A program made the position numbers and the translations under genes. A DNA stretch of 64,000 nucleotides, from sequence record LR535910.1. The stretch is one strand, 5' to 3'. The notes beneath the pieces were generated by a model that ran no database searches, was not told the origin of the DNA, and saw nothing but the letters and a program-made list of their open reading frames with translations. Of this stretch, positions 1 to 64,000 are shown one piece after another (the stretch's first letter is position 1; the number at the start of each line of letters is the position of its first letter).

Positions 1-140
1 GTGATGAACTATCAGTGGAGAAAATTTGCAGCAAAGATTTCAGGGCCGGTTTTGTACAGCGACCGGATACCAAAACTCTGGCCTCCATCGCTATGTACTA
101 CGGTATGGAAACCATCAAAACAATCGACTATTCAGAATAA
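1..140 (+). CDS. 3' end of a hypothetical protein (partial)
   Basis: Frame 3 is open from the window edge (DELSVEKICSKDF...KTIDYSE) to TAA at 138-140. Confidence 0.6.
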   Translation, partial: DELSVEKICSKDFRAGFVQRPDTKTLASIAMYYGMETIKTIDYSE

Positions 141-162
141 CTCAAAAAATTGAGGTACTATT

Positions 163-573
163 ATGAAACATTTTTTATTACCAGTTTTACTTGCTACTCT
201 GGCCATTAGCTTCTTCGCTCGCGCTGGAAGTATCGAGTTACCAAAAGTTGTTAACGATCACGAATACGGCGGGCCGTTCTGGTGCCAGAACTCTGACGTA
301 CAAGGCGGTAGCTGTCAGATCGTTGCGATGTCCGATAACAACCGTTACCTGTTAGTGAAAACGATGGGCGGTGTCGCATGTGGCGACCCTGAATACGGGG
401 TTATTAACATGGCAACAGGTCAGGCCGAATCCATGAACTACAATGATAACCAAGCCTGTAGCGGTGAAGCCGTTGCTGAGTTTACTCGCGACCCAGGTGA
501 TAATGCCCTGACGGTTATCATGTACGACCCTACGATTAAGAAAAACGTGGGCATCAATAAACTCGACTTTTAA
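163..573 (+). CDS. Secreted/periplasmic 4-Cys protein, paralog A
   Basis: GAGGT RBS; signal peptide MKHFLLPVLLATLAISFFARA; four Cys spaced like the next ORF. Confidence 0.8.
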   Translation: MKHFLLPVLLATLAISFFARAGSIELPKVVNDHEYGGPFWCQNSDVQGGSCQIVAMSDNNRYLLVKTMGGVACGDPEYGVINMATGQAESMNYNDNQACSGEAVAEFTRDPGDNALTVIMYDPTIKKNVGINKLDF

Positions 574-586
574 GTAAGGAAACAAC

Positions 587-970
587 ATGCGTGGACTTAT
601 GGGTATTATCGCGGCGGTGTTCTTGACCGCTTCTGCTTCAGCTACAACCAGCGTAGAAGATTTACTGCCAGGCACACTGTATCAGTACAACCCGCCCTCA
701 TTCGAAGTCTGTACTGGCGACGATGGCAGATGTGAAGAAGTCAGCCGTCACGACGAGTATATCCTGGTCCACGCAAAGGGCGAGGAAACTTGTCCGGCTG
801 GTTACTACTTCTTGTTGAACTCAAAGGCACAAGAGATTGTGCCAGTAGAGACAATAACGTGCGACCCGACGCTTCGCGCGTCGCTCGCTTACAATACGAA
901 AACCAAACAACGCCTCCTGGTTATTGAACAGCAAGGGGTGGTGCGTGGTTCAGTAGCGCTCGACCAGTAA
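587..970 (+). CDS. Secreted/periplasmic 4-Cys protein, paralog B
   Basis: AAGGA RBS; signal peptide ending ASA; C..G.C..V...D..YxLV...G...C....Y..N pattern shared with 163-573. Confidence 0.8.
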   Translation: MRGLMGIIAAVFLTASASATTSVEDLLPGTLYQYNPPSFEVCTGDDGRCEEVSRHDEYILVHAKGEETCPAGYYFLLNSKAQEIVPVETITCDPTLRASLAYNTKTKQRLLVIEQQGVVRGSVALDQ

Positions 971-983
971 CCGAAAAGTTTTC

Positions 984-996
984 AGACAGATGTTAT
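984..996 (+). promoter_or_regulatory. Putative early (virion RNAP) promoter
   Basis: AGACAGATGTTAT, a variant of the intergenic motif also at 7921, 17012, 24576 and 56268. Confidence 0.5.
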
Positions 997-999
997 AAC

Positions 1000-1081
1000 G
1001 TGAGATGACGACCCATCTCACTTTGGCCCTGCGGTGATTTCCCCAACACTTAGCCGCAGGGTCCTTTTTAATCGACTATTA
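1000..1081 (+). promoter_or_regulatory. Structured 5' leader: two hairpins plus TTAATCGACTATTA box
   Basis: GTGAGATG/CATCTCAC stem (1000-1021); 11-bp stem 1025-1063; box at 1068-1081 just before an AAGGA RBS. Confidence 0.55.
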
Positions 1082-1099
1082 CTCGTAAGGATTAAGCAA

Positions 1100-1600
1100 A
1101 TGAACATGAACATTCTCGACGATACCCGTTCTTCTTTCTTTACTCAGATGAACGTTAACCCTGAACGTACCCGTGCCATTCTTTCTACTGGTTGGAAGTT
1201 GAAGTTGTTAGGCGAGTTAACCCTCAATCGCACCGACTGGCCAGCAGAAGCAACCGTATTGATTAACAGCATCCACAGCGAATGGTTAGATGCTACGTTG
1301 AATGCCCCACAGCTACGTCCGTACTATCGGATGCTTCATGCGGGTTATGAAGTATACCGCAAAGGTTGGTACGCCGCAGCCACTTATTGCAACACCCCTG
1401 AAGGTCGTGAAGACAACACCGTCGACCACGTATTAGTGAATAACTTCTGGGGCGACCAAATTGAAGTCTTACAACTCTCTACCGGTGACCGTATTCCGGC
1501 CTGTGAGTTATTCGAAACTAACGCACAAATGTACGAACCGTATGCAATGATTCGTGGCCGTAAGGTCCCAATCATTTCCCTTATGCATATGGGGCTGTAA
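1100..1600 (+). CDS. Hypothetical protein (start moved from 1034)
   Basis: AAGGA RBS before ATG 1100; followed by a terminator. Confidence 0.75.
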   Translation: MNMNILDDTRSSFFTQMNVNPERTRAILSTGWKLKLLGELTLNRTDWPAEATVLINSIHSEWLDATLNAPQLRPYYRMLHAGYEVYRKGWYAAATYCNTPEGREDNTVDHVLVNNFWGDQIEVLQLSTGDRIPACELFETNAQMYEPYAMIRGRKVPIISLMHMGL

Positions 1601-1607
1601 ATACGAG

Positions 1608-1638
1608 AGGTAGCCTACGGGCTACCTTCTTTTTTTGT
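1608..1638 (+). terminator. Intrinsic terminator
   Basis: AGGTAGCC-TACG-GGCTACCT followed by a T-run. Confidence 0.85.
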
Positions 1639-1654
1639 TGAAGAAGGATTAAAC

Positions 1655-2281
1655 ATGAACGAGATTACCCTGATTCGTTTCATCGACGACATGGTGACGT
1701 GTCAGAAAGCGAATCGTCAGGATACCAAACTGCGTATCAATCTGATGGAAGAAGAAGTCGAAGGGTTTCTGGAATACCCGCGATTGGTGAAGTGGTTTAA
1801 AGAAGCACTGCCGCGTAGCTGGGAACAGCTCGAAGCGTGGTTTGCTCTACCTATTGCAGAACGTAACCCTAACAATACGATCTTTACCGGAACCACTGCA
1901 TTAGATTTGGCTGGTTCGGTGGAGCAACCTAAACGTTTGGTTTTCTTCTACGTCAATGGCGATTCAATAATGGCTGATACAGTTAACTGGATTTCTGATG
2001 AGTTGACGGTAAACACCACTTTGGTCGGTAGCGCTGCTGACGCCTGGGTTGTTGGCCAGCACCAATCGCAACCGTACGAAGAAATCAAAACCGGCTATTT
2101 AATCCCGATATATCTCGACGGCGTGGCACCCGGTCGTAGTGCCGAACTGTTCAAATTCCTGCTTACTGAAACGTTAAAGGTTGTCGATTCTGATGCCGGG
2201 CGGGCGTGGTATGAATTAACCAAAGAGCGCACCGATATTTTTTGGGAATCACTCGGACACCGTAAGTTTATTCCGCAATAA
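1655..2281 (+). CDS. Hypothetical protein
   Basis: 208 aa, GAAGGA RBS, terminator downstream. Confidence 0.75.
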   Translation: MNEITLIRFIDDMVTCQKANRQDTKLRINLMEEEVEGFLEYPRLVKWFKEALPRSWEQLEAWFALPIAERNPNNTIFTGTTALDLAGSVEQPKRLVFFYVNGDSIMADTVNWISDELTVNTTLVGSAADAWVVGQHQSQPYEEIKTGYLIPIYLDGVAPGRSAELFKFLLTETLKVVDSDAGRAWYELTKERTDIFWESLGHRKFIPQ

Positions 2282-2292
2282 CTCTCCTCTCT

Positions 2293-2324
2293 GGAACCCT
2301 TCGGGGTTCCATTTCTTCTTTTTT
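2293..2324 (+). terminator. Intrinsic terminator
   Basis: GGAACCC-TTCG-GGGTTCC followed by a T-rich tail. Confidence 0.85.
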
Positions 2325-2345
2325 ACGCATGACCTTTTGGATATG
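2321..2345 (+). promoter_or_regulatory. Putative middle (non-virion RNAP) promoter
   Basis: TTTTACG-N14-TATG; the same spacing recurs at six other gene starts. Confidence 0.55.
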
Positions 2346-2377
2346 AACGACTAATACTTTCTCATTAGAAGGCAAAC

Positions 2378-4888
2378 ATGCTCAAGGTCGAACGTATCAT
2401 TTTGAAAGGATTTACCGGCATGGGGTTACATGAAATCGAAACGTTTGATTTCACCCTTAAGTCAACCGTTACCATCATCCTCGGTGGCAACGGCTGCGGT
2501 AAAACAAGCCTCCTATCTGTTTTTCTCCCCTTAGCTCCAGCAAAATCAGAATTCCGTGAAGGTGGTTCCTACACTAACTACGCGTTAGTTGGGGACGACC
2601 GTCTTAAGTTTGAAGTCCTGCGTCGTGGCTCTTCTCTGTCTTGTAGTATCTTCAACATCACTAAAGGTGTCTCCATCGTAGACTCGGTAAACGCCAAAGT
2701 TTACAACTCCATGGTGGAGCAATTAACCGGAATCACCAAAGAAATCAAAGAGTTAATTAATGGTGAGACCTTATTAACTGACGCCACTACCGAAGTTCGT
2801 CGTAAATGGTTTACGTTAATGTCAGAATCTGATCTGACGTACGTTGTTGGTTGCTATCGACGTTTGCGTAAACTCGCTTCCAGTTTAAGTGGGGCCATTG
2901 AGCACACCGGACGAAAAATCGGTGAGGCAAAAATGCGCGTCGTTGATGATGAAGAAGATCGTGCACGTTTAGAAGTTCGTTTGAAAGAACTCGATGCTGA
3001 GCTTCAGGAATTAAACCGCACAATTGAAGCGAGACCCGGTTTAGATAACGCCGTTTCGGTTGATAGTATCCGGAAACGCATTGCTTCGTTGCAACCGGCT
3101 GTAAAACTCATTATGGAACGTTATGGCGTTCTGCCTTCTGACGAACTGATTAACGAGTTTCAAAGTCGTGTGGTTGCCTGGCGTGAGCAAGCTGCCTCTG
3201 CTGAAACTGAATGCAACATGTACAATAAAGAGTTGTCACAGCTACTGGATGAGGAGTCGCGTCAAGCGTATCTGATGCGCAACCATACCGGTCTAAAACA
3301 AACAATCGACAGCTTAAAACAGGAACTGGCAACGTTCCAACAGAACTGGATGTTCCCGGCTCTGTTTGAAGGTACCCGCATTGATGTGGATAGCATTCAG
3401 AACGCGTTAAACGATGCGTGTAACTGGAATTTACCGTTGTCCATGCATCTGGACCAGTTAAAGACAACAGATCGCCTGGGAGCGTTAGAGAAGCGTTTAC
3501 AGGGTATGGATTTAACCTCTGCGGGTCTATCTGAAAAGCTGCAACGTTGTGAGAACGTGCTACACGGTTTATACCACGACCGTCAACACTTCTTAGAAAC
3601 TGCAGAAGTTGATTGTCCACAGTGTAACCACCGTTTCCGTCCTGGGATTCGTAAGTCGTTACCTGAAATTGAAAAGGCCATCAACGATAATGAAGGTTGG
3701 AAGAAGCAGCTGAAAGACGAAATGGATAGTCTTTTGCGTGACCGCAAAGAGATTGAAGAGGACGTCCGCAGCCTACGTACGATTCGCGAAATCGTCATGT
3801 CGTATTCCAACCATCCCGTTGTCGGTTTGTTTTTCCGTAAACTGCAGGAGCTGGATATCTTCACCACGTCGCGGGATCGTTATGGTGCCATTGCACGTGC
3901 CTTTACCGAAGAGTTAGATTCGGCCATGATGTATCTGCGTCAATCGGCGAAGCTTGCAACAGCGGAACGGGAATGGCAAGAGGCTGTTGCCGCAGTAGGT
4001 AATGTTGATGGTGCGCTGAGTCAGAAAATTGAACACATCCGTTCACAACTAGACGGGGCTAACCGTCGACTGATAGAATACCGCAGACAAGCCAATGAGC
4101 TGGAACGCGAAACCACCCAACTGCAACAAACCAAAGAAGCAATCGAACGTTTCCAAAAAGGCTACGAACATCTGGTATCGGAAATGAACATCTCCGTTAA
4201 CAACGTCGTGGTTCGCGAGTTGTTAAACCGACGCGAAGCGAAGCTCGATGCGTACACTTCCGCTCGTGAACGGTTTCGTCAAATGGAAGGGGCTATTGCA
4301 CGTTTAGCGGAATTGGAAAAAGAGCAAGCTGAGTTGCTCAAAGAACACCATCATGCCAGATTGATTATCAATGCCGTCTCACCCGAAAAAGGATTATTGC
4401 GTCGTTACTTTTATGCTGCGATTACCCGCATCATGGATTTAATGAATCGGTATATCGAAATGGTGTGGGCATATCCGATGCAGGTTATTCCATGCGATCT
4501 AACCGACGGGGATTTGGATTATACTTTCCCGGTGCGATTAAAAGACCATGAAGAACTGGTGCCGGATGTGAAGAAAGGTTCGAAGGCACAGCGTATTATC
4601 TTTAACATGATGTTTCGTTTAACGGCGTATAAAGCGCTTGGTTTACAAAACTATCCTTTGTTATTGGATGAACCCTCTGAAGGCATGGATGAGGAACACA
4701 AAAATCGACTGGTCAACTTCATTAAATCGTTGGCGTTGTCGGGAGAGTTTTCTCAATTGCTGGTCGTTTCGCATGAAGCGGAAGTTCATTCTAAACTTAA
4801 CGAAGCCACCTACTGTGTCGTGGAGCCAGAAGGTGTAACGCTTCCACCGGTTTATAACGAAGGGGTAATAATCAAATATGCATCATAA
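2378..4888 (+). CDS. sbcC: SbcC/Rad50-like SMC ATPase
   Basis: Walker A GGNGCGKT, long coiled coil with central CPQC zinc hook, signature KGSKAQ, Walker B LLLDEP, H-loop VVSHE. Confidence 0.93.
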   Translation: MLKVERIILKGFTGMGLHEIETFDFTLKSTVTIILGGNGCGKTSLLSVFLPLAPAKSEFREGGSYTNYALVGDDRLKFEVLRRGSSLSCSIFNITKGVSIVDSVNAKVYNSMVEQLTGITKEIKELINGETLLTDATTEVRRKWFTLMSESDLTYVVGCYRRLRKLASSLSGAIEHTGRKIGEAKMRVVDDEEDRARLEVRLKELDAELQELNRTIEARPGLDNAVSVDSIRKRIASLQPAVKLIMERYGVLPSDELINEFQSRVVAWREQAASAETECNMYNKELSQLLDEESRQAYLMRNHTGLKQTIDSLKQELATFQQNWMFPALFEGTRIDVDSIQNALNDACNWNLPLSMHLDQLKTTDRLGALEKRLQGMDLTSAGLSEKLQRCENVLHGLYHDRQHFLETAEVDCPQCNHRFRPGIRKSLPEIEKAINDNEGWKKQLKDEMDSLLRDRKEIEEDVRSLRTIREIVMSYSNHPVVGLFFRKLQELDIFTTSRDRYGAIARAFTEELDSAMMYLRQSAKLATAEREWQEAVAAVGNVDGALSQKIEHIRSQLDGANRRLIEYRRQANELERETTQLQQTKEAIERFQKGYEHLVSEMNISVNNVVVRELLNRREAKLDAYTSARERFRQMEGAIARLAELEKEQAELLKEHHHARLIINAVSPEKGLLRRYFYAAITRIMDLMNRYIEMVWAYPMQVIPCDLTDGDLDYTFPVRLKDHEELVPDVKKGSKAQRIIFNMMFRLTAYKALGLQNYPLLLDEPSEGMDEEHKNRLVNFIKSLALSGEFSQLLVVSHEAEVHSKLNEATYCVVEPEGVTLPPVYNEGVIIKYAS

Positions 4889-5069
4889 AGGTTGGCGCTT
4901 ATGGGCTTGGTGGGGTTTTCAGTTCCTTCAGTTTGTTGTGATGGTACTGTACCTCTCCTTTTGTGCAACCGTAGTGGTTATCGCTGCGGTCGTTTATTTA
5001 GCTGCTGCTCTTAAAGAACGTCTGTTCGACACGCGTTGTGAGTGGCGAGATATAGGAGAACGGACATGA
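4878..5069 (+). CDS. Small membrane protein
   Basis: 63 aa with a long hydrophobic segment; overlaps the sbcC stop. Confidence 0.6.
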   Translation: MHHKGWRLWAWWGFQFLQFVVMVLYLSFCATVVVIAAVVYLAAALKERLFDTRCEWRDIGERT

Positions 5070-5170
5070 TTGAAGGTATCGTATTAACCGGTATTGCACT
5101 GTGGTTGATTCGTGGTGCCTGGGGTTGGATTATCCGCACGAAAGGATGGGCGTTCCATGGCAAGACGTAA
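5066..5170 (+). CDS. 34-aa membrane micropeptide (not in ORF track)
   Basis: AGGAGA RBS; ATGA overlap with the previous stop; MIEGIVLTGIALWLIRGAWGWIIRTKGWAFHGKT. Confidence 0.65.
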   Translation: MIEGIVLTGIALWLIRGAWGWIIRTKGWAFHGKT

Positions 5171-5360
5171 ACCTGGTCGTTTAAAGTTTTGGGCAGTTGT
5201 GGTAATGCACACTGTGGTGCTGATGGGTATTTTCATGTCTCGCGCCACGCCTGCCTTTTGGGGCTTAGTTGTTTTGGTGTTCTTAGAAGGGGTTTACTTC
5301 GGTAATCTGTGGAGCAAGCCCCCGCGTTTAAGGGACCCGGCTTATGACAGTCGTGAATAG
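5157..5360 (+). CDS. 67-aa two-TM membrane protein (start moved from 5112)
   Basis: AAGGA before ATG 5157; basic N-terminus MARRKPGRLK then two hydrophobic stretches. Confidence 0.6.
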   Translation: MARRKPGRLKFWAVVVMHTVVLMGIFMSRATPAFWGLVVLVFLEGVYFGNLWSKPPRLRDPAYDSRE

Positions 5361-5475
5361 TGTCAACGCGGCGATGATTGCAACGGGTGCGTATGGTGGT
5401 GCCACATGGACAGATGTTGGTATCACGCTTATCATTTGCGCAATCGGAGCGTTTGTAGCAACATGGTTATTTTAG
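5344..5475 (+). CDS. 43-aa membrane micropeptide (not in ORF track)
   Basis: AGGGA before ATG; C-terminal TM VGITLIICAIGAFVATWLF. Confidence 0.55.
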   Translation: MTVVNSVNAAMIATGAYGGATWTDVGITLIICAIGAFVATWLF

Positions 5476-5570
5476 TGAAATGGGTTGGGTGTATCGTCTG
5501 TAGCCTGATACTAGGAGCGGGCGCATACGCCCTAGGCGCAATCCTTGCATTGACGCAAGGTTGGTTTTAA
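5475..5570 (+). CDS. 31-aa membrane micropeptide (not in ORF track)
   Basis: GTG overlaps the previous TAG; MKWVGCIVCSLILGAGAYALGAILALTQGWF; RBS is weak. Confidence 0.45.
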   Translation: MKWVGCIVCSLILGAGAYALGAILALTQGWF

Positions 5571-5588
5571 CAGGAGGGTAATTACGAA

Positions 5589-5867
5589 GTGGGAGAAGTA
5601 TCATGTAACAGTGAAACAGTCTCTGATCCCGTGGTCGTGGGTTCAGGGGCGGCCGAGCCAACCCGGCGTATCGTTCTTTCGAGCGTGGGGATGGCTATAG
5701 GGTCTTCAAAGAACCTTCTAGCAGACATCGCGGAAGTCTGCGGGCCGGATGATTTTGCAGTTTCACGTACAGTCGGGGAAGACTGGCGTGGTAATCAGAA
5801 GCGCCATGAGCGAATGTGGCGACGGAAGGTTACCTCAGCATCGCGACGTTTTCAACGTCGTTGCTGA
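5589..5867 (+). CDS. Hypothetical protein with Arg-rich C-terminus
   Basis: AGGAGG RBS, GTG start, 92 aa. Confidence 0.6.
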   Translation: MGEVSCNSETVSDPVVVGSGAAEPTRRIVLSSVGMAIGSSKNLLADIAEVCGPDDFAVSRTVGEDWRGNQKRHERMWRRKVTSASRRFQRRC

Positions 5868-6013
5868 TTAAAGACACGGTTCCGACAGAGAACTGGTCTT
5901 CACCTCTGGCGGTATACACCGCTAAGCTTTACCGGTAAACTTAAGAAAACACAAACGCAATTCTTCGTTACTCGCTTTCATCGCAGGTGAAAGCTCACTT
6001 AGGAATTCAGCTC

Positions 6014-6502
6014 ATGGCCGAAATTGTCATTCTTTCCTCATCCTCAGATTTAACGGAAGCACAAAATAAACAGCTGTTGGGGCTGCATTATAAATTTCTG
6101 AACCACCAACGTACCATACTCCATATCGAAAAAGGTGAGATTCCGAACCTCACTCTGGAGAAACTGTTGGCGGGGAACCGTGCTTGTGTTGCTCTGGAAG
6201 GGGGTACCCCTGTTGGTTACTGTTTGTATCGCGTAATCGCTGGGGTTCTGAAGATTCGTACGATGTTCGTGTCTGAAATGGCACGCCGTCGTAAAACGAT
6301 GACGCAGATTTTTGATGCGCTTGATGTGAATGAACAGTTCACCAGTGCGCATGGGGGAATATACGCTTGCCAGGAAGCTGGTATTGCGTTCTTTACCGCT
6401 CGCGGTTTTGACAAGACCGTCTCTACAGACGGACAATGGCTTGAATTTAAGAAGCAGGTTCCTGCGGAAGCAGATGAACCTTTAAGGACTGCGGTAGCAT
6501 AG
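6014..6502 (+). CDS. GNAT-fold (RimI-like) acetyltransferase (start moved from 5987)
   Basis: VALEGGTPVGYCLY, IRTMFVSEMARRR and AGIAFFTARGF match GNAT motifs; the acetyl-CoA loop lacks the usual glycines. Confidence 0.75.
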   Translation: MAEIVILSSSSDLTEAQNKQLLGLHYKFLNHQRTILHIEKGEIPNLTLEKLLAGNRACVALEGGTPVGYCLYRVIAGVLKIRTMFVSEMARRRKTMTQIFDALDVNEQFTSAHGGIYACQEAGIAFFTARGFDKTVSTDGQWLEFKKQVPAEADEPLRTAVA

Positions 6503-6527
6503 TCCTGTTTTAGCACTCCTTACGATT

Positions 6528-6554
6528 ATGCCTCACTATGAGTGGGGTATTTTT
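6528..6554 (+). terminator. Intrinsic terminator
   Basis: ATGCCTCACT-ATG-AGTGGGGTAT (with G:U pairs) followed by TTTT. Confidence 0.6.
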
Positions 6555-6572
6555 ACGCGAGGAGTGCTATTT

Positions 6573-6791
6573 ATGTTTCACCGTCCTGGGTTTTCAGCTT
6601 TAAACACCGATGTCTGTTGGGCTGAGTACGAGCGGGTGAAGGAGTTCTTACCCGTAAATCCTAAACACATCAACGTGGGTACTATCGGGCGTGTTGCGTT
6701 CGATGATACTCCGCTGAGTACGTGTATTAAAGCAGCGCTTGGTACGCTGCCTGAGCCTCACCACCACGACTGGGAGGCAACTTTACCCTAA
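6573..6791 (+). CDS. 72-aa protein containing a degenerate EF-Tu N-terminal/P-loop segment
   Basis: GAGGAG RBS; HINVGTIGRVAFDDTPLSTCIKAAL aligns without gaps to EF-Tu [25 protein letters not shown]. Confidence 0.7.
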   Translation: MFHRPGFSALNTDVCWAEYERVKEFLPVNPKHINVGTIGRVAFDDTPLSTCIKAALGTLPEPHHHDWEATLP

Positions 6792-6802
6792 GGAGCATTA
6801 AA

Positions 6803-7225
6803 ATGGTTACCGCTATTCGCGAAACAAAATCACTATACGATCATTTATCAGAAGAAGAAACAGCCTTATTCTACGACCTGTTACCTGAAACCAAAGCAAA
6901 TGTTCAGTGGTGGTTACGTTTAGCGCTACGTGATAAAGTTGGGGAAACGCCGGTTAGTATTCTCGCGCACACGTTGGACATGACGCCCATGATTGAAATC
7001 GCGATTACCCGCCCTAAATTCTGGCGGCCTGGTATGGTGCGTGAGGCGTATCTACTCCAACGCTTAGGTGTTGACCCGGAGAAGTGTTGGCGTAAGATGG
7101 ACGACCATCGCTACCGTGAAGAAATTACGAATAGCCTCAACACTATGTTGGCAATGAAACGGCTCGGTATCGAACACGAAGGTTTCGAGTCAGCGGTACA
7201 AGCCTGGGTGAAAAGGAATAGCTAA
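6803..7225 (+). CDS. Hypothetical protein
   Basis: AAGGAG RBS, 140 aa. Confidence 0.75.
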   Translation: MVTAIRETKSLYDHLSEEETALFYDLLPETKANVQWWLRLALRDKVGETPVSILAHTLDMTPMIEIAITRPKFWRPGMVREAYLLQRLGVDPEKCWRKMDDHRYREEITNSLNTMLAMKRLGIEHEGFESAVQAWVKRNS

Positions 7226-7474
7226 ATGCAAAAAACAATCATCGGAATAACGGTTGGTTCTTTCTGTGGCTTCCCTACCCCACAAACAGAACCCCAATAT
7301 TTGGGCGCAGGCAAACCTGACCCGGAAGTCCGTAAGTTGCGCGAAGAAGCAAAAGCCAGAGTTCTTACTGAGCTGGAATCGTTGCTTCAGTCTCCGGTTA
7401 TTTCACAATGGGGTATGGCAATAGATGTCACTCGAACTGATCGACGAGGCCGTTATCTCCCACGACTTGTTTAA
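7226..7474 (+). CDS. Hypothetical protein
   Basis: 82 aa; starts directly after the previous stop and overlaps the macrodomain gene. Confidence 0.55.
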   Translation: MQKTIIGITVGSFCGFPTPQTEPQYLGAGKPDPEVRKLREEAKARVLTELESLLQSPVISQWGMAIDVTRTDRRGRYLPRLV

Positions 7475-7925
7475 CGCGCCTGAGCGCTTCAAGGTCGTTA
7501 CAGTTAACTGCGTTGGTGCAATGGGAAGGGGCATTGCCTTGGCGTGCCGAGAACGCTTCCCATCGCTTTATAATGACTATCGCCAGAAATGCCGTAAAGA
7601 GCAAATCGTTATCGGTGAGGTCTATTGTTATCCTGAGGAAGGGGTAATACTCCTTCCTACTAAAACCCATTTTCGCTATAAATCGCAGATTTACTATGTC
7701 ACGTCCGGCATTGATGCGCTGGCGCGACTAGGGGAAGACTTAGAAGGAGGGATTGCGATACCGCCCCTAGGGATGGCTAACGGTTGGTTACGTTACCATG
7801 AGCGATTGGAAATCTTTATACACTTACAGAAACGACTACAGCACACGGAGCAGACTTATCGATTCTATTTACCGGACACCCTGCTGAGGGAAGCAGAGAA
7901 AATCATCCCAAATAGTTTCAAATAG
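7425..7925 (+). CDS. Macrodomain, DarG/Poa1p-like ADP-ribosyl hydrolase
   Basis: VNCVGAMGRGIA...RFP..Y...C, LLPTKTHFR, IAIPPLGMANG. Confidence 0.88.
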   Translation: MSLELIDEAVISHDLFNAPERFKVVTVNCVGAMGRGIALACRERFPSLYNDYRQKCRKEQIVIGEVYCYPEEGVILLPTKTHFRYKSQIYYVTSGIDALARLGEDLEGGIAIPPLGMANGWLRYHERLEIFIHLQKRLQHTEQTYRFYLPDTLLREAEKIIPNSFK

Positions 7926-7933
7926 ATATTATC
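7921..7933 (+). promoter_or_regulatory. Putative early promoter
   Basis: AATAGATATTATC followed by ATCAGGG, matching the copy at 17012. Confidence 0.55.
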
Positions 7934-7959
7934 ATCAGGGCACATTACAAAGGAGCACA

Positions 7960-8004
7960 ATGCCGTCCGCGCCGTCTTCCCGGATTGGGAACGGAAAAGT
8001 ATAA
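7960..8004 (+). CDS. 14-aa micro-ORF MPSAPSSRIGNGKV
   Basis: Strong AAGGAG RBS before ATG; first ORF after the putative early promoter. Confidence 0.4.
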   Translation: MPSAPSSRIGNGKV

Positions 8005-8024
8005 ATCCGTTTGGAGATACATCC

Positions 8025-8747
8025 ATGTTTCGCACCATTTTATTTCTTCTGGTAGCAATGACTACGTTCAACAGCAACGCTTCTTACCAGACCACCAGTA
8101 ACAAACACCAAAAAGAATTCGTCCTTATCCAGGACCAGTTCAATGAGATTAAACCTCTCATCGTCACCGCATCTCGAAAACAAGGCGTACATGCCGGGAT
8201 GCTCGCGACCACCATTTATCGTGAATCCCGTTTTAATAAAAACGTGGGTAAGAATAAATCGAGCAGTGCTAGTAGTGTTGTCCAAATGACGACAGGCACT
8301 AAACGCTCCATGATACGTCTGTATGGGAAACAACTTAACATCCCAAAGAATGCGGACCTTAATAAACCGAAGTATGCTGTACAGCTTGCTGCCGTTTACA
8401 TGAAACACATCGAGGAACATCTGACAAAACAACTCAAACGCAAGCCGAGCACAGCCGAAATCGCTTTAGGCTACCGCTTCGGTGAGGGTGCTGCTGTTGC
8501 GATGATTAAAAAGAAATCACCGGTCGGGAAACGCTGGATGGCCAGCTACCGAAAAGACGCAGCATTCTACGGTGCGAAAATGACACCACCGAAAGCTGAA
8601 ACACGTCAGCTTGCTTTTGCGAAGGAAGACCACGACCAACGCGTCGCCGAACTTCAGAAAATCTGGGATACGCTGTACACCAAAATATCACCTGCGGCCG
8701 GTACATTACTGGCAAATAACACTATCATGAAAGGAGCATTGCTTTGA
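8025..8747 (+). CDS. Secreted SLT-family lytic transglycosylase
   Basis: Signal-like N-terminus; IYRESRFN with catalytic Glu; ASSVVQMT (variant of AxGLMQ); LAAVYMK; LGYRFGEG. Confidence 0.8.
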   Translation: MFRTILFLLVAMTTFNSNASYQTTSNKHQKEFVLIQDQFNEIKPLIVTASRKQGVHAGMLATTIYRESRFNKNVGKNKSSSASSVVQMTTGTKRSMIRLYGKQLNIPKNADLNKPKYAVQLAAVYMKHIEEHLTKQLKRKPSTAEIALGYRFGEGAAVAMIKKKSPVGKRWMASYRKDAAFYGAKMTPPKAETRQLAFAKEDHDQRVAELQKIWDTLYTKISPAAGTLLANNTIMKGALL

Positions 8748-9337
8748 CACTCGTAACACGCCCCTGGTATCCAGGTCTTAAAACAGCCGCACAAATCACC
8801 GCCAAAGACGTTTACGAACTGATTCGCGCGGGTGCGGAACACGTTCAAACCAATCCGAACTACGTTGAGCGTCCTATCGGTGAAGTCGATGGGGAAGCTG
8901 TCGAAGCACCTGTCTACGTTGAGTACGGCGAATGGTTCGCAGAGAACCACGGTTTCTACGACGCGTTAAACGCGGCGTTTGGTGATGACGAAGACGAAGG
9001 TATCGAATTCGACTGGAACGTTAATCTGGCGCTGATGTGGATTTGTGGTTTACGTCCAGCAATTAACGAAACCGAAGCAGGCTTCGTGCTGACGTGGCGA
9101 CAGTCGGCGGGTTACGATAAAGAACTCGACTTCAAACAGGCGTATATGGATGTGTCGATTGCACTGCAGAAACTGTTCTTCGGCGATCGTGCTTTCTGCC
9201 AGCTCAGCTGGTTGACCATCCTGGAAAAACTGGCAACGTGCCACAAACTGTGGCGAGCAGAAGATGCCCCAGAACATCTTTTCGTGCTCGAATATGCAGT
9301 GGTACCGAACCAGCCGTTCTTTGAGGCCGAAGCGTAA
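8744..9337 (+). CDS. Hypothetical acidic protein
   Basis: AAGGAG RBS; TTG start overlapping the SLT stop. Confidence 0.7.
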   Translation: MTLVTRPWYPGLKTAAQITAKDVYELIRAGAEHVQTNPNYVERPIGEVDGEAVEAPVYVEYGEWFAENHGFYDALNAAFGDDEDEGIEFDWNVNLALMWICGLRPAINETEAGFVLTWRQSAGYDKELDFKQAYMDVSIALQKLFFGDRAFCQLSWLTILEKLATCHKLWRAEDAPEHLFVLEYAVVPNQPFFEAEA

Positions 9338-9342
9338 TTAAC

Positions 9343-9375
9343 GGTCAGACCTTCGGGTCTGACCACCTTTTATTT
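9343..9375 (+). terminator. Intrinsic terminator
   Basis: GGTCAGACC-TTCG-GGTCTGACC followed by a T-rich tail. Confidence 0.85.
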
Positions 9376-9388
9376 AATTCTTGGGTGT

Positions 9389-9655
9389 GTGTTCGTGAAA
9401 CGTTTAATAAATATTCTCTACTGGATGGAGAAACGCTATAGCCACAACATTCCGATGATGTATAGTTTGTTATTCTCTACGGTAATGTTGGTGATCGGTG
9501 CGATTGTCGCGCATCTGATGGAACTCACGTCTCCATGGGCGCAACTCTTTCTTACCATCTGGATGTTGTTCTCAGGCTACCACATACGTGGTTTCATAAC
9601 CCGATTCTTTCGCTGGCGGAGTACCTGGCACGTCTTTAATTCCGACCGTAACTAG
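9389..9655 (+). CDS. Two-TM membrane protein
   Basis: 88 aa with two hydrophobic helices. Confidence 0.6.
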   Translation: MFVKRLINILYWMEKRYSHNIPMMYSLLFSTVMLVIGAIVAHLMELTSPWAQLFLTIWMLFSGYHIRGFITRFFRWRSTWHVFNSDRN

Positions 9656-9657
9656 TT

Positions 9658-9682
9658 TTTTACAGCAGTAACTAATCATCTG
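9658..9682 (+). promoter_or_regulatory. Putative middle promoter
   Basis: TTTTACA-N14-TCTG. Confidence 0.4.
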
Positions 9683-9715
9683 AAAATACCATTGACTTTT
9701 ATAAGGACTATTAAC

Positions 9716-10849
9716 ATGCAATTTCCAATTTCCGTAATCGAAGATATGGCTCGTGTAGTACGTGACCGTGCGTATGTGCTTAGCTACGAAGGTATTCGTG
9801 CATATTCAGAAGCTCTGATTGCACAACACGTCACTGGCACCGGTGTTATCAACCCGGATCTTTACAATGCGCTGGTCGATAACAATGTGGAGGCTTATCT
9901 GCCGCTGCCGCACCTGCGTAATAAGTTGTGCCTTTCTTCTCAAACTCTTCAGTTTGATAACCTGCCACCACTGAAATATTCGCCAGATGACCGTTGGGGA
10001 AGTATGCTGGGTGTAGCTTTCCAAAATTGCCACGCGCCTTATAACTGGTCTATTCTCGTTGAAGGTGTTGATGGTGTCTGGTATGCCATTGCACATTCTG
10101 ACGGATTCTTCTTCGAACCAGGTGAGTTGATTAAACCAGTAAGTGCCCCACAAGGTCGTGCTAAGGTTGGGCATTGTTACATTGAATTGACTCATGTCCA
10201 GTGGACTATCGAAGACTGGCGTGCTGCCTCCGTTATCTTCGGTGACGGTAAACCACACTCAGTTACTTTCGAGCGTTGTGAAGCAGAGCATGTTGAAGAG
10301 ACTGACAATGACGAAGTGGGAGATCGTTACGCGCCGCTGGAAGAGTGTCGTAACATCGCGAACATCGACTGGGTGAAAGTCTTTACGGCCAACCCCGGTT
10401 TCCGTGGTCAGACTATCAACCCCGGCGAAGTAACCTGGGAAGGTTTCGTACAACTCGCAGATAAACTCGGTTATGACGTGTGGGATTACACCTACAAACG
10501 TCCATACCCGAATGCGTCGGAAGATGAAGACCACGATGAAATCATTCTGGAAAACTTGGTTGATATCGAAAATGTGTTTATTGACGACGAAATCTTTGTT
10601 ACCCTCGGTATCGAACGTCCGAAATCAACCGCATATCCGGTATCGGTTGCCAGCGTTATTCAGGAACTGGGCAAGATGCAGGAGCAGACCGTCGAAGTGA
10701 AAATCGACGAAGAGCAAATGCATATCGTTGCACAGGTACAGAAAACTCTGAACCTGGATAAACTGTACGCGGAAATCCGCAAGCTGCCGAAAAAGAAACG
10801 TACTGCTGCCACAATCAAAGCAATGGTGCGCGATATCATCGGTAAATAA
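9716..10849 (+). CDS. Hypothetical protein (start moved from 9692)
   Basis: AAGGA RBS; acidic middle and basic C-terminal helix. Confidence 0.8.
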   Translation: MQFPISVIEDMARVVRDRAYVLSYEGIRAYSEALIAQHVTGTGVINPDLYNALVDNNVEAYLPLPHLRNKLCLSSQTLQFDNLPPLKYSPDDRWGSMLGVAFQNCHAPYNWSILVEGVDGVWYAIAHSDGFFFEPGELIKPVSAPQGRAKVGHCYIELTHVQWTIEDWRAASVIFGDGKPHSVTFERCEAEHVEETDNDEVGDRYAPLEECRNIANIDWVKVFTANPGFRGQTINPGEVTWEGFVQLADKLGYDVWDYTYKRPYPNASEDEDHDEIILENLVDIENVFIDDEIFVTLGIERPKSTAYPVSVASVIQELGKMQEQTVEVKIDEEQMHIVAQVQKTLNLDKLYAEIRKLPKKKRTAATIKAMVRDIIGK

Positions 10850-10861
10850 TGCGATAAAAAA

Positions 10862-10905
10862 TAAAAGCCTACCTACTCCCTTGGGAGTAGGTAGTTCTTT
10901 TTTTC
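10862..10905. terminator. Bidirectional terminator
   Basis: CTACCTACTCC-CTTG-GGAGTAGGTAG flanked by A- and T-runs, between convergent genes. Confidence 0.85.
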
Positions 10906-10906
10906 T

Positions 10907-11530
10907 TTAATTTGTTAACCCGTTATCTTTCAGGATTTTCAACATCGCATCATTCAACGCCTGCAGTTCTTGATTCTGCTTAGTGAGTGTTGCAACTTGT
11001 TCTGTCAGAGGAACCTGCTCACGGATTTTGGCTTTACGCACCGCTTCCATTTGCAAGTGTTCCTCTTCCGTCACCGTCCCTTCGTAATCCATCGATGTGA
11101 TGTCCACACGTGCATCGATTCCTAAACCGCGTTCTAAGATGCTTTTCAGGTCGTTCGTTAGCAGTGTGACATCGACGTATTCGGGTATTAATGCCAGGTC
11201 AATAACCACCACATTGCGTCTATAATTTAACCCGTTCAGTCCAGGATACGTCTCAATGTACGTATCAGGCAACTCGTAGACTTGACCGTCCCTCGACTTT
11301 AATGTTACAATCGAGGCTTCGACATTAGCGTCGCTGATATAGTCGTCACGAGTTAGGCCGACAGGTTTATAATACTTGTTATAAACGTCAATATTATTAC
11401 GTTGGAGTTTCGGAAAGTTCTGTACCGCGTCAACACGGTAAATCACTTTATCTGGCAACGTATAAGGTGCCTTAACCTTGAACAACCCCTCAAGGTTAAC
11501 CTGAGGCGTGTTAGGCAACAGTTGTGCCAT
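10907..11530 (-). CDS. Putative virion structural protein
   Basis: 207 aa with C-terminal coiled coil; GGAGG RBS; position matches SPN3US gp202 (recall). Confidence 0.6.
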   Translation of the reverse strand: MAQLLPNTPQVNLEGLFKVKAPYTLPDKVIYRVDAVQNFPKLQRNNIDVYNKYYKPVGLTRDDYISDANVEASIVTLKSRDGQVYELPDTYIETYPGLNGLNYRRNVVVIDLALIPEYVDVTLLTNDLKSILERGLGIDARVDITSMDYEGTVTEEEHLQMEAVRKAKIREQVPLTEQVATLTKQNQELQALNDAMLKILKDNGLTN

Positions 11531-11540
11531 TTAACCCTCC

Positions 11541-12920
11541 TTAGGCTTCTGGCTCTGCCGCAGGGACATCCCAAACAGCTTTGCGGGCCAAGACACGATA
11601 CTCCACGTTATCGAATTCGAAGACGTAGAAGTAAACGTTAGGATCGACGTCGTCTACGAGCTTCACGATATCCAGCGGGGTGGAATGTGGGTGATACTCT
11701 TCCGCTGCGATTAACGCCTGGAAGAACAAGTCCAGCCACTCGGTGGTTTTCTTCGACATTCTCGCAATATCTGCATTGTTAGTGCCGATTAATGCGTAGT
11801 CGGGAATCGTATCGTGCAGGGTCGTTTTGCGTGAATCGTTTTCAGGGCCTGCGATAACTACAGCGTTTAGTGATTTATAGATGGACGGTAAATCCGTTAC
11901 ATCGGTAGTTGGAGTTGAGATTGCTCCACTATTTTTTTCCGTAATGGTTTGAACAGTCCACTCCCCAAATCGGGAGATTGCTTTGACCCAGAAATCATAT
12001 GGGAGAATCGGCGAGTATAATGCCGCAACGTCTTCCTCATTTGGAATCCCACGAATTGACCAACCGGGAACAATTGTGAACTTGGTGGTCGTAAAGATTT
12101 CTGGGAACACCTTGACACCCAACGCCACAGTAAAACTGGAGTTTGCCAAAATGTAATCACGCAACGCTTGTTTAATCCTGCTCGGGTTACGACCCGCGCG
12201 TCCGTAGATGATAGCCGACATCGGTATCGGTAAGGTGGAATCAAAGTCTTCCTGGTCGTGCCAAGTATAGATGTTAGTAATCAGGCTAGTGTACGGATAA
12301 CCGTCAGCTAATTCGTTAATCTTATTATGGTGATCCGGAAGGTTGAACCCTTCCATTGCCTTTTCGACTACAGATTTCACAGCCAAGAAAGTATCAACCG
12401 GTAATATCGGCATTTGGACTTCAATTTCAAATCCGGTATAGTCCTGATTGAAATCTTCATCAGCAAACCAGAGAATAATCTGGTTATTCACATCAGATGG
12501 GTCTTCGACTTTATCTGCTGTGGTTTCAAGTTTCCAACTGACCCAACGTGGGAACCAGTTACTGTTAGTCTGAATCATCGCGCCAGACTGAACACCGCTG
12601 ATGACACTATTAAATTGCCCCAACAGCAAACGCTGGAATTCAACTTCGTCGTTTCTTAAGTTGCCCAGGATAGACTGTTGGTAGATCCATTGGGAAACAG
12701 TAAGAACGTGGTCGCTAAAGACGGCCGGGGTCTTAATAGGCAACTCGTCACGTTTAGAAGTAAAAGCAACCAGTTCCACCTGCAGATTTTCTTTAGTAAA
12801 ATACTGCTTGCTTTTAGCGAACGAATATGACAGCTCAGACAACTCACCTACCGGAGCGGTGTTGCCAGGGCCATTATCAATCAGAGCCGCTATTTGAATA
12901 AAGCCTTGTAAATCATACAT
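11541..12920 (-). CDS. Putative virion structural protein
   Basis: 459 aa, GGAGAG RBS; position matches SPN3US gp203 (recall). Confidence 0.6.
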   Translation of the reverse strand: MYDLQGFIQIAALIDNGPGNTAPVGELSELSYSFAKSKQYFTKENLQVELVAFTSKRDELPIKTPAVFSDHVLTVSQWIYQQSILGNLRNDEVEFQRLLLGQFNSVISGVQSGAMIQTNSNWFPRWVSWKLETTADKVEDPSDVNNQIILWFADEDFNQDYTGFEIEVQMPILPVDTFLAVKSVVEKAMEGFNLPDHHNKINELADGYPYTSLITNIYTWHDQEDFDSTLPIPMSAIIYGRAGRNPSRIKQALRDYILANSSFTVALGVKVFPEIFTTTKFTIVPGWSIRGIPNEEDVAALYSPILPYDFWVKAISRFGEWTVQTITEKNSGAISTPTTDVTDLPSIYKSLNAVVIAGPENDSRKTTLHDTIPDYALIGTNNADIARMSKKTTEWLDLFFQALIAAEEYHPHSTPLDIVKLVDDVDPNVYFYVFEFDNVEYRVLARKAVWDVPAAEPEA

Positions 12921-12944
12921 AATTAAAAACTCTCCGAGGTGAGC

Positions 12945-13454
12945 ATGATAGCATCAGTTTTCAAACTGCTTCCATTCTTACAAATGCTGTGGGAAGCATT
13001 TAAACCGGGCGAGGGGGAGAAAGTAACACGAGCCGGGAAAATAGTGACACTAGTGATAGTGGCACTGATCGCGTTCTCTGCATTTGTCTCATACGCCTAC
13101 ATTGTTCAATACCACACACTGGTTAGCGTTCAATCGCGTACTCAGTATCTGGAGATATCCTATAAGGAGCTAAAAGAGAAGTCCGATCATGGCGAAGTGG
13201 AGAACAATAAGTTGTACGATCGTCTCTTCACGTGCCTGGGTTCTCGACCGCCATATGATGGTACCAAATCTCCAACAGGAACAGGCACTGAGGCCGCGGT
13301 TCCGCCTGTAGAACTCAAGCCGGTAACACCGCCGGCACCGTTAAATCCGTCTAGCCCACCTGCCAAGAAATACCAGGCCGCTTCTCGCCCGGTAGGGTCG
13401 CAGGAGGCAAATGATTTCCGACAGGAGATTATCAGTACGCTTAATAATCCATGA
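12945..13454 (+). CDS. Single-TM inner-membrane protein, i-spanin/holin-like
   Basis: GAGGTG RBS; one TM, then a coiled coil, one Cys and a Pro-rich tail. Confidence 0.55.
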   Translation: MIASVFKLLPFLQMLWEAFKPGEGEKVTRAGKIVTLVIVALIAFSAFVSYAYIVQYHTLVSVQSRTQYLEISYKELKEKSDHGEVENNKLYDRLFTCLGSRPPYDGTKSPTGTGTEAAVPPVELKPVTPPAPLNPSSPPAKKYQAASRPVGSQEANDFRQEIISTLNNP

Positions 13455-13463
13455 GGAGCATAC

Positions 13464-13943
13464 ATGAAGTTATTTTTGGTGGCGATACTGGTGCTATTGT
13501 TGACAGGATGCCCTGGAGCCATCCGTCACGTAGACCCAGATTACTCCTCAACCGGAGATTGGCCTTTTCGTCCTTTAGAACACCCACCAGTTTATGCTGG
13601 TGGGAACAGTCCTGAGGCGAAAAAGCTGGCAGGGAAAATGTTTGTTGCGGATGTGAACGCTTATGCTTATTACGTTTATCTGTACGCTAAGTCGTTGAAC
13701 AATTACGCAGAAGCTAAGGGGTGGCGCACCCCGATGGCCGCACCGCTTTGTGAAGAGTTTATTCGCCCCACTCTTCATGATATACCCTCCGGGATATATC
13801 TCGACCCTGGTTCTCGTAGCCCTCAAGACATTAGTCGTGATTTGTCACGACAGATTAAGTCTCTCATTCGCAGCTATCGCGAAGACAGAGAGTCTTTTAA
13901 TCATGCCTACGAACGGCACAAAAGTAGTTGCCTTGTGCAATGA
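13464..13943 (+). CDS. Lipoprotein, o-spanin-like
   Basis: Lipobox LLTG-C after a hydrophobic leader; Pro-rich; two further Cys. Confidence 0.7.
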   Translation: MKLFLVAILVLLLTGCPGAIRHVDPDYSSTGDWPFRPLEHPPVYAGGNSPEAKKLAGKMFVADVNAYAYYVYLYAKSLNNYAEAKGWRTPMAAPLCEEFIRPTLHDIPSGIYLDPGSRSPQDISRDLSRQIKSLIRSYREDRESFNHAYERHKSSCLVQ

Positions 13944-13948
13944 AAACT

Positions 13949-13985
13949 CCCTCTTACCTTCGGGTAAGAGGGGATTTCCTTTTTT
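13949..13985 (+). terminator. Intrinsic terminator
   Basis: CCCTCTTACC-TTCG-GGTAAGAGGG followed by a T-run. Confidence 0.85.
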
Positions 13986-14006
13986 ACGTTAATAGTCAAT
14001 AGTGTG
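13982..14006 (+). promoter_or_regulatory. Putative middle promoter
   Basis: TTTTACG-N14-TGTG. Confidence 0.45.
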
Positions 14007-14031
14007 ATATATAATCTCGTGGAGAGTTGAA

Positions 14032-14751
14032 ATGACATATCCTAAAATTCTGCCTGTTTTAACGCCCACCGTTGTTGTTGGGACGGACTTAGAGACCCTG
14101 GCTTTACGTCCAGATGCCTACATCTTAACGTTGGCAAACGTGGCATTCGATGTTCCGACAATGAAAATGATCGGTTCATGTTACCACAAAATCGACCCCA
14201 ATGATGCAAAAGCAAAAGAAATCTTCTACATCGATCCACAAACGGTCGGTTATTGGGAAGGTAAAGGCGACCCCGAATACGCACCGAGCGAGAAAGCACG
14301 TATTGAAGCGTTTTCTGGGACCACTCCACTGCCAGAAGCACTGTGGGCGGCCAAAAAATGGTTGGATGATCTGGGCAACGTGAAAATGGTTATCACCATG
14401 CGCGGTCCCGATTTCGATGCTCCAATTCTGATGAACGCATTCGCGCAGTGCGATATCCCGCCGGGCAAGTACCGCAAGTTTTCTATATTGGACTCTGACC
14501 GGACTGCAGAACGTATTGCATATGCGTTTGGCCTGGAACCGAACTGGCACGCAGAAGCGCACCATTGGACCCGTGGCAAAGAAGCGTACGAGCATAACGC
14601 TAGCTTCGATGCTGCGAAGGAAGCGTATTCTACGGCACGCATCTATCATTTGGCCCTGGTCGCGCGTACGTACGGCTTCGAACGCATGTTAGAAGCCCAC
14701 CGCGAAATGTGCACAGGTGAATACATTCCACCGCAGTTGCGAGGAGAATAA
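14032..14751 (+). CDS. DEDDh 3'-5' exonuclease
   Basis: TDLETL (Exo I), RGPDFDAPIL (Exo II), HNASFDA (Exo III). Confidence 0.88.
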   Translation: MTYPKILPVLTPTVVVGTDLETLALRPDAYILTLANVAFDVPTMKMIGSCYHKIDPNDAKAKEIFYIDPQTVGYWEGKGDPEYAPSEKARIEAFSGTTPLPEALWAAKKWLDDLGNVKMVITMRGPDFDAPILMNAFAQCDIPPGKYRKFSILDSDRTAERIAYAFGLEPNWHAEAHHWTRGKEAYEHNASFDAAKEAYSTARIYHLALVARTYGFERMLEAHREMCTGEYIPPQLRGE

Positions 14752-16265
14752 TGAAAGACGTCGACGTAGCGGTTATTTATACCGATGGTAGTCATACTGA
14801 GTCCCCGAAAGGTTCGGGGGCTGGTATTCATGGTTATTTATTCAACAACGGAGATTTGGAAGACAGTCAGGCTTATAGCCATCCGGGTGTTTCAGAACGG
14901 ATTACCACTGTTGGATACAAAAAAGTGCCGCAGGATGTGAAGTGTCCGGAGTTGCCGGACACCGTTCAATTTGTCGACGCCGTTATTCCCGTTCCGAAAG
15001 AGTTCTACTCAGATGTGGGCGAGTTAATCGCCTTCATCACGTTGTTTGAGAACGCGCCCTTCCGCGCGAAGAACTATATCATCTACGTGGATGCCAGTTA
15101 CGTTGTAAACACTTTTAACGAGTGGATAGACGGCTGGCATAAACGTGGTTGGGTTCGTGCTGACGGTACTCCGCTGGCGAACAAAGAACTTATTGTTCGT
15201 ATCTGGGAAATCAAACAGCAGATGAAAAAAGAAGGACGGGGTGTTAAGGTTATCAAAATCAAAGGACACTCCGGCCACTACGGTAACGACCGGGCGGACG
15301 AATTGGCTAGAAAAGGTTCAGCCGTCACAGCGACCAACGACGGTGTTCCATATCAGCCGTACTGGTCGAAGGATGAGTTGCCTGCATCCGCGGAACCCGA
15401 GCCCATCGCCGCTGGGATGAACCTTGCGGCATATCCGCCGATTTGTACGGTTAAATATTGCTATCCGTTGGTGAACGAGGACCATCCTACTGTAAAAGTG
15501 AAAGATGAAACTTTCTATTACATGTTTGGTGGCAACCATGCAAAGAACAAGGACGACTTGGTGTTTATTGGGAAAATGATTCCTGATGCACACTTTTCCG
15601 TAATGTTCACTAAACAACCGTGGGATAACATCTACACGATTGTAAACAACCACGCCGCCCTGGCATGGAAAGATACACCGAAGATGCGGCAGTATGATCC
15701 AATCGGTGTTGTTAACAATGAGTTCGTTAAACGTAAGAAGTTCGTTGACGTGGCAGGTGATGGATTACCGGCAGACAAGATGCATTTCAGTGGAGAAGAT
15801 TCCAATGTCTGGTTCTTTGAAGACCTGGCCATCTCCAGAATGCTTCGCCCGCCCTTATTGTCGTACCGTGCGCTCGATATTCGTGACGAACTCGCTACAA
15901 CGTTGAGAGATGTTCTGCATCAGGAAAAGGGTTATGTCTTAAATGATATTACTGACTTGTTGTTCGATGACAAAGGTAAGCCTGTTAAGGAATACTACCG
16001 TAGCGTCGATAAGTCAATAACGTTAAAGATTGACTTTCCGATGGGTAAACGACCTGTCTCGGTTATTTTGACTCGCGGTATCGATATTCCATCGCGTACG
16101 GAAATCAACCGTATTAAAGAACCCGAAGGCCGTTATTACATCGCGGTGTGTCGTCCTGAAAAATACTACATCCGTTACTTCTTAATCTATATCGGTAAAG
16201 AGTATCATGGGTTGTGGTGTGCGTATTACGCAAACCGTCGCATACTGCGAGAAGAAGAGGTGTAA
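14751..16265 (+). CDS. rnhA: RNase HI with long C-terminal extension
   Basis: IYTDGS, GELIAF, YVDASYV, W...GW...DG.P.ANKEL, KIKGHSGHYGNDRADELA. Confidence 0.9.
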   Translation: MKDVDVAVIYTDGSHTESPKGSGAGIHGYLFNNGDLEDSQAYSHPGVSERITTVGYKKVPQDVKCPELPDTVQFVDAVIPVPKEFYSDVGELIAFITLFENAPFRAKNYIIYVDASYVVNTFNEWIDGWHKRGWVRADGTPLANKELIVRIWEIKQQMKKEGRGVKVIKIKGHSGHYGNDRADELARKGSAVTATNDGVPYQPYWSKDELPASAEPEPIAAGMNLAAYPPICTVKYCYPLVNEDHPTVKVKDETFYYMFGGNHAKNKDDLVFIGKMIPDAHFSVMFTKQPWDNIYTIVNNHAALAWKDTPKMRQYDPIGVVNNEFVKRKKFVDVAGDGLPADKMHFSGEDSNVWFFEDLAISRMLRPPLLSYRALDIRDELATTLRDVLHQEKGYVLNDITDLLFDDKGKPVKEYYRSVDKSITLKIDFPMGKRPVSVILTRGIDIPSRTEINRIKEPEGRYYIAVCRPEKYYIRYFLIYIGKEYHGLWCAYYANRRILREEEV

Positions 16266-16266
16266 C

Positions 16267-17007
16267 ATGTTGCGAGTCGTGAGTGAATCGCTCACGCTCC
16301 ACACACAAAGTCTGATTAACTGTGTGGAGCAATACGGATGGATGTCGTGGATGGCAACGAACCGTGAGTTCGGTGCTGCGCCCATGGAAGATTACGACGT
16401 GTTGTACAAGTGGGGATTTGAAGCGGCTTGTGATGTTGTGGCAGAGCTGGTTACCGAAACAATTGCGCGTTACAACGCAAGATGTGATGAACCGATGCCT
16501 AAACAAGTCCCGCCGCAAATACCTCCGCTACCGACAATCGATCGTGAGCATTGTCGAATCTGGACAATGGAAGAGTTGTACGACGAACACGTTAGAATGC
16601 TGAAACCGAACGAGCTAATAACCGGTGCGTTGAACTGGTTCTTACATCGTTTCTGGACAGAGTTGGTCGATGTGGCGGGTGACGAAGATAATTGTTCTCA
16701 GGTTATTTGGTACGATCGAGCGATGTTTCATCGCAGTCTTAAAGATCGTAGTCTCTGCAACCTGTATATTGTTGACCCGTGTGAAGACATTGTAAAGGTA
16801 GCAGAAGGTAACTCTTATTCCGACTTGGTGATGCCCGTGGTAGAAAAACCGATGGGTATTTTCCTGCAGGGAGACGCTTGGGTTTTAACGGATGATATCT
16901 CGGGCTACCTGCTGGACCCGGATGACATTCACTCGGACGAACCTGATACCATCGAGTATTTTCACTTTACAGAACAGGCAGCACGCTTCTTGCATCTCTT
17001 AAAGTAA
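16267..17007 (+). CDS. Hypothetical protein (start moved from 16207)
   Basis: GAGGT RBS before ATG 16267. Confidence 0.75.
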   Translation: MLRVVSESLTLHTQSLINCVEQYGWMSWMATNREFGAAPMEDYDVLYKWGFEAACDVVAELVTETIARYNARCDEPMPKQVPPQIPPLPTIDREHCRIWTMEELYDEHVRMLKPNELITGALNWFLHRFWTELVDVAGDEDNCSQVIWYDRAMFHRSLKDRSLCNLYIVDPCEDIVKVAEGNSYSDLVMPVVEKPMGIFLQGDAWVLTDDISGYLLDPDDIHSDEPDTIEYFHFTEQAARFLHLLK

Positions 17008-17011
17008 TCTG

Positions 17012-17025
17012 AGATAGATATTATC
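17012..17025 (+). promoter_or_regulatory. Putative early promoter
   Basis: AGATAGATATTATC followed by TACAGGG, intergenic. Confidence 0.6.
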
Positions 17026-17060
17026 TACAGGGACGTAACCTTAAGGAGAATTTATTCACG

Positions 17061-17795
17061 ATGCTTAAAGTCGAAGTGCCAGTGCTTTTAAACCTCACGC
17101 CCCAGTTCTTTGAAGCGTTGTTCGAAAAGCATTGGCCCGCGTTCGCGAAGAACGAACTAAAGGATAACCCACAGTGGTATCCACTGCGCGATGAATTCAA
17201 GTACACAGCCATCAACGTCTGTATAGAAGTCTTCACTGCGTGGTTACAAGAGATGTACGACTGCATCAACACCGAACGGTTGTTCACGCTAGAACATGTA
17301 GAGATTAATGTTGTTGACGTCTACGAAGGTTACACCTACGAAGAAGGCATTACTGCCACGGGGTTAAGCCAACAAGACGTTGAAGAACAAATCTTTGCGT
17401 GGATCGAGTGGTTCACGGAAAAGTTGATGCTGGCTGATTTTGTCACGCAGGTGGAAGATGTATTCATCCCAATGTACGAGCGGTTAGCTGAGATACGTCG
17501 TAACCATCGTCTGCTCGGTTACTGGTATGACACTTATACCACCTCCTCAACATTGTGGTCTTCCGCTACTGCCGCATTTGGCATAACTGAAGGCGATTAC
17601 GATGTCATTCATTCCGGCCCTTGGCAGTATGGTTTCGGCACCCTGTGGCACGAGCTGACCGATGCCATGTGTCTGGACTTTTATCTGTGTGGAGGTAAGT
17701 TTTACACGGATAACTGCGTGAGCCAAATTCCGAATGGTGCGATGGTGGTGATGTGTCGCATCCGTAAAGAAGTCGCTGAGAAACTAAACTACTGA
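17061..17795 (+). CDS. Hypothetical protein
   Basis: AAGGAG RBS, 244 aa. Confidence 0.8.
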   Translation: MLKVEVPVLLNLTPQFFEALFEKHWPAFAKNELKDNPQWYPLRDEFKYTAINVCIEVFTAWLQEMYDCINTERLFTLEHVEINVVDVYEGYTYEEGITATGLSQQDVEEQIFAWIEWFTEKLMLADFVTQVEDVFIPMYERLAEIRRNHRLLGYWYDTYTTSSTLWSSATAAFGITEGDYDVIHSGPWQYGFGTLWHELTDAMCLDFYLCGGKFYTDNCVSQIPNGAMVVMCRIRKEVAEKLNY

Positions 17796-17808
17796 AGGAG
17801 TATTTAAA

Positions 17809-18186
17809 ATGACGCAAGACGAATTTGAAACGATGGTAAAACAGTATTACAAAGAAGGTGTGATTCTCTATATTGTCGAACCGGGACAAGAAGCCTGGTT
17901 AAATAAAGCAACGCTGAGTGTCGCTATTCGTGGAGAAGTGACAGTAGAGATGCGCAATATGGCACGTCTTATTCGCGATACTGCGATTACTGGCGGTAAA
18001 CTGGTGTCTCTTGCGCATTTCAGAACACAGGGTCGCGATCAGGTATCGCTGGATGCTGAAGTTGATGTCGTTGCTACTGTTGGTTTTGATTTAGATGGTC
18101 TTCCAGGCTCGAACCTTGTCGTGATTAAGAAATGGCGTGGATACGATGCAATCCCATCGCCAGGGGTGTGGCCGGCAGCCAACTAG
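17809..18186 (+). CDS. Hypothetical protein
   Basis: AAGGAG RBS, 125 aa. Confidence 0.75.
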   Translation: MTQDEFETMVKQYYKEGVILYIVEPGQEAWLNKATLSVAIRGEVTVEMRNMARLIRDTAITGGKLVSLAHFRTQGRDQVSLDAEVDVVATVGFDLDGLPGSNLVVIKKWRGYDAIPSPGVWPAAN

Positions 18187-18197
18187 AGGTGGTCGCT

Positions 18198-18605
18198 ATG
18201 TTAAAGGTGTATAGCGAGTCATTGATGGACTTGCAAGAGTATCTAAAGCATGTGGAAATTAACGGCAACCGTGGAATGATATACTCCATGGTTGTCGAGA
18301 TTTTAATTAAAATCGTGCTTGTTTCATTCCACGTAGCAGAAAATGGCACTGCTGTACCAGGAGATGTTTATAAAGGCGTTATTAAGCATCTTAGCGAGCG
18401 CTACAGTTGTTTACGTGAACCGGATATCTTTAATGAGGTGCAGCGTGTTGTGTTGCTTATCCTCGACAACCGTGAAGACTTGGCGTACAAGCTTGCGCAT
18501 GAATTGGCAGACACGTCACAGCACGGTGGACAACTGAAATATAACGTTGTGGATCTCGTAGCGTGCAGATACTGGTATACGCAGCCCGAGGTAAGTAACT
18601 TTTAA
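18198..18605 (+). CDS. Hypothetical protein (start moved from 18132)
   Basis: GAGGTG RBS before ATG 18198. Confidence 0.7.
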   Translation: MLKVYSESLMDLQEYLKHVEINGNRGMIYSMVVEILIKIVLVSFHVAENGTAVPGDVYKGVIKHLSERYSCLREPDIFNEVQRVVLLILDNREDLAYKLAHELADTSQHGGQLKYNVVDLVACRYWYTQPEVSNF

Positions 18606-18615
18606 GGAGCATTAG

Positions 18616-19155
18616 ATGCAAATCGTAATTGACTTCGCTCTGTCGGAGTCGAGACGTCAGCTAGATGAAATTCTGTTAGGATTAAAACGAGACGTGGAAT
18701 TTGAACTTCACGATGCGTTGGCCGTCCACGAAAATCGTTTGTCTGACGAAATGGGTTCAGGCGTAGATGTGGCTATCTGTGACACTGGGGATATGGTAAA
18801 TCAGCTTATTGAACGTATGTTCACGCGGCTGCGTAACATTCTGAACTATCCCCATCGTTTTGAACTGGTAGAAGGGACGGACCAAATCACCGACTTATTG
18901 AGTGAAGCCTTTGATAAGGTTGGTGAATCTCTGGCGGGGTTACATCAAGAGAACCTGGGCGAGACATATGTTGCTGTGGTCATTAACGGGCAAACGTCGA
19001 ACGTTACGGATACGGTAACATGGTCCGATATCGTTGACCAGCCAATCATTGACAAAATCACCAAGTTGTATCGTGAAGCAGAAATGAAAGTGCTGGCTAT
19101 CTGTCGCCGTGAGTTGTTATACCTCGGTGAGAAATACGGGAAACCTATTGAATGA
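18616..19155 (+). CDS. Hypothetical helical protein
   Basis: AAGGAG RBS, 179 aa. Confidence 0.75.
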   Translation: MQIVIDFALSESRRQLDEILLGLKRDVEFELHDALAVHENRLSDEMGSGVDVAICDTGDMVNQLIERMFTRLRNILNYPHRFELVEGTDQITDLLSEAFDKVGESLAGLHQENLGETYVAVVINGQTSNVTDTVTWSDIVDQPIIDKITKLYREAEMKVLAICRRELLYLGEKYGKPIE

Positions 19156-19694
19156 AAATATTCATTGATTTACTCGATGACGAATTTCGTGAAATATTTC
19201 CAGCGGCGTTGTTCGAGTTTAAACGCAAGTGTGAAGACTATCTGATACCGAAGAATATCGATCGTCAGCACCTCGCTGGGCTTATCTCTGCAGCGTATGT
19301 CAATATCGCGGTAAATGAAGTTCATCAACTCGCGCAACGTATTGCGTGTTTCGAATACAACGACGAAGACATTGAAGACGGCTTCCTGCAGTCTAAGATG
19401 GGTCGCTTCTCACTCGAACTCAAGACCGATGAGGTTATTGATAAGGTCGGTAAAGCCTTTGATGAAATGAAGGACATCGAAATGATGATTAAGATGTCTG
19501 GACCGGAAGCAGGCCCATTGAAAGAAGCGTGGGAACATCTCAACCGCGACGAGTATAAAGAGATGTACATGGGTGAGTTCACCACCATGCTACGTCACCT
19601 CGAAGCACAGGTCTGGGAGCATATCGTTTCACGTCTGAAAGAAATACTGATTGTGGTCGAGCCAATGCAGCCTCTTACTATCAGTAAATTCTAA
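19152..19694 (+). CDS. Hypothetical helical protein
   Basis: ATGA overlap with the previous gene, 180 aa. Confidence 0.75.
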   Translation: MKIFIDLLDDEFREIFPAALFEFKRKCEDYLIPKNIDRQHLAGLISAAYVNIAVNEVHQLAQRIACFEYNDEDIEDGFLQSKMGRFSLELKTDEVIDKVGKAFDEMKDIEMMIKMSGPEAGPLKEAWEHLNRDEYKEMYMGEFTTMLRHLEAQVWEHIVSRLKEILIVVEPMQPLTISKF

Positions 19695-19704
19695 ATCGGT
19701 CCGA

Positions 19705-19762
19705 AATAAAATAAAGCCTACCCACTCCCGTAAGGGGAGTGGGTACTGCTTACTTTTTATTT
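19705..19762. terminator. Bidirectional terminator
   Basis: TACCCACTCCC...GGGAGTGGGTA (19719-19745) with A-rich and T-rich flanks between convergent genes. Confidence 0.8.
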
Positions 19763-20512
19763 TTTGTTTGCTTTCAGGGTCTTGAGGCGATCACCGGTTA
19801 CGTTCAGACATTCTGTCAGTTCATTAATCTGTTTCATAAACAGTCCGAACAGCTCAACCCAGTCAGCACCCATGTCAGCCATTTTCACTAACTCTGCCGC
19901 CACATTAGGATGGACTTGTGAATTAGAGATAATGTCTACAGAGACGTTGATGCTTTCAACTGTACGGTCAATACCTTTCTGGAGTTTCTTAGTCACTTCC
20001 AGGTTCAGCGCTTTGGCACGATTAAACGCAACGTCAATTTCACCTGCACTGTGGTAGGTCTTTTCAATCGCACGCTGGTCGATCACATTGTTGGTGTACG
20101 ACTTCGCCAGTTTTTCAACCAGGTCTTTCGGATTGATGTTTTTCAGTGGATAGTTCAGGTCTTTGAACTTAAACCCAATCGGCAGAGTTAACATGCCCAG
20201 GTCGTGTGTCATCGCGCCGAAACGTTTGTCGATGGGACTTAAAACCCCTTCCTGAATCTTCTGGAGCACAGCCCATACAGATTCCAACCGTTCTATGTGG
20301 TCCATCACATACGTGTTGAAGCCCGGTGGTACGGGTACAAGCATTCCGGTAAAGTTTAAAAACTTCTCTTGCTGCATCCACTTGGACACATCAGACATGT
20401 CGTCATAGGTGGTCAGCGCGAGTTCCTGTTGAGAGCCGCTAAAGGCTTTAGGCAGAATCGTGGATGCTTTGGCAACAAAGCCCGACAACGCTGCAAGTGG
20501 ATTAACATTCAT
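19757..20512 (-). CDS. Putative virion (head) protein
   Basis: 251 aa, helical, GAGG RBS; position matches SPN3US gp214 (recall). Confidence 0.55.
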   Translation of the reverse strand: MNVNPLAALSGFVAKASTILPKAFSGSQQELALTTYDDMSDVSKWMQQEKFLNFTGMLVPVPPGFNTYVMDHIERLESVWAVLQKIQEGVLSPIDKRFGAMTHDLGMLTLPIGFKFKDLNYPLKNINPKDLVEKLAKSYTNNVIDQRAIEKTYHSAGEIDVAFNRAKALNLEVTKKLQKGIDRTVESINVSVDIISNSQVHPNVAAELVKMADMGADWVELFGLFMKQINELTECLNVTGDRLKTLKANKK

Positions 20513-20557
20513 TCTATCAACCTCGAATATATAAGGGATTGGGCTACATAGTAAGTC

Positions 20558-20582
20558 TTTTACGTATCACCCAAACCTTATG
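20558..20582 (+). promoter_or_regulatory. Putative middle promoter
   Basis: TTTTACG-TATCACC-N7-TATG, close to the copy at 2321. Confidence 0.6.
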
Positions 20583-20610
20583 TACGAGAACTGCAAAAAG
20601 GTAACATCTG

Positions 20611-20910
20611 ATGAGAATCAAATTACTGACTCGCGCTTTAACCTCTCGTATCGAACCTGAGATTTACACCACCCCGACGAAGAAGAATACCGATGGTAGT
20701 CCGATCGTGGTTGGTAAAATCCTGAACGTGACCACACGTGCTGATGGTCAACGCGTTCTGGAAATCGAAATCGACGAACGTAACCGTAACCGCTTCAAGG
20801 GCATTTCTAATATCAACCCTAAAGATGACAGTCAAGTCACCGAGTGGGCAGAAATGCATTTCGAAGTTTGGCATAAACGTCGTCTGTTACTCCCACTGAA
20901 AAAACGCTAA
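20611..20910 (+). CDS. Hypothetical protein
   Basis: 99 aa, directly upstream of UvsX. Confidence 0.7.
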   Translation: MRIKLLTRALTSRIEPEIYTTPTKKNTDGSPIVVGKILNVTTRADGQRVLEIEIDERNRNRFKGISNINPKDDSQVTEWAEMHFEVWHKRRLLLPLKKR

Positions 20911-20925
20911 TTGACGGAGCGCTAA

Positions 20926-22419
20926 ATGGCAGGTCCAGCTAAACAAGTCATGGGTGAAGTGATTCGCCCTCGTTTTAACGTATATACCATCATGGACCAC
21001 GCTCTCGGTAACTACGAGCGCGGGGAAGATGGTTTGTACTACCTCAACGGTGGTTTTGCCCACATCATGGGCTTCGCAGGTCGTGGGAACACCTTTAAGT
21101 CCACCTTATTGGACTTCTGTATTTTCATGATTCTGCAACGTTATAATGCAGCCTGGGGATCGAAATACGATACCGAAGTTACGGCAGCATTAAGTCGTCT
21201 GGAAACGGGGTACATTTCCGCAGCGAAAGCAAACGGATTAGAAGTATCGCCAACAGGCGGCGTGCTGGACCTGATCCACGAAGGTCGTTACAACATGGTT
21301 GGCTCGGATATCATGGCGGGTGAGGAGTATTACTCTGCTTATATCCGTGACGAAGTAGAAAAACGTTTCAAAGAGTATATGGCTGGTAAGGCACGTGAAA
21401 CACCGTTCCCGGACCCAATCCGTCGCTCTGCGAAAAAGATTCTCGACCCGTGGTTGTACTCGATTGACTCCCTGTCCGAATGGCACACCTCTTCCCTGGA
21501 AGAGAAACACGCCAAATCAGAAGTCGGTGATTCTGAACAGAACATCCTGAACGCCCACGATGCGCTGCAGAAATCGAACATGATGAGCCGTTGGCCGTCT
21601 GCGTTTGCGCGTGGTGGTTTCTATATGGGCTTCGTTGCTCAGTTGGCCGACGATGCGGGTAAAGCAATGGCGGCAGGTGGCCGTGGTGGACCGAAGGCGA
21701 ACGGTAAACTGTTGGACGATGCAGGCGATGATCTGAAGTTTGCGGGTATCCCGCGCCGTCAGTTGTCGTTCTTAACTAACTCCCTGCTGGTTGCAACCAA
21801 GTCTGGTGAGTTGAAGCAGGATCAGACTTACAACGCGAAGACCGGTGTAAACGAAGAGAAATACCCGACTGCGCGTTCGAAAGCAATGAATGCTTCGGTG
21901 AACGACCTGAAAGAAATTGTTTTCACGCAGTACCGTGCGAAGGGTGGTCACACAGGCGTTAAGTTCAAAATGGTCTTCTCGCAGGAGATGGGTCTGCTTT
22001 ATCACCTCTCTCTGTGGCATTACCTGAGCGACACACTGAAAGATGAATGGGGCTACAAACGTAGTGGTGCTAACTATACCCTCGATTTGCTACCTGGTAC
22101 ATCTTTCATGCGTACCACGATTCGCGACATGTGTGACAGCAACCCGCGTTTGCGCCGTGCGTTGGAAATTACCGCCGCACTAGCGTACATGCAGAATAAC
22201 TACCACCGACTGGAAATGAAGTACCATCTCTCACCGGCGGAGCTTTATAAAGTTATCGACGAAAAGTGGGACTGGAATGAAATTCTGGACAATACAGTGG
22301 AATACTGGATGTTCAAGGATCAGGAAGTCAAAGGTGGTAAGCGTTGCTTAACAGCAATGTCATTACTGGCGATGGCCGTGGATGGTCTGGAACCTAAGTT
22401 CTTGACTAAGAAGAAATAA
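20926..22419 (+). CDS. uvsX: UvsX/RecA-like recombinase (phiKZ-type)
   Basis: Walker A variant GRGNTFKST, Walker B-like YSIDSLS; size and context like phiKZ gp152 (recall). Confidence 0.78.
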   Translation: MAGPAKQVMGEVIRPRFNVYTIMDHALGNYERGEDGLYYLNGGFAHIMGFAGRGNTFKSTLLDFCIFMILQRYNAAWGSKYDTEVTAALSRLETGYISAAKANGLEVSPTGGVLDLIHEGRYNMVGSDIMAGEEYYSAYIRDEVEKRFKEYMAGKARETPFPDPIRRSAKKILDPWLYSIDSLSEWHTSSLEEKHAKSEVGDSEQNILNAHDALQKSNMMSRWPSAFARGGFYMGFVAQLADDAGKAMAAGGRGGPKANGKLLDDAGDDLKFAGIPRRQLSFLTNSLLVATKSGELKQDQTYNAKTGVNEEKYPTARSKAMNASVNDLKEIVFTQYRAKGGHTGVKFKMVFSQEMGLLYHLSLWHYLSDTLKDEWGYKRSGANYTLDLLPGTSFMRTTIRDMCDSNPRLRRALEITAALAYMQNNYHRLEMKYHLSPAELYKVIDEKWDWNEILDNTVEYWMFKDQEVKGGKRCLTAMSLLAMAVDGLEPKFLTKKK

Positions 22420-22423
22420 GCAT

Positions 22424-22448
22424 GGGCGGGGCAACCCGCCTGTTTTTT
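22424..22448 (+). terminator. Intrinsic terminator
   Basis: GGCGGG-GCAA-CCCGCC followed by a T-run. Confidence 0.8.
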
Positions 22449-22464
22449 CCCCTGAGGATTAGCG

Positions 22465-22740
22465 ATGCGTTATCAGAAAGATATTGTAGAGCGTCTGTGT
22501 CTGGGTCTCGCTGGTATTAGCCAGGAACTTAGCACCGCGTTCCATAACGAGTTCTCAGCACCGCGACATGCACTGTCTGAATTTAGTCATCAGGTAAATG
22601 CCCATTACGGCAACCTGATTAATGATAAACCGAAGGTTGATGCGGTCGGCGTGCCTGAACACAATGAAGATATCCCGTACTGGATTGAAGACCTGGAACG
22701 TGTGGTTCTTCCAGTGCTCCGTGAGAGGATGAAAAAATGA
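22465..22740 (+). CDS. Hypothetical protein coupled to vRNAP beta-C
   Basis: GAGGA RBS; ATGA overlap with the next gene. Confidence 0.7.
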   Translation: MRYQKDIVERLCLGLAGISQELSTAFHNEFSAPRHALSEFSHQVNAHYGNLINDKPKVDAVGVPEHNEDIPYWIEDLERVVLPVLRERMKK

Positions 22741-23405
22741 GATTAGACCCGGCACGGCGAAAAAAAGCAGAAGCTTATGCTTTACAGTTACTGAACTTAG
22801 TTGACCCGACCGGGATTAACGCGGAAGCTGCCAAGCGCGCTTTCTCACGAATGTCTGACGAAGAGTTCAATCGTCTGCGCGAAGGGTTGCCTGTTTACAA
22901 CCCAACTGGCGGCAAGGTCAAAATTGACCATATGCGCAATATTAAAATTTGCGAAGCGATGGGACTGAACTTGTGTCAGCGCCTGTGGCTCACGGAACCG
23001 AAAACCGGTATCCTACAGCGTACCCGTTACCCCCATTTAGTCTTCCGGCTACCTGCACGTCGCCAGACGCAGATGCAAGAGAAGAAAATGGCGGTGGCGA
23101 AGAACGATAAAGTCCGCGATAAACTCTCAGGTCAGGTAGTAGGGCCTTCCAAAGCTTCGGGTGTTTCGTTTCCAGAAGCGTACATCATGTACTCGGATGG
23201 ACACGACTCAACGCTCCAGGAGTTCCTGTGGGCGCGTGGCGGTAACGATACGTTACAACGTGCGTTCTATCAATCGCTACGGCAAACCGGTAAAGGTCGC
23301 ATCAACCTGGAAGGGGCTGAGCGTACCAGTTCAAAAGCGCCGCGTACATGGTCTTCGTACTTTAAAGCAATGCACATCGGTAACAACTTAGGACGCCCGG
23401 AATGA
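22737..23405 (+). CDS. Virion RNA polymerase beta subunit, C-terminal part
   Basis: RLWLTEPKTG, EKKMAV, and RDKLSGQVVG...GVSFPEAYIM...G...TLQEFLW echo the RpoB C-terminal motifs (LyDGRTG, DKMHAR, tqQP.GG..GEME...G...LqE). Confidence 0.8.
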   Translation: MRLDPARRKKAEAYALQLLNLVDPTGINAEAAKRAFSRMSDEEFNRLREGLPVYNPTGGKVKIDHMRNIKICEAMGLNLCQRLWLTEPKTGILQRTRYPHLVFRLPARRQTQMQEKKMAVAKNDKVRDKLSGQVVGPSKASGVSFPEAYIMYSDGHDSTLQEFLWARGGNDTLQRAFYQSLRQTGKGRINLEGAERTSSKAPRTWSSYFKAMHIGNNLGRPE

Positions 23406-24130
23406 GATTAGGACGCCGTTTCTTAGTCGATATCGACACAATCTTCGATACACGAATTGGTTGGGCGAAAGTGTTGCAGCCTGATGTATTAGAGAAGCTT
23501 GATTTAGAAGTGTATCGGATGCGGTTCACGGATGCGTGGGCCGAAGTGGTAGGAATTCAGGACTGGAATAAAAAGTTCGCGGAGCGTGATAAACGCGCGT
23601 TGCAGAACGCGCAGCCAACAGAAATGTTGCTTACGCTAAAGAACGAAGTACAGGCAATGTTAATGACGATACAGATGCACGCTCCTATCGAGCGGCCAGT
23701 CTTAACGTTTAACCTGTGGCCGTACGCTGATCTCGATGATGAAGAACGTCATGCGTTTTTGGAAGAACTGCGTTACTACTATAACGAAGTGCAAGTAGAC
23801 GTCGTTGTTATTCCTCACAGCGATCTTACACCAGGACGACTTGCTTCGGCGTGGGACGGTTGGATAATGTACGACTGGTACCCGTGGATAGAACAACACG
23901 CGGGCCATTTCCAGAAACCGATTCCGGATTTCACCATTACCCGACCGAGTATGCTGACCAGCGAATTAACGGAAGAAGCAATCGCGCAAATAAAAAGAGA
24001 TAAGGTGAACCCCTTTAAGGAGTCCACCCGTTTTCTTGCTCAATACGTCGGTACCGACGTAAAGGACACTGCGCTGTTTAGTCTTCGTCGTCATCAGCAG
24101 GACGACGACTCGCAAACGCAGACGCCATGA
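23402..24130 (+). CDS. Conserved jumbo-phage hypothetical protein
   Basis: 242 aa, ATGA overlap; FLVDIDTIFDTR N-terminus. Confidence 0.7.
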   Translation: MRLGRRFLVDIDTIFDTRIGWAKVLQPDVLEKLDLEVYRMRFTDAWAEVVGIQDWNKKFAERDKRALQNAQPTEMLLTLKNEVQAMLMTIQMHAPIERPVLTFNLWPYADLDDEERHAFLEELRYYYNEVQVDVVVIPHSDLTPGRLASAWDGWIMYDWYPWIEQHAGHFQKPIPDFTITRPSMLTSELTEEAIAQIKRDKVNPFKESTRFLAQYVGTDVKDTALFSLRRHQQDDDSQTQTP

Positions 24131-24548
24131 TCTGGTCAACGTCAATCTTTTCGCCTACTGGTGCCAACTCACCTTCTTTCGGAGGCCGTACTGCGGCAAT
24201 CTGTGGGACGGTGGGTTGGTATCCGTTATTTAAATCTTCTTCATCGTCGTGACGTTTGATACCAACGCCAGCACGGGTCATTAAGAAGCCGTTTAAACTG
24301 TTGGCCAAATCTTGAGTCGCCTCAGCGCCTTTCTCAGCAGCTTTAATTTTCCGCTTCGTCATGACCTGTTTGTCGATGCCGTTGATTAGGCGTTCGATTC
24401 GGTCGACGGCTTTTAAGTCTTTGTGTACTTCACCGTCGTTCACCATATCCGTGACGAGCTTAACGCGTAGCTGTTGTGTTTGGCGGAGAAGCGAATCTTC
24501 GTTGTCCACATCTCCGTCGAACGCTTGGTATTTCACTTCTTCGCTCAT
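24078..24548 (-). CDS. Hypothetical helical protein
   Basis: 156 aa, GAGGT RBS on the minus strand; 3' overlap with the convergent gene. Confidence 0.7.
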   Translation of the reverse strand: MSEEVKYQAFDGDVDNEDSLLRQTQQLRVKLVTDMVNDGEVHKDLKAVDRIERLINGIDKQVMTKRKIKAAEKGAEATQDLANSLNGFLMTRAGVGIKRHDDEEDLNNGYQPTVPQIAAVRPPKEGELAPVGEKIDVDQIMASAFASRRPADDDED

Positions 24549-24575
24549 GGGATAACCTCATCTCAAAAAGAACTC

Positions 24576-24589
24576 AGACAGATATTATC
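24576..24589 (+). promoter_or_regulatory. Putative early promoter
   Basis: AAAAAGAACTC-AGACAGATATTATC, close to the copy at 56268. Confidence 0.6.
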
Positions 24590-24624
24590 TATCCGAGACA
24601 ACATCTCATAATAGGATAACACCT

Positions 24625-25155
24625 ATGCTTTTTAAATGGCTTTCAACACTCCTGCGTCGTAAGGCTGTAGAAGCTCGCAGACGCTCTTTGGAGGCTGAGT
24701 TTCATAAGAATACCCATAACACCCTGCACAGAGTGATGGTGGGCTTAGAACTCATTACAGAGCCTCTGGAATATAATGGGAAAGAATACCTTCCTTTTTC
24801 ATTGCGTGGACAACTCGAATTACGTATTCGAGATTTTGACACGTTGGTGGAGCGATTGGAATTCTTCATTTCTGAGTATAACCGTGTATCCAGTAGCAAC
24901 ATTCCCAATCAACGTTGGTTAGAGTTGCCTGAGGCAATCGATAGAAAAGGAGAGAGTTCAGAACCACGATGGCTTGATCATTATTTCGGTGCATCCGATC
25001 CTGAAGTCGCGCGCGATAAACTGCGCACAGTCTTCGCTATGTTAGAACTGTATCAGCGTGCATTTGATAAACAAACACCCGAACAGGATACGCTGTTTAA
25101 TCAAACCGCACATATCTTCCGCGAGTTAGAAGTGATAGTGGAACACTATCTCTAA
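24625..25155 (+). CDS. Hypothetical protein
   Basis: AGGA RBS, 176 aa. Confidence 0.75.
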   Translation: MLFKWLSTLLRRKAVEARRRSLEAEFHKNTHNTLHRVMVGLELITEPLEYNGKEYLPFSLRGQLELRIRDFDTLVERLEFFISEYNRVSSSNIPNQRWLELPEAIDRKGESSEPRWLDHYFGASDPEVARDKLRTVFAMLELYQRAFDKQTPEQDTLFNQTAHIFRELEVIVEHYL

Positions 25156-25188
25156 CTTTTAATCTATTCCCTTGTAACAAGGTGATGT

Positions 25189-26067
25189 ATGGATGATGAG
25201 AAAAAGCCGCCGCTGAATAGCACACGCGAGCAAATTTGGCACGGTACGCCACCGGCGTCAGATTCCAGCTACCCGTTAAGGAAAGCTTATTGGAATCTGG
25301 TTAAGTTGATGGGTATTAGCGACGGGATATGGAAAGACCTTATCCGTCAACATGTCAACGACCCGGAGTATCTGAAACAGTTTCGTGACAGCAAACTGAC
25401 CACGATGACCGACCGCGTTAACCGGCTGAACACCTCACTTACGGGTGGTTCGGTACGTAACCTGACAGTCGATTTTACGTGGAAACGTTTCATCGAGGGA
25501 TTAGTTATCCTGGAGATGCAAACGCTAACAGTCACCCTGCTGACTAAGCGGGGAAGCTTTGACACGAAGTGTTTTGTATTCGACAGTACGTTTGTGCGTG
25601 AGGACTTCATTAAGAACTTACGTAATGAGAACAGGAAGAAACGTAAAGAGCGTTTCGAGCATCCTGCATCTTACGACGTTAACGAGTATGTCGCGAACAT
25701 CGACCACACTATCGAACATGTGATGAAGCACATTCTCCTGCGTTTAATCTACAAAGTTATTCGTGGGTATAAAATCGATGGTGATAAACTGGAACGGTGG
25801 ACGACGAACTACGTCAACAACCCTAAGTTGTGCCCAGGCACATCATCCAAACGTGGGGACAGACGAAACAACATGAAACAGGCGATGCGTCACACCGAGG
25901 CAATCACCTGGCGTTGGTTTCTAATAATCTTACAAGCGCTGGACGTACGTGAGTTCGAAATCACTTTCAAAGTTCGTCATCGTAGTGGTAGAGAATATGA
26001 GGTCAGCGACGACGTTCCGTTAGCGACGTATAGATTCTGGAGTTCCAATGAAACTGAACAACCTTGA
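25189..26067 (+). CDS. Hypothetical protein with an internally duplicated domain
   Basis: Two repeats of W...VNxP...TWxxF...LxxL. Confidence 0.7.
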   Translation: MDDEKKPPLNSTREQIWHGTPPASDSSYPLRKAYWNLVKLMGISDGIWKDLIRQHVNDPEYLKQFRDSKLTTMTDRVNRLNTSLTGGSVRNLTVDFTWKRFIEGLVILEMQTLTVTLLTKRGSFDTKCFVFDSTFVREDFIKNLRNENRKKRKERFEHPASYDVNEYVANIDHTIEHVMKHILLRLIYKVIRGYKIDGDKLERWTTNYVNNPKLCPGTSSKRGDRRNNMKQAMRHTEAITWRWFLIILQALDVREFEITFKVRHRSGREYEVSDDVPLATYRFWSSNETEQP

Positions 26068-27322
26068 TGGGATTACCAACCAGATAAGCAGCACAACGGG
26101 CGCAATAGAGAACAAAGTTAACGATGTTCAAAACCGTGTCCAGTCAACGATTGGTAATGCCGAGCGCGGTATTGAAAGTGCTCAAAATTTGTACAATAAC
26201 GCAACTGCTAAAGCCGGAGAGACGTTCGACAAGATCTCCAACATTGGCAACACGATAAGTGAGAAATTTGGTAACGTGTTCGGGGGTGGCGACCAAGTCA
26301 CGGTAGGCGGTAAAAAGGCAGCAGGTTCAGCGGCTTCCGGAGTATCGCCGCCACAACGTGTGCCTACTTTTGCTTCCAACACGAAAGAAGCGCTGCCGGT
26401 TATCGATCCGCAGAAGCGCGATGTGTCCGAACCCTTTCAGAAGGTAAACCAGGAAGGGAAAACTGCACTGAGCTATCTCTCACCGGGTGGCGCAGGTAGC
26501 CTGTTAAGTAAGGGATGGGATACACTGACTGATCTTCGCGATAGCGCTTTAAGCGCGGTCGGGACAGATTATGCGTCAGTGAAAGCTCGCCTGGAGTCCA
26601 CGATGAACATCGCGGGACAGCTTGCCAAACTGCCAGGTGAGGTACAGCGTGAAATCGGTAACTACGTCGATATGGCCAATAGCGCCAAGTGGCAAGTCAC
26701 CGCACTGATTGATGATGTTACGCACACGTTTGATAGCTTTAAGGACCTGGACGACTTCTTGTCTATCGACGGGATCATTGATAGCTTTACGGGCGGGAGT
26801 GGGAATTTCTCCTCGCTGGATATCAACACCTCGTCTGCGTTGATATACGGTATGTCCACGAAGCTCAATCAATACGGTCTGCCGAATCGTATCGATCCGA
26901 TGATTCAGGCTATCACCGATCCTATTGCACAACAAGCGTTGTACGGCGAACTGATGATACAGGCTGCGGCTGCTGGCAATCTCAATTCTGTTGAGTATTA
27001 CTTGCCTAAACTACAGCCAGGTCAGGGTGCTGAGATTGCAGATACTGTTATTCAGAATCTTCTGATGAATCTTAACGTTGAGCCGGGGGTGGGTTACAGC
27101 ACCTACGGTCAGCGACTGTTAACGTTGTTTAATGCGCTTAATCCAAACTGGGATATCTCTAAAACGAATCCTGGAATGGTTGAGCTTAAGCTTTACACGT
27201 ACGCCAACAGTAATGCGATTCAAGCACTCCTGACCACCGAGAAACGTCCGTACGTTATCGCCGGTGGTAGTGTCCAATATCAGTCTGCCAGTACGCTGGT
27301 GCAGAGCTATTTCGCCTTGTAA
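26048..27322 (+). CDS. Putative virion structural protein
   Basis: 424 aa with an amphipathic N/S/G-rich N-terminus; position matches SPN3US gp223 (recall). Confidence 0.55.
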   Translation: MKLNNLDGITNQISSTTGAIENKVNDVQNRVQSTIGNAERGIESAQNLYNNATAKAGETFDKISNIGNTISEKFGNVFGGGDQVTVGGKKAAGSAASGVSPPQRVPTFASNTKEALPVIDPQKRDVSEPFQKVNQEGKTALSYLSPGGAGSLLSKGWDTLTDLRDSALSAVGTDYASVKARLESTMNIAGQLAKLPGEVQREIGNYVDMANSAKWQVTALIDDVTHTFDSFKDLDDFLSIDGIIDSFTGGSGNFSSLDINTSSALIYGMSTKLNQYGLPNRIDPMIQAITDPIAQQALYGELMIQAAAAGNLNSVEYYLPKLQPGQGAEIADTVIQNLLMNLNVEPGVGYSTYGQRLLTLFNALNPNWDISKTNPGMVELKLYTYANSNAIQALLTTEKRPYVIAGGSVQYQSASTLVQSYFAL

Positions 27323-27331
27323 GGTACCTCT

Positions 27332-28183
27332 ATGTCGAAAGATGAAGGTAAGTTTTTGCGTAGTGCGTTGGAACGTCTACGCGTCGATGGTGCATCGGTG
27401 GATGCTTTGGCGGCTGCTTTTGGGTTTACGTTGCCCGCCTCGGCAGAAACCACATATCCTGTTTTACGTCCCATCCTCCCACCAGAAGAAAAGGAAGCCT
27501 TTGTACGCTATTTACTGCGTATGGGTTACCAGAGTACCTTGGTGGATATCACGCCGTCTACAGACGGTCTGAATCACTTCAACATCTATTCGCAGGGGCG
27601 AACTGAGATAGGTCGGATGGCGAGTAACTTCTATGCTCGCCCTGGTGAGTATTTTGTTACCCCCCACGGACCTTTCCGGACGCTCGAAGGTTATTATCAT
27701 TACCTGCGTATTCTGGATTACTTAATGCGTGAAATTGATAACCGCACTTTGGTGATGGAATTTGATATCATGCGACAGGCAGTGAACACCTGGCCTGATA
27801 TTGAGAAGTTGCGTGCACTAGATGGCACCGACTGTATCCGGCTAGGTCGTAATCTGAAAGCGGAAATCTACGGAGGAACCAGTTATAAGCCCGGTTCATT
27901 TACCCCGGTTACAGAAAGCCGCTTTATCCATGCGCTGGTAAATAAACTCTTTATACTGTCGGTCGACGGGACATCGTTAGGTAATGTATTTGCAGAGATT
28001 CTGCGAGCACGTATCCCGCTTAAGCATTATTACATGATGCAAGGGCGTAAGATATTCCCAGCACACTGGGACTGGCTACCAAATCTGATTGAGATGATAG
28101 CTGAACATATCGATCCTGAGGACAGTACGTTTGATCGAACCGAACTTTTGAAGAAACTAGGAATCGATGATGGGACTATTTGA
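27332..28183 (+). CDS. NADAR-like (T4 gp30.3-like) ADP-ribosyl hydrolase
   Basis: NIYSQG.T..GR..SNF, F.TLEGYYHYL, IRLGR. Confidence 0.7.
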   Translation: MSKDEGKFLRSALERLRVDGASVDALAAAFGFTLPASAETTYPVLRPILPPEEKEAFVRYLLRMGYQSTLVDITPSTDGLNHFNIYSQGRTEIGRMASNFYARPGEYFVTPHGPFRTLEGYYHYLRILDYLMREIDNRTLVMEFDIMRQAVNTWPDIEKLRALDGTDCIRLGRNLKAEIYGGTSYKPGSFTPVTESRFIHALVNKLFILSVDGTSLGNVFAEILRARIPLKHYYMMQGRKIFPAHWDWLPNLIEMIAEHIDPEDSTFDRTELLKKLGIDDGTI

Positions 28184-28829
28184 TATTCTCAAAAACTTAG
28201 ACGAGCAGCAGGAAAAAGAAGTCATTACTGTTGCGCGTGAGTCCATCTCTACGGAGAAGGAACGTGAGTATTGCATGTGGGTTAAACCCACTGAAGAAGG
28301 TTGGCAATGGCTGTTTGGTCAGACAGGTGAAACGTTCCTGGATGTGATTATGCCGGTCGTTAACGGCAAACGTCGTGTGCGGTTGTCCACCGATAAAACC
28401 GCAGTGTTGACGTTAAAACGGCAAGCATCTGACGGACGTATCGAAGAGAACTCGGATATCGGGTTTGCTTCGGGTCTGACCTTCTACGAAGATGGCAATC
28501 TTGCACATCTCGTGCGTCGTATCAAACTCGAGCCAGGCGAGCTGGCAGAGCAAGGTGCGAAGCATTGGGATATTGATCTGTTCTTTAAACTGGCAGGTCA
28601 CCCAGTTATCGAATCGCAGGCAGGTTTCGAAGACCTTGTCAACGAACTGCGCGACTCCACTACATTCGGCGAGTGGGTAAAAGTCGAACTGGAAGTTGAG
28701 CGATTTGAGCTGACGTCTATCAAGGACGTATTGCCGTTTGCAGTAGAAGACGCTATTCCAGGCAACCCGTCGGACGCGGAGTCCCAGTTAGTTATTTCGA
28801 ACTACTGGGATAATGAAACCCGCATCTGA
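28167..28829 (+). CDS. CYTH/triphosphate tunnel metalloenzyme
   Basis: EKEREY (ExE motif), RVRL, LTLK, WDIDLF, VELEVE. Confidence 0.75.
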   Translation: MMGLFDILKNLDEQQEKEVITVARESISTEKEREYCMWVKPTEEGWQWLFGQTGETFLDVIMPVVNGKRRVRLSTDKTAVLTLKRQASDGRIEENSDIGFASGLTFYEDGNLAHLVRRIKLEPGELAEQGAKHWDIDLFFKLAGHPVIESQAGFEDLVNELRDSTTFGEWVKVELEVERFELTSIKDVLPFAVEDAIPGNPSDAESQLVISNYWDNETRI

Positions 28830-28833
28830 GTTG

Positions 28834-28870
28834 TACCCTCTCCTTCGGGGGAGGGTATCTTCATTTTTTA
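28834..28870 (+). terminator. Intrinsic terminator
   Basis: TACCCTCTCC-TTCG-GGGGAGGGTA followed by a T-rich tail. Confidence 0.85.
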
Positions 28871-28887
28871 TCTTAAGGAGTATGTAA

Positions 28888-29250
28888 ATGCAAATCGGTT
28901 TTTTCTTTAATCGTCACGGAATCGTGTTTGTTTGTGGTGTTCCGGATAGTGACGGGAGACGTGTACGCACGTTAGAACTCGACGAAACATCTATGGTCGA
29001 GTGGAAAGAGAAACTTGCTCCCTTCGCAGAAGGTAAGTTTCAACTATTGCAACTCTACACGCAAGCTGCGTCGCCACGCGTTGCTTTCTCCCGACTTGGA
29101 GACGGCGAAGACACCACGCATCTGGTTATCTTCAGTGGGCAGCCTGGTCGTGTATTGTGCGAATTATTGATGGGATTCAACCCGCCTAGCAAGCCCAGGA
29201 TGAATACGTACAATGTGCACGACAGTAGTCAAATTCTTATTCTTCGATAA
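28888..29250 (+). CDS. Hypothetical protein
   Basis: AAGGAG RBS, 120 aa. Confidence 0.7.
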   Translation: MQIGFFFNRHGIVFVCGVPDSDGRRVRTLELDETSMVEWKEKLAPFAEGKFQLLQLYTQAASPRVAFSRLGDGEDTTHLVIFSGQPGRVLCELLMGFNPPSKPRMNTYNVHDSSQILILR

Positions 29251-29274
29251 TTTACGGCCACGGCTGTACGTATG
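29250..29274 (+). promoter_or_regulatory. Putative middle promoter
   Basis: ATTTACG-N14-TATG upstream of the thyA operon. Confidence 0.55.
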
Positions 29275-29298
29275 TAAAAGACCTCAAGGAGAACTATA

Positions 29299-29721
29299 AT
29301 GAACAATATCGCGTTTGAAAAAGGCGTTGGCTTACTTCTGAACAACACCATCATCGCTGGCACTAATAACGCTAACTGGGAAGCGTTAGCACAGCGTCTC
29401 AAAGACAAGCCTGTGAAGATTGTGGTAACGAGCGAGCTGCCGTTAAACGGCACGATGGCAGACTGTGGTCCAATGTTTGCAGCGTTTAATGTCGACTATG
29501 ATTGCGGCTCCGCTTTCTTACAAAACGCCGCGTTACGTAGCCGTCTGTACAGCTGGCGTTTGTTGGGTCCAGTAAGTAAAGCCGCTGGCCAGATGGTTAA
29601 CCAAGGCACACCGATGTCGGGTGTAGAAGACCAGACTATCGCCGTTGTCGTTTCTCGCGCAACCGGCCAGCTTAACTTTGCAATCTGCTACGCGTATCAG
29701 GAGGAGGAAGCCTGTGTTTAG
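29299..29721 (+). CDS. Hypothetical protein
   Basis: AAGGAG RBS, 140 aa. Confidence 0.75.
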   Translation: MNNIAFEKGVGLLLNNTIIAGTNNANWEALAQRLKDKPVKIVVTSELPLNGTMADCGPMFAAFNVDYDCGSAFLQNAALRSRLYSWRLLGPVSKAAGQMVNQGTPMSGVEDQTIAVVVSRATGQLNFAICYAYQEEEACV

Positions 29722-30583
29722 TATCATTCAGCAAGTTCAAGCGGTCGAAGAGTGGTTTCGCAAGACGGATATTTACCAACAGAAAGCGACTGAACGTCAG
29801 TTGGTGAAGTATTACGTCACACTCGGCAGGATCTCAGCAGGTGTCGATGAACTGGATAACTTAAAGGTGGCTGCCGGTATCGGTGAATCGATTTGGACAT
29901 TTGCCGCGCTGCTACACCTCGGTCCACATTCTAACCTCGGCGATATTGTCGTTCCGTTGAGTGATGCGGTGTCTCTTCGTACTACAACTGGCACGAAAGA
30001 AGGACAACTGCAGCAGCTCATGTTAATTGCAGTCGAGACCGTTAGTGTTGTTTTGCGTGAACCAGAACCTGACCCTAAGAGTTATAGCGCGCTGCTTCGT
30101 AAGTTGATGAGACAGTATCAATTGTTGGCGTGTCGTTGCGGGCTGGAGTTTGACCGTGTTGTTTTTAATGGCCATCGTAAGCTCGTTAAGACGCCTGAAA
30201 CGACAAGCACGCTCGGCGAACTGCTCAAAGCATCGTTGCCGTTATCCGACGACGATTTGGCGAAACAAACCTATCAGGCGGTGTACAAAACCAACGAGTC
30301 AGTTCACGACATTATTGTAAATTGCCTTTTGGCCACATCGAATGATTTACAAACCGAACATAACGGTGAAGTCGCCATGCCGCAGCTATTGCTGCGGATG
30401 GAGGACATTATGAACGAAAAGCTGCAAGAGCTTCTCAAGGCGCACTTTGAACCGTGGATAGTAAGAAAACAAATGTTGTTCAATCGTAACCCTCGCGTTG
30501 ATGTTAAGTTCGATGGTAACGCTGTAAACATTTGTGCGAACGACGATTTAAGAGACATTTTGAATTTATTGAAAGGAAAATAA
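29714..30583 (+). CDS. Degenerate MazG-like protein (start moved from 29645)
   Basis: GAGGAGG RBS before GTG; EEWF...IYQQ...Q..KYY...AAGIGES resembles MazG-like helices but lacks the acidic metal ligands. Confidence 0.45.
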
Positions 30584-30585
30584 TT

Positions 30586-31623
30586 GTGAAACAGTATCTT
30601 GAAATGATGCAGAATATTCTGGATGAAGGGCATGTTAAGGGCGATCGTACTGGGACAGGGACGCTCTCCGTCTTTGGTCGCCAAATGCGTTTTGATTTGC
30701 GCAAAGGTTTCCCGTTAGTCACGACTAAAAAACTCCACCTGCGTTCTATTATTCACGAACTGCTGTGGTTCCTTAGTGGCGATACCAACACCAAATATCT
30801 GGAAGATAACGGCGTTACCATTTGGCGGGAGTGGCAAGATGAAAATGGGAACCTTGGCCCCCTGTATGGTGCACAATGGAGACGTTGGAAAGATGTGAAA
30901 CTGGTGCCTAAGAAAAATGCAGCTTTAATCGAGAAACTGCAAGATGCAGGATACGTGGATTATGGCGACGCGGACGACGGTTCACAAATGTTCGATGCGC
31001 GTGTACTTCTGAAACTACACGACCAAATCTCTAAGGTGATTGACCAACTGCGTAACGATCCTGACAGTCGCCGTATTATTGTCAGCGCATGGAATGTGGG
31101 TGAGTTGGATCAAATGGCGTTAGCTCCGTGTCATGCGTTCTTTCAGTTCTACACTCGTGAGCTGTCTATCGACGAGCGTCTTGATTGGTTTGAAAAGAAC
31201 CTTCCAGATCAATTTAACGATTCCCGCTTTAGTAATGAAGCTGTAGCAGATGACGCAGTGTTCCACGTTGAGATGGACGCACTTGAAATACCTCGCCGCA
31301 TTCTTTCATGTCAGCTCTATCAACGCAGTGCGGATTTTTTCCTCGGCGTGCCGTTCAACATCGCGTCTTACGCATTACTCGTACACATGGTAGCTCAGCA
31401 AGTTAACATGGTTCCAGGCGATTTCGTTTGGAGTGGTGGTGACGTACATCTGTACTCCAACCATCTGGAGCAGGCCAAGCTGCAGCTGACGCGTGAGCCG
31501 TTACCTTTACCGAAACTGATCATCAAGCGTAAACCGGAATCTATCTTCGATTATAAATTCGAAGATTTTGAGATCGTTGGGTATCAGTCTCATGAAAAAA
31601 TCTCTGCGCCTGTCGCTATCTAA
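30586..31623 (+). CDS. thyA: Thymidylate synthase with two insertions
   Basis: [61 protein letters not shown]. Confidence 0.97.
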
Positions 31624-31635
31624 TTAGGAGCGTTT

Positions 31636-32172
31636 ATGGTTGACAACGTCGTTCCATTCAAACCTAAAGTGGTGGTTGCTACGGACGAACCGCCGTTTAT
31701 TCCTGTCAATGGACAGAAGATCATCGAGTTTCCAGACGAACATCGTGGACAATTGCACGTTCCACAACCGGACGGGACGATGAAAGCTATCGGTTTCCCG
31801 ATAGCTGAACAAGAATGGTGGACGCTTCTGGCCATCCAGATGATGTCGCGTGGTCTGGGTGTGTCTACGGAACCTGTCGTTCGCATTAATACCGACCCGT
31901 ATATCCACGAACAAGGCAGTTGGATGGAACGACGTCGGACAATGGAGATGCAGATTAGCAAAGAAACGCTTTTGCAAATCGCAGAATCCACACCTTTCAT
32001 CCTGACCTCATCTTTTAACGGGGATATGGATGAAGACCTCTACATGCATCTTTCGGGTTTGGCAACTGAGCACCGCATTGCAGAAGAAGAGCCTATCTAT
32101 ACCGAAGCGATGATTATCCATCCGACCGGCTTAGAAGGTAATACCTTTAAACTGATTTGGGTGGAGCTATGA
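31636..32172 (+). CDS. Hypothetical protein
   Basis: AGGAG RBS, 178 aa. Confidence 0.75.
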   Translation: MVDNVVPFKPKVVVATDEPPFIPVNGQKIIEFPDEHRGQLHVPQPDGTMKAIGFPIAEQEWWTLLAIQMMSRGLGVSTEPVVRINTDPYIHEQGSWMERRRTMEMQISKETLLQIAESTPFILTSSFNGDMDEDLYMHLSGLATEHRIAEEEPIYTEAMIIHPTGLEGNTFKLIWVEL

Positions 32173-32420
32173 CTGACCGACTCAGTAAAACAATTCGACT
32201 ACCACAACAGCGTAATGTTCGCAAAGGCGATGTTTTCACGGCGGAAGAATGGGTCGCATTAAAGGCTCTGTTCCCGGACGAAACCGATTCGCATGTCGTC
32301 CAAATGGCATTGAAAGAGTTTGCAAAGAACGCTCCTGAAATGCTGCTGCGTAAGAAAGAAGAAGAACTGAATATGCTCCGTAACAGCGTAGACGTTCTCT
32401 TTAAAACAATGGAGAAATAA
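32169..32420 (+). CDS. Small hypothetical protein, possibly ribbon-helix-helix-like
   Basis: GGAG before ATG 32169; strand KTIRL followed by two helices. Confidence 0.55.
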   Translation: MTDRLSKTIRLPQQRNVRKGDVFTAEEWVALKALFPDETDSHVVQMALKEFAKNAPEMLLRKKEEELNMLRNSVDVLFKTMEK

Positions 32421-32421
32421 G

Positions 32422-33189
32422 ATGATGAAACTCTTTGCGTTCTCCGATGAATTCTACACAGTGGAATTCGACGACTACGAATACGGGTTATTAGGGGCCG
32501 TCGACATGGAAGACGCTAAACGGCAGCTTCCCACTAGCGAAATAGAAATCATTGAGATTGGGGAAACTAATCTTAGTGGGATTCTGATGCTGGGGCGGCG
32601 ACCACGACCTGCGGAACCTGAGCAGGAAAGAGAGCAAGCGCAAGCGATTTGTCTGGTTTATGAGCCGATGGACCCTGCAGCGATAGCGAAGGTGGTCGAT
32701 ACACTACGGCCACAGATTGGCGTCGCGATTGAAAATTATCGCTGGGCTCGTTTCTCAGGCGATACGCCGATATTTTCGAATAAGCACTGGTTGCTGTGTA
32801 TCAACAACGACACGATAATGGTACCGTTAACAGGGGAGAAGAATTTTGAAGATAACTTCGTCCCTGGCGAAGAGTCTGTTATCTTCGAGTATACCCATGT
32901 TATCGGAAAGCCGAGCTTCTACCAAGTTCTGATTGATGTCTTGACTCACGTCGGTCGAACCATCGAATACCACTACTGGGCACGCCAGGCGCGTTCTAAA
33001 TGGTTCTCGTTGACGTACGTCGAAGGTTGGGAACGTGTTGTTGAAAAGATTGACGGGCGCTATGAGCAGATTTGGTTCCTGAACCCGGCATTCCGTGAAG
33101 AATTACCCGCATGGGTAAAAGAAGAGGCGAGCAAGCTGACGGTTGGCTTTACTAAGCAGGGCGCGCCGTATATGGTTAACTACAAATAA
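32422..33189 (+). CDS. Hypothetical protein
   Basis: GGAG RBS, 255 aa. Confidence 0.7.
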   Translation: MMKLFAFSDEFYTVEFDDYEYGLLGAVDMEDAKRQLPTSEIEIIEIGETNLSGILMLGRRPRPAEPEQEREQAQAICLVYEPMDPAAIAKVVDTLRPQIGVAIENYRWARFSGDTPIFSNKHWLLCINNDTIMVPLTGEKNFEDNFVPGEESVIFEYTHVIGKPSFYQVLIDVLTHVGRTIEYHYWARQARSKWFSLTYVEGWERVVEKIDGRYEQIWFLNPAFREELPAWVKEEASKLTVGFTKQGAPYMVNYK

Positions 33190-33200
33190 GGTGAAAACAG

Positions 33201-33680
33201 ATGTCTATAACTCGGATCGATTATCGTGCCGTAGTAAAAGAACTGTCCAAAGGTCTTATCGAACTGGACTCCGATGAAGCCCGCAGCTGTGGCTTCCTGC
33301 CACACATTGCACTGAGTGAGTTCCGTACCATCCGTTACGGTGCCGGTCGTCAGAAGGGCGTTACAACACACACCGTTGATATGTCAGCAAAGTTCCACGG
33401 CAGCGTTCTGTATCTGGTCCACAATGAATCGTTACGAAACGAAGTAGTGGAGAAGTTCCATGAAAAGGCCGCCGGGAACAGTTGGTTGACCGTACACTGT
33501 AACTACTTGCCTGAGGGTTGGAAACACGCGACAGGTGCTGGTATATCCGGCTACGAGAAATTCGGCTTGGTTATTGTCGACGAAGCGGGTTTCTTCTTCA
33601 ACAAGTTCAGTTACGATAAAATCTATCGCAGTCTGGTTGACGTAGTAACGCCAGACGTTGTGATTCACCTGATTAATTAA
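33201..33680 (+). CDS. Small P-loop NTPase-like protein
   Basis: GAGRQKGVTT (Walker A lacking Lys) and LVIVDEAG (Walker B). Confidence 0.6.
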   Translation: MSITRIDYRAVVKELSKGLIELDSDEARSCGFLPHIALSEFRTIRYGAGRQKGVTTHTVDMSAKFHGSVLYLVHNESLRNEVVEKFHEKAAGNSWLTVHCNYLPEGWKHATGAGISGYEKFGLVIVDEAGFFFNKFSYDKIYRSLVDVVTPDVVIHLIN

Positions 33681-33692
33681 GTAGAGGAAAGT

Positions 33693-33881
33693 ATGGCTGG
33701 AGAACTCGGTCGTGGGCAAGCCACAACGTTCATGTATCGTGATGGGTTAGGTGCGGATGTAAACATGTCTCCGGATGACGAGATGGTTATCCCTGGACTT
33801 GACCCGGACGCAGGTGTGGAAGGTGGCGTTGACCCGTCGAAAGACGACGACAACTGCACTGGTGGTGCGTGCAAGATTTAA
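33693..33881 (+). CDS. 62-aa acidic peptide ending in an NrdA-type redox tail
   Basis: GAGG RBS; downstream terminator; C-terminus KDDDNCTGGACKI versus E. coli NrdA IQDDGCESGACKI. Confidence 0.8.
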   Translation: MAGELGRGQATTFMYRDGLGADVNMSPDDEMVIPGLDPDAGVEGGVDPSKDDDNCTGGACKI

Positions 33882-33890
33882 AATACGTAT

Positions 33891-33927
33891 TAGGGTGTCC
33901 ATATGGACACCCTACTTATTTTTTTGT
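33891..33927 (+). terminator. Intrinsic terminator
   Basis: Perfect palindrome TAGGGTGTCC-ATAT-GGACACCCTA followed by a T-run. Confidence 0.85.
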
Positions 33928-33943
33928 TTAAGGAGCTATCAAA

Positions 33944-34900
33944 ATGGGCGAACGTTTCATTATCCAGATTCCGTATAACGTTATTGTTGAACCTAATCAG
34001 TACCTGGCACAGATTAATGAGCTTCTGGCTGGATTCTGCCAACGTCAGTTTGTTAAACCGTGGTCCTTTGAGAAACTGTACACCCTGTGCGTGAACAGTG
34101 AAACCGGTCACACTTACGTCGAAGGTAAAGTCTTCACAGGCGACCAGCGTTTGGAAATAAATGATTTCGAAATGCCGTGGACGTTGGAAGGTGTCGAATA
34201 TCGTGGTACGGTTGATCGCCCGCGTTACGTGCCTTTGTACACCATCCCACAATGTATTACTAACGTTATGGGTTGGTCTAAAGCGCGTGGTATTCTGGAT
34301 AACGGCGTCTGGTATAGCCAAGCCACCAAACTCTACGAAGAAGACGGTGAAGCAGCAACCGGCATCAGCAAAACCAAAGAACGTCTTATCATGGACGGCC
34401 TAGGCGATGCAATGGTGGTACTGGTTAACGTCAACGCCTTGGTAGGTATGCCATCCAAGTTGGTTTCTGTCATGCTGTCCCGTGGGCGCGCACGTCTCGA
34501 AAAGAACGTTCCATTTGGCGATGCCCATCGCTTGTTCCACAAAATGCGATTGGCCTTCACGTTGATGCACGACATTGTCTATCAAGGGGCCGATCGTCGT
34601 AACCAGCACCAGGGCACTTATCGTTTTACCGAGAGTGACGACGATCTGATTATCGAATACGAAGAGCAGATGACCGTGGCACTCTATTACATGGAAGCAC
34701 TGGCGCGAGCGTACAACATTACCCTGGAACAGTGCTTCTCACTGGCTTGGGATGAAATCAAAGACCGTAAGGGTTTCCTGAACGCGGACGGTATCTTCGT
34801 TAAAGAAGCAGACATGACCGCTGCTGAAATCGAAGTAAACGGTTCCCTTACTGTAAAAGATGAGGCGCTTACCGATGGCGAAGAAACTGTTCACGGTTGA
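33944..34900 (+). CDS. MazG-like nucleotide pyrophosphohydrolase with N-terminal domain
   Basis: KLYEEDGE, DGLGDAMVVL, LAWDEIKDRKG...GIFVKEAD. Confidence 0.82.
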   Translation: MGERFIIQIPYNVIVEPNQYLAQINELLAGFCQRQFVKPWSFEKLYTLCVNSETGHTYVEGKVFTGDQRLEINDFEMPWTLEGVEYRGTVDRPRYVPLYTIPQCITNVMGWSKARGILDNGVWYSQATKLYEEDGEAATGISKTKERLIMDGLGDAMVVLVNVNALVGMPSKLVSVMLSRGRARLEKNVPFGDAHRLFHKMRLAFTLMHDIVYQGADRRNQHQGTYRFTESDDDLIIEYEEQMTVALYYMEALARAYNITLEQCFSLAWDEIKDRKGFLNADGIFVKEADMTAAEIEVNGSLTVKDEALTDGEETVHG

Positions 34901-35297
34901 TTACGATGAATACGTTGATCGTTTACTGGTCAACAATATCGTCTGGGAAGACCACGGTCTAATGCCATGGCATCTGAAACTCCTAGCGGAGCGTTCAGAA
35001 CAATGCGGTGGTTTGGAGTTCGTACTCACCGACACACCAATTCCGGTACCTCATATTGCGCCGGTAGAAAATCTGTACTTCTTCGATGCTAATGTGAAGT
35101 TATTACAGCAGGTACTCTATACGCATGACTGGCGTGGTGGTTGTCAGTTCCCAGAGAACGTTCTAAAGCTCTCTGAGCGCTTCGGCACCGACATTGCATA
35201 CTGTCAAACGTTCCCAAAAGACTTGGGACGAAACAGCGTGGTACTGTGGTATTACCCTCCGGTAAAAGACATCGTGAAAGTGATTATCGAACGCTAA
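34875..35297 (+). CDS. Hypothetical protein
   Basis: GAGG before ATG 34875; overlaps the MazG-like end. Confidence 0.7.
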   Translation: MAKKLFTVDYDEYVDRLLVNNIVWEDHGLMPWHLKLLAERSEQCGGLEFVLTDTPIPVPHIAPVENLYFFDANVKLLQQVLYTHDWRGGCQFPENVLKLSERFGTDIAYCQTFPKDLGRNSVVLWYYPPVKDIVKVIIER

Positions 35298-35352
35298 AAA
35301 TAAAAGCAAACGAGTACCCCTAACGGGGTACTCGCGTTACTTATTTTTTTTT
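35298..35352. terminator. Bidirectional terminator
   Basis: CGAGTACCCC-TAAC-GGGGTACTCG (35311-35334) with A- and T-runs. Confidence 0.85.
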
Positions 35353-35353
35353 G

Positions 35354-35905
35354 TTACGCTTGAGTCATGTCGGAGATGTCATAAACCAGACCGTTCAACT
35401 CAGTAACGGTGATCAGTTTACTGATATCGACACCATCGCTCGGAACTTCGGTCAAATAAACTTCAACCGTACCCGTCCACGCCAGTGACTTTCCATTGAA
35501 ACGCAAATTGTGTTTCGTGGAAGACGTCATTGACTCGTTTGCGTAGATCTCCGATACGTCAATCATCCAGTTATACTTAGCCTGCAATAACGGGACAAGA
35601 TCAGCAGCAGTAGATGCGCTACTACCGTCCACAGACAGCACCACGTTTTCAAACAGGTGGGCTACGTCCAATCGACGGTAAGTAAGACCCATCTTACCAA
35701 ACGTACCTTTCTCAACGATACCAGAAACATCGAGACTGGTGTTCAGTCTGGTGTACTGTTCTGGGTCAGGATCGGCTGCGGTGATGTGCGACGGGTTACC
35801 GAACGACAATTTATCGATGGTCACGCCCTTACCAGTCAGTCCGGGATTCTGGGACACGATAAGATCGTAAACCAACTCTTTTGCGGTCTTTCCAAATAAA
35901 CTCAT
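35354..35905 (-). CDS. Putative virion (tail/baseplate) protein
   Basis: L..GNP...TSL......YRRLDV..LF...WTG pattern typical of a jumbo-phage virion paralog family (recall). Confidence 0.6.
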   Translation of the reverse strand: MSLFGKTAKELVYDLIVSQNPGLTGKGVTIDKLSFGNPSHITAADPDPEQYTRLNTSLDVSGIVEKGTFGKMGLTYRRLDVAHLFENVVLSVDGSSASTAADLVPLLQAKYNWMIDVSEIYANESMTSSTKHNLRFNGKSLAWTGTVEVYLTEVPSDGVDISKLITVTELNGLVYDISDMTQA

Positions 35906-35927
35906 AATGCGCTACCTCTGTGGTGTA

Positions 35928-38150
35928 CTATCGCGCTTGTGGTAGGAAAATGTTCGCGATTTGTCGTGCCGGTATGATATCTAACGCGGCGTTGACGATG
36001 CTGCCCTGTGACCAGGCACTTGCCCAGTTCTGCGCCCAGATAGACGCGTTGATTTTAGCCTGCGCGATACCGTTGGTACGCTCGTAAAGCGTGGCAGCAC
36101 CCAACACAGACATAAATTCACTGAACTTGTTATCATCATCAAACACACCAATATCAGTTACAATCGGCATGTACATAACACGCGACAGGTCACGAATAGT
36201 TACCTGTATATCACACGACAACGGCAGACCGTCAGCACGCCACCCTAACCCACCTGTACCAAACTGGAGACTCAAGTTAGTTACCATGGCATTACGCATG
36301 GAATAACGACCACGAGAATAACACTCCAGATAGAACGGGTGCGTAAACGATTGTTTACCGGTTGCTAACGGGCAAACTGCCGCTAACCAGAACGACAACG
36401 GGACAATCAGATCCTGGAACACATCTAAGTCGTTACCCGACCAACAGCGAAGAGGAATGCTTAGCGAGATATCGTCACCTGAGGTGTCTGAGGAGTCCCA
36501 CACTTCCGGGAAGTCAATCACTGACGAGTTGTACAGCGACATAATCCCTGATAAATGCAAGAAATCGAGTGCGCCTGTAAAGGCGGACTTCAACCCAGTA
36601 ATGAGACCATCGACTGCGTCGAAACCAGTCTTACCACCAGAGAGGTTTACTTCCAAAGAACGTGCTTTCTGTGTGGCGGAGTTAACCGTGCCAGAGATTT
36701 CAGGTTCTTTGGTGGTGTTGGAGAACGAACGCCCTACGGTATCACGTCCATCAACACGCCAAGTAATCCACTGCGAACCATTGCGTATCTCCGAAGCGAT
36801 GTTCGAAGTTAACCCATCCATAGCGCCTTCTAAAATATCGATATAGTCTTTGAAGACGCTACCGACAGATTCTTTCTGGCCTTGGTCCATCCAGTTTTCA
36901 ATCTTCCCAATGTCGAGATTATTCTCATCCATTGAGTTTGCTTCGGTCTGACTTTTAGCAACCTGAGCCTGGTTCTTTTCAACCTGTGCCATACGCTCGG
37001 CAAGCTCTTTACGTTGCGCATCACCTTCGTTTTCGAAGTTTTCAGCTTTACCTCCTTGTGACTGAGCATCCTGAATGCTTCCGTTCATCCCTGCTACCAA
37101 TTCGTCTTCTTTGTTATCGACGTTTTCAAAACCGGCATCGTACCCTTTACCGGCTTTGGCTACGTATTCAAGGTTACGTAAAGAAACCTCGTACTGCGCA
37201 GCTTTCTCCAAATGGGTTGTTGAGTACGTCGCTTCCAGATAGAAGTTTCGCAAACGTCGAGCCATGTCCTCTTCGTTACTCGACTCTTTACGAATTTTAT
37301 CGATGGTTTTCGCCTGGTAGTTGGCTAATGTTTGGTAGCGGTTAATCATTCGATAGATATCGAACTCACCATCAGCTGTCCAGATTTCTGGCAGCATGGA
37401 GTACCACTCTTTGCGGTCGCCGTTGTACTTATTAGCAGTACCGCCTTTCTCAGACCCATCTACAGCATTAGCAAGCTGGAAAGTCCCTAACACACCCGTT
37501 GGTACCAATCGGCGATAAACTAACTGGGTGTTGACCATATTCTGCACAGCGCGCAGATACAAGTGCATTGTCGGTTTCACGTAGTAGTAGCGAGAAGTCT
37601 GCTTGTTCAGCACCATCTTCAACATACGTGGTGTAATTAGAATAACCGCAAAGGCAACCGTACCTACCGCGGCCCATATTGCTGCGGCGGCAACATACGT
37701 CCCCATCGCACGTAACATACCTGGGTAGTCACCTGTGCGCGCCAGATACGCTAGGTTGGAATCGTACATATTCGCGAAGAATGCAGCGACCCCGATATAA
37801 CGAGGTTTACCGAAACGACAATGAAGATAAAAACTGTTTTGGTTAATAGCTTCGTAATAGAAAGTCCCTAAACGATAGGAACCACGTTGGTCTTGACCTT
37901 TAACGTACTTTGAGTACGAGCCACGTCCCGCATCAGGTTGTGCAAAGGCACCTGTTGAACTCGGATCAGCAAACATCGTAAACTGCGGCGGCGCATTTAA
38001 CGCTTGCGAACCACCCATCGTGGTATCTTCAAACGAGAGCATCGCGTTAGAGTAACGACGCAAACCCAGGAAACGCTCATCGCGTTGTGCGGTTGTACCG
38101 CCAAACAGGCCGGTTACCCATCCTGAATCTTTTAGTTGTCTTGCTTCCAC
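35928..38150 (-). CDS. Putative tail tip/baseplate protein (ORF track start 38189; RBS favours GTG 38150)
   Basis: GAGAGG 6 nt before GTG 38150; directly downstream of the tape-measure gene, as phiKZ gp182 follows gp181 (recall). Confidence 0.6.
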   Translation of the reverse strand: MEARQLKDSGWVTGLFGGTTAQRDERFLGLRRYSNAMLSFEDTTMGGSQALNAPPQFTMFADPSSTGAFAQPDAGRGSYSKYVKGQDQRGSYRLGTFYYEAINQNSFYLHCRFGKPRYIGVAAFFANMYDSNLAYLARTGDYPGMLRAMGTYVAAAAIWAAVGTVAFAVILITPRMLKMVLNKQTSRYYYVKPTMHLYLRAVQNMVNTQLVYRRLVPTGVLGTFQLANAVDGSEKGGTANKYNGDRKEWYSMLPEIWTADGEFDIYRMINRYQTLANYQAKTIDKIRKESSNEEDMARRLRNFYLEATYSTTHLEKAAQYEVSLRNLEYVAKAGKGYDAGFENVDNKEDELVAGMNGSIQDAQSQGGKAENFENEGDAQRKELAERMAQVEKNQAQVAKSQTEANSMDENNLDIGKIENWMDQGQKESVGSVFKDYIDILEGAMDGLTSNIASEIRNGSQWITWRVDGRDTVGRSFSNTTKEPEISGTVNSATQKARSLEVNLSGGKTGFDAVDGLITGLKSAFTGALDFLHLSGIMSLYNSSVIDFPEVWDSSDTSGDDISLSIPLRCWSGNDLDVFQDLIVPLSFWLAAVCPLATGKQSFTHPFYLECYSRGRYSMRNAMVTNLSLQFGTGGLGWRADGLPLSCDIQVTIRDLSRVMYMPIVTDIGVFDDDNKFSEFMSVLGAATLYERTNGIAQAKINASIWAQNWASAWSQGSIVNAALDIIPARQIANIFLPQAR

Positions 38151-38198
38151 GTAAAACCTCTCTGTAAGATGATTAGGGGGTGTTGCCACCCCCTACGA

Positions 38199-41100
38199 TT
38201 AGCTTGCTTTCCGACTTACGTTTAACGACGGTGTCGGTTGGGTTATTTCCTGCCTACGTGCAGCTGAGCCCGGAGGAGGCACATTTGCCGCTTGCTGGAT
38301 ACTACCACCCCGTGTGTCGTTTGCCGCTCTTGGATTTGATTTCAAAATATCACGAATCTCTTTCAAGTAATCGCGAGACTGAATCAGTACCTTGAGCTGC
38401 TGAACATCTATCGGGTCACCATTCAGCGTTGGCGTCGATGCTGTAGCATCAGAAGTTGGGGCGGCAATTGGACGAGCTGCTGCGTTAACCTGCGCTTCCG
38501 CGCCTGCTTTCACTTTAGCAACATCCGTCGCAGACAATCCTTCTGCTGCAGCTTGCGACGCTACGGTTTCGGCCGTTGTTGAGGCATCGGATGTTCCGGT
38601 ACCGCCTGTGGTTGGTGTAGGTGCTGCTGGTCCTACATTACCTGCGGCGGTAGCCATTGCATCTTGTGCCGCCATGGCCCCTTTCTGCGTCAATGCGTCA
38701 TCACGACGATTAGCATTATCTGCTGGCAGGTTATCTGCCGGTGACAGACTCGGGTCATTAGCGGCCGGTGCACCCATTGCTGCTGCCGGGTTGGTTGGTG
38801 AATTAGGCGACAAGCCTGCAACCATATCCTTCGTCTTGCTCGGATCGGCAGCGACTTCGTTGGCGGAAATTGCGCCCATGCGGCGGTTCAGTTCCTGAAT
38901 AACCCCGTCTACGCTACGTATACGACCGTTGCTGTAGAAGACGTTGGCATTCCCTCTCAATATTGCGGATGTAATCCCAGGAGCACTCGATGCCGCCATA
39001 TTCGGATTACGCTTCCATGCTTCCAGGAATTTCTTACCGCCGCCTGCACCCAGGAAGTGGTACAGATAAGCCACGGCTGGAGGTGGTGCTTTACCACCCA
39101 GGTCACGTTGTGCTTTTTGGATGTTGTCACGAATGAACTGTACACCCAAAATAGCATTCGCCCACGGGTCCATTTGGTTAACACGCGGAATACCAAACTT
39201 CCGCGAATACCCCTTCATCATCCCGTCCCACGTGCCGTTAACGAACTGGAACAACCCAGACGCCGAAGCATACGGGTTTTTAGCGGTGTAGTTAAATCCA
39301 GACTCCGCCTTAGCCATTGCTAACGCCACTGCAGGTGGCACGCCCATCATGTTCGCTGCATCGGTAATCAATGCTTTGATATTCGGAACGTTCAACGCAC
39401 CCTTTCTACCCAACATTTCTATCGGGTATTTTTCAGCCAGTGACTTATAATCACCGTCTTTCACATCACTCAGGTTAATCGAAGACGAACCAGTGGTCAT
39501 TGCAGCGTAGTTCCGCACACCGCCAACCGCATCGACGACTTGACCCAAGTTACCCGGCACACCACCACTCGTACCCGATGGAATGTAGCCTGAGGCGCGA
39601 GCACCGTCAGATGACAAAGAATCTCCCGAACTGATGTTCGAGTCTTCTTCATCTTCACCGGTAACTTCCAGAGAACTGCGGTTCTTGTTACGATCCTTCC
39701 AGCGTGCACGCTTGCCATTATTTTTAATGGCTTTAATCATGTTACGCACGGCAAGGTCAGCTTCTTTTGACAACAGCTTCAGCGTTTCCAGCTCGGCTTT
39801 GATAGACGATGGGTTCGTGTTAGCATCGCCCCCTAATGGGTTGATATTCACTTCCCACACTGACTGTCTTATACCGCCTTTCAGGCTGTAGGCAGTTGAC
39901 ATCATCAGACTGATTTCGTACAGGTAGCCGCCGGTCAGTTTCAAGTTCAGCGGATCGGCTGTTGGCAGGTAACGCTTCACCCCAACCAAATACGTCATGA
40001 ATACCGGTAAGAAACGGTCAAAGAACCACCGTTTCAAACGATCTTCTTTCGGTGTACCGATAGCGTCTGGAACCATCGAGGCGATGGCTTTCTTCCAGTC
40101 ACCTTTATAGCTTGCGGTTTTCACGTCGATGTCTTTGATGACGTTCTTCTCGAATACCGTAATCAACGTGCGTGTGGCGTTGTCGATGGTGGTAAAACCA
40201 TAAGTCTTCCAACGTACCGACTCCATCGCATTCATGTCTTTCTGGTCGAGTACCGCATTCCAGTCTACCTGAATCTGAACCTGCTCTGTTCCGTCTTCCC
40301 AACCCTCTACCTTCGCCAGATTTTTATTACGTTCGTTATCCAACTGTCCAAGTTTGTTGATAGCTTCATCAACGCCCGCGGACTTAATCCCCTCCACGGC
40401 CGGTGCCATTCCGTACTTACGTGCTTTCTTATCGTCCATTCTGAACTTGATTGCACGCTCGACTTCATTCTGCACTTCCATAACCTCTTCACCGCTCAAA
40501 AACTCCTTCGGTGTAAAGGTTACGACGTCCCAGGCTTTCGAGAAGAAACCTTGGTTGACTTTGCGTGGGTCTGTTAACGAAGAGAACGCTTTTGCATCCT
40601 TAGTCATCTTCATTTTGTTGAAGAGTGTCTGCATGTCCTCTTTCGATACTTTCTTAGCATCGCCGACGTCAGCCAACTGGATACTATTCGGCATTGATTT
40701 CAGTGCCGTAATCCAGCGGAGATAAATCGGAATGAAGCGCTGAAGCATAAACGCTTGGAAGGCCAACATCTCGCCTTTTTCCTCAACGTTAATACCGAAC
40801 CCTTCAGCTAACTTCTGAACGTCTTTTCCACCTAGCCCACGGAGACTGGCTTGGCCATCTTCCGCGTAAGACACATACTCACGCAATGCGTCTTCTAAGT
40901 AACGCGCCTTCGCCCCGTCGTCCGACGACCACTTATCGTAATCACGGAAACCGTACTGAGCTAAACGCATCTTATCCAGGTACTGGGTATAGGTAGTCGT
41001 TGCGATCTTGTACGCGGCGTAACCTGCCGCAGCGATCGCACCACCGATAAGAATTGCCGGCCAGCCCACTGCTGTCACGACGGCAGATGCCGCAGTTGCC

Positions 41101-44100
41101 ACAGCGGACACCGCGGGTGCCGCCAAACGGGTTACTGCGAACTTACCAACATTCCACGCAGCCTTACCTAAAAGACCTACGGGTTTTAACACACCCCATT
41201 TCGTGATAGAACCGAGTATATTACCCACAGTTCCCAAGATACTGACGATGGGACCGATGATAGGTAAGCCTTTCACCATATCCCACAGACCGCCAGATTT
41301 CCCTTTGGAGCCCTGCGCTTTCTCTTTCTTCTCCTTACGTTTCTCACGCCAACGTTTGAAGAAGTTAAAGTAGTCGCGTTTTTCATCACTTTCAGGTGGC
41401 TTGTTACGTTTACCGAACTTCGCAAACATGGTACGGATGATGCCATCGTCACCGCCTGCGCGGGATACTGATTCGCGCATGGTGTTAAACCATGACATCT
41501 CTTGCAAGCCAATCATTCGGTCCAAGCGTTCAAACAATCTTGCACCTGCAGATTTGGCAGCGTTCTTCCCTTTGTTGATAACCCGACCTGCTGCATCGCG
41601 CGCGGTCTCAAGGTCGTCCTTCGCGTCACCGTAGACTTTACGGCCAGAAAGACCACCTTTCGCGTTCAGATGACTGCGATAGAATTCAGCGACATCATCA
41701 TCGCGTCCTGCCAATCGACGTTCAACTTCGTAGCGTGTAGCAATGTCGTGTCGTGCTCCACGATATCCGTCGAGCATATCCCCAGCCCGGCCTCGGAAAC
41801 CACTGAACCAACCACGCAGGCGGTCACGTCCACGACCAAAGAACGCTTTTGTTCTTGACCAACGCCCACCAAAACGTTCAGACAACGACGATTTCGCACG
41901 ATCATACGCCCCGCGTACTGCACGACCGATCGTACTACCGCCACCCCCGACACCCTTCTCCATTTCCTCTGTCCAACTTTCGTCTTCCGGATCTCCCGGT
42001 AAACGTTGATTCAACAGTTTATAGATACGGATAAGAATGTGGTTGGTTTTCTTGCCGGTTGATGAGAAGAGACTGAAACCGCCGCCCCCACCATCTTTAC
42101 GGCCTTTCCACCAACGCGTTAGTGGGTTGTCGGTAATCATGTCTTTCAGGCGGTCGACACCACGTTTCGCAAAACCGAGCACTTTACCCGGTAAGCTCGT
42201 TACGCGGTTGAACGCTTTCTGGAGACGTGTCTTTTCTTCGCCTTCCGGAATCTCGTTCAGCCAGTCCTTAATCTTACCAACGATGCTGCCTGCTTTCGGT
42301 GACAGGAAATCCAGGAACCTTTTCGGTAGCTTAGCCACCTTATTAAAGCCTAAGCCGATCTTACTGGCCAGACCTTGGGTCAGCGCTTGGATTTTCCCAC
42401 CTTTATAGTAGCGGAGTTTACCGGCAGCGGCTAAGTCAGCGGCCGCTAGTATCAGGTTACCTGCGGAGTCAACAATATCACTCCCCAGTTTGATATCGTC
42501 CAGCGTTTTCAACTGAACCATTTTACCATCAATGACCTGATAGTATTCCCCAGCTTCCAGACGTGCACCTTGCAGAACAACGTTACCGTGGTCATCGTAA
42601 ACGTCGCGGATACCCAGTAGTCCTTTACCGAAGGAACTTACCGCTTCAAAACCACCACGGACACTACCACTGATAAGGCCACGCATCCGGGTTAAGAAAC
42701 CAGGACCTTCGCCACCTCCCATGCCTGCGACTTTACCGCGTGCCCAACCACCGAACTGGTTCAGTTTATTCCAGGCACCCTTAACACCACGTTTCGCAAA
42801 GCCGCCGATTCCTGCTGCGGTGTCGAACAACACACCGCCCCAACGACGAATAAGCCCATCCTCACCGATGATAATACGACGGCGTCTACCGCCACCGCTA
42901 CCACCGCCAGGGCGAGGCGGACCCATTTCTTCATCACCAGAACCAGCACCCCCTGCTAACGAAGCCAGGAGAACCCCTTCTTCGTCCATACTTCTGACGT
43001 GTTCCAGAATTTTCTGGAGGGTGTCACTGTTGTTGTTACCACGAATCGCTTCGATGATACCGTCAAAGTTATTCCGTGGTGCTTCTTCGCCACGGTTACG
43101 TTGACTCAACAATTCAACAAAGTTAGTCGAGGTTTCACCGTAGAGAACCGCGGCTAGCTGCCGAGGCGACATTCCGCGGCCTTTACCACCGCCACGTAAA
43201 GCCGGCGGTAACGACGTGTCATCGGCACCACCACTTGCCCCTTGGTTCATTCGGCGCAGATAGTCGCCTAACGCCGAACCATTTTGCAGCTTACGTTGAA
43301 TCTCCTGGTCACGAGTCAATGCGCGCCCGCTGCGTGTCTTACCCATCGCCAAGTCATTAAACAAGGTATAGGGATCGGACAGGTCTTTATCCACGCCGAA
43401 GGTGTCACTCTTCGCGTCGTAGTTAAAGATACCCGCATCACGCAACGCTCGCTCGCCGTAAATATTCACCGCCTCATCGATAATTGCCTGACGTTGGGTG
43501 ATAGATGACTGCACTGTGGAGATTTTGCGAGCCAGTTCGTTACTTAATTCGTTGCTACCACCAGTAAGACTGTCTGAATGCCCCTGTAACGCTTCCTTAA
43601 TGCGTTCTGCGGCGTTTCCTGGCATATACCGATGAAGATGCATCGGGTCTTTCAGAATCGCTTCTACGTCGAATGCGCGGCCCTGCGAGGCACGTGACTC
43701 GATATAGTCGGCAAGATGCTGTCGATCCTTCTGCGAGAGCGTTTTGCCACGGTCAACAAAATCCACAGTGCTGTTAATGGAATTTTGGAGACGCAGGCGC
43801 TGCTCATCGTTTGCAACCGCTTTGCGTACACGGTTACCGACCACTTTGCGGTCTACGAAACCACGACTGGTGATGTCGTATTCCAGATCGGCATGTTCGC
43901 CATAGCCACGACGAACAGATTTGTTAATCTCTGCCAGCCAGGCAGGAATAACTTCAACCAGGCTAAGATACGCTTTACGGTCAAACTTCGCCGAGCGACT
44001 TAACGTTTCGCCATTACGCTCATCGAGGAAGGCTTTCTCACGGTTTAACGGTTGGACAATACCGAGTTCATTCAGTACCCGGAACAAATCCGCCAACGGT

Positions 44101-45320
44101 CCTTGCGTTTCGCCTGCGATAGCTGAGTTCGAGATAGAGGAAAGATTACCAAAGGTGAACGCGCCCTTCTGCAGGCGTTTCATGACCTCTGGATTTTTCT
44201 CCATCTCCTCACGAGTCCATTTCTGGAGTTTCTCGATTTGTGGGCCGAGTAGTTTCTTCGCAAGGAATCCGCTACCCCATGCAGTTGCTTTATCGCGAGC
44301 ATTTGTTTTGCGACGTTCGGCAGTCAACGAAGAGCTGTCGCTCATGCCGAAATCGTCTTCAACACCCATGCCGAGAACAGACTCTAACAAACCACGACCT
44401 TCGCCAAATATACCAGAAATTTTCTTCTTGGTATTTTCGCGAATCATGTCCATAAACCCGTCAGCATAACGCAATGGGTTCATCCATTCCGCAGCCTGGC
44501 GTTTAACGTTTGCCCAACGGACTTCTGAGAAATCTTCCTTCGCGTAGTCTGGCAGCGCCGTGTTCTTCACGATGGCTTCTAAAGCAGGCGTGTTACGATC
44601 GAACTCCGACTGCTTCATCTTCACGATGTCTTGAATGGCGAACAGGGTACGGTATTGCAATTCGAGTTTCTTACGCTCGATGTTTAAGAATACCCCACGG
44701 CTTAACCCGGTTAGCAGGTTAATGTCTTTCGCCATCCCAATCATGGTTTGGTGCATTGCATCCGCGCGCATCTCTTTGATGCTGTCGCGGAGCTTATCCT
44801 CTACCATGCGGTCCTGCAGCTGACGTTGTTCGTCGGCGTCCTTTGGCACGCCTGAGAAAACGTCGCCCAGTTCACGATCCATCAATGCCTGATTAGGATC
44901 GTAATTTTGGTAATCCAACTGGTCAGATTTTGACCACTTGTCGATGCGCTTAGTAACTGCATCCGGCAAGTATTTCTTCATCGTCGGACCGAGTTGGCGC
45001 GCTTGCATCTTCAGCGTGCGCTCGGTCTTCTCAAGCTCCCCTTTCGTATGGGCGTAAATGTCCTTTGCTGCAGCTGCCGCTGACTGATAACCCTCGTATG
45101 CATCAGCTGCCGGCTTAGGCATCCCCTTGAGGATAACTTGGTCGCGTTTCCCTTCTGGCCAGATAGTTGACAACGCCGACTTCCTGGCAACATTCAGGGT
45201 ACTGAGTATCGGGCTTCGTTTTTTCTCGTCTTTGGGACGGGGTGGTTCACCGAAATCATCCCAGTCGTCGAGTCTATCTAAATCGATATCATCGAAACCG
45301 TCTTTGCCTCTTTTTGCCAT
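38199..45320 (-). CDS. Tail-associated lytic transglycosylase / tape-measure-like protein
   Basis: 2373 aa, helical and Gly-rich; SLT motifs AMAKAESGFN and ASGLFQFVNGTW near the C-terminus. Confidence 0.88.
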   Translation of the reverse strand: MAKRGKDGFDDIDLDRLDDWDDFGEPPRPKDEKKRSPILSTLNVARKSALSTIWPEGKRDQVILKGMPKPAADAYEGYQSAAAAAKDIYAHTKGELEKTERTLKMQARQLGPTMKKYLPDAVTKRIDKWSKSDQLDYQNYDPNQALMDRELGDVFSGVPKDADEQRQLQDRMVEDKLRDSIKEMRADAMHQTMIGMAKDINLLTGLSRGVFLNIERKKLELQYRTLFAIQDIVKMKQSEFDRNTPALEAIVKNTALPDYAKEDFSEVRWANVKRQAAEWMNPLRYADGFMDMIRENTKKKISGIFGEGRGLLESVLGMGVEDDFGMSDSSSLTAERRKTNARDKATAWGSGFLAKKLLGPQIEKLQKWTREEMEKNPEVMKRLQKGAFTFGNLSSISNSAIAGETQGPLADLFRVLNELGIVQPLNREKAFLDERNGETLSRSAKFDRKAYLSLVEVIPAWLAEINKSVRRGYGEHADLEYDITSRGFVDRKVVGNRVRKAVANDEQRLRLQNSINSTVDFVDRGKTLSQKDRQHLADYIESRASQGRAFDVEAILKDPMHLHRYMPGNAAERIKEALQGHSDSLTGGSNELSNELARKISTVQSSITQRQAIIDEAVNIYGERALRDAGIFNYDAKSDTFGVDKDLSDPYTLFNDLAMGKTRSGRALTRDQEIQRKLQNGSALGDYLRRMNQGASGGADDTSLPPALRGGGKGRGMSPRQLAAVLYGETSTNFVELLSQRNRGEEAPRNNFDGIIEAIRGNNNSDTLQKILEHVRSMDEEGVLLASLAGGAGSGDEEMGPPRPGGGSGGGRRRRIIIGEDGLIRRWGGVLFDTAAGIGGFAKRGVKGAWNKLNQFGGWARGKVAGMGGGEGPGFLTRMRGLISGSVRGGFEAVSSFGKGLLGIRDVYDDHGNVVLQGARLEAGEYYQVIDGKMVQLKTLDDIKLGSDIVDSAGNLILAAADLAAAGKLRYYKGGKIQALTQGLASKIGLGFNKVAKLPKRFLDFLSPKAGSIVGKIKDWLNEIPEGEEKTRLQKAFNRVTSLPGKVLGFAKRGVDRLKDMITDNPLTRWWKGRKDGGGGGFSLFSSTGKKTNHILIRIYKLLNQRLPGDPEDESWTEEMEKGVGGGGSTIGRAVRGAYDRAKSSLSERFGGRWSRTKAFFGRGRDRLRGWFSGFRGRAGDMLDGYRGARHDIATRYEVERRLAGRDDDVAEFYRSHLNAKGGLSGRKVYGDAKDDLETARDAAGRVINKGKNAAKSAGARLFERLDRMIGLQEMSWFNTMRESVSRAGGDDGIIRTMFAKFGKRNKPPESDEKRDYFNFFKRWREKRKEKKEKAQGSKGKSGGLWDMVKGLPIIGPIVSILGTVGNILGSITKWGVLKPVGLLGKAAWNVGKFAVTRLAAPAVSAVATAASAVVTAVGWPAILIGGAIAAAGYAAYKIATTTYTQYLDKMRLAQYGFRDYDKWSSDDGAKARYLEDALREYVSYAEDGQASLRGLGGKDVQKLAEGFGINVEEKGEMLAFQAFMLQRFIPIYLRWITALKSMPNSIQLADVGDAKKVSKEDMQTLFNKMKMTKDAKAFSSLTDPRKVNQGFFSKAWDVVTFTPKEFLSGEEVMEVQNEVERAIKFRMDDKKARKYGMAPAVEGIKSAGVDEAINKLGQLDNERNKNLAKVEGWEDGTEQVQIQVDWNAVLDQKDMNAMESVRWKTYGFTTIDNATRTLITVFEKNVIKDIDVKTASYKGDWKKAIASMVPDAIGTPKEDRLKRWFFDRFLPVFMTYLVGVKRYLPTADPLNLKLTGGYLYEISLMMSTAYSLKGGIRQSVWEVNINPLGGDANTNPSSIKAELETLKLLSKEADLAVRNMIKAIKNNGKRARWKDRNKNRSSLEVTGEDEEDSNISSGDSLSSDGARASGYIPSGTSGGVPGNLGQVVDAVGGVRNYAAMTTGSSSINLSDVKDGDYKSLAEKYPIEMLGRKGALNVPNIKALITDAANMMGVPPAVALAMAKAESGFNYTAKNPYASASGLFQFVNGTWDGMMKGYSRKFGIPRVNQMDPWANAILGVQFIRDNIQKAQRDLGGKAPPPAVAYLYHFLGAGGGKKFLEAWKRNPNMAASSAPGITSAILRGNANVFYSNGRIRSVDGVIQELNRRMGAISANEVAADPSKTKDMVAGLSPNSPTNPAAAMGAPAANDPSLSPADNLPADNANRRDDALTQKGAMAAQDAMATAAGNVGPAAPTPTTGGTGTSDASTTAETVASQAAAEGLSATDVAKVKAGAEAQVNAAARPIAAPTSDATASTPTLNGDPIDVQQLKVLIQSRDYLKEIRDILKSNPRAANDTRGGSIQQAANVPPPGSAARRQEITQPTPSLNVSRKAS

Positions 45321-45349
45321 AATGTTTCTTCCAATTCAGGAGCTTAAAA

Positions 45350-46963
45350 GTGAGAAAGCTAAACTGGGTTGACTTTTACTTGTTAAACGTCAACAAGTCC
45401 CTGGTGTCGCATTTAAAACCAGTTACAACAACAGACACCTTTCAGGGACTGACGAAAAACTTTCACCCTGAAGGACTGTATTCAACCGAAATTTTTGGCC
45501 TCACAGGGAGCGAAGCACGAGACTCAACGTTCTCGTACATTGATATCAAACTGGATATCATTTCGCCGACCGTTTGTTTGGCATTGTTCCAGCTGAAACA
45601 GCTGTACGAAGAAATCTGTTCCGGGAAGCGATTCGCTATCTGGAATGAGAAAGAAAAAGATTTCGAGCCGGCTCTGCCCAGTGATAAAGGTGCAGACACC
45701 GGCTTCAACTTCTTCCTACGCTACTACGAACAACTGACACCGGGACGCAACGAATCGATGCGTCGCGACGAGACAGTCGATTTCTTCAATAAGTTCCGTC
45801 CGGTCAGTCTCAGCCGCTATGTGCTGGTTCTGCCTGCGGGATTACGTGATTTGGTCATTCGTCAGGATGGCCGCGACCAAGAAGAAGAGATTGGCGGACT
45901 CTACCGCCGTCTGATTTCTCTGGCACGTGCAATCCCCGACCGCAGTACGCGAACGGAACTGACTGACCCGGTTCGCTGGAAGCTCCAACAAACCTTTAAT
46001 GATATCTGGATGTACTTCTTCAACATCCAAGACGGTAAAGGTGGTTTTGCACGTCGTAAAGTGACGTCACGTAAGTTAATGAACGGTACGCGTAACGTAC
46101 TGTCTTCATTCTCAACCGGTTCCAAGGTCATGGGTCGCGAAGATGCGATTCGTCCAACGGATACCCGTATCGGTTTGTACCAAACCCTGAAGGCATTACT
46201 GCCTGTGGCTCAATACCACATCCGCGAACGTTACCTCAGTAACATCCGGGCAGGGGACGGCAACTTATACGGCGTTAACACCAAAACACTCAAGCGTGAG
46301 TTCCTGGAAGTCTCCGGGCGGGTGTATGACCTTTTCACTACTGACGATGGCATCGAAACACTCATCAACAGAATGGAAGCGCGCGAGCTTCGACATAAAC
46401 CGCTGATGATTGATCCGGACCATTACGTGGCATTAATCTACCAGGACAAACGCAGCTTCAAAATCTTTTACGATATTGAAGACCTGCCGGAAGGACGTGA
46501 CCGTAAGCTTGTCCGCGGACTGAGCTTAGCGGAACTCCTCTATTTGTCAGGTTACGATATTTGGAATGACTACTTCTCGTTCATCACGCGTTATCCGGTT
46601 ACGGGACGCGGTTCGACTTACTCCTCGACCATAAGATTGGAGACCACCACCTCTTCCCTCTATTTGCATGAACTGGAAGACGATTGGGTCACGTTAAAAG
46701 AGAAGGGTGCAATTAGTTTCCCTGACCGTACCGTGAAAACCTTTGTGGAATCCATGGCACCACATCCATCCCGATTAGGGGGCTTGGGTGGTGACTACGA
46801 TGGTGACACCGGCTCAGCAAACAGCCCGATGTCAACCGAAGCGCTCGAGGAAAATCGGAAGTGGGTCAGTTCGAAAAACTACTGGTTTGCAACAGACGGC
46901 AGTTTCAAAATCAATCCGGTTAACAACGTGATTAAAAGAACGACTGCCGCGCTGTTGAAATGA
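45350..46963 (+). CDS. rpoC: Virion RNA polymerase beta' subunit, N-terminal part
   Basis: GLYSTEIFG, YVLVLPAGLRD, GKGGFAR, catalytic GGDYDGD near the C-terminus. Confidence 0.9.
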   Translation: MRKLNWVDFYLLNVNKSLVSHLKPVTTTDTFQGLTKNFHPEGLYSTEIFGLTGSEARDSTFSYIDIKLDIISPTVCLALFQLKQLYEEICSGKRFAIWNEKEKDFEPALPSDKGADTGFNFFLRYYEQLTPGRNESMRRDETVDFFNKFRPVSLSRYVLVLPAGLRDLVIRQDGRDQEEEIGGLYRRLISLARAIPDRSTRTELTDPVRWKLQQTFNDIWMYFFNIQDGKGGFARRKVTSRKLMNGTRNVLSSFSTGSKVMGREDAIRPTDTRIGLYQTLKALLPVAQYHIRERYLSNIRAGDGNLYGVNTKTLKREFLEVSGRVYDLFTTDDGIETLINRMEARELRHKPLMIDPDHYVALIYQDKRSFKIFYDIEDLPEGRDRKLVRGLSLAELLYLSGYDIWNDYFSFITRYPVTGRGSTYSSTIRLETTTSSLYLHELEDDWVTLKEKGAISFPDRTVKTFVESMAPHPSRLGGLGGDYDGDTGSANSPMSTEALEENRKWVSSKNYWFATDGSFKINPVNNVIKRTTAALLK

Positions 46964-46981
46964 TACCCATAAGGCACATGT

Positions 46982-49900
46982 ATGATTTTTCTGAAACAGT
47001 TTAACCAGCGCTTTACCGTGCGCAAGACCGATGAGTTCGGTCGTCCGCGTATTATCCCGCTGGAGAAGCTCCAGCTCCCACGTGGTTCTATCTACCACAC
47101 CATCGATTTAGACCAGGTGGTTTTAGCACCACCGTTAACCACACCGTGTTTTGGTCAGCTGGAAAAACCGGCGATGATTCGTCACCACTTCCAGCTGCCT
47201 GAAGACGGCATTATTGGCCACCCGCGTAAGAAACCGGTTGTTGGTCAAGAGCGCCAAATCTTCCAGTACCATCGTAACAATCGTCGTATTCGTCGCATGA
47301 TTGAAGACGGCGTGGTACGTTCCGATCCGAAAGTGCTGCTCATCGAAAACTACACCCCGATGCTGCCGCATTATTTCTACCCTGATACTCTGATGTCCTG
47401 GTACGAACGTCTGCACAACATTCAGCTGCTGATAACTAACCAGATGAAAACTGACTCACGTGAGTACATGCGTCAGAACTACTACATCATCGAACTGGGT
47501 AACGTACTGCCTTCTTTCGATCGTTTTAAAATGACGTATAACGATCGTGTTAAAACCAAACTGGAGCGCTTTAAAGACTTTAACCTGCTGTGGTTACTGG
47601 AGTTGTTCGGTTGGGTGTACGGAGATCAGCAAGCAACACTGTTTGACGGTATGGACATGAACCAGCTGTCACGTGTGAACTTTATCTTCACACACAACGG
47701 TGGTTTTACATCCATGAACATGGGTGTAATTGAAAGAATGCGTAAGTCTGCCGGTGGTCGTTTGACTGACGTGCAGATGGGCAGAATGTTCTACCGTACA
47801 CTGACTACGGTGATGACCACACCGCCGTCTACCGACTACGAAGATGACGAGTTCGTTACACCGGAAGGGGATGAACGCGTACATCTGGGAGAGGACGACG
47901 ATGCTGTTGAAACCGTTGCCAGTAAACCGGAAGAAAGCCTCGATATCGTCGACGATGAAGCAACACAAAGCGACAACGTTGACGATACATTGAACGATCA
48001 TGAGTTCGATGAGAAAGAAGATCTGGTCATCGAAGCGCCGAAAGAAGATGTCAAACCAACCACCATCGTCGTAGAACGCACCATCCCACACGATGCTGTG
48101 ATTAAACAGGAAGTTGAGCGCCTGGCAGAAGCGGGCCGCGTCACCGCCAAAGCGTATCAGTTCCTGAACGAATCTTCTAAACGTTTCGTAAACTTACCCA
48201 ACCCGTACAATCCTAAAGAGACGTACGGCGAAGGTCTGACCATCGATCCGAAGAAACTCGAAGTTAAAGCCGAGCCTAAGAAGATTGAACGCTTAGTTAC
48301 AGATGAAGCCTGGGCGGAAAATACCACCGACCAAATCATTCGTCAGTACAACCAGGAAATCTTCCCGAAAGATGTTCTGGGCGCAGTGGCGTCATCTCAG
48401 CGTCTCGGTTTGGCGATTCACAATCACACTGTTGAGAAAGAGATTTCCGTTACCGGGAATATCGAACACCACACGTTGCGTATTCAGCCGATTGGCGGAG
48501 AACCAACCACGGTACGTTTCTCAATTCCTGCATTAACCGAAGACGGTACTTGGGTTGCGAATGGTGTGGAATATACAATGCGTCGTCAGCGTGTTGATCT
48601 TCCTATCCGTAAAGTGTCCCACGATACTGTAGCGTTAACCACTGCCTACGGGAAGAACTTTGTCCGTCGCAGTGATAAAGTCGTCAATGATTACGGACGT
48701 TGGCTCACTAACGCGATTATTACTCGCGCGGTCGATCCAAAGAACACCGAAATCACTGATGCAAAACTGGCGAATGTGTTCGATCCGCTGTCTAAACTGC
48801 CGCGTCAGTACACCGAGGTGGCACGTCGTGTAGCAGCGTTCAACGCAATTGGGTACCAATGGAACTTTGACATTAAACAGAAAGCGGCATTCTTTAACGA
48901 AGGGCAACTGGCAGACGCGGACCGTGTCGAGCTGGTACCTGTGGCGAAGAAACCGCGGAGTCATGTCATCGTCGGTATGGATAAAAACTCCCAGCTTTAT
49001 CGAGTGGATAAGGATAAGACCGAACCACTGGGTACACTCGCCGAGGTCTTTGGCGTGGACACCTCTAAGGCTCCACGAGAAATGACCGAACTGTCACTGA
49101 TGGGCAAATCAATCTCGCTGGGCTTTGTGTTTGCGTACTATCTCGGGTTAACCGGGATGTTGAAACACTTTGGTATCAGTTACGAGGTTCTCTCTGTCGG
49201 ACAACGTATCGATAAAGGTCAGTTCGACTCCATTATTCGTCTCCAGGATGCGAAAATTGCAATTGTCTGCGAGAACGATCAACAGAGGATGATTGTCAAC
49301 GGCTTAGACCGTTACATTAAACACTTTACCACGTATACCGAGTCGGAAGTTGACCGGGAAGACATTTACCTGAACCTGTTACGCGATGCAGATGGGCTAA
49401 CACCACGCTACATCAAAGAGCTGAAACTGATGCGGACCGCATTTGTTGACGACATGCACGCGCGTATCCTCAGGAAAATGGGCGAGCCGGAAACCTTTAT
49501 CGGCTTACTGGAGCGTTCTAACGAACTGCTGCAGACGGACCACACGTTACCGGAAATTAACGGTGACGAAATGATGTTCATCGGGAACCAACGTATTTCG
49601 TATCACATCTACACCGCGATGGTGCGGGCGATGCGTAACTACAACAACGCGCCTAACTCGAATCGTAAGTTTGAGTTGACGCAGGACATGGTCTGGGGTG
49701 CAATTAACTCCGACCCGTCTGTTCTGCTGGCACCTGGCGCAAACCCGGTACAGAACATCAAAGAAAAGGATGTCGTTACCATGGGCGGTACAGGCGGTCG
49801 TAACCGCAAAACCATGGTCTACAGTACCCGTGAATTCCAACCGAGCGACCTGGGGATTGTCTCCGGTAACACGGTCGATAACGGCGACGTAGGTATCACC

Positions 49901-51187
49901 GCCTTTGCAACAAACAATCCGCGTTACGACACCGTGGACGGCACGACCTTTAAAAAGGACCTCGATAAACTGAAGCCAGGTGAGGCACTGTCATTTATTG
50001 ATGGCTTGGTGCCGGATACCCTGATGGACGATGCTAAGCGTCAGAACTTCGTTGGGATTCAATTCGGTTCTGCGACCAGTTGTGTTGGCGCAACCACCAC
50101 ACCGTATCGTACCGAGCAAGAAAAGTTCGTGGCACACCGTACTTCTGTGAAGCACGCACGCGTAATCGATAAACCTGGCAAGATTGTGGAGGTTCTTAAC
50201 GACCACGTTAAAATCAAATACGACGACGGAGAGGAAGAAGCTTTCCCACTGGGCCGTTGGTTCGGTCCGCACGAAGGGACTTACTACCCACACACTCTGG
50301 TAACGAAATGGAAGCGCGGAGATAAACTCCCTGCCGGTGCCGTTATCACGTACAACGAACAACACTTTGAACCAGACATCTACGATCCAACGCAGGTCAG
50401 CTTTAAAAACGGGATACTGGCAACTGTCGCTTTGATTGAAGGGGAAGAAGTAATTGAGGACTCCAACGCCATTAGTGAGCGGTTCGCTGCTAAGGCTGAA
50501 GCCGATGTTACCAAACTCAAAGAAGTCACAATGACGTTTACCCAGAACCTGTTGGAGATGGTAAAAGAAGGGGACCACGTAGACGTGGATTCAATTCTAT
50601 GCACCTTCACCGACAACCTGACCGGCGATATGAGCGGGTTCAGTAAAGAAGCAGCGGAAACGCTGCGTGAGTTAAGCTCCTTTGCACCACGCTCTGGTGT
50701 TCGTGGGTTTATCGACAAAATCGAAGTGGTTTACCACGGCGAGGTGGAAGATATGACCCCGTCTTTGGCGGAGATGGTTCGTAAATACGACCGTATACGT
50801 CGGAAGACTGCGCTGGCTCTCAAACGTGACGAGCCGAAGGACGGTCGAGTCAACGGTGATTTTCGTGTTGAGGGGGTGCCGTTAGCGTACAATAGCCTGT
50901 GTGTCCGATTCTACATCACACACCGGGTAGAGATGGCAGCAGCGGATAAGATGGTTATTGCTAACCAGCTGAAAACGACGGTTCAGGAAGTGATGTATGG
51001 AACCAACAAAACGGAAGACGGGCAGGAACTCGACATTATCTTTGGTCGTGATTCCGTCGACGCACGTATCGTAGGTTCTATCATGCGCATCGGAACCACC
51101 AACGCTGTCGGGTATCGTGGTGGGGAGAATATCGGACGCATCTTAGATGGTGAAGACGTCCCAGCCTTGCCGGCTAAAATCAACTAA
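46982..51187 (+). CDS. rpoB: Virion RNA polymerase beta subunit, large N-terminal part
   Basis: GVEYTMRRQ, DDAKRQNF, EDSNAISER, ADKMVIANQLK, DIIFG...AR correspond to RpoB motifs. Confidence 0.9.
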   Translation: MIFLKQFNQRFTVRKTDEFGRPRIIPLEKLQLPRGSIYHTIDLDQVVLAPPLTTPCFGQLEKPAMIRHHFQLPEDGIIGHPRKKPVVGQERQIFQYHRNNRRIRRMIEDGVVRSDPKVLLIENYTPMLPHYFYPDTLMSWYERLHNIQLLITNQMKTDSREYMRQNYYIIELGNVLPSFDRFKMTYNDRVKTKLERFKDFNLLWLLELFGWVYGDQQATLFDGMDMNQLSRVNFIFTHNGGFTSMNMGVIERMRKSAGGRLTDVQMGRMFYRTLTTVMTTPPSTDYEDDEFVTPEGDERVHLGEDDDAVETVASKPEESLDIVDDEATQSDNVDDTLNDHEFDEKEDLVIEAPKEDVKPTTIVVERTIPHDAVIKQEVERLAEAGRVTAKAYQFLNESSKRFVNLPNPYNPKETYGEGLTIDPKKLEVKAEPKKIERLVTDEAWAENTTDQIIRQYNQEIFPKDVLGAVASSQRLGLAIHNHTVEKEISVTGNIEHHTLRIQPIGGEPTTVRFSIPALTEDGTWVANGVEYTMRRQRVDLPIRKVSHDTVALTTAYGKNFVRRSDKVVNDYGRWLTNAIITRAVDPKNTEITDAKLANVFDPLSKLPRQYTEVARRVAAFNAIGYQWNFDIKQKAAFFNEGQLADADRVELVPVAKKPRSHVIVGMDKNSQLYRVDKDKTEPLGTLAEVFGVDTSKAPREMTELSLMGKSISLGFVFAYYLGLTGMLKHFGISYEVLSVGQRIDKGQFDSIIRLQDAKIAIVCENDQQRMIVNGLDRYIKHFTTYTESEVDREDIYLNLLRDADGLTPRYIKELKLMRTAFVDDMHARILRKMGEPETFIGLLERSNELLQTDHTLPEINGDEMMFIGNQRISYHIYTAMVRAMRNYNNAPNSNRKFELTQDMVWGAINSDPSVLLAPGANPVQNIKEKDVVTMGGTGGRNRKTMVYSTREFQPSDLGIVSGNTVDNGDVGITAFATNNPRYDTVDGTTFKKDLDKLKPGEALSFIDGLVPDTLMDDAKRQNFVGIQFGSATSCVGATTTPYRTEQEKFVAHRTSVKHARVIDKPGKIVEVLNDHVKIKYDDGEEEAFPLGRWFGPHEGTYYPHTLVTKWKRGDKLPAGAVITYNEQHFEPDIYDPTQVSFKNGILATVALIEGEEVIEDSNAISERFAAKAEADVTKLKEVTMTFTQNLLEMVKEGDHVDVDSILCTFTDNLTGDMSGFSKEAAETLRELSSFAPRSGVRGFIDKIEVVYHGEVEDMTPSLAEMVRKYDRIRRKTALALKRDEPKDGRVNGDFRVEGVPLAYNSLCVRFYITHRVEMAAADKMVIANQLKTTVQEVMYGTNKTEDGQELDIIFGRDSVDARIVGSIMRIGTTNAVGYRGGENIGRILDGEDVPALPAKIN

Positions 51188-51234
51188 TGTAGGGCGGGTC
51201 GCTCCCGCCCGGTAAATAAACTCCGGAGTTAATA

Positions 51235-51528
51235 ATGGGAATTTTAGATACGCTCAAGCAGCAGCATGGGATTCCGGTGGGCCGTAATAGCACGAATCCG
51301 GAAACGGAAGGTTATTCCCCACAGCAACGCATGAACTTTGTTGTTCTGGGCAATGCGGTTGAATTGGCCACCGAAATTATTCACGGACTGCTGAAGGGCA
51401 GCAATGGCCTGTCTGACCGCATGGGCGATCAGCGTTTGCTGAAACGAGACATCGCTGATATGGTGGGTGCGCGTATTACTGGTCGCATCCAGGATTCCAT
51501 CAGCACCAAAAACGGGGGTCAGGCATGA
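51235..51528 (+). CDS. Small hypothetical (putative virion) protein
   Basis: GGAG RBS, 97 aa, within the vRNAP/head cluster. Confidence 0.65.
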   Translation: MGILDTLKQQHGIPVGRNSTNPETEGYSPQQRMNFVVLGNAVELATEIIHGLLKGSNGLSDRMGDQRLLKRDIADMVGARITGRIQDSISTKNGGQA

Positions 51529-53000
51529 TCAACTTATATTCACTTAATGCTGTCACCAACGCAATGAAACTGGCGAAACAACACCAGGTTCGTTTGGAAG
51601 CTGACGTTGACAGTCCTGTTGGTCTACTGACAAAAGCGACTACGCAGCAGAGCGTTTTCGATACACAGATAACTGACGAAGAGTTCTTCCAGTCTCTGCC
51701 GGATATCACTGCACTGAAAACGCCGCAGGCCGGTACAGGCGAAGCGTCTGTAATCGCGGACACGGCGGCGGGTCCAGAAACGCTGAACGTCGAAGACCAC
51801 GAACCGACACTGTTCGAACTGAAACGTATGGCTATCCAACGTTGTCAGGGTATGCTTGACTTTGCCCGTAACGTTATTCAGCCGTTTGTTCAACTGGTTA
51901 TCCAAAACAACCAGGGTATTGAAAACCAGGCAGTTAGCGAAGAATGGGCACTCGTACCTGCAGGTATGGACCCAGCGCTGAACTCCCCGGTGGTACAGGC
52001 ATTAATTGATTCGGTAGAAAACCCGCTGGGCAATGGTACTACGCACCCTGCAGTTAAAGCCAACGTCCCTGCTGATATCGAACTGCCAGAAACCGGCAGC
52101 AAAGCTTACGACGATCTGGTTAAAGAACTGTTGAATGCGCTGGGTTGGAATATCAACGAAGCCGTTCGCAACATGCTCGAAGGGAACATGCTCTCTCCGG
52201 TAAGCGACCAGGCACCACACAACCTGAAACGCAACATTCTGTTTATGCTGCTTTCTGGCTACTACCTGGAAATGCCGTGGAAAGACTCTGGTCTGAATAG
52301 CGGGCAGTGGAAAGCACAGATGCTGCCATTGCATTACAGCTATATCGGTTGGGTTTACGCCTACACCCAGAACATCGTTACCCGCATCAAGACCGGTAAC
52401 ATTGTCTTCGGATACGACAACGTTGAGAAGAAAGTGTATATCTGTCAGGAAGTGATGGACGACTATCTGGAAAAAGGCGGTAGCGTTGAAGCGTTACTGG
52501 GCGCTATTTACCAGCTGGACGAAGGTGACACCAATGTCTCCACGCGTGTAGCTTCACTGTTGGAAAAACAGAAAGACTACATCGCTGCCTGGGGCCACCG
52601 TTCTGCGATTCAGCGTGCTAAGCTCGACAGCAGTTGGGTAACACGCAATCGCCAGTCACTGAAACAAGCGTTTAACGTGGCCATCGATGCAACCGATCCT
52701 GAACTGTTCTGGCGTGGACAGGACGGTCAGGTAGCAACGCCGGAGTTCGTTAAGAAATCAACGGCAAGCTTCATCGATTCGTTCTTCACCACCGACACCA
52801 CAGACATCACTGAGTTCGTTATCAAGGTCTCCGCGACTGAGGTCTTCGGTGAATACGAACTGTCCAAGCTGATGCTGGATATTCATCGTGGTATGATTGC
52901 TAACCGTCAACCTGACGAGGTGGCAACCGACTGGATGATTAACTACGTCCTGGATTGGATTTGTGGCGGTGTGGTTATTTCTGTACCGAGCAAAGTTTAA
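51525..53000 (+). CDS. Putative head/ejection protein
   Basis: 491 aa, ATGA overlap; position matches SPN3US gp243 (recall). Confidence 0.6.
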   Translation: MINLYSLNAVTNAMKLAKQHQVRLEADVDSPVGLLTKATTQQSVFDTQITDEEFFQSLPDITALKTPQAGTGEASVIADTAAGPETLNVEDHEPTLFELKRMAIQRCQGMLDFARNVIQPFVQLVIQNNQGIENQAVSEEWALVPAGMDPALNSPVVQALIDSVENPLGNGTTHPAVKANVPADIELPETGSKAYDDLVKELLNALGWNINEAVRNMLEGNMLSPVSDQAPHNLKRNILFMLLSGYYLEMPWKDSGLNSGQWKAQMLPLHYSYIGWVYAYTQNIVTRIKTGNIVFGYDNVEKKVYICQEVMDDYLEKGGSVEALLGAIYQLDEGDTNVSTRVASLLEKQKDYIAAWGHRSAIQRAKLDSSWVTRNRQSLKQAFNVAIDATDPELFWRGQDGQVATPEFVKKSTASFIDSFFTTDTTDITEFVIKVSATEVFGEYELSKLMLDIHRGMIANRQPDEVATDWMINYVLDWICGGVVISVPSKV

Positions 53001-53015
53001 TAAAGAGAGGTGGTC

Positions 53016-53738
53016 GTGAGCGCCATTGAAACAGCACGTCGTGACGCGACGAAAATTCATGCAGATTTAGTGGACCAAGGCACGGCCACCATCACCAAAG
53101 GGGGATGTTACATTTACATCCCTGTTGGCTTCGTGGCTAAAGAGCTGGCGGTAATTTCTTCGCAAGTCGAAATCGTCGGCATTTTCGCTATCTCCACTGA
53201 CCGCAAAACCTACGGGGTATCGAACGTCACGACGTTCATTGAAATTACCCCGTCGGCGTTTGAGGAAATTGACGTTCAGGGTGTGCCGTATTACGAGTTC
53301 CGTTTTGACCCCGGCACGGTGGTGTTCCCCAACCGAATGCTGCAAGTGCTATCCTCGCCAGTCTACAACATCGCTTCGTACATCTACGACTTCGGAAACC
53401 GGCCTTTCTGGTACACCGCAGTAGATGACGCTGAGCTATTGTCTGACACTAAGACGTGGAACGGCTTTACGGTCTTTAACGACCAGATCACCGCTGACTG
53501 TTATGCTGCCCACACACAGCGTAAGGTTGGCGACCCGCGGACGTATTTCCGCTACACCCTGAAAAAAGACAGCGATTTGATGAATCGGGTGCAGTTTATT
53601 CCGCTGCGTTCAGGTTCATTGAACAAAACTTCCCGGTTGGCCAAGATTGCAGATGTGGAACTGAAACAGGGTATCCGTTCTGCACTCCAGGTCGATCCGG
53701 TACGTGCAGAGCCACTCGAGGATTTGTATATGAGGTAA
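53016..53738 (+). CDS. Putative virion RNAP beta' middle fragment
   Basis: GAGAGG RBS before GTG; called mainly from its position just before the protease, as phiKZ gp176 / SPN3US gp244 (recall). Confidence 0.5.
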   Translation: MSAIETARRDATKIHADLVDQGTATITKGGCYIYIPVGFVAKELAVISSQVEIVGIFAISTDRKTYGVSNVTTFIEITPSAFEEIDVQGVPYYEFRFDPGTVVFPNRMLQVLSSPVYNIASYIYDFGNRPFWYTAVDDAELLSDTKTWNGFTVFNDQITADCYAAHTQRKVGDPRTYFRYTLKKDSDLMNRVQFIPLRSGSLNKTSRLAKIADVELKQGIRSALQVDPVRAEPLEDLYMR

Positions 53739-53800
53739 CTGAGGTAGGGTTATTGTACGTCCCCAATAACCCGCTTCGGTAATAACAACTGGGGAAACCA

Positions 53801-54604
53801 ATGGAAAACTTGTCACTACGTTATAACTGCGTGGCACTCGCTGGGGTCAATAAAGGGGCAACGCTAAAGAAAGATGCGGACGGATATTACTACGTCCTGT
53901 TAGGTGCACTGAATATTTTCAACTCTGAGAATATTTACTACGCCTATAACGAGTCAAAACATGTCTTCGAGCGCTCTAACGTTTTCATGCGTAAAGTTTT
54001 GGCGGGGAATCTCTTCGGTGAAGAAGACCATCCGCAATACGAACAAGGCATGAGCGAAGCCCAGTGGATCGAACGTAACGAATGGATCGAAACGCGTAAC
54101 GTGTGTATGCACATTCGCGAAGTAGAAGTGAAGCCGACCGACCAGATGTGTAACGGTCTGCCGGTGATGGAAATCTGGGGTTGGATTAAACCTAACCGTG
54201 AACGTGGTCCGCTTCTGGCGGAAGCACTAGAGAACCCACATCAGAACGTGTGTTTCTCACTGCGTGCTATCGTTCGTGAAGGTCGTCTGGGTACGACAAT
54301 CGTACGCCGCATCGATAAACTGGTCACCTTTGACTGGGTTATTGAAGATGGCCTGCAAATCTGTAACAAATACTCTGCGATTCAACGCGGTAGTAAAGTG
54401 GCACAGAAATCTACTCGCACTTACGTCGACCGCCCTATCAGTCGTCAAGTGTTGGAAGACATTCTGTACAATCCGACAACGACCAGCGCTGTTGCCACTG
54501 AGTCCCGTCGTGGTGCTCTCCAGCAACTCGCGCAGGAATACCTGCAGCTGGCTCCGAAAGTGTCCAATCTGCGGGTAATGGGCATGGGTGTAAGGAGCTG
54601 GTAA
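53801..54604 (+). CDS. Prohead protease
   Basis: DADGYY...LGALN, VCMHIREV (His), VCFSLRA (Ser), TFDWV (Asp); ATE-S site near the C-terminus. Confidence 0.82.
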   Translation: MENLSLRYNCVALAGVNKGATLKKDADGYYYVLLGALNIFNSENIYYAYNESKHVFERSNVFMRKVLAGNLFGEEDHPQYEQGMSEAQWIERNEWIETRNVCMHIREVEVKPTDQMCNGLPVMEIWGWIKPNRERGPLLAEALENPHQNVCFSLRAIVREGRLGTTIVRRIDKLVTFDWVIEDGLQICNKYSAIQRGSKVAQKSTRTYVDRPISRQVLEDILYNPTTTSAVATESRRGALQQLAQEYLQLAPKVSNLRVMGMGVRSW

Positions 54605-54607
54605 AAA

Positions 54608-55237
54608 ATGGCAGAACATATCGACCCGTCATTAGAGCGGTGGTGTGAACGCCAGATGCCGCACGTCGCCAAAAAGTTGACGTTACGTAAACTGACTGAA
54701 CAGCCGCTGCATTTAAGCAAGTGTAAGATACCGACGTTTTCGCCGCGTATCCCACTTTCGTGCGCGCCAGATGAAGACAAGACCGTGCCCAGGATTTGCT
54801 GCTCGGTAGATTTAGAGCGAGCGATTAAGGGTGCACGTCACAACTTCTCTGCAATCGAAATACCCACACGATTATATCTTTACGGTTTTGATGAACGTGA
54901 TGTAGCGCAGCCTTCGGTCAACCTGACACAGGAACCGAATCGGGCGGGTGAAGTATGGATTGTACCACACCGCATGTCGAACTGGGATATCAAACCGATT
55001 TACCTGGGCGAGATGCGATTGTCAGAACTTCGCAACGGTGGTCATGTTTTTGTCTATCACTTAAGTTTCGGACAAGATGTGCGCCTGTCTACCAGTCAAC
55101 TGCTGAAAGCCGGCGAGTTTTATCGGCTGATTATCAGCGTCAACTGGGAGCGCGGTGAAGTTAAGGTCTCGGAGGCGGTCGCCACTGCGCGTACTGCTTT
55201 TGATAACGCACTGAACGAATACGTCGTTTCACCGTAG
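54608..55237 (+). CDS. Hypothetical protein
   Basis: 209 aa; F.PRIP...EDKTVPRIC.S motif. Confidence 0.7.
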   Translation: MAEHIDPSLERWCERQMPHVAKKLTLRKLTEQPLHLSKCKIPTFSPRIPLSCAPDEDKTVPRICCSVDLERAIKGARHNFSAIEIPTRLYLYGFDERDVAQPSVNLTQEPNRAGEVWIVPHRMSNWDIKPIYLGEMRLSELRNGGHVFVYHLSFGQDVRLSTSQLLKAGEFYRLIISVNWERGEVKVSEAVATARTAFDNALNEYVVSP

Positions 55238-55292
55238 TGCCTAGTTCGTGGTCTGCAAATCACAACTAAAAACCACTACAGTAGGGGGACGC

Positions 55293-55592
55293 ATGAAGGT
55301 CGTTAACATCGCAATACCTCCGACCCTTCGTTGTTTGACGCCGGAAGAACTGAAAGCGTTAGCGATCTACGCCATCCAAGGAAAGGCTGGTAAGGAAGTG
55401 CTTGCCGAAATCTTATCGGAACGTTTTGATACAAAACGCAAGGTTAATAACATTATCTCCGGAATCGCGTCGCTAGATATCATGGCGCTCTATTGCGACA
55501 TTAAAGAGGCCGGAGTGACAATCGACTATCGCCGTACTTACTTTCTACTCACTGAGCCGTATCGTTCGAATATGGCAATAAAGCAGATGTAA
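55293..55592 (+). CDS. Hypothetical protein (start moved from 55248)
   Basis: AGGGGG before ATG 55293. Confidence 0.6.
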   Translation: MKVVNIAIPPTLRCLTPEELKALAIYAIQGKAGKEVLAEILSERFDTKRKVNNIISGIASLDIMALYCDIKEAGVTIDYRRTYFLLTEPYRSNMAIKQM

Positions 55593-55593
55593 T

Positions 55594-55618
55594 TTTTACA
55601 TGACGTTGGTTTCATGTG
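55594..55618 (+). promoter_or_regulatory. Putative middle promoter
   Basis: TTTTACA-N14-TGTG. Confidence 0.5.
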
Positions 55619-55644
55619 TTGGGGAACAAAATAAGGACAAGAAA

Positions 55645-56193
55645 ATGTTTTATCTGGATAGCGATGGCGTTTTTGCACGCTGGCGTAAATACGTTTTATC
55701 CACACATTTTCCCGGAATGACGATTAAAGAGTTTAACGCATTACCTGAACTCCGTCGTCGTAGTTTGGTTCGTTCGATGTATCAGAACGATCCTGACTTG
55801 TTTTACAAACTCGAACCAATTGAGGGTGTAGAGCGAATCCTGGAAACGGTAGATAGACTTTGCGACAGTTGGGCAATACTCACCTCTGGGTCAGAAGATC
55901 ACTACGACCACCAATTGGTTGTGGATTCAAAACAACGGTGGTTCATGAAGCACTTTGGGGTACCAGCTGACAAAGTCATCGTCACCGAAAGTTCAGGGCA
56001 GAAGAAAGCTTACGCCTCGCGAGGTAATTTGCTTGTCGACGATTATGGTCGTAACTGTCGAGAATGGATTTTGCAAGGTGGTGCGGCGATATGGTCGCGA
56101 ACTGAAGAACCGAACATTGATGGTATTTGCCTCCAGTGTGAAGCATTCTACAATGACCCGATTACTTACTCGGGGACACTACTGCAAGTCTAA
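55645..56193 (+). CDS. HAD-family 5'(3')-deoxyribonucleotidase (start moved from 55600)
   Basis: YLDSDGVFA (motif I), ILTS, KK..Y, LLVDDY..N...W...GG. Confidence 0.85.
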   Translation: MFYLDSDGVFARWRKYVLSTHFPGMTIKEFNALPELRRRSLVRSMYQNDPDLFYKLEPIEGVERILETVDRLCDSWAILTSGSEDHYDHQLVVDSKQRWFMKHFGVPADKVIVTESSGQKKAYASRGNLLVDDYGRNCREWILQGGAAIWSRTEEPNIDGICLQCEAFYNDPITYSGTLLQV

Positions 56194-56201
56194 GCTCCAC
56201 T

Positions 56202-56245
56202 AGGCTCATCCTATCTTCGGATACGGGTGAGCCTTTTTATTTTAT
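56202..56245 (+). terminator. Intrinsic terminator
   Basis: AGGCTCATCC.TATC-TTCG-GATA.GGGTGAGCCT followed by a T-run. Confidence 0.85.
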
Positions 56246-56267
56246 TAATTGCATTCAAAAAGAACTG

Positions 56268-56320
56268 AGATATATATTACTTAGGTGAGCGTTACACGTT
56301 AACGCTTTAATCGACTATTA
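56268..56320 (+). promoter_or_regulatory. Putative early promoter, hairpin and leader box
   Basis: AGATATATATTAC (contains the phiKZ early consensus TATATTAC), AGCGTTA/TAACGCT hairpin, TTAATCGACTATTA at 56307. Confidence 0.65.
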
Positions 56321-56339
56321 CCCAGAAGGAGTATTTACA

Positions 56340-56738
56340 ATGACTAACCAACTACACCAAGACCCGTTTGTTGCCATGATGGTTTGTGCTAAAGCCGAGA
56401 GCAACGAAGCCGATTTAATTCGTCTGTTGACTGATGACGAATACCTTATCTCCGAGCGCGATAAACGTTTAAAAGAACTCTACAAGCCAGAAACCGGTGA
56501 ATCGCTCGGCAATCAAGACGCCTGGAAGTTTCTTATTCTTGTTGCTGATGAAACGTGGCGAGCAAAAAATCCCATCGTCTGTGATATTACAGACCTACCG
56601 TACAAATACGGCGGACTCATCACTAGCGACCTGTATCTTAAACCGTTCTTTGTTGGTGAAGCAATGCAAGAACTGCAAGATGTTCTTGTTACAGCAACGA
56701 ACACTTTGAGACGTTTGCGCGCTGAGCAGCTAATCTGA
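56340..56738 (+). CDS. Hypothetical protein
   Basis: AAGGAG RBS, 132 aa. Confidence 0.75.
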   Translation: MTNQLHQDPFVAMMVCAKAESNEADLIRLLTDDEYLISERDKRLKELYKPETGESLGNQDAWKFLILVADETWRAKNPIVCDITDLPYKYGGLITSDLYLKPFFVGEAMQELQDVLVTATNTLRRLRAEQLI

Positions 56739-56792
56739 TCTCTCAAAAATCACGAATCGTACAAATCCTTTGACTGTGTAGGAAGGAATAAA

Positions 56793-57182
56793 ATGAAAAT
56801 CGCAGAGGGGTTAGTAGATGCGTGCAGAGACCCATTCACGCTATGGGTTCTTTGTGGCTTGCGCCGAGACGATCGTTTCGGTGAGTTTGTTCGAAATCCA
56901 GATGCTTTACTAAGCTTCGTAGAAAGCGAGGAGAAGCGTTTAGAGGAGATTAAAGAGGAAAGTAGTACCCTTACACCAGATATGGTGGTTTATAGCCGTA
57001 TGACGTCACACAGGTGGCGTACGACCCATCGGCTGAAGGGAACCACAATGAAGGAATTGATTGAAGGGTTATCAAAGGCGCTTTCGTCTGATAACATTAT
57101 CTGGCCGGTGGTGTATACCAACGAAGACCATTCTGATAACGTGAAGGTTACACTGACACGTTGTTATCACACATTCTCGTAG
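56793..57182 (+). CDS. Hypothetical protein
   Basis: GGAAGGA RBS, 129 aa. Confidence 0.7.
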   Translation: MKIAEGLVDACRDPFTLWVLCGLRRDDRFGEFVRNPDALLSFVESEEKRLEEIKEESSTLTPDMVVYSRMTSHRWRTTHRLKGTTMKELIEGLSKALSSDNIIWPVVYTNEDHSDNVKVTLTRCYHTFS

Positions 57183-57216
57183 TAGTTAATCGACCATTAT
57201 CGTAAGGAATATTTAC

Positions 57217-57888
57217 ATGCAGGGCACTGAACTCAACAAACTTTGGGAAAAACTGGTTCGTCAATTCCGCGACTTCTATCGTTATACCGATAGTGCGCAT
57301 CGCATGGATCACATCAACTCAGTTAAATCAAATGCGATTCGTATCGCGTATATGCTTGGGCAAACCGAACACCTGAAGCTGGTACTGATTGCGGTGGCAG
57401 CTCACGATATCTTCTCTACCAAAGAAGACCGTGCGTCGCACCACATCAAAGGGTATAGCTGGATACTGGATAACAAGCCAGTGCTCAAACGTAAGTATAA
57501 ACTTACCGATGATGAATGTTTGACGATTGCCCATGCAGTCTTAGAACACCGCAGTTCTCACAAAGGGAACTACAACGGGATTGTCTCTGAGATAGTTGCC
57601 GCAGCTGACCGTGGTATACCGTCTGTAGATGACGTGAGCAATTACATGCACCGTTCTTATCTGTTTGCCCGTGAACAGGGTAAAAGTAAAGGCGATGCAA
57701 AATTCCATGCCGTTGGTCACGTCCAACAGAAGTTCGGACGCAACGGTATTAGTAATGTCCCTAGTTGGTACGGTACGCTCTTCGCAGAGCGCATTCTGGA
57801 ACGCAGGGATTTCGTGGAGCAGCTAGATATTAGCTATTTCACAGATACCATTATCGACGACCTCGAAGCTCGTCTTTCACACGATTAA
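57217..57888 (+). CDS. HD-domain phosphohydrolase
   Basis: AHRMDH, AAHDI, AVLEHR, VAAADR. Confidence 0.82.
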   Translation: MQGTELNKLWEKLVRQFRDFYRYTDSAHRMDHINSVKSNAIRIAYMLGQTEHLKLVLIAVAAHDIFSTKEDRASHHIKGYSWILDNKPVLKRKYKLTDDECLTIAHAVLEHRSSHKGNYNGIVSEIVAAADRGIPSVDDVSNYMHRSYLFAREQGKSKGDAKFHAVGHVQQKFGRNGISNVPSWYGTLFAERILERRDFVEQLDISYFTDTIIDDLEARLSHD

Positions 57889-57914
57889 TCACACTGACCT
57901 TAAGGAATATTAAG

Positions 57915-58403
57915 ATGGCTGAAGTAACTTCAATGAAAGCACTGCACAAACTGATCGCTGAACTGGACACGCCGGCAGCAACCCTGTCCGAAGACCTGGC
58001 GCTGAACGCCGACCCGCTGGTTAAGATTTACGAAGACACATTGCCCGTAACGAAAGTTGGGGATGTGGACTATCGCTTCACACTGGAAGACGCGGACGCT
58101 CTGCGACAGCACGACGCAAACTTCACTGAACTGTTCGGTGGCGTTGCCGGTGGTCTGATTGCTGACCGTGCGAAAGCGGATAGCGATATCGGTGCACTGG
58201 ACTTAACGCTGGATATCGGTAACGCAGCATTCTCTACCGTGTTCTCTCGCCCGGTTACTGAAAACCCAACTCAGAAAGAATGGGCAGCATCCATCTCTTA
58301 CGGTTTCGGTTCTCCGAAGTCTAAAGCGTTGGAAGGCAAGCTGCGTAAAGAGTTTGCCAAGTCCATGATGGCAACTGATGAAGAAGACGAAGACGACGAA
58401 TAA
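57915..58403 (+). CDS. Hypothetical protein with acidic C-terminal tail
   Basis: AAGGA RBS; ends TDEEDEDDE. Confidence 0.75.
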   Translation: MAEVTSMKALHKLIAELDTPAATLSEDLALNADPLVKIYEDTLPVTKVGDVDYRFTLEDADALRQHDANFTELFGGVAGGLIADRAKADSDIGALDLTLDIGNAAFSTVFSRPVTENPTQKEWAASISYGFGSPKSKALEGKLRKEFAKSMMATDEEDEDDE

Positions 58404-58606
58404 TGATTCCGTCCAGCCCAAAGGAACTCGCTGAGCTACTCGGGGCTAAAGTGGAATGCCATCCTAATGTGAATCCTGCTACTGGGTTACGTTGGGATGG
58501 CACCATTGCGTCACACGAGGAAATCGGTCTCACCGTCACCTTCCCTAAACCCATGCCGAAGCCGCTGCAGTTAGAAGGGCTTGCTTCGCTATACGGTCGG
58601 AAGTAG
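58403..58606 (+). CDS. Small hypothetical protein
   Basis: TAATG overlap, 67 aa; followed by a hairpin and T-run. Confidence 0.5.
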   Translation: MIPSSPKELAELLGAKVECHPNVNPATGLRWDGTIASHEEIGLTVTFPKPMPKPLQLEGLASLYGRK

Positions 58607-58661
58607 TAAACAATGGGGTGGTCTTATGACTGCCCTATTTTTTTTTGATTTTGGAGCTACA

Positions 58662-59204
58662 ATGAAGCAACTTAATACTCTCGGTCAGGATGATATCAAA
58701 CCGATTCCATCTGATATGAAACGTGAAGACATTATTCGCCACATCAATCAGATCGGTGACGTGTTTACGTTGTCCATGAAAGCTATACTGGAAGATGCTT
58801 TCGAAACCATTGCCGAATATCCGGTTGAGATTATTCCGCACACCATCAACGGCTACCAGCGTTTTCTCGACACGATCACCAAAGGTAGTAGCGGTCGTAT
58901 TATCGCGGGCTTTATCATCCGCTTTAAGTGCCTGTTGCAAGTAGAGCTGGGTGACGATGTACTCCGTCGGCTGGAACACGAACTCATTAGCATGTCCGCC
59001 AACGACATTCTCGCGGCAGAATCAGGACAAGGTTATAAAGACGGGATGTCTCTCTGGAAGATTGCCCACCCTGACTTGGGCGATGTTCAACCGCCGTCTG
59101 AATTCGATGTGCTTGTAACTTATCTGTTATTGCTGCAAATCAAGAACTTGTTGATTCGTGCCAATGCGCAGCGTGAAATCGATGCTGGTCAACCGAAAAA
59201 ATAA
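58662..59204 (+). CDS. Hypothetical protein (start moved from 58581)
   Basis: GGAG before ATG 58662. Confidence 0.7.
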   Translation: MKQLNTLGQDDIKPIPSDMKREDIIRHINQIGDVFTLSMKAILEDAFETIAEYPVEIIPHTINGYQRFLDTITKGSSGRIIAGFIIRFKCLLQVELGDDVLRRLEHELISMSANDILAAESGQGYKDGMSLWKIAHPDLGDVQPPSEFDVLVTYLLLLQIKNLLIRANAQREIDAGQPKK

Positions 59205-59252
59205 AACGTACCTCTCTCCAGACGGAGAGAGGTAACGCTTGTTTTTTTTTTG
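59195..59252. terminator. Bidirectional terminator
   Basis: ACCTCTCTCC-AGAC-GGAGAGAGGT (59210-59233) with A- and T-runs. Confidence 0.85.
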
Positions 59253-59254
59253 TC

Positions 59255-60130
59255 TTAGCGCATCTGGTTGGCCATCTGCTCGTCGGAGACAGAGTTGTAG
59301 CCACCTGGGGTTGCGTTGACGTCCGGGTTGATACCATCGGTCTGCTGAGACGGAGTAAGCCATAGTTTGCGTTCGTAAGGACGCAGACCGTACAGCTTCA
59401 TACGATCCAGCTCTTTCGCAGCGGCCTGCATCGGACCCCAACCTGTCCATTGCTGGGAGGTAAAGGCGATTGACAGTTCGTTAATCTGCGGACCGGTGTT
59501 GGTTTCACGCTCACCGATATCCTGGCCAGCGGTTTCCGGAATCATGTTCGTTAACCACCACGCGTTCTGCGGTTTACGCTGATACGCATCTGGCTCGATG
59601 AACAGCACGGTCATGCTGTACATATCCGGCAGGTGGTCAGGAACGTTCGGGTTGATTGCGGCCAGGCCTGGATGACCAGTCTGGGGATCACAAACACCGT
59701 AAACCAGCCACGCCCACAGCATGTTTTGGTACACCTTCCCGAGTTTATCCGGGGTGGTGAAGGTAACAGAGGACAGTGCTTCCGTTACCAGACCAGCTTC
59801 ATACTGGGTACGGTTGTTACGGCCCTGCTGAGTTTCAACAGCCGCATGGCTCAGGGTTTTATCCAGGCCAGTAATCTCGGAGTGAACCTCGATAAAGGAC
59901 TTGATAGCCTGACGCCACATCTGCGGGTTCGGCATGTAATCCACCCAACGAGGGAATTCCATGACGCGCGCAATGACGTTACGACGCAGACGAGAGGCGT
60001 TAGTAACGAACTTGCCAACCTGTCCAACCGGGCCGTTTTGGCCCGAGGAGAACGCGTTGACCATATCGTACTGGCCGCCGTCGACGTGCAGACCCTGATC
60101 AGGCAAAATGAGACGATCTTTGATTGCCAT
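59255..60130 (-). CDS. Tail tube protein
   Basis: 291 aa, 3 nt after the sheath gene; the sheath-tube pair matches phiKZ gp29/gp30 (recall). Confidence 0.78.
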   Translation of the reverse strand: MAIKDRLILPDQGLHVDGGQYDMVNAFSSGQNGPVGQVGKFVTNASRLRRNVIARVMEFPRWVDYMPNPQMWRQAIKSFIEVHSEITGLDKTLSHAAVETQQGRNNRTQYEAGLVTEALSSVTFTTPDKLGKVYQNMLWAWLVYGVCDPQTGHPGLAAINPNVPDHLPDMYSMTVLFIEPDAYQRKPQNAWWLTNMIPETAGQDIGERETNTGPQINELSIAFTSQQWTGWGPMQAAAKELDRMKLYGLRPYERKLWLTPSQQTDGINPDVNATPGGYNSVSDEQMANQMR

Positions 60131-60133
60131 CTA

Positions 60134-62179
60134 TTAGCTCTCCCGACGGTAAACTTTGATAGTGGTGTTGAACTGGGTGAGCAGCACACCGCCTTCAGCG
60201 ATCAGGTCCAGCGTCACAGAGTAACCATTGGATTTATCGTCTGCAGTGAAGTACGCCTTCGGAGTGACGACAGCAACGTTATCGAGACGGCCTTCCAGAC
60301 GTTCGATAATTTTGTTCTCAATCATCTTCGCACGTTCATCATCCGTCATGGCCGCTTCGCCAGACATGTCCGCCCATACACGGTCGGAAACACGATAGAC
60401 GTAGGTCATCATGAAGTTGAACAGGGCGTTGTTCAGTACAGAACGATCTTCGCTGTAGATTGACTGAATCGCCGGAATGAACAAGCGATAGTAGTCGTAG
60501 GAACGGGCAGTGATCAGCGACACATCCCAGTCAGACGCATACACTTCGTTGCCTTTCCACGGCATACTCAGGTCAGTCAGATCTTCGATAATCGTCAGTT
60601 CGCCACGGCTGAAACGATAAGCCGGTTTTGCACGACCGTCGCCTGCACCCAGGTACTTCGAGAAGAAGTTCGCCAGGGAGTAGTTCATCGGAACAGGCTT
60701 CTTGTAGGAAGAGTTCTTGATGAACGCCGATTGGCCGGTGACCATACCACGTGCAGCCGGAGTGCCGTAATAGGCAGATTCCGGTACCGCTGTGATCAAT
60801 TCGATCAGGGCGATTTTTGCACTTTCTTCTGTCTGCTCATCGTTACGGCCTTGGCTGTAAACGTGAGTCGCCAGCGTCAAGAAGGTGTTACGTGAACGAC
60901 CGATGAAGTTCACGAGCGCAGCTTTAGTATCGAAGCTAAAGCCAGAGTCCCAGAAACAACCCAGCGAGTATTTCAGCTCATTGTCGTAACGGACTTTACC
61001 GCCATCCGGGAACAGCAGCATTTCACGGCGAACGAGTTCGTCGTAAACGTCGTTGTTCATGGTACCATCGCTACCACCTTGCAGGTAGTGGATGTTGGAT
61101 GCGGAGAACACAACTTTACCGGTTTCAGTAGCCGGGTTTACCTGAAGACCATCGTAAGGCTGGCCCAGTAAATCATAGCCGCCAAAGATGTCAACCATAT
61201 ACGGGTCAGCAGGCGCATCAGTTGTGATAGCGGCCTGAGCCAAGCCCAGTACAGTTTCCAGGTTCTCGCGATACAGATAGAACTGCTCGAAAGGACCATA
61301 ATCTGGCAGCTCGCCAATGTCAGGCATCGTCTGACGATATGCATCCGCAACAACAACTTCGAAGTCGAGTTGCGTTCTCATCGGCTGATAGTATGCATCG
61401 GGCTTAAAGCTAAAATTGATGCTACTCATGCCAGTGAGAGTTTTCCACACTACCGGAGAAGTCACGCCTGCCAGGGTTTCGAACCATTGCAGGGTGTAAA
61501 CACGACCACCGACTTCATTTTGATAGGAGGAGGTCAGAGCCGGGCTGGATTTCTCGCTGAGTGGGATCAGTTTGAAACCGAAACCGTTGACGTCAGCACC
61601 CGCATACGGGCCTGCGATATCGAACAACGGATACAGCTTCGATTTCGTGCCGCCTTCGCCAGTCATCGTCCCTTCGATAACCACACCTGCGCCGATGGCC
61701 GGGGTAGTTTCGTCGATTACGACAGAACGGAAGACGATTACCAAACCGTCAACTTGTTCTTTGATCTTGGGCTTGCCCGAGTTGTCGTACTGAACGATCC
61801 CGTTGCTGTCGCGTTCGTAGGACGGAACTTTCGTTTCGAGTACGTCGGCGAATACGCGAACACTTGCGGTTTTCGCATCTTCAGGGATCAAGCGCTGATA
61901 CATACACTCGTTTGCGTTAGCGTTGAACATCGCCTGATAGGGCGTGTTGAACGTCGCGTAGGGGCCTCGCAAGTCAAAGACATTGCGACCAAGCAGAGAC
62001 AGTGCATTATCCCCGGTTAACGGGAACGCCTCGTTGTCTACCCCGCGCGCGGCAAAGGTGAAGATCAGCGGCTTATGAATTGCGTCACCCGTAGGGGTAC
62101 GCACAAGCTCGGGGACAGAGTTATCCTGCCAACCTTGCTTGTTATTCAACGGCGCGCCGTTTCGTGGAATAAAAGTCAT
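60134..62179 (-). CDS. Contractile tail sheath protein
   Basis: 681 aa; GGSDG, WDSGFS..TK motifs, sheath-like C-terminal domain. Confidence 0.85.
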   Translation of the reverse strand: MTFIPRNGAPLNNKQGWQDNSVPELVRTPTGDAIHKPLIFTFAARGVDNEAFPLTGDNALSLLGRNVFDLRGPYATFNTPYQAMFNANANECMYQRLIPEDAKTASVRVFADVLETKVPSYERDSNGIVQYDNSGKPKIKEQVDGLVIVFRSVVIDETTPAIGAGVVIEGTMTGEGGTKSKLYPLFDIAGPYAGADVNGFGFKLIPLSEKSSPALTSSYQNEVGGRVYTLQWFETLAGVTSPVVWKTLTGMSSINFSFKPDAYYQPMRTQLDFEVVVADAYRQTMPDIGELPDYGPFEQFYLYRENLETVLGLAQAAITTDAPADPYMVDIFGGYDLLGQPYDGLQVNPATETGKVVFSASNIHYLQGGSDGTMNNDVYDELVRREMLLFPDGGKVRYDNELKYSLGCFWDSGFSFDTKAALVNFIGRSRNTFLTLATHVYSQGRNDEQTEESAKIALIELITAVPESAYYGTPAARGMVTGQSAFIKNSSYKKPVPMNYSLANFFSKYLGAGDGRAKPAYRFSRGELTIIEDLTDLSMPWKGNEVYASDWDVSLITARSYDYYRLFIPAIQSIYSEDRSVLNNALFNFMMTYVYRVSDRVWADMSGEAAMTDDERAKMIENKIIERLEGRLDNVAVVTPKAYFTADDKSNGYSVTLDLIAEGGVLLTQFNTTIKVYRRES

Positions 62180-62236
62180 GGAACGTCTCCATATATTCGT
62201 CTTAAAGACCTGATGGTCATACTAAGGATCATACTC

Positions 62237-63142
62237 ATGGCACTCGAAAACGCTTACAGCGGTAATCCCTTTAATGCACTTGACCTTACTCGCACCAAGG
62301 CAGACCTGGAATTAGCCCGTAAACTTAACCAAACTGTCGCACAGTCCGATGAAGTTCATTACGTTGTTGAGACCGCTGATGTAAAACCGTTTCCTTTGCC
62401 GATTGTTATCGGCGACGACGTTTATGTATACGCAGCCACGTTTACCACGCTGGATAAGACCAACGAGCTAAAAATACGAAACCCAGTCGAACACGCATTG
62501 CGTCTCGACCAGGCTCGCTGGGAATTGGTGTGGAAACGGAGTAATGGTAAGCTTGCTGCACTGATGGCACAGATGCCCTACCACCATGAGATTTTCAGCA
62601 AATGGGTGTCGGATGCGATTACCCACACGTTTGCACTTGCTCCATATCAAAGTGGGCAAATCAAAGCGTTGGCTGCATTGTTCTCTGTGGGACAGTTCTA
62701 TAATCACGTCGAAGATGATGTGAAAGCTTTACGTTTGCAGCAGATGCTGGAGCAACAATTAGGCTTACCTGCGGAACTGTTTGAATCAGTGACAGGCCAC
62801 ACAGAATATCTTTTCCCGCGTAATATCGCAGAATTCGTCGAAATGGTGCAGGCTGCAGATATCACTCCGCGGGTGCGTGACCTGAGCATTCTGTCTCTGC
62901 AGCAGATGTTGAATACCAGCTTCTTCGGGGTGAGTTATGAAAAACAACTCGCTACTAGCGCCATCGAATATCCGCCTAGTCTCTTCGTTATGATTAAGGC
63001 TTGTCTGGATAATAACATGTTTAACCGCAGTCGGTTAGGTGGGATTGTGAAGAAGTCAGACACCGCTAAGAAACGCGATAAGTTTGAATTCACCTACAAC
63101 CTTCTGATGAATCAAAACACCAAACCACTGAACATCAAGTAA
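62237..63142 (+). CDS. Putative virion (head) protein (start moved from 62075)
   Basis: AAGGA RBS before ATG 62237; position matches SPN3US gp257 (recall). Confidence 0.65.
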   Translation: MALENAYSGNPFNALDLTRTKADLELARKLNQTVAQSDEVHYVVETADVKPFPLPIVIGDDVYVYAATFTTLDKTNELKIRNPVEHALRLDQARWELVWKRSNGKLAALMAQMPYHHEIFSKWVSDAITHTFALAPYQSGQIKALAALFSVGQFYNHVEDDVKALRLQQMLEQQLGLPAELFESVTGHTEYLFPRNIAEFVEMVQAADITPRVRDLSILSLQQMLNTSFFGVSYEKQLATSAIEYPPSLFVMIKACLDNNMFNRSRLGGIVKKSDTAKKRDKFEFTYNLLMNQNTKPLNIK

Positions 63143-63152
63143 GAGGCCCACT

Positions 63153-64000
63153 ATGGAGAACTGGCTGGTCGCTCACGCCGTTAAAAATGCGTGGCAGCGT
63201 CCGTACCTCGATGGGGTGTTGAACATTGCGCCTTTTCGATTAACTGAAAAGACCGGAGCGATCGGGTTTTTCAAGCACGGGCGTAATCCGATTCCTTTAC
63301 CTGGCGAGGGGTGGTGGCACGCGTTTGTAATTGACAAGCTCCACCTCAACTACGGCAACTTGAGTATCCCTCCTGAGCGCTGGAAGAAACTTACTACGTG
63401 TGTAAATAACTTCCATGCGTGGATGCAGGTGTACAACGAAGATGGGACAATTATCCCGTCGAACTCTGTGTATTTCTGGCGGACACTCTCTGGTCAGATT
63501 TACATGGCGATTCCGCAAACGGAACGCTACAAGTGGTTAGACGACACGCCGTGTTATCTACGCATTTATGCTGGTAATGATGGCGGCGAAAACGCTCCTG
63601 TTGTTAAACCGACATTCATCGAACCGTATAATCCGCCGAACCCACAACAGATCCAGATCGTCTTAGACCGTTATAATCTGTTGAAAGGCCAGAAAATCGG
63701 CTATGTCGATTTCTGGGTAAACGGAAAGATGATTGCTGATCCTAAGCCCGCGGATATCAAAGCATGGGATGATGTTGAAATTCGTGTCGACGGCCGCATT
63801 CGTCGTGTAATTGAATACCGTTGTGGGGATTTGCAAACGTTCTACTCAACGCTTGACCAAACACGAAAATACCTGCTGCACATTCCAAAAGGGGATGGTA
63901 TTTGGATTTTCAACAACGACTGTGAAATTCAGTTGTTGTGGAAAGGCGAAGGGCGTTACTACCACCGCCACCGTCATCAGGCCGTGCGTCAATTGACGTG
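63153..64000 (+). CDS. Putative virion structural protein (5' part, runs off the window)
   Basis: GAGG RBS; MENWLVAHAVKNAWQRP..., open to the window end. Confidence 0.7.
   Translation, partial: MENWLVAHAVKNAWQRPYLDGVLNIAPFRLTEKTGAIGFFKHGRNPIPLPGEGWWHAFVIDKLHLNYGNLSIPPERWKKLTTCVNNFHAWMQVYNEDGTIIPSNSVYFWRTLSGQIYMAIPQTERYKWLDDTPCYLRIYAGNDGGENAPVVKPTFIEPYNPPNPQQIQIVLDRYNLLKGQKIGYVDFWVNGKMIADPKPADIKAWDDVEIRVDGRIRRVIEYRCGDLQTFYSTLDQTRKYLLHIPKGDGIWIFNNDCEIQLLWKGEGRYYHRHRHQAVRQLT

What the first reader, a model, noticed from the sequence alone, without database searches (positions are those of the whole stretch)
33693..33881. Free-standing copy of the ribonucleotide reductase redox tail
Seen: a 62-aa acidic, flexible peptide with its own RBS and terminator, ending DPSKDDDNCTGGACKI, with an RDG motif near the start. 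It lies in the thyA/MazG nucleotide cluster and no nrdA body is in the window. Established: E. coli NrdA ends ...TRDGAEDAQDDLVPSIQDDGCESGACKI (from memory); its C754/C759 pair carries electrons from thioredoxin/glutaredoxin to the active-site disulfide, and the yeast tail can act on a neighbouring subunit. Inference: a trans-acting redox shuttle that speeds host NrdA turnover to boost dNTP supply, or a decoy diverting Trx/Grx. Either would be an undescribed way to hijack host RNR without encoding one.
Basis: partly seen in the sequence, partly recalled or inferred. Interest (0 to 1): 0.9.

Follow-up and report, generated by a model that had tools for sequence, protein, structure and literature searches.

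The report
Free-standing copy of RNR redox tail
A Salmonella giant phage that has no ribonucleotide reductase of its own encodes a conserved 62-residue acidic peptide whose end copies the redox-active tail of the host enzyme. The same kind of stand-alone tail peptide turns out to be widespread and undescribed in other phages and in some bacteria.

Summary
ORF 33693-33881 (+) encodes a 62-aa acidic peptide with its own ribosome-binding site and terminator. It is gene SPN3US_0234 of an SPN3US-like jumbo phage.

- **Tail match:** its last 15 residues match the extreme C-terminus of E. coli NrdA at 10 of 15 positions, end to end, with the same Cys-x4-Cys-x2-stop geometry.
- **Specificity:** a profile of the tail from 15 phages finds only class Ia RNR alpha C-termini in the PDB (E = 5.5e-4; next unrelated hit E = 5.5).
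- **Conservation:** the Cys pair and the G-A-C-K residues are invariant in 16 phages of five genera, although their codons differ.
- **No phage RNR:** SPN3US and CR5 encode no NrdA or NrdB body, so this is not a split gene or a pseudogene.
- **New here:** free-standing tail peptides form a large unnamed family. It has 276 protein clusters, 40 of 95 motif sites in viral contigs, and members in Neisseria (inside the isc operon) and Rheinheimera/Alishewanella chromosomes.

The most likely function is a diffusible copy of the NrdA tail that plugs into the thioredoxin/glutaredoxin-to-NrdA electron relay and supports dNTP supply. That function is inferred, not shown. A decoy role or another thiol partner remains possible.

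The parts
33684..33691 (+). Ribosome-binding site (GAGG core, 5 nt before the ATG)
   Evidence: Read from the sequence.
33693..33881 (+). Gene for the 62-aa acidic tail peptide (SPN3US_0234 / ACQ60_gp032; phrog_38753)
   Evidence: ORF list. Annotated as a hypothetical CDS in related records. PHROG E = 3.8e-46. Homologues in 5 phage genera.
33789..33878 (+). Conserved C-terminal half (residues 33-62), holding the upstream acidic/hydrophobic-Pro-Gly motif and the tail; residues 1-32 vary
   Evidence: Alignments A1, A2, A3 and A5.
33834..33878 (+). NrdA-like redox tail (residues 48-62), matching E. coli NrdA 747-761
   Evidence: BLASTP gives 10 of 15 identities, end to end. Profile against the PDB gives E = 5.5e-4, with only RNR alpha chains significant. 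Shuffle test gives 0 of 2000.
33855..33857 (+). Cys55, counterpart of NrdA Cys754
   Evidence: 16 of 16 phage homologues keep Cys, with TGC 7 times and TGT 9 times. Alignment.
33870..33872 (+). Cys60, counterpart of NrdA Cys759
   Evidence: 16 of 16 phage homologues keep Cys. Alignment.
33891..33924 (+). Intrinsic-terminator-like hairpin (10-bp stem, 6 G-C pairs) and T-run, closing the thyA-to-peptide gene string
   Evidence: Terminator scan and sequence.
33201..33680 (+). Conserved upstream neighbour, 159 aa, with a weakly P-loop/RecA-like fold; it precedes the peptide in all five genera, directly except where one extra ORF is annotated between them (pEa_SNUABM_6); any functional link is untested
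   Evidence: phrog_2586. Synteny. AF2 pLDDT 70 with only weak Foldseek hits, E >= 4.7e-3.
32422..33189 (+). Conserved second upstream neighbour, 255 aa, an orphan
   Evidence: phrog_10453. 8 relatives among 1.84 billion representatives. No Pfam domain. Model too poor to use.
30586..31623 (+). Thymidylate synthase (context gene; probable GTG start at 30586)
   Evidence: Pfam E = 4.7e-114. Start region.
33944..34900 (+). MazG-like nucleotide pyrophosphohydrolase (context gene, next transcription unit)
   Evidence: phrog_7855, E = 2.9e-127. Record annotation.

Best explanation
The gene makes a small, acidic protein that is probably disordered. Its last 15 residues are a stand-alone copy of the flexible C-terminal tail of the host's class Ia ribonucleotide reductase alpha subunit (NrdA). 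In NrdA, that tail's two cysteines re-reduce the active-site disulfide after each turnover and are then reduced by thioredoxin or glutaredoxin.

I propose that the peptide enters this same relay as a diffusible dithiol. Host glutaredoxin or thioredoxin reduces it, and it passes the electrons to the NrdA active site alongside the tethered tail. This would raise or sustain host RNR turnover while the phage, which has no RNR, replicates.

Shown: the tail likeness and its specificity, its conservation, the free-standing gene structure, the nucleotide-metabolism setting, and the absence of phage RNR. Inferred: that the peptide is disordered, that it is expressed, that it binds Grx/Trx and NrdA, and that the net effect is stimulation.
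For: Sequence likeness:
- The tail matches NrdA 747-761 end to end with the same Cys spacing and distance to the stop.
- The profile of 15 phage tails hits only RNR alpha C-termini in 177,635 PDB sequences. One hit is the 25-residue R1 peptide chain 1qfn_B. From my own knowledge, that entry is the peptide's complex with glutaredoxin 1, so a free tail peptide is a competent Grx partner.
- The motif is nearly specific to NrdA: 109 of 120 sampled bacterial sites carrying it are NrdA ends.

Conservation:
- The invariant Gly, Asp, Cys, Gly, Ala, Cys and Lys columns use 2-4 synonymous codons across 16 phages.

Context:
- The gene closes a gene string that begins with thyA.
- In another phage lineage the peptide lies next to a dNMP kinase.
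- SPN3US and CR5 have thyA and thymidylate kinase genes (SPN3US also DHFR) but no NrdA or NrdB.
- The reported SPN3US burst of about 117 virions of 240 kb (PMC13282480) needs about 28 Mb of DNA, several host genome equivalents. Host RNR must therefore work during infection (inference).

Background:
- The last ~24 residues of alpha carry redox-active Cys754 and Cys759 and are disordered in crystals (PMC4728125).
Against: - No expression, binding or activity data exist. The SPN3US infection proteome paper was not held.
- The tethered tail has a high local concentration, so an untethered copy may add little, or may compete with it.
- Bacterial homologues occur in genomes whose NrdA already has the tail. 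In Neisseria the gene lies inside the iscRSUA operon, which points to a wider or different thiol role.
- A second conserved motif upstream of the tail has no counterpart in NrdA, and its partner is unknown.
- Absence of RNR was checked in only two peptide-bearing genomes. Classes II and III were excluded only by annotation.
Confidence: 0.42

Rival explanations
1. Decoy or brake. The free tail competes with NrdA's own tail for glutaredoxin/thioredoxin or for the NrdA active site. This would lower host RNR activity or divert reducing power, acting like a small disordered RNR regulator.
For: The same sequence evidence applies as for the shuttle model, because mimicry alone does not give the sign of the effect. 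From my own knowledge, yeast Sml1 inhibits R1 by interfering with tail-mediated regeneration, so small disordered proteins acting at this step have precedent. Bacterial genomes that keep both a tailed NrdA and the peptide would fit a regulator.
Against: Two checked phages lack any RNR yet must make several host-genome equivalents of DNA. Braking the only dNDP source looks self-defeating. The gene is co-oriented with dTMP-synthesis genes. Strict retention of both cysteines is more than a simple competitor would seem to need.
Confidence: 0.2
2. A general portable dithiol arm. The tail is simply a good glutaredoxin/thioredoxin substrate. The variable and upstream parts dock it onto a partner other than NrdA. 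In the phage this could be the conserved 159-aa or 255-aa neighbours. In Neisseria it could be the Fe-S cluster assembly machinery.
For: The triad of ~250-aa, ~150-160-aa and peptide genes is syntenic in five phage genera. The Neisseria homologue sits between iscS and iscU. A glutaredoxin-like protein in a MAG ends in the same motif. A second conserved motif is not found in NrdA.
Against: The neighbours have no recognisable redox fold or family. Contexts differ between lineages. The motif itself is otherwise almost confined to NrdA.
Confidence: 0.2
3. Precursor of a modified peptide (RiPP). The variable N-terminus would be a leader and the Cys-bearing end a core that the phage's radical SAM/SPASM enzyme cross-links.
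For: SPN3US and CR5 each carry a radical SAM/SPASM protein. The SPN3US one was scanned, and its best NCBIfam matches are peptide maturases (CXXX-repeat target family 3e-36, PapB 1.1e-32, all below the curated cut-offs). CR5's is known from its annotation only. The peptide has a variable head and a conserved tail.
Against: The maturase lies about 60 kb from the peptide gene, whereas RiPP precursors normally adjoin their maturase (general knowledge). Bacterial and other phage homologues show no adjacent radical SAM gene. The core is identical in pattern to a tail with a known thiol/disulfide role.
Confidence: 0.06
4. Leftover 3' end of a lost or split nrdA gene with no function of its own.
For: Related nucleus-forming phages such as phiKZ encode RNR (PMC12571901). 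An ancestral nrdA is therefore conceivable as the source of the tail.
Against: No NrdA body exists anywhere in two complete genomes. The gene has its own start, ribosome-binding site and terminator. Purifying selection acts across five genera. The family numbers hundreds of clusters. There is no similarity to NrdA upstream of the tail.
Confidence: 0.02

Closest known systems
C-terminal redox tail of class Ia ribonucleotide reductase alpha (E. coli NrdA residues ~737-761, Cys754/Cys759)
   Same: Both lie at the extreme C-terminus. They share the Cys-x4-Cys-x2-stop geometry, the acidic run before the first Cys and the G-A-C-K-I ending, with 10 of 15 residues identical. Several Erwinia-phage versions are closer still.
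   Different: There is no catalytic barrel, ATP cone or any other NrdA sequence. The gene stands alone and carries an extra conserved upstream motif that NrdA lacks.
Synthetic R1 C-terminal 25-mer used with glutaredoxin 1 (PDB 1QFN, chain B)
   Same: It is a free peptide consisting of the tail. The phage-tail profile recovers it at E = 0.0027.
   Different: It is a laboratory fragment of NrdA, not a gene product. That the entry is a glutaredoxin complex is my own knowledge, not a tool result.
Small disordered RNR regulators of yeasts (Sml1, Spd1, Hug1, Dif1)
   Same: They are small, probably unstructured proteins that act on the large subunit. Sml1 acts at the tail-dependent regeneration step (my own knowledge).
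   Different: No sequence relation was seen or expected. Those proteins are inhibitors and do not copy the Cys pair. They are eukaryotic.
Phage- or host-encoded RNR reductants and fusions (T4 NrdC thioredoxin, NrdH, and the glutaredoxin domain fused to NrdB in Facklamia ignava, PMC6187632)
   Same: Each supplies or re-wires one link of the RNR electron relay (one search lists the Facklamia paper).
   Different: Those are thioredoxin-fold redoxins upstream of the tail. This peptide copies the tail itself. No thioredoxin or glutaredoxin gene is annotated in SPN3US or CR5.
Radical-SAM-modified Cys peptides (ranthipeptides, sactipeptides)
   Same: Small size, a variable head and a conserved Cys-bearing end. 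A maturase-like gene exists in the genome.
   Different: There is no adjacency to the maturase. The core equals a known redox tail. Homologues elsewhere lack a maturase neighbour.

Membership tests
Class Ia RNR alpha subunit (NrdA) | Catalytic ten-stranded alpha/beta barrel body with the active-site cysteines | tested here: not met
   tblastn of E. coli NrdA against the window and the complete SPN3US and CR5 genomes finds only the 15-residue tail. Pfam finds nothing in the peptide.
Class Ia RNR alpha subunit (NrdA) | C-terminal flexible tail with a Cys-x4-Cys pair two residues from the end | tested here: met
   109 of 120 sampled genomic sites with the motif are NrdA ends.
Free-standing NrdA-tail peptides (phrog_38753, phrog_14561, phrog_24014 and unnamed bacterial relatives) | Small ORF (about 36-125 aa) with its own start that ends in Cys-x2-Gly-Ala-Cys-Lys-[Ile/Leu]-stop after an acidic run | tested here: met
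   PHROG E-values of 3.8e-46, 6.2e-16 and 6.6e-14. 118 of 125 fetched cluster representatives end this way. 40 such ORFs lie in viral contigs.
Free-standing NrdA-tail peptides | Second conserved acidic/hydrophobic motif upstream of the tail | tested here: met
   The motif columns Leu36 and Asp37 are kept in at least 90% of 13 phage and bacterial members. Pro34 to Pro38 are invariant in 10 phage members.
Thioredoxin/glutaredoxin substrate in the RNR relay (functional class) | Reversible disulfide between the two tail cysteines that Trx or Grx reduces | not testable with these tools
   Inferred only from the likeness to NrdA and to the 1qfn_B peptide.
NrdB C-terminal alpha-binding peptide (competitive RNR inhibitor type) | Likeness to the last ~10 residues of NrdB | tested here: not met
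   A scoring matrix built from 66 distinct NrdB ends was run against 144 peptides. The median z is -0.03, and 2.8% reach p <= 0.05 against composition-preserving shuffles.
RiPP precursor of a radical SAM/SPASM maturase | Precursor gene next to its maturase | tested here: not met
   The maturase-like gene lies about 60 kb away in SPN3US. None is seen near the bacterial or other viral homologues.
RiPP precursor of a radical SAM/SPASM maturase | Post-translational cross-links on the core cysteines | not testable with these tools
   This needs mass spectrometry of the native peptide.

The most novel reading that the evidence does not exclude
Free-standing copies of the NrdA tail are an unrecognised diffusible component of the class Ia RNR electron relay. 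Some bacteria use them. Many phage lineages have taken them up, including jumbo phages that have dispensed with their own RNR, to drive the host enzyme harder during replication.
Probability: 0.33. Interest if true: 0.85.

Novelty: new variant of a known kind. Interest (0 to 1): 0.72.

Why it matters
RNR is the only de novo source of DNA precursors, and its re-reduction step is a recognised kinetic limit. If the best explanation is right, three things follow.

- A natural gene for the tail alone would be a new way for a virus to tune a host enzyme without encoding it.
- Such genes would be a new class of small proteins in bacterial nucleotide or thiol metabolism.
- They would help explain how RNR-less jumbo phages meet a DNA demand of several host genomes per burst.

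Whatever the function proves to be, the work gives a name and a testable partner set to hundreds of 'hypothetical' small ORFs, including one inside the Neisseria isc operon.

Tried and rejected
- **RDG as a vestige of NrdA.** Rejected: the score is no better than shuffles, and the Arg is not conserved.
- **Upstream acidic motif as a copy of the NrdB C-terminal tail.** Rejected by a scoring-matrix and shuffle test.
- **Split or pseudogenised nrdA.** Rejected.
- **Recent capture from the host.** No DNA-level similarity to E. coli genomes.
- **PDB searches with the single peptide or its last 24 residues.** Nothing relevant came back. The whole-length profile A2 put NrdA only at E = 2.2, behind spurious SMAD4 hits. 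The tail-only profile was needed.
- **Pfam and NCBIfam.** Nothing for the peptide, its two upstream neighbours or the bacterial homologues.
- **159-aa neighbour.** Only weak P-loop/RecA-like fold matches.
- **255-aa neighbour.** 8 relatives in 1.84 billion proteins, none with a domain, and a single-sequence model too poor to search.
- **Thioredoxin-fold gene in SPN3US or CR5.** A crude tblastn with one glutaredoxin-like sequence found none. This test has low sensitivity.
- **SPN3US infection proteome paper.** Not held in the library.
- **Cultured representative of the ~60-kb phage group that carries a peptide.** None in the phage collection.

Full report
**Identity of the window.** Bases 31000-36000 are 100% identical to Salmonella phage SPFM13 and about 94% identical to SPN3US, a 240-kb jumbo phage of the genus Seoulvirus. 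The finding's ORF is annotated there as hypothetical protein SPN3US_0234 / ACQ60_gp032.

**The observation.**
- A GAGG core lies 5 nt upstream of the ATG.
- A 10-bp hairpin with a T-run follows the stop at 33891-33914.
- The peptide is strongly acidic (13 Asp/Glu against 4 Lys/Arg) and rich in Gly and Pro.
- Upstream on the same strand lie thymidylate synthase, four small or orphan genes, and then the peptide. A MazG-like gene follows the terminator.

**Is the likeness to NrdA real?**
- I fetched E. coli nrdA-nrdB from a complete genome and translated the tail.
- BLASTP aligns peptide residues 48-62 with NrdA residues 747-761 of 761. Ten of 15 residues are identical, there are no gaps, and both segments end at the stop.
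- The score is about 10 standard deviations above shuffles, and 0 of 2000 shuffles reach it.
- A profile of the last 25 residues from 15 phage homologues (A3) was searched against 177,635 distinct PDB sequences. Only class Ia RNR alpha chains were significant.
  - E. coli R1 residues 747-761 scored E = 5.5e-4.
  - The 25-residue R1 peptide chain 1qfn_B scored E = 0.0027.
  - Two other class Ia alphas also scored.
  - The next hit, FtsX, had E = 5.5.
- I scanned one genome per bacterial species for the DNA pattern encoding Asp-x2-Cys-x2-Gly-Ala-Cys-Lys-Ile-stop. My arithmetic on the pattern puts the chance expectation at about 13 sites for the whole collection.
- The motif is therefore close to a signature of the NrdA tail of Gammaproteobacteria and Neisseriales.
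- Outside the tail there is no similarity to NrdA. The 'RDG' is chance.

**Conservation.**
- tblastn finds the peptide in 72 phage records. All but one chance hit are jumbo phages of Salmonella, Escherichia, Proteus, Cronobacter and Erwinia.
- I read 16 copies from five genera: Seoulvirus, Derbicusvirus, Erskinevirus, Machinavirus and Alexandravirus.
- Lengths run from 47 to 97 residues, and the N-terminal parts are not alignable throughout.
- Counting back from the stop, the columns read:

| Position from the stop | Residue kept |
|---|---|
| -8 | Cys, 16 of 16 |
| -6 | Gly 13, Ser 3 |
| -5 | Gly, 16 of 16 |
| -4 | Ala, 16 of 16 |
| -3 | Cys, 16 of 16 |
| -2 | Lys, 16 of 16 |
| -1 | Ile 15, Leu 1 |

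- The invariant columns use 2 to 4 synonymous codons each. For example, the first Cys is TGC 7 times and TGT 9 times, and the Ala uses four codons. Selection therefore acts on the protein.
- Some Erwinia-phage tails are closer to NrdA than the window's. The Phobos tail shares the whole Cys-to-Lys stretch with E. coli NrdA.

**Not a broken nrdA.**
- The complete SPN3US record has no annotated RNR, thioredoxin or glutaredoxin.
- tblastn with E. coli NrdA and NrdB finds nothing except the tail itself.
- The same holds for Cronobacter phage CR5, from a different genus.
- Gene order is kept in all five genera: a ~250-aa orphan, a ~150-160-aa protein, and then the peptide, usually followed by MazG.
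- By contrast, the related phage phiKZ encodes RNR (PMC12571901). An RNR beta subunit is among the genes conserved in over half of jumbo phages (PMC13282480).

- Among the 120 bacterial motif sites, nine or ten are small free-standing ORFs of 42-64 residues.
  - In Neisseria the gene lies between iscS and iscU, in an iscR-iscS-[peptide]-iscU-iscA-hscB cluster.
  - In Rheinheimera, Alishewanella and relatives it lies beside an amidohydrolase and a transporter of the major facilitator superfamily.
- Relatives of these genomes carry a full NrdA with the same tail.
- A profile combining phage and bacterial members (A5) finds 276 protein clusters at E <= 10 in the 5.8-billion-protein set. The listed 120 are all at E <= 3e-6, and every one that carries a name is 'hypothetical'. 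118 of 125 fetched representatives end in the motif.
- In viral contigs the DNA pattern occurs 95 times. Fifty-one sites are ends of phage-encoded NrdA proteins, and 40 are free-standing ORFs of 36-123 residues in several unrelated phage groups. One lies next to a dNMP kinase, and others lie near exonuclease and RNase H-like replication genes.
- All members share an acidic/hydrophobic motif upstream of the tail. I tested whether it copies the NrdB C-terminal tail that binds alpha, and it does not.

**Mechanism.**
- Established background:
  - The last ~24 residues of alpha carry redox-active Cys754 and Cys759 and are disordered (PMC4728125).
  - Reductants act through these C-terminal cysteines (a paper cited in PMC6459318).
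  - From my own knowledge, re-reduction limits steady-state turnover of the E. coli enzyme.
  - Also from my own knowledge, the isolated tail peptide forms a defined complex with glutaredoxin 1.
- The peptide keeps exactly the parts of the tail that matter for this chemistry. It is made from a nucleotide-metabolism gene string in a phage that must rely on host RNR. A burst of about 117 virions of 240 kb needs about 28 Mb of DNA.
- I therefore favour a diffusible dithiol that shuttles electrons from Grx/Trx to the NrdA active site. My confidence is about 0.4.
- The sequence evidence fits a decoy equally well. The Neisseria isc context and the conserved phage neighbours keep a non-RNR partner in play. 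The radical SAM/SPASM gene elsewhere in the genome allows a remote RiPP reading.

**Novelty.** No family library names these proteins, and literature searches found no description of a free-standing RNR tail. I file it as a known functional module in a new, free-standing genetic format.

**Limits.**
- No expression or biochemical data were available.
- Absence of RNR was checked in two genomes only.
- RNR classes II and III were excluded by annotation, not by search.

Noticed in passing
window 30571-30609: The thymidylate synthase probably starts at GTG 30586, with AAAGGAAA 8 nt upstream of the GTG. Pfam profile position 1 aligns just after this GTG. Public records start the gene at ATG 30607, which loses 7 residues. 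The protein also has about 75 residues more than the 266-position Pfam profile.
   Followed up: partly
window 32422-33680: Two orphan genes precede the peptide in five phage genera, adjacent to it in nearly all records read. The 159-aa product has Walker-like motifs and a weak P-loop/RecA-like fold. The 255-aa product has only 8 relatives in 1.84 billion proteins and no usable model.
   Followed up: partly
window 29645-30583 and 33944-34900: Two MazG-related genes flank the thyA-to-peptide string. The first matches MazG PHROGs only weakly (E = 1e-4) and belongs to phrog_10269.
   Followed up: no
L009:42027-44139 (SPN3US, outside the window); CR5 L149:34830-36978: A pair of radical SAM genes. 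The larger resembles SPASM peptide maturases (CXXX-repeat target and PapB families, below the curated cut-offs). Its substrate is unknown.
   Followed up: partly
L038:497-625 and L062:7768-7896 (Neisseria): A 42-residue free-standing tail peptide is encoded between iscS and iscU in the Fe-S cluster assembly operon. The same family is annotated as hypothetical in N. meningitidis records.
   Followed up: partly
L127:3297-3785 (MAG 'bacterium CG10_46_32'): A 162-aa protein with a glutaredoxin-like domain and a GDCCVxC domain itself ends in the NrdA-type tail motif. A reductant and a tail may be joined in one chain.
   Followed up: no
L152-L246 (viral contigs): Free-standing tail peptides occur in several phage groups unrelated to SPN3US, on contigs of about 4 to 260 kb. 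They include a recurrent 46-49-residue form on ~60-kb contigs that has no cultured representative in the phage collection.
   Followed up: partly
window 35310-35335: A strong two-way terminator-like hairpin (10-11 bp, 7 G-C pairs) lies between the convergent nucleotide-metabolism genes and the virion genes.
   Followed up: no
Phage records SPFM5-12, 14 and 15; proteins P0002, P0005, P0007, P0008: In these records the region matches only in about 40 short pieces, and the predicted small proteins are chimeric. This looks like sequencing or assembly error in the deposited records, not biology.
   Followed up: no
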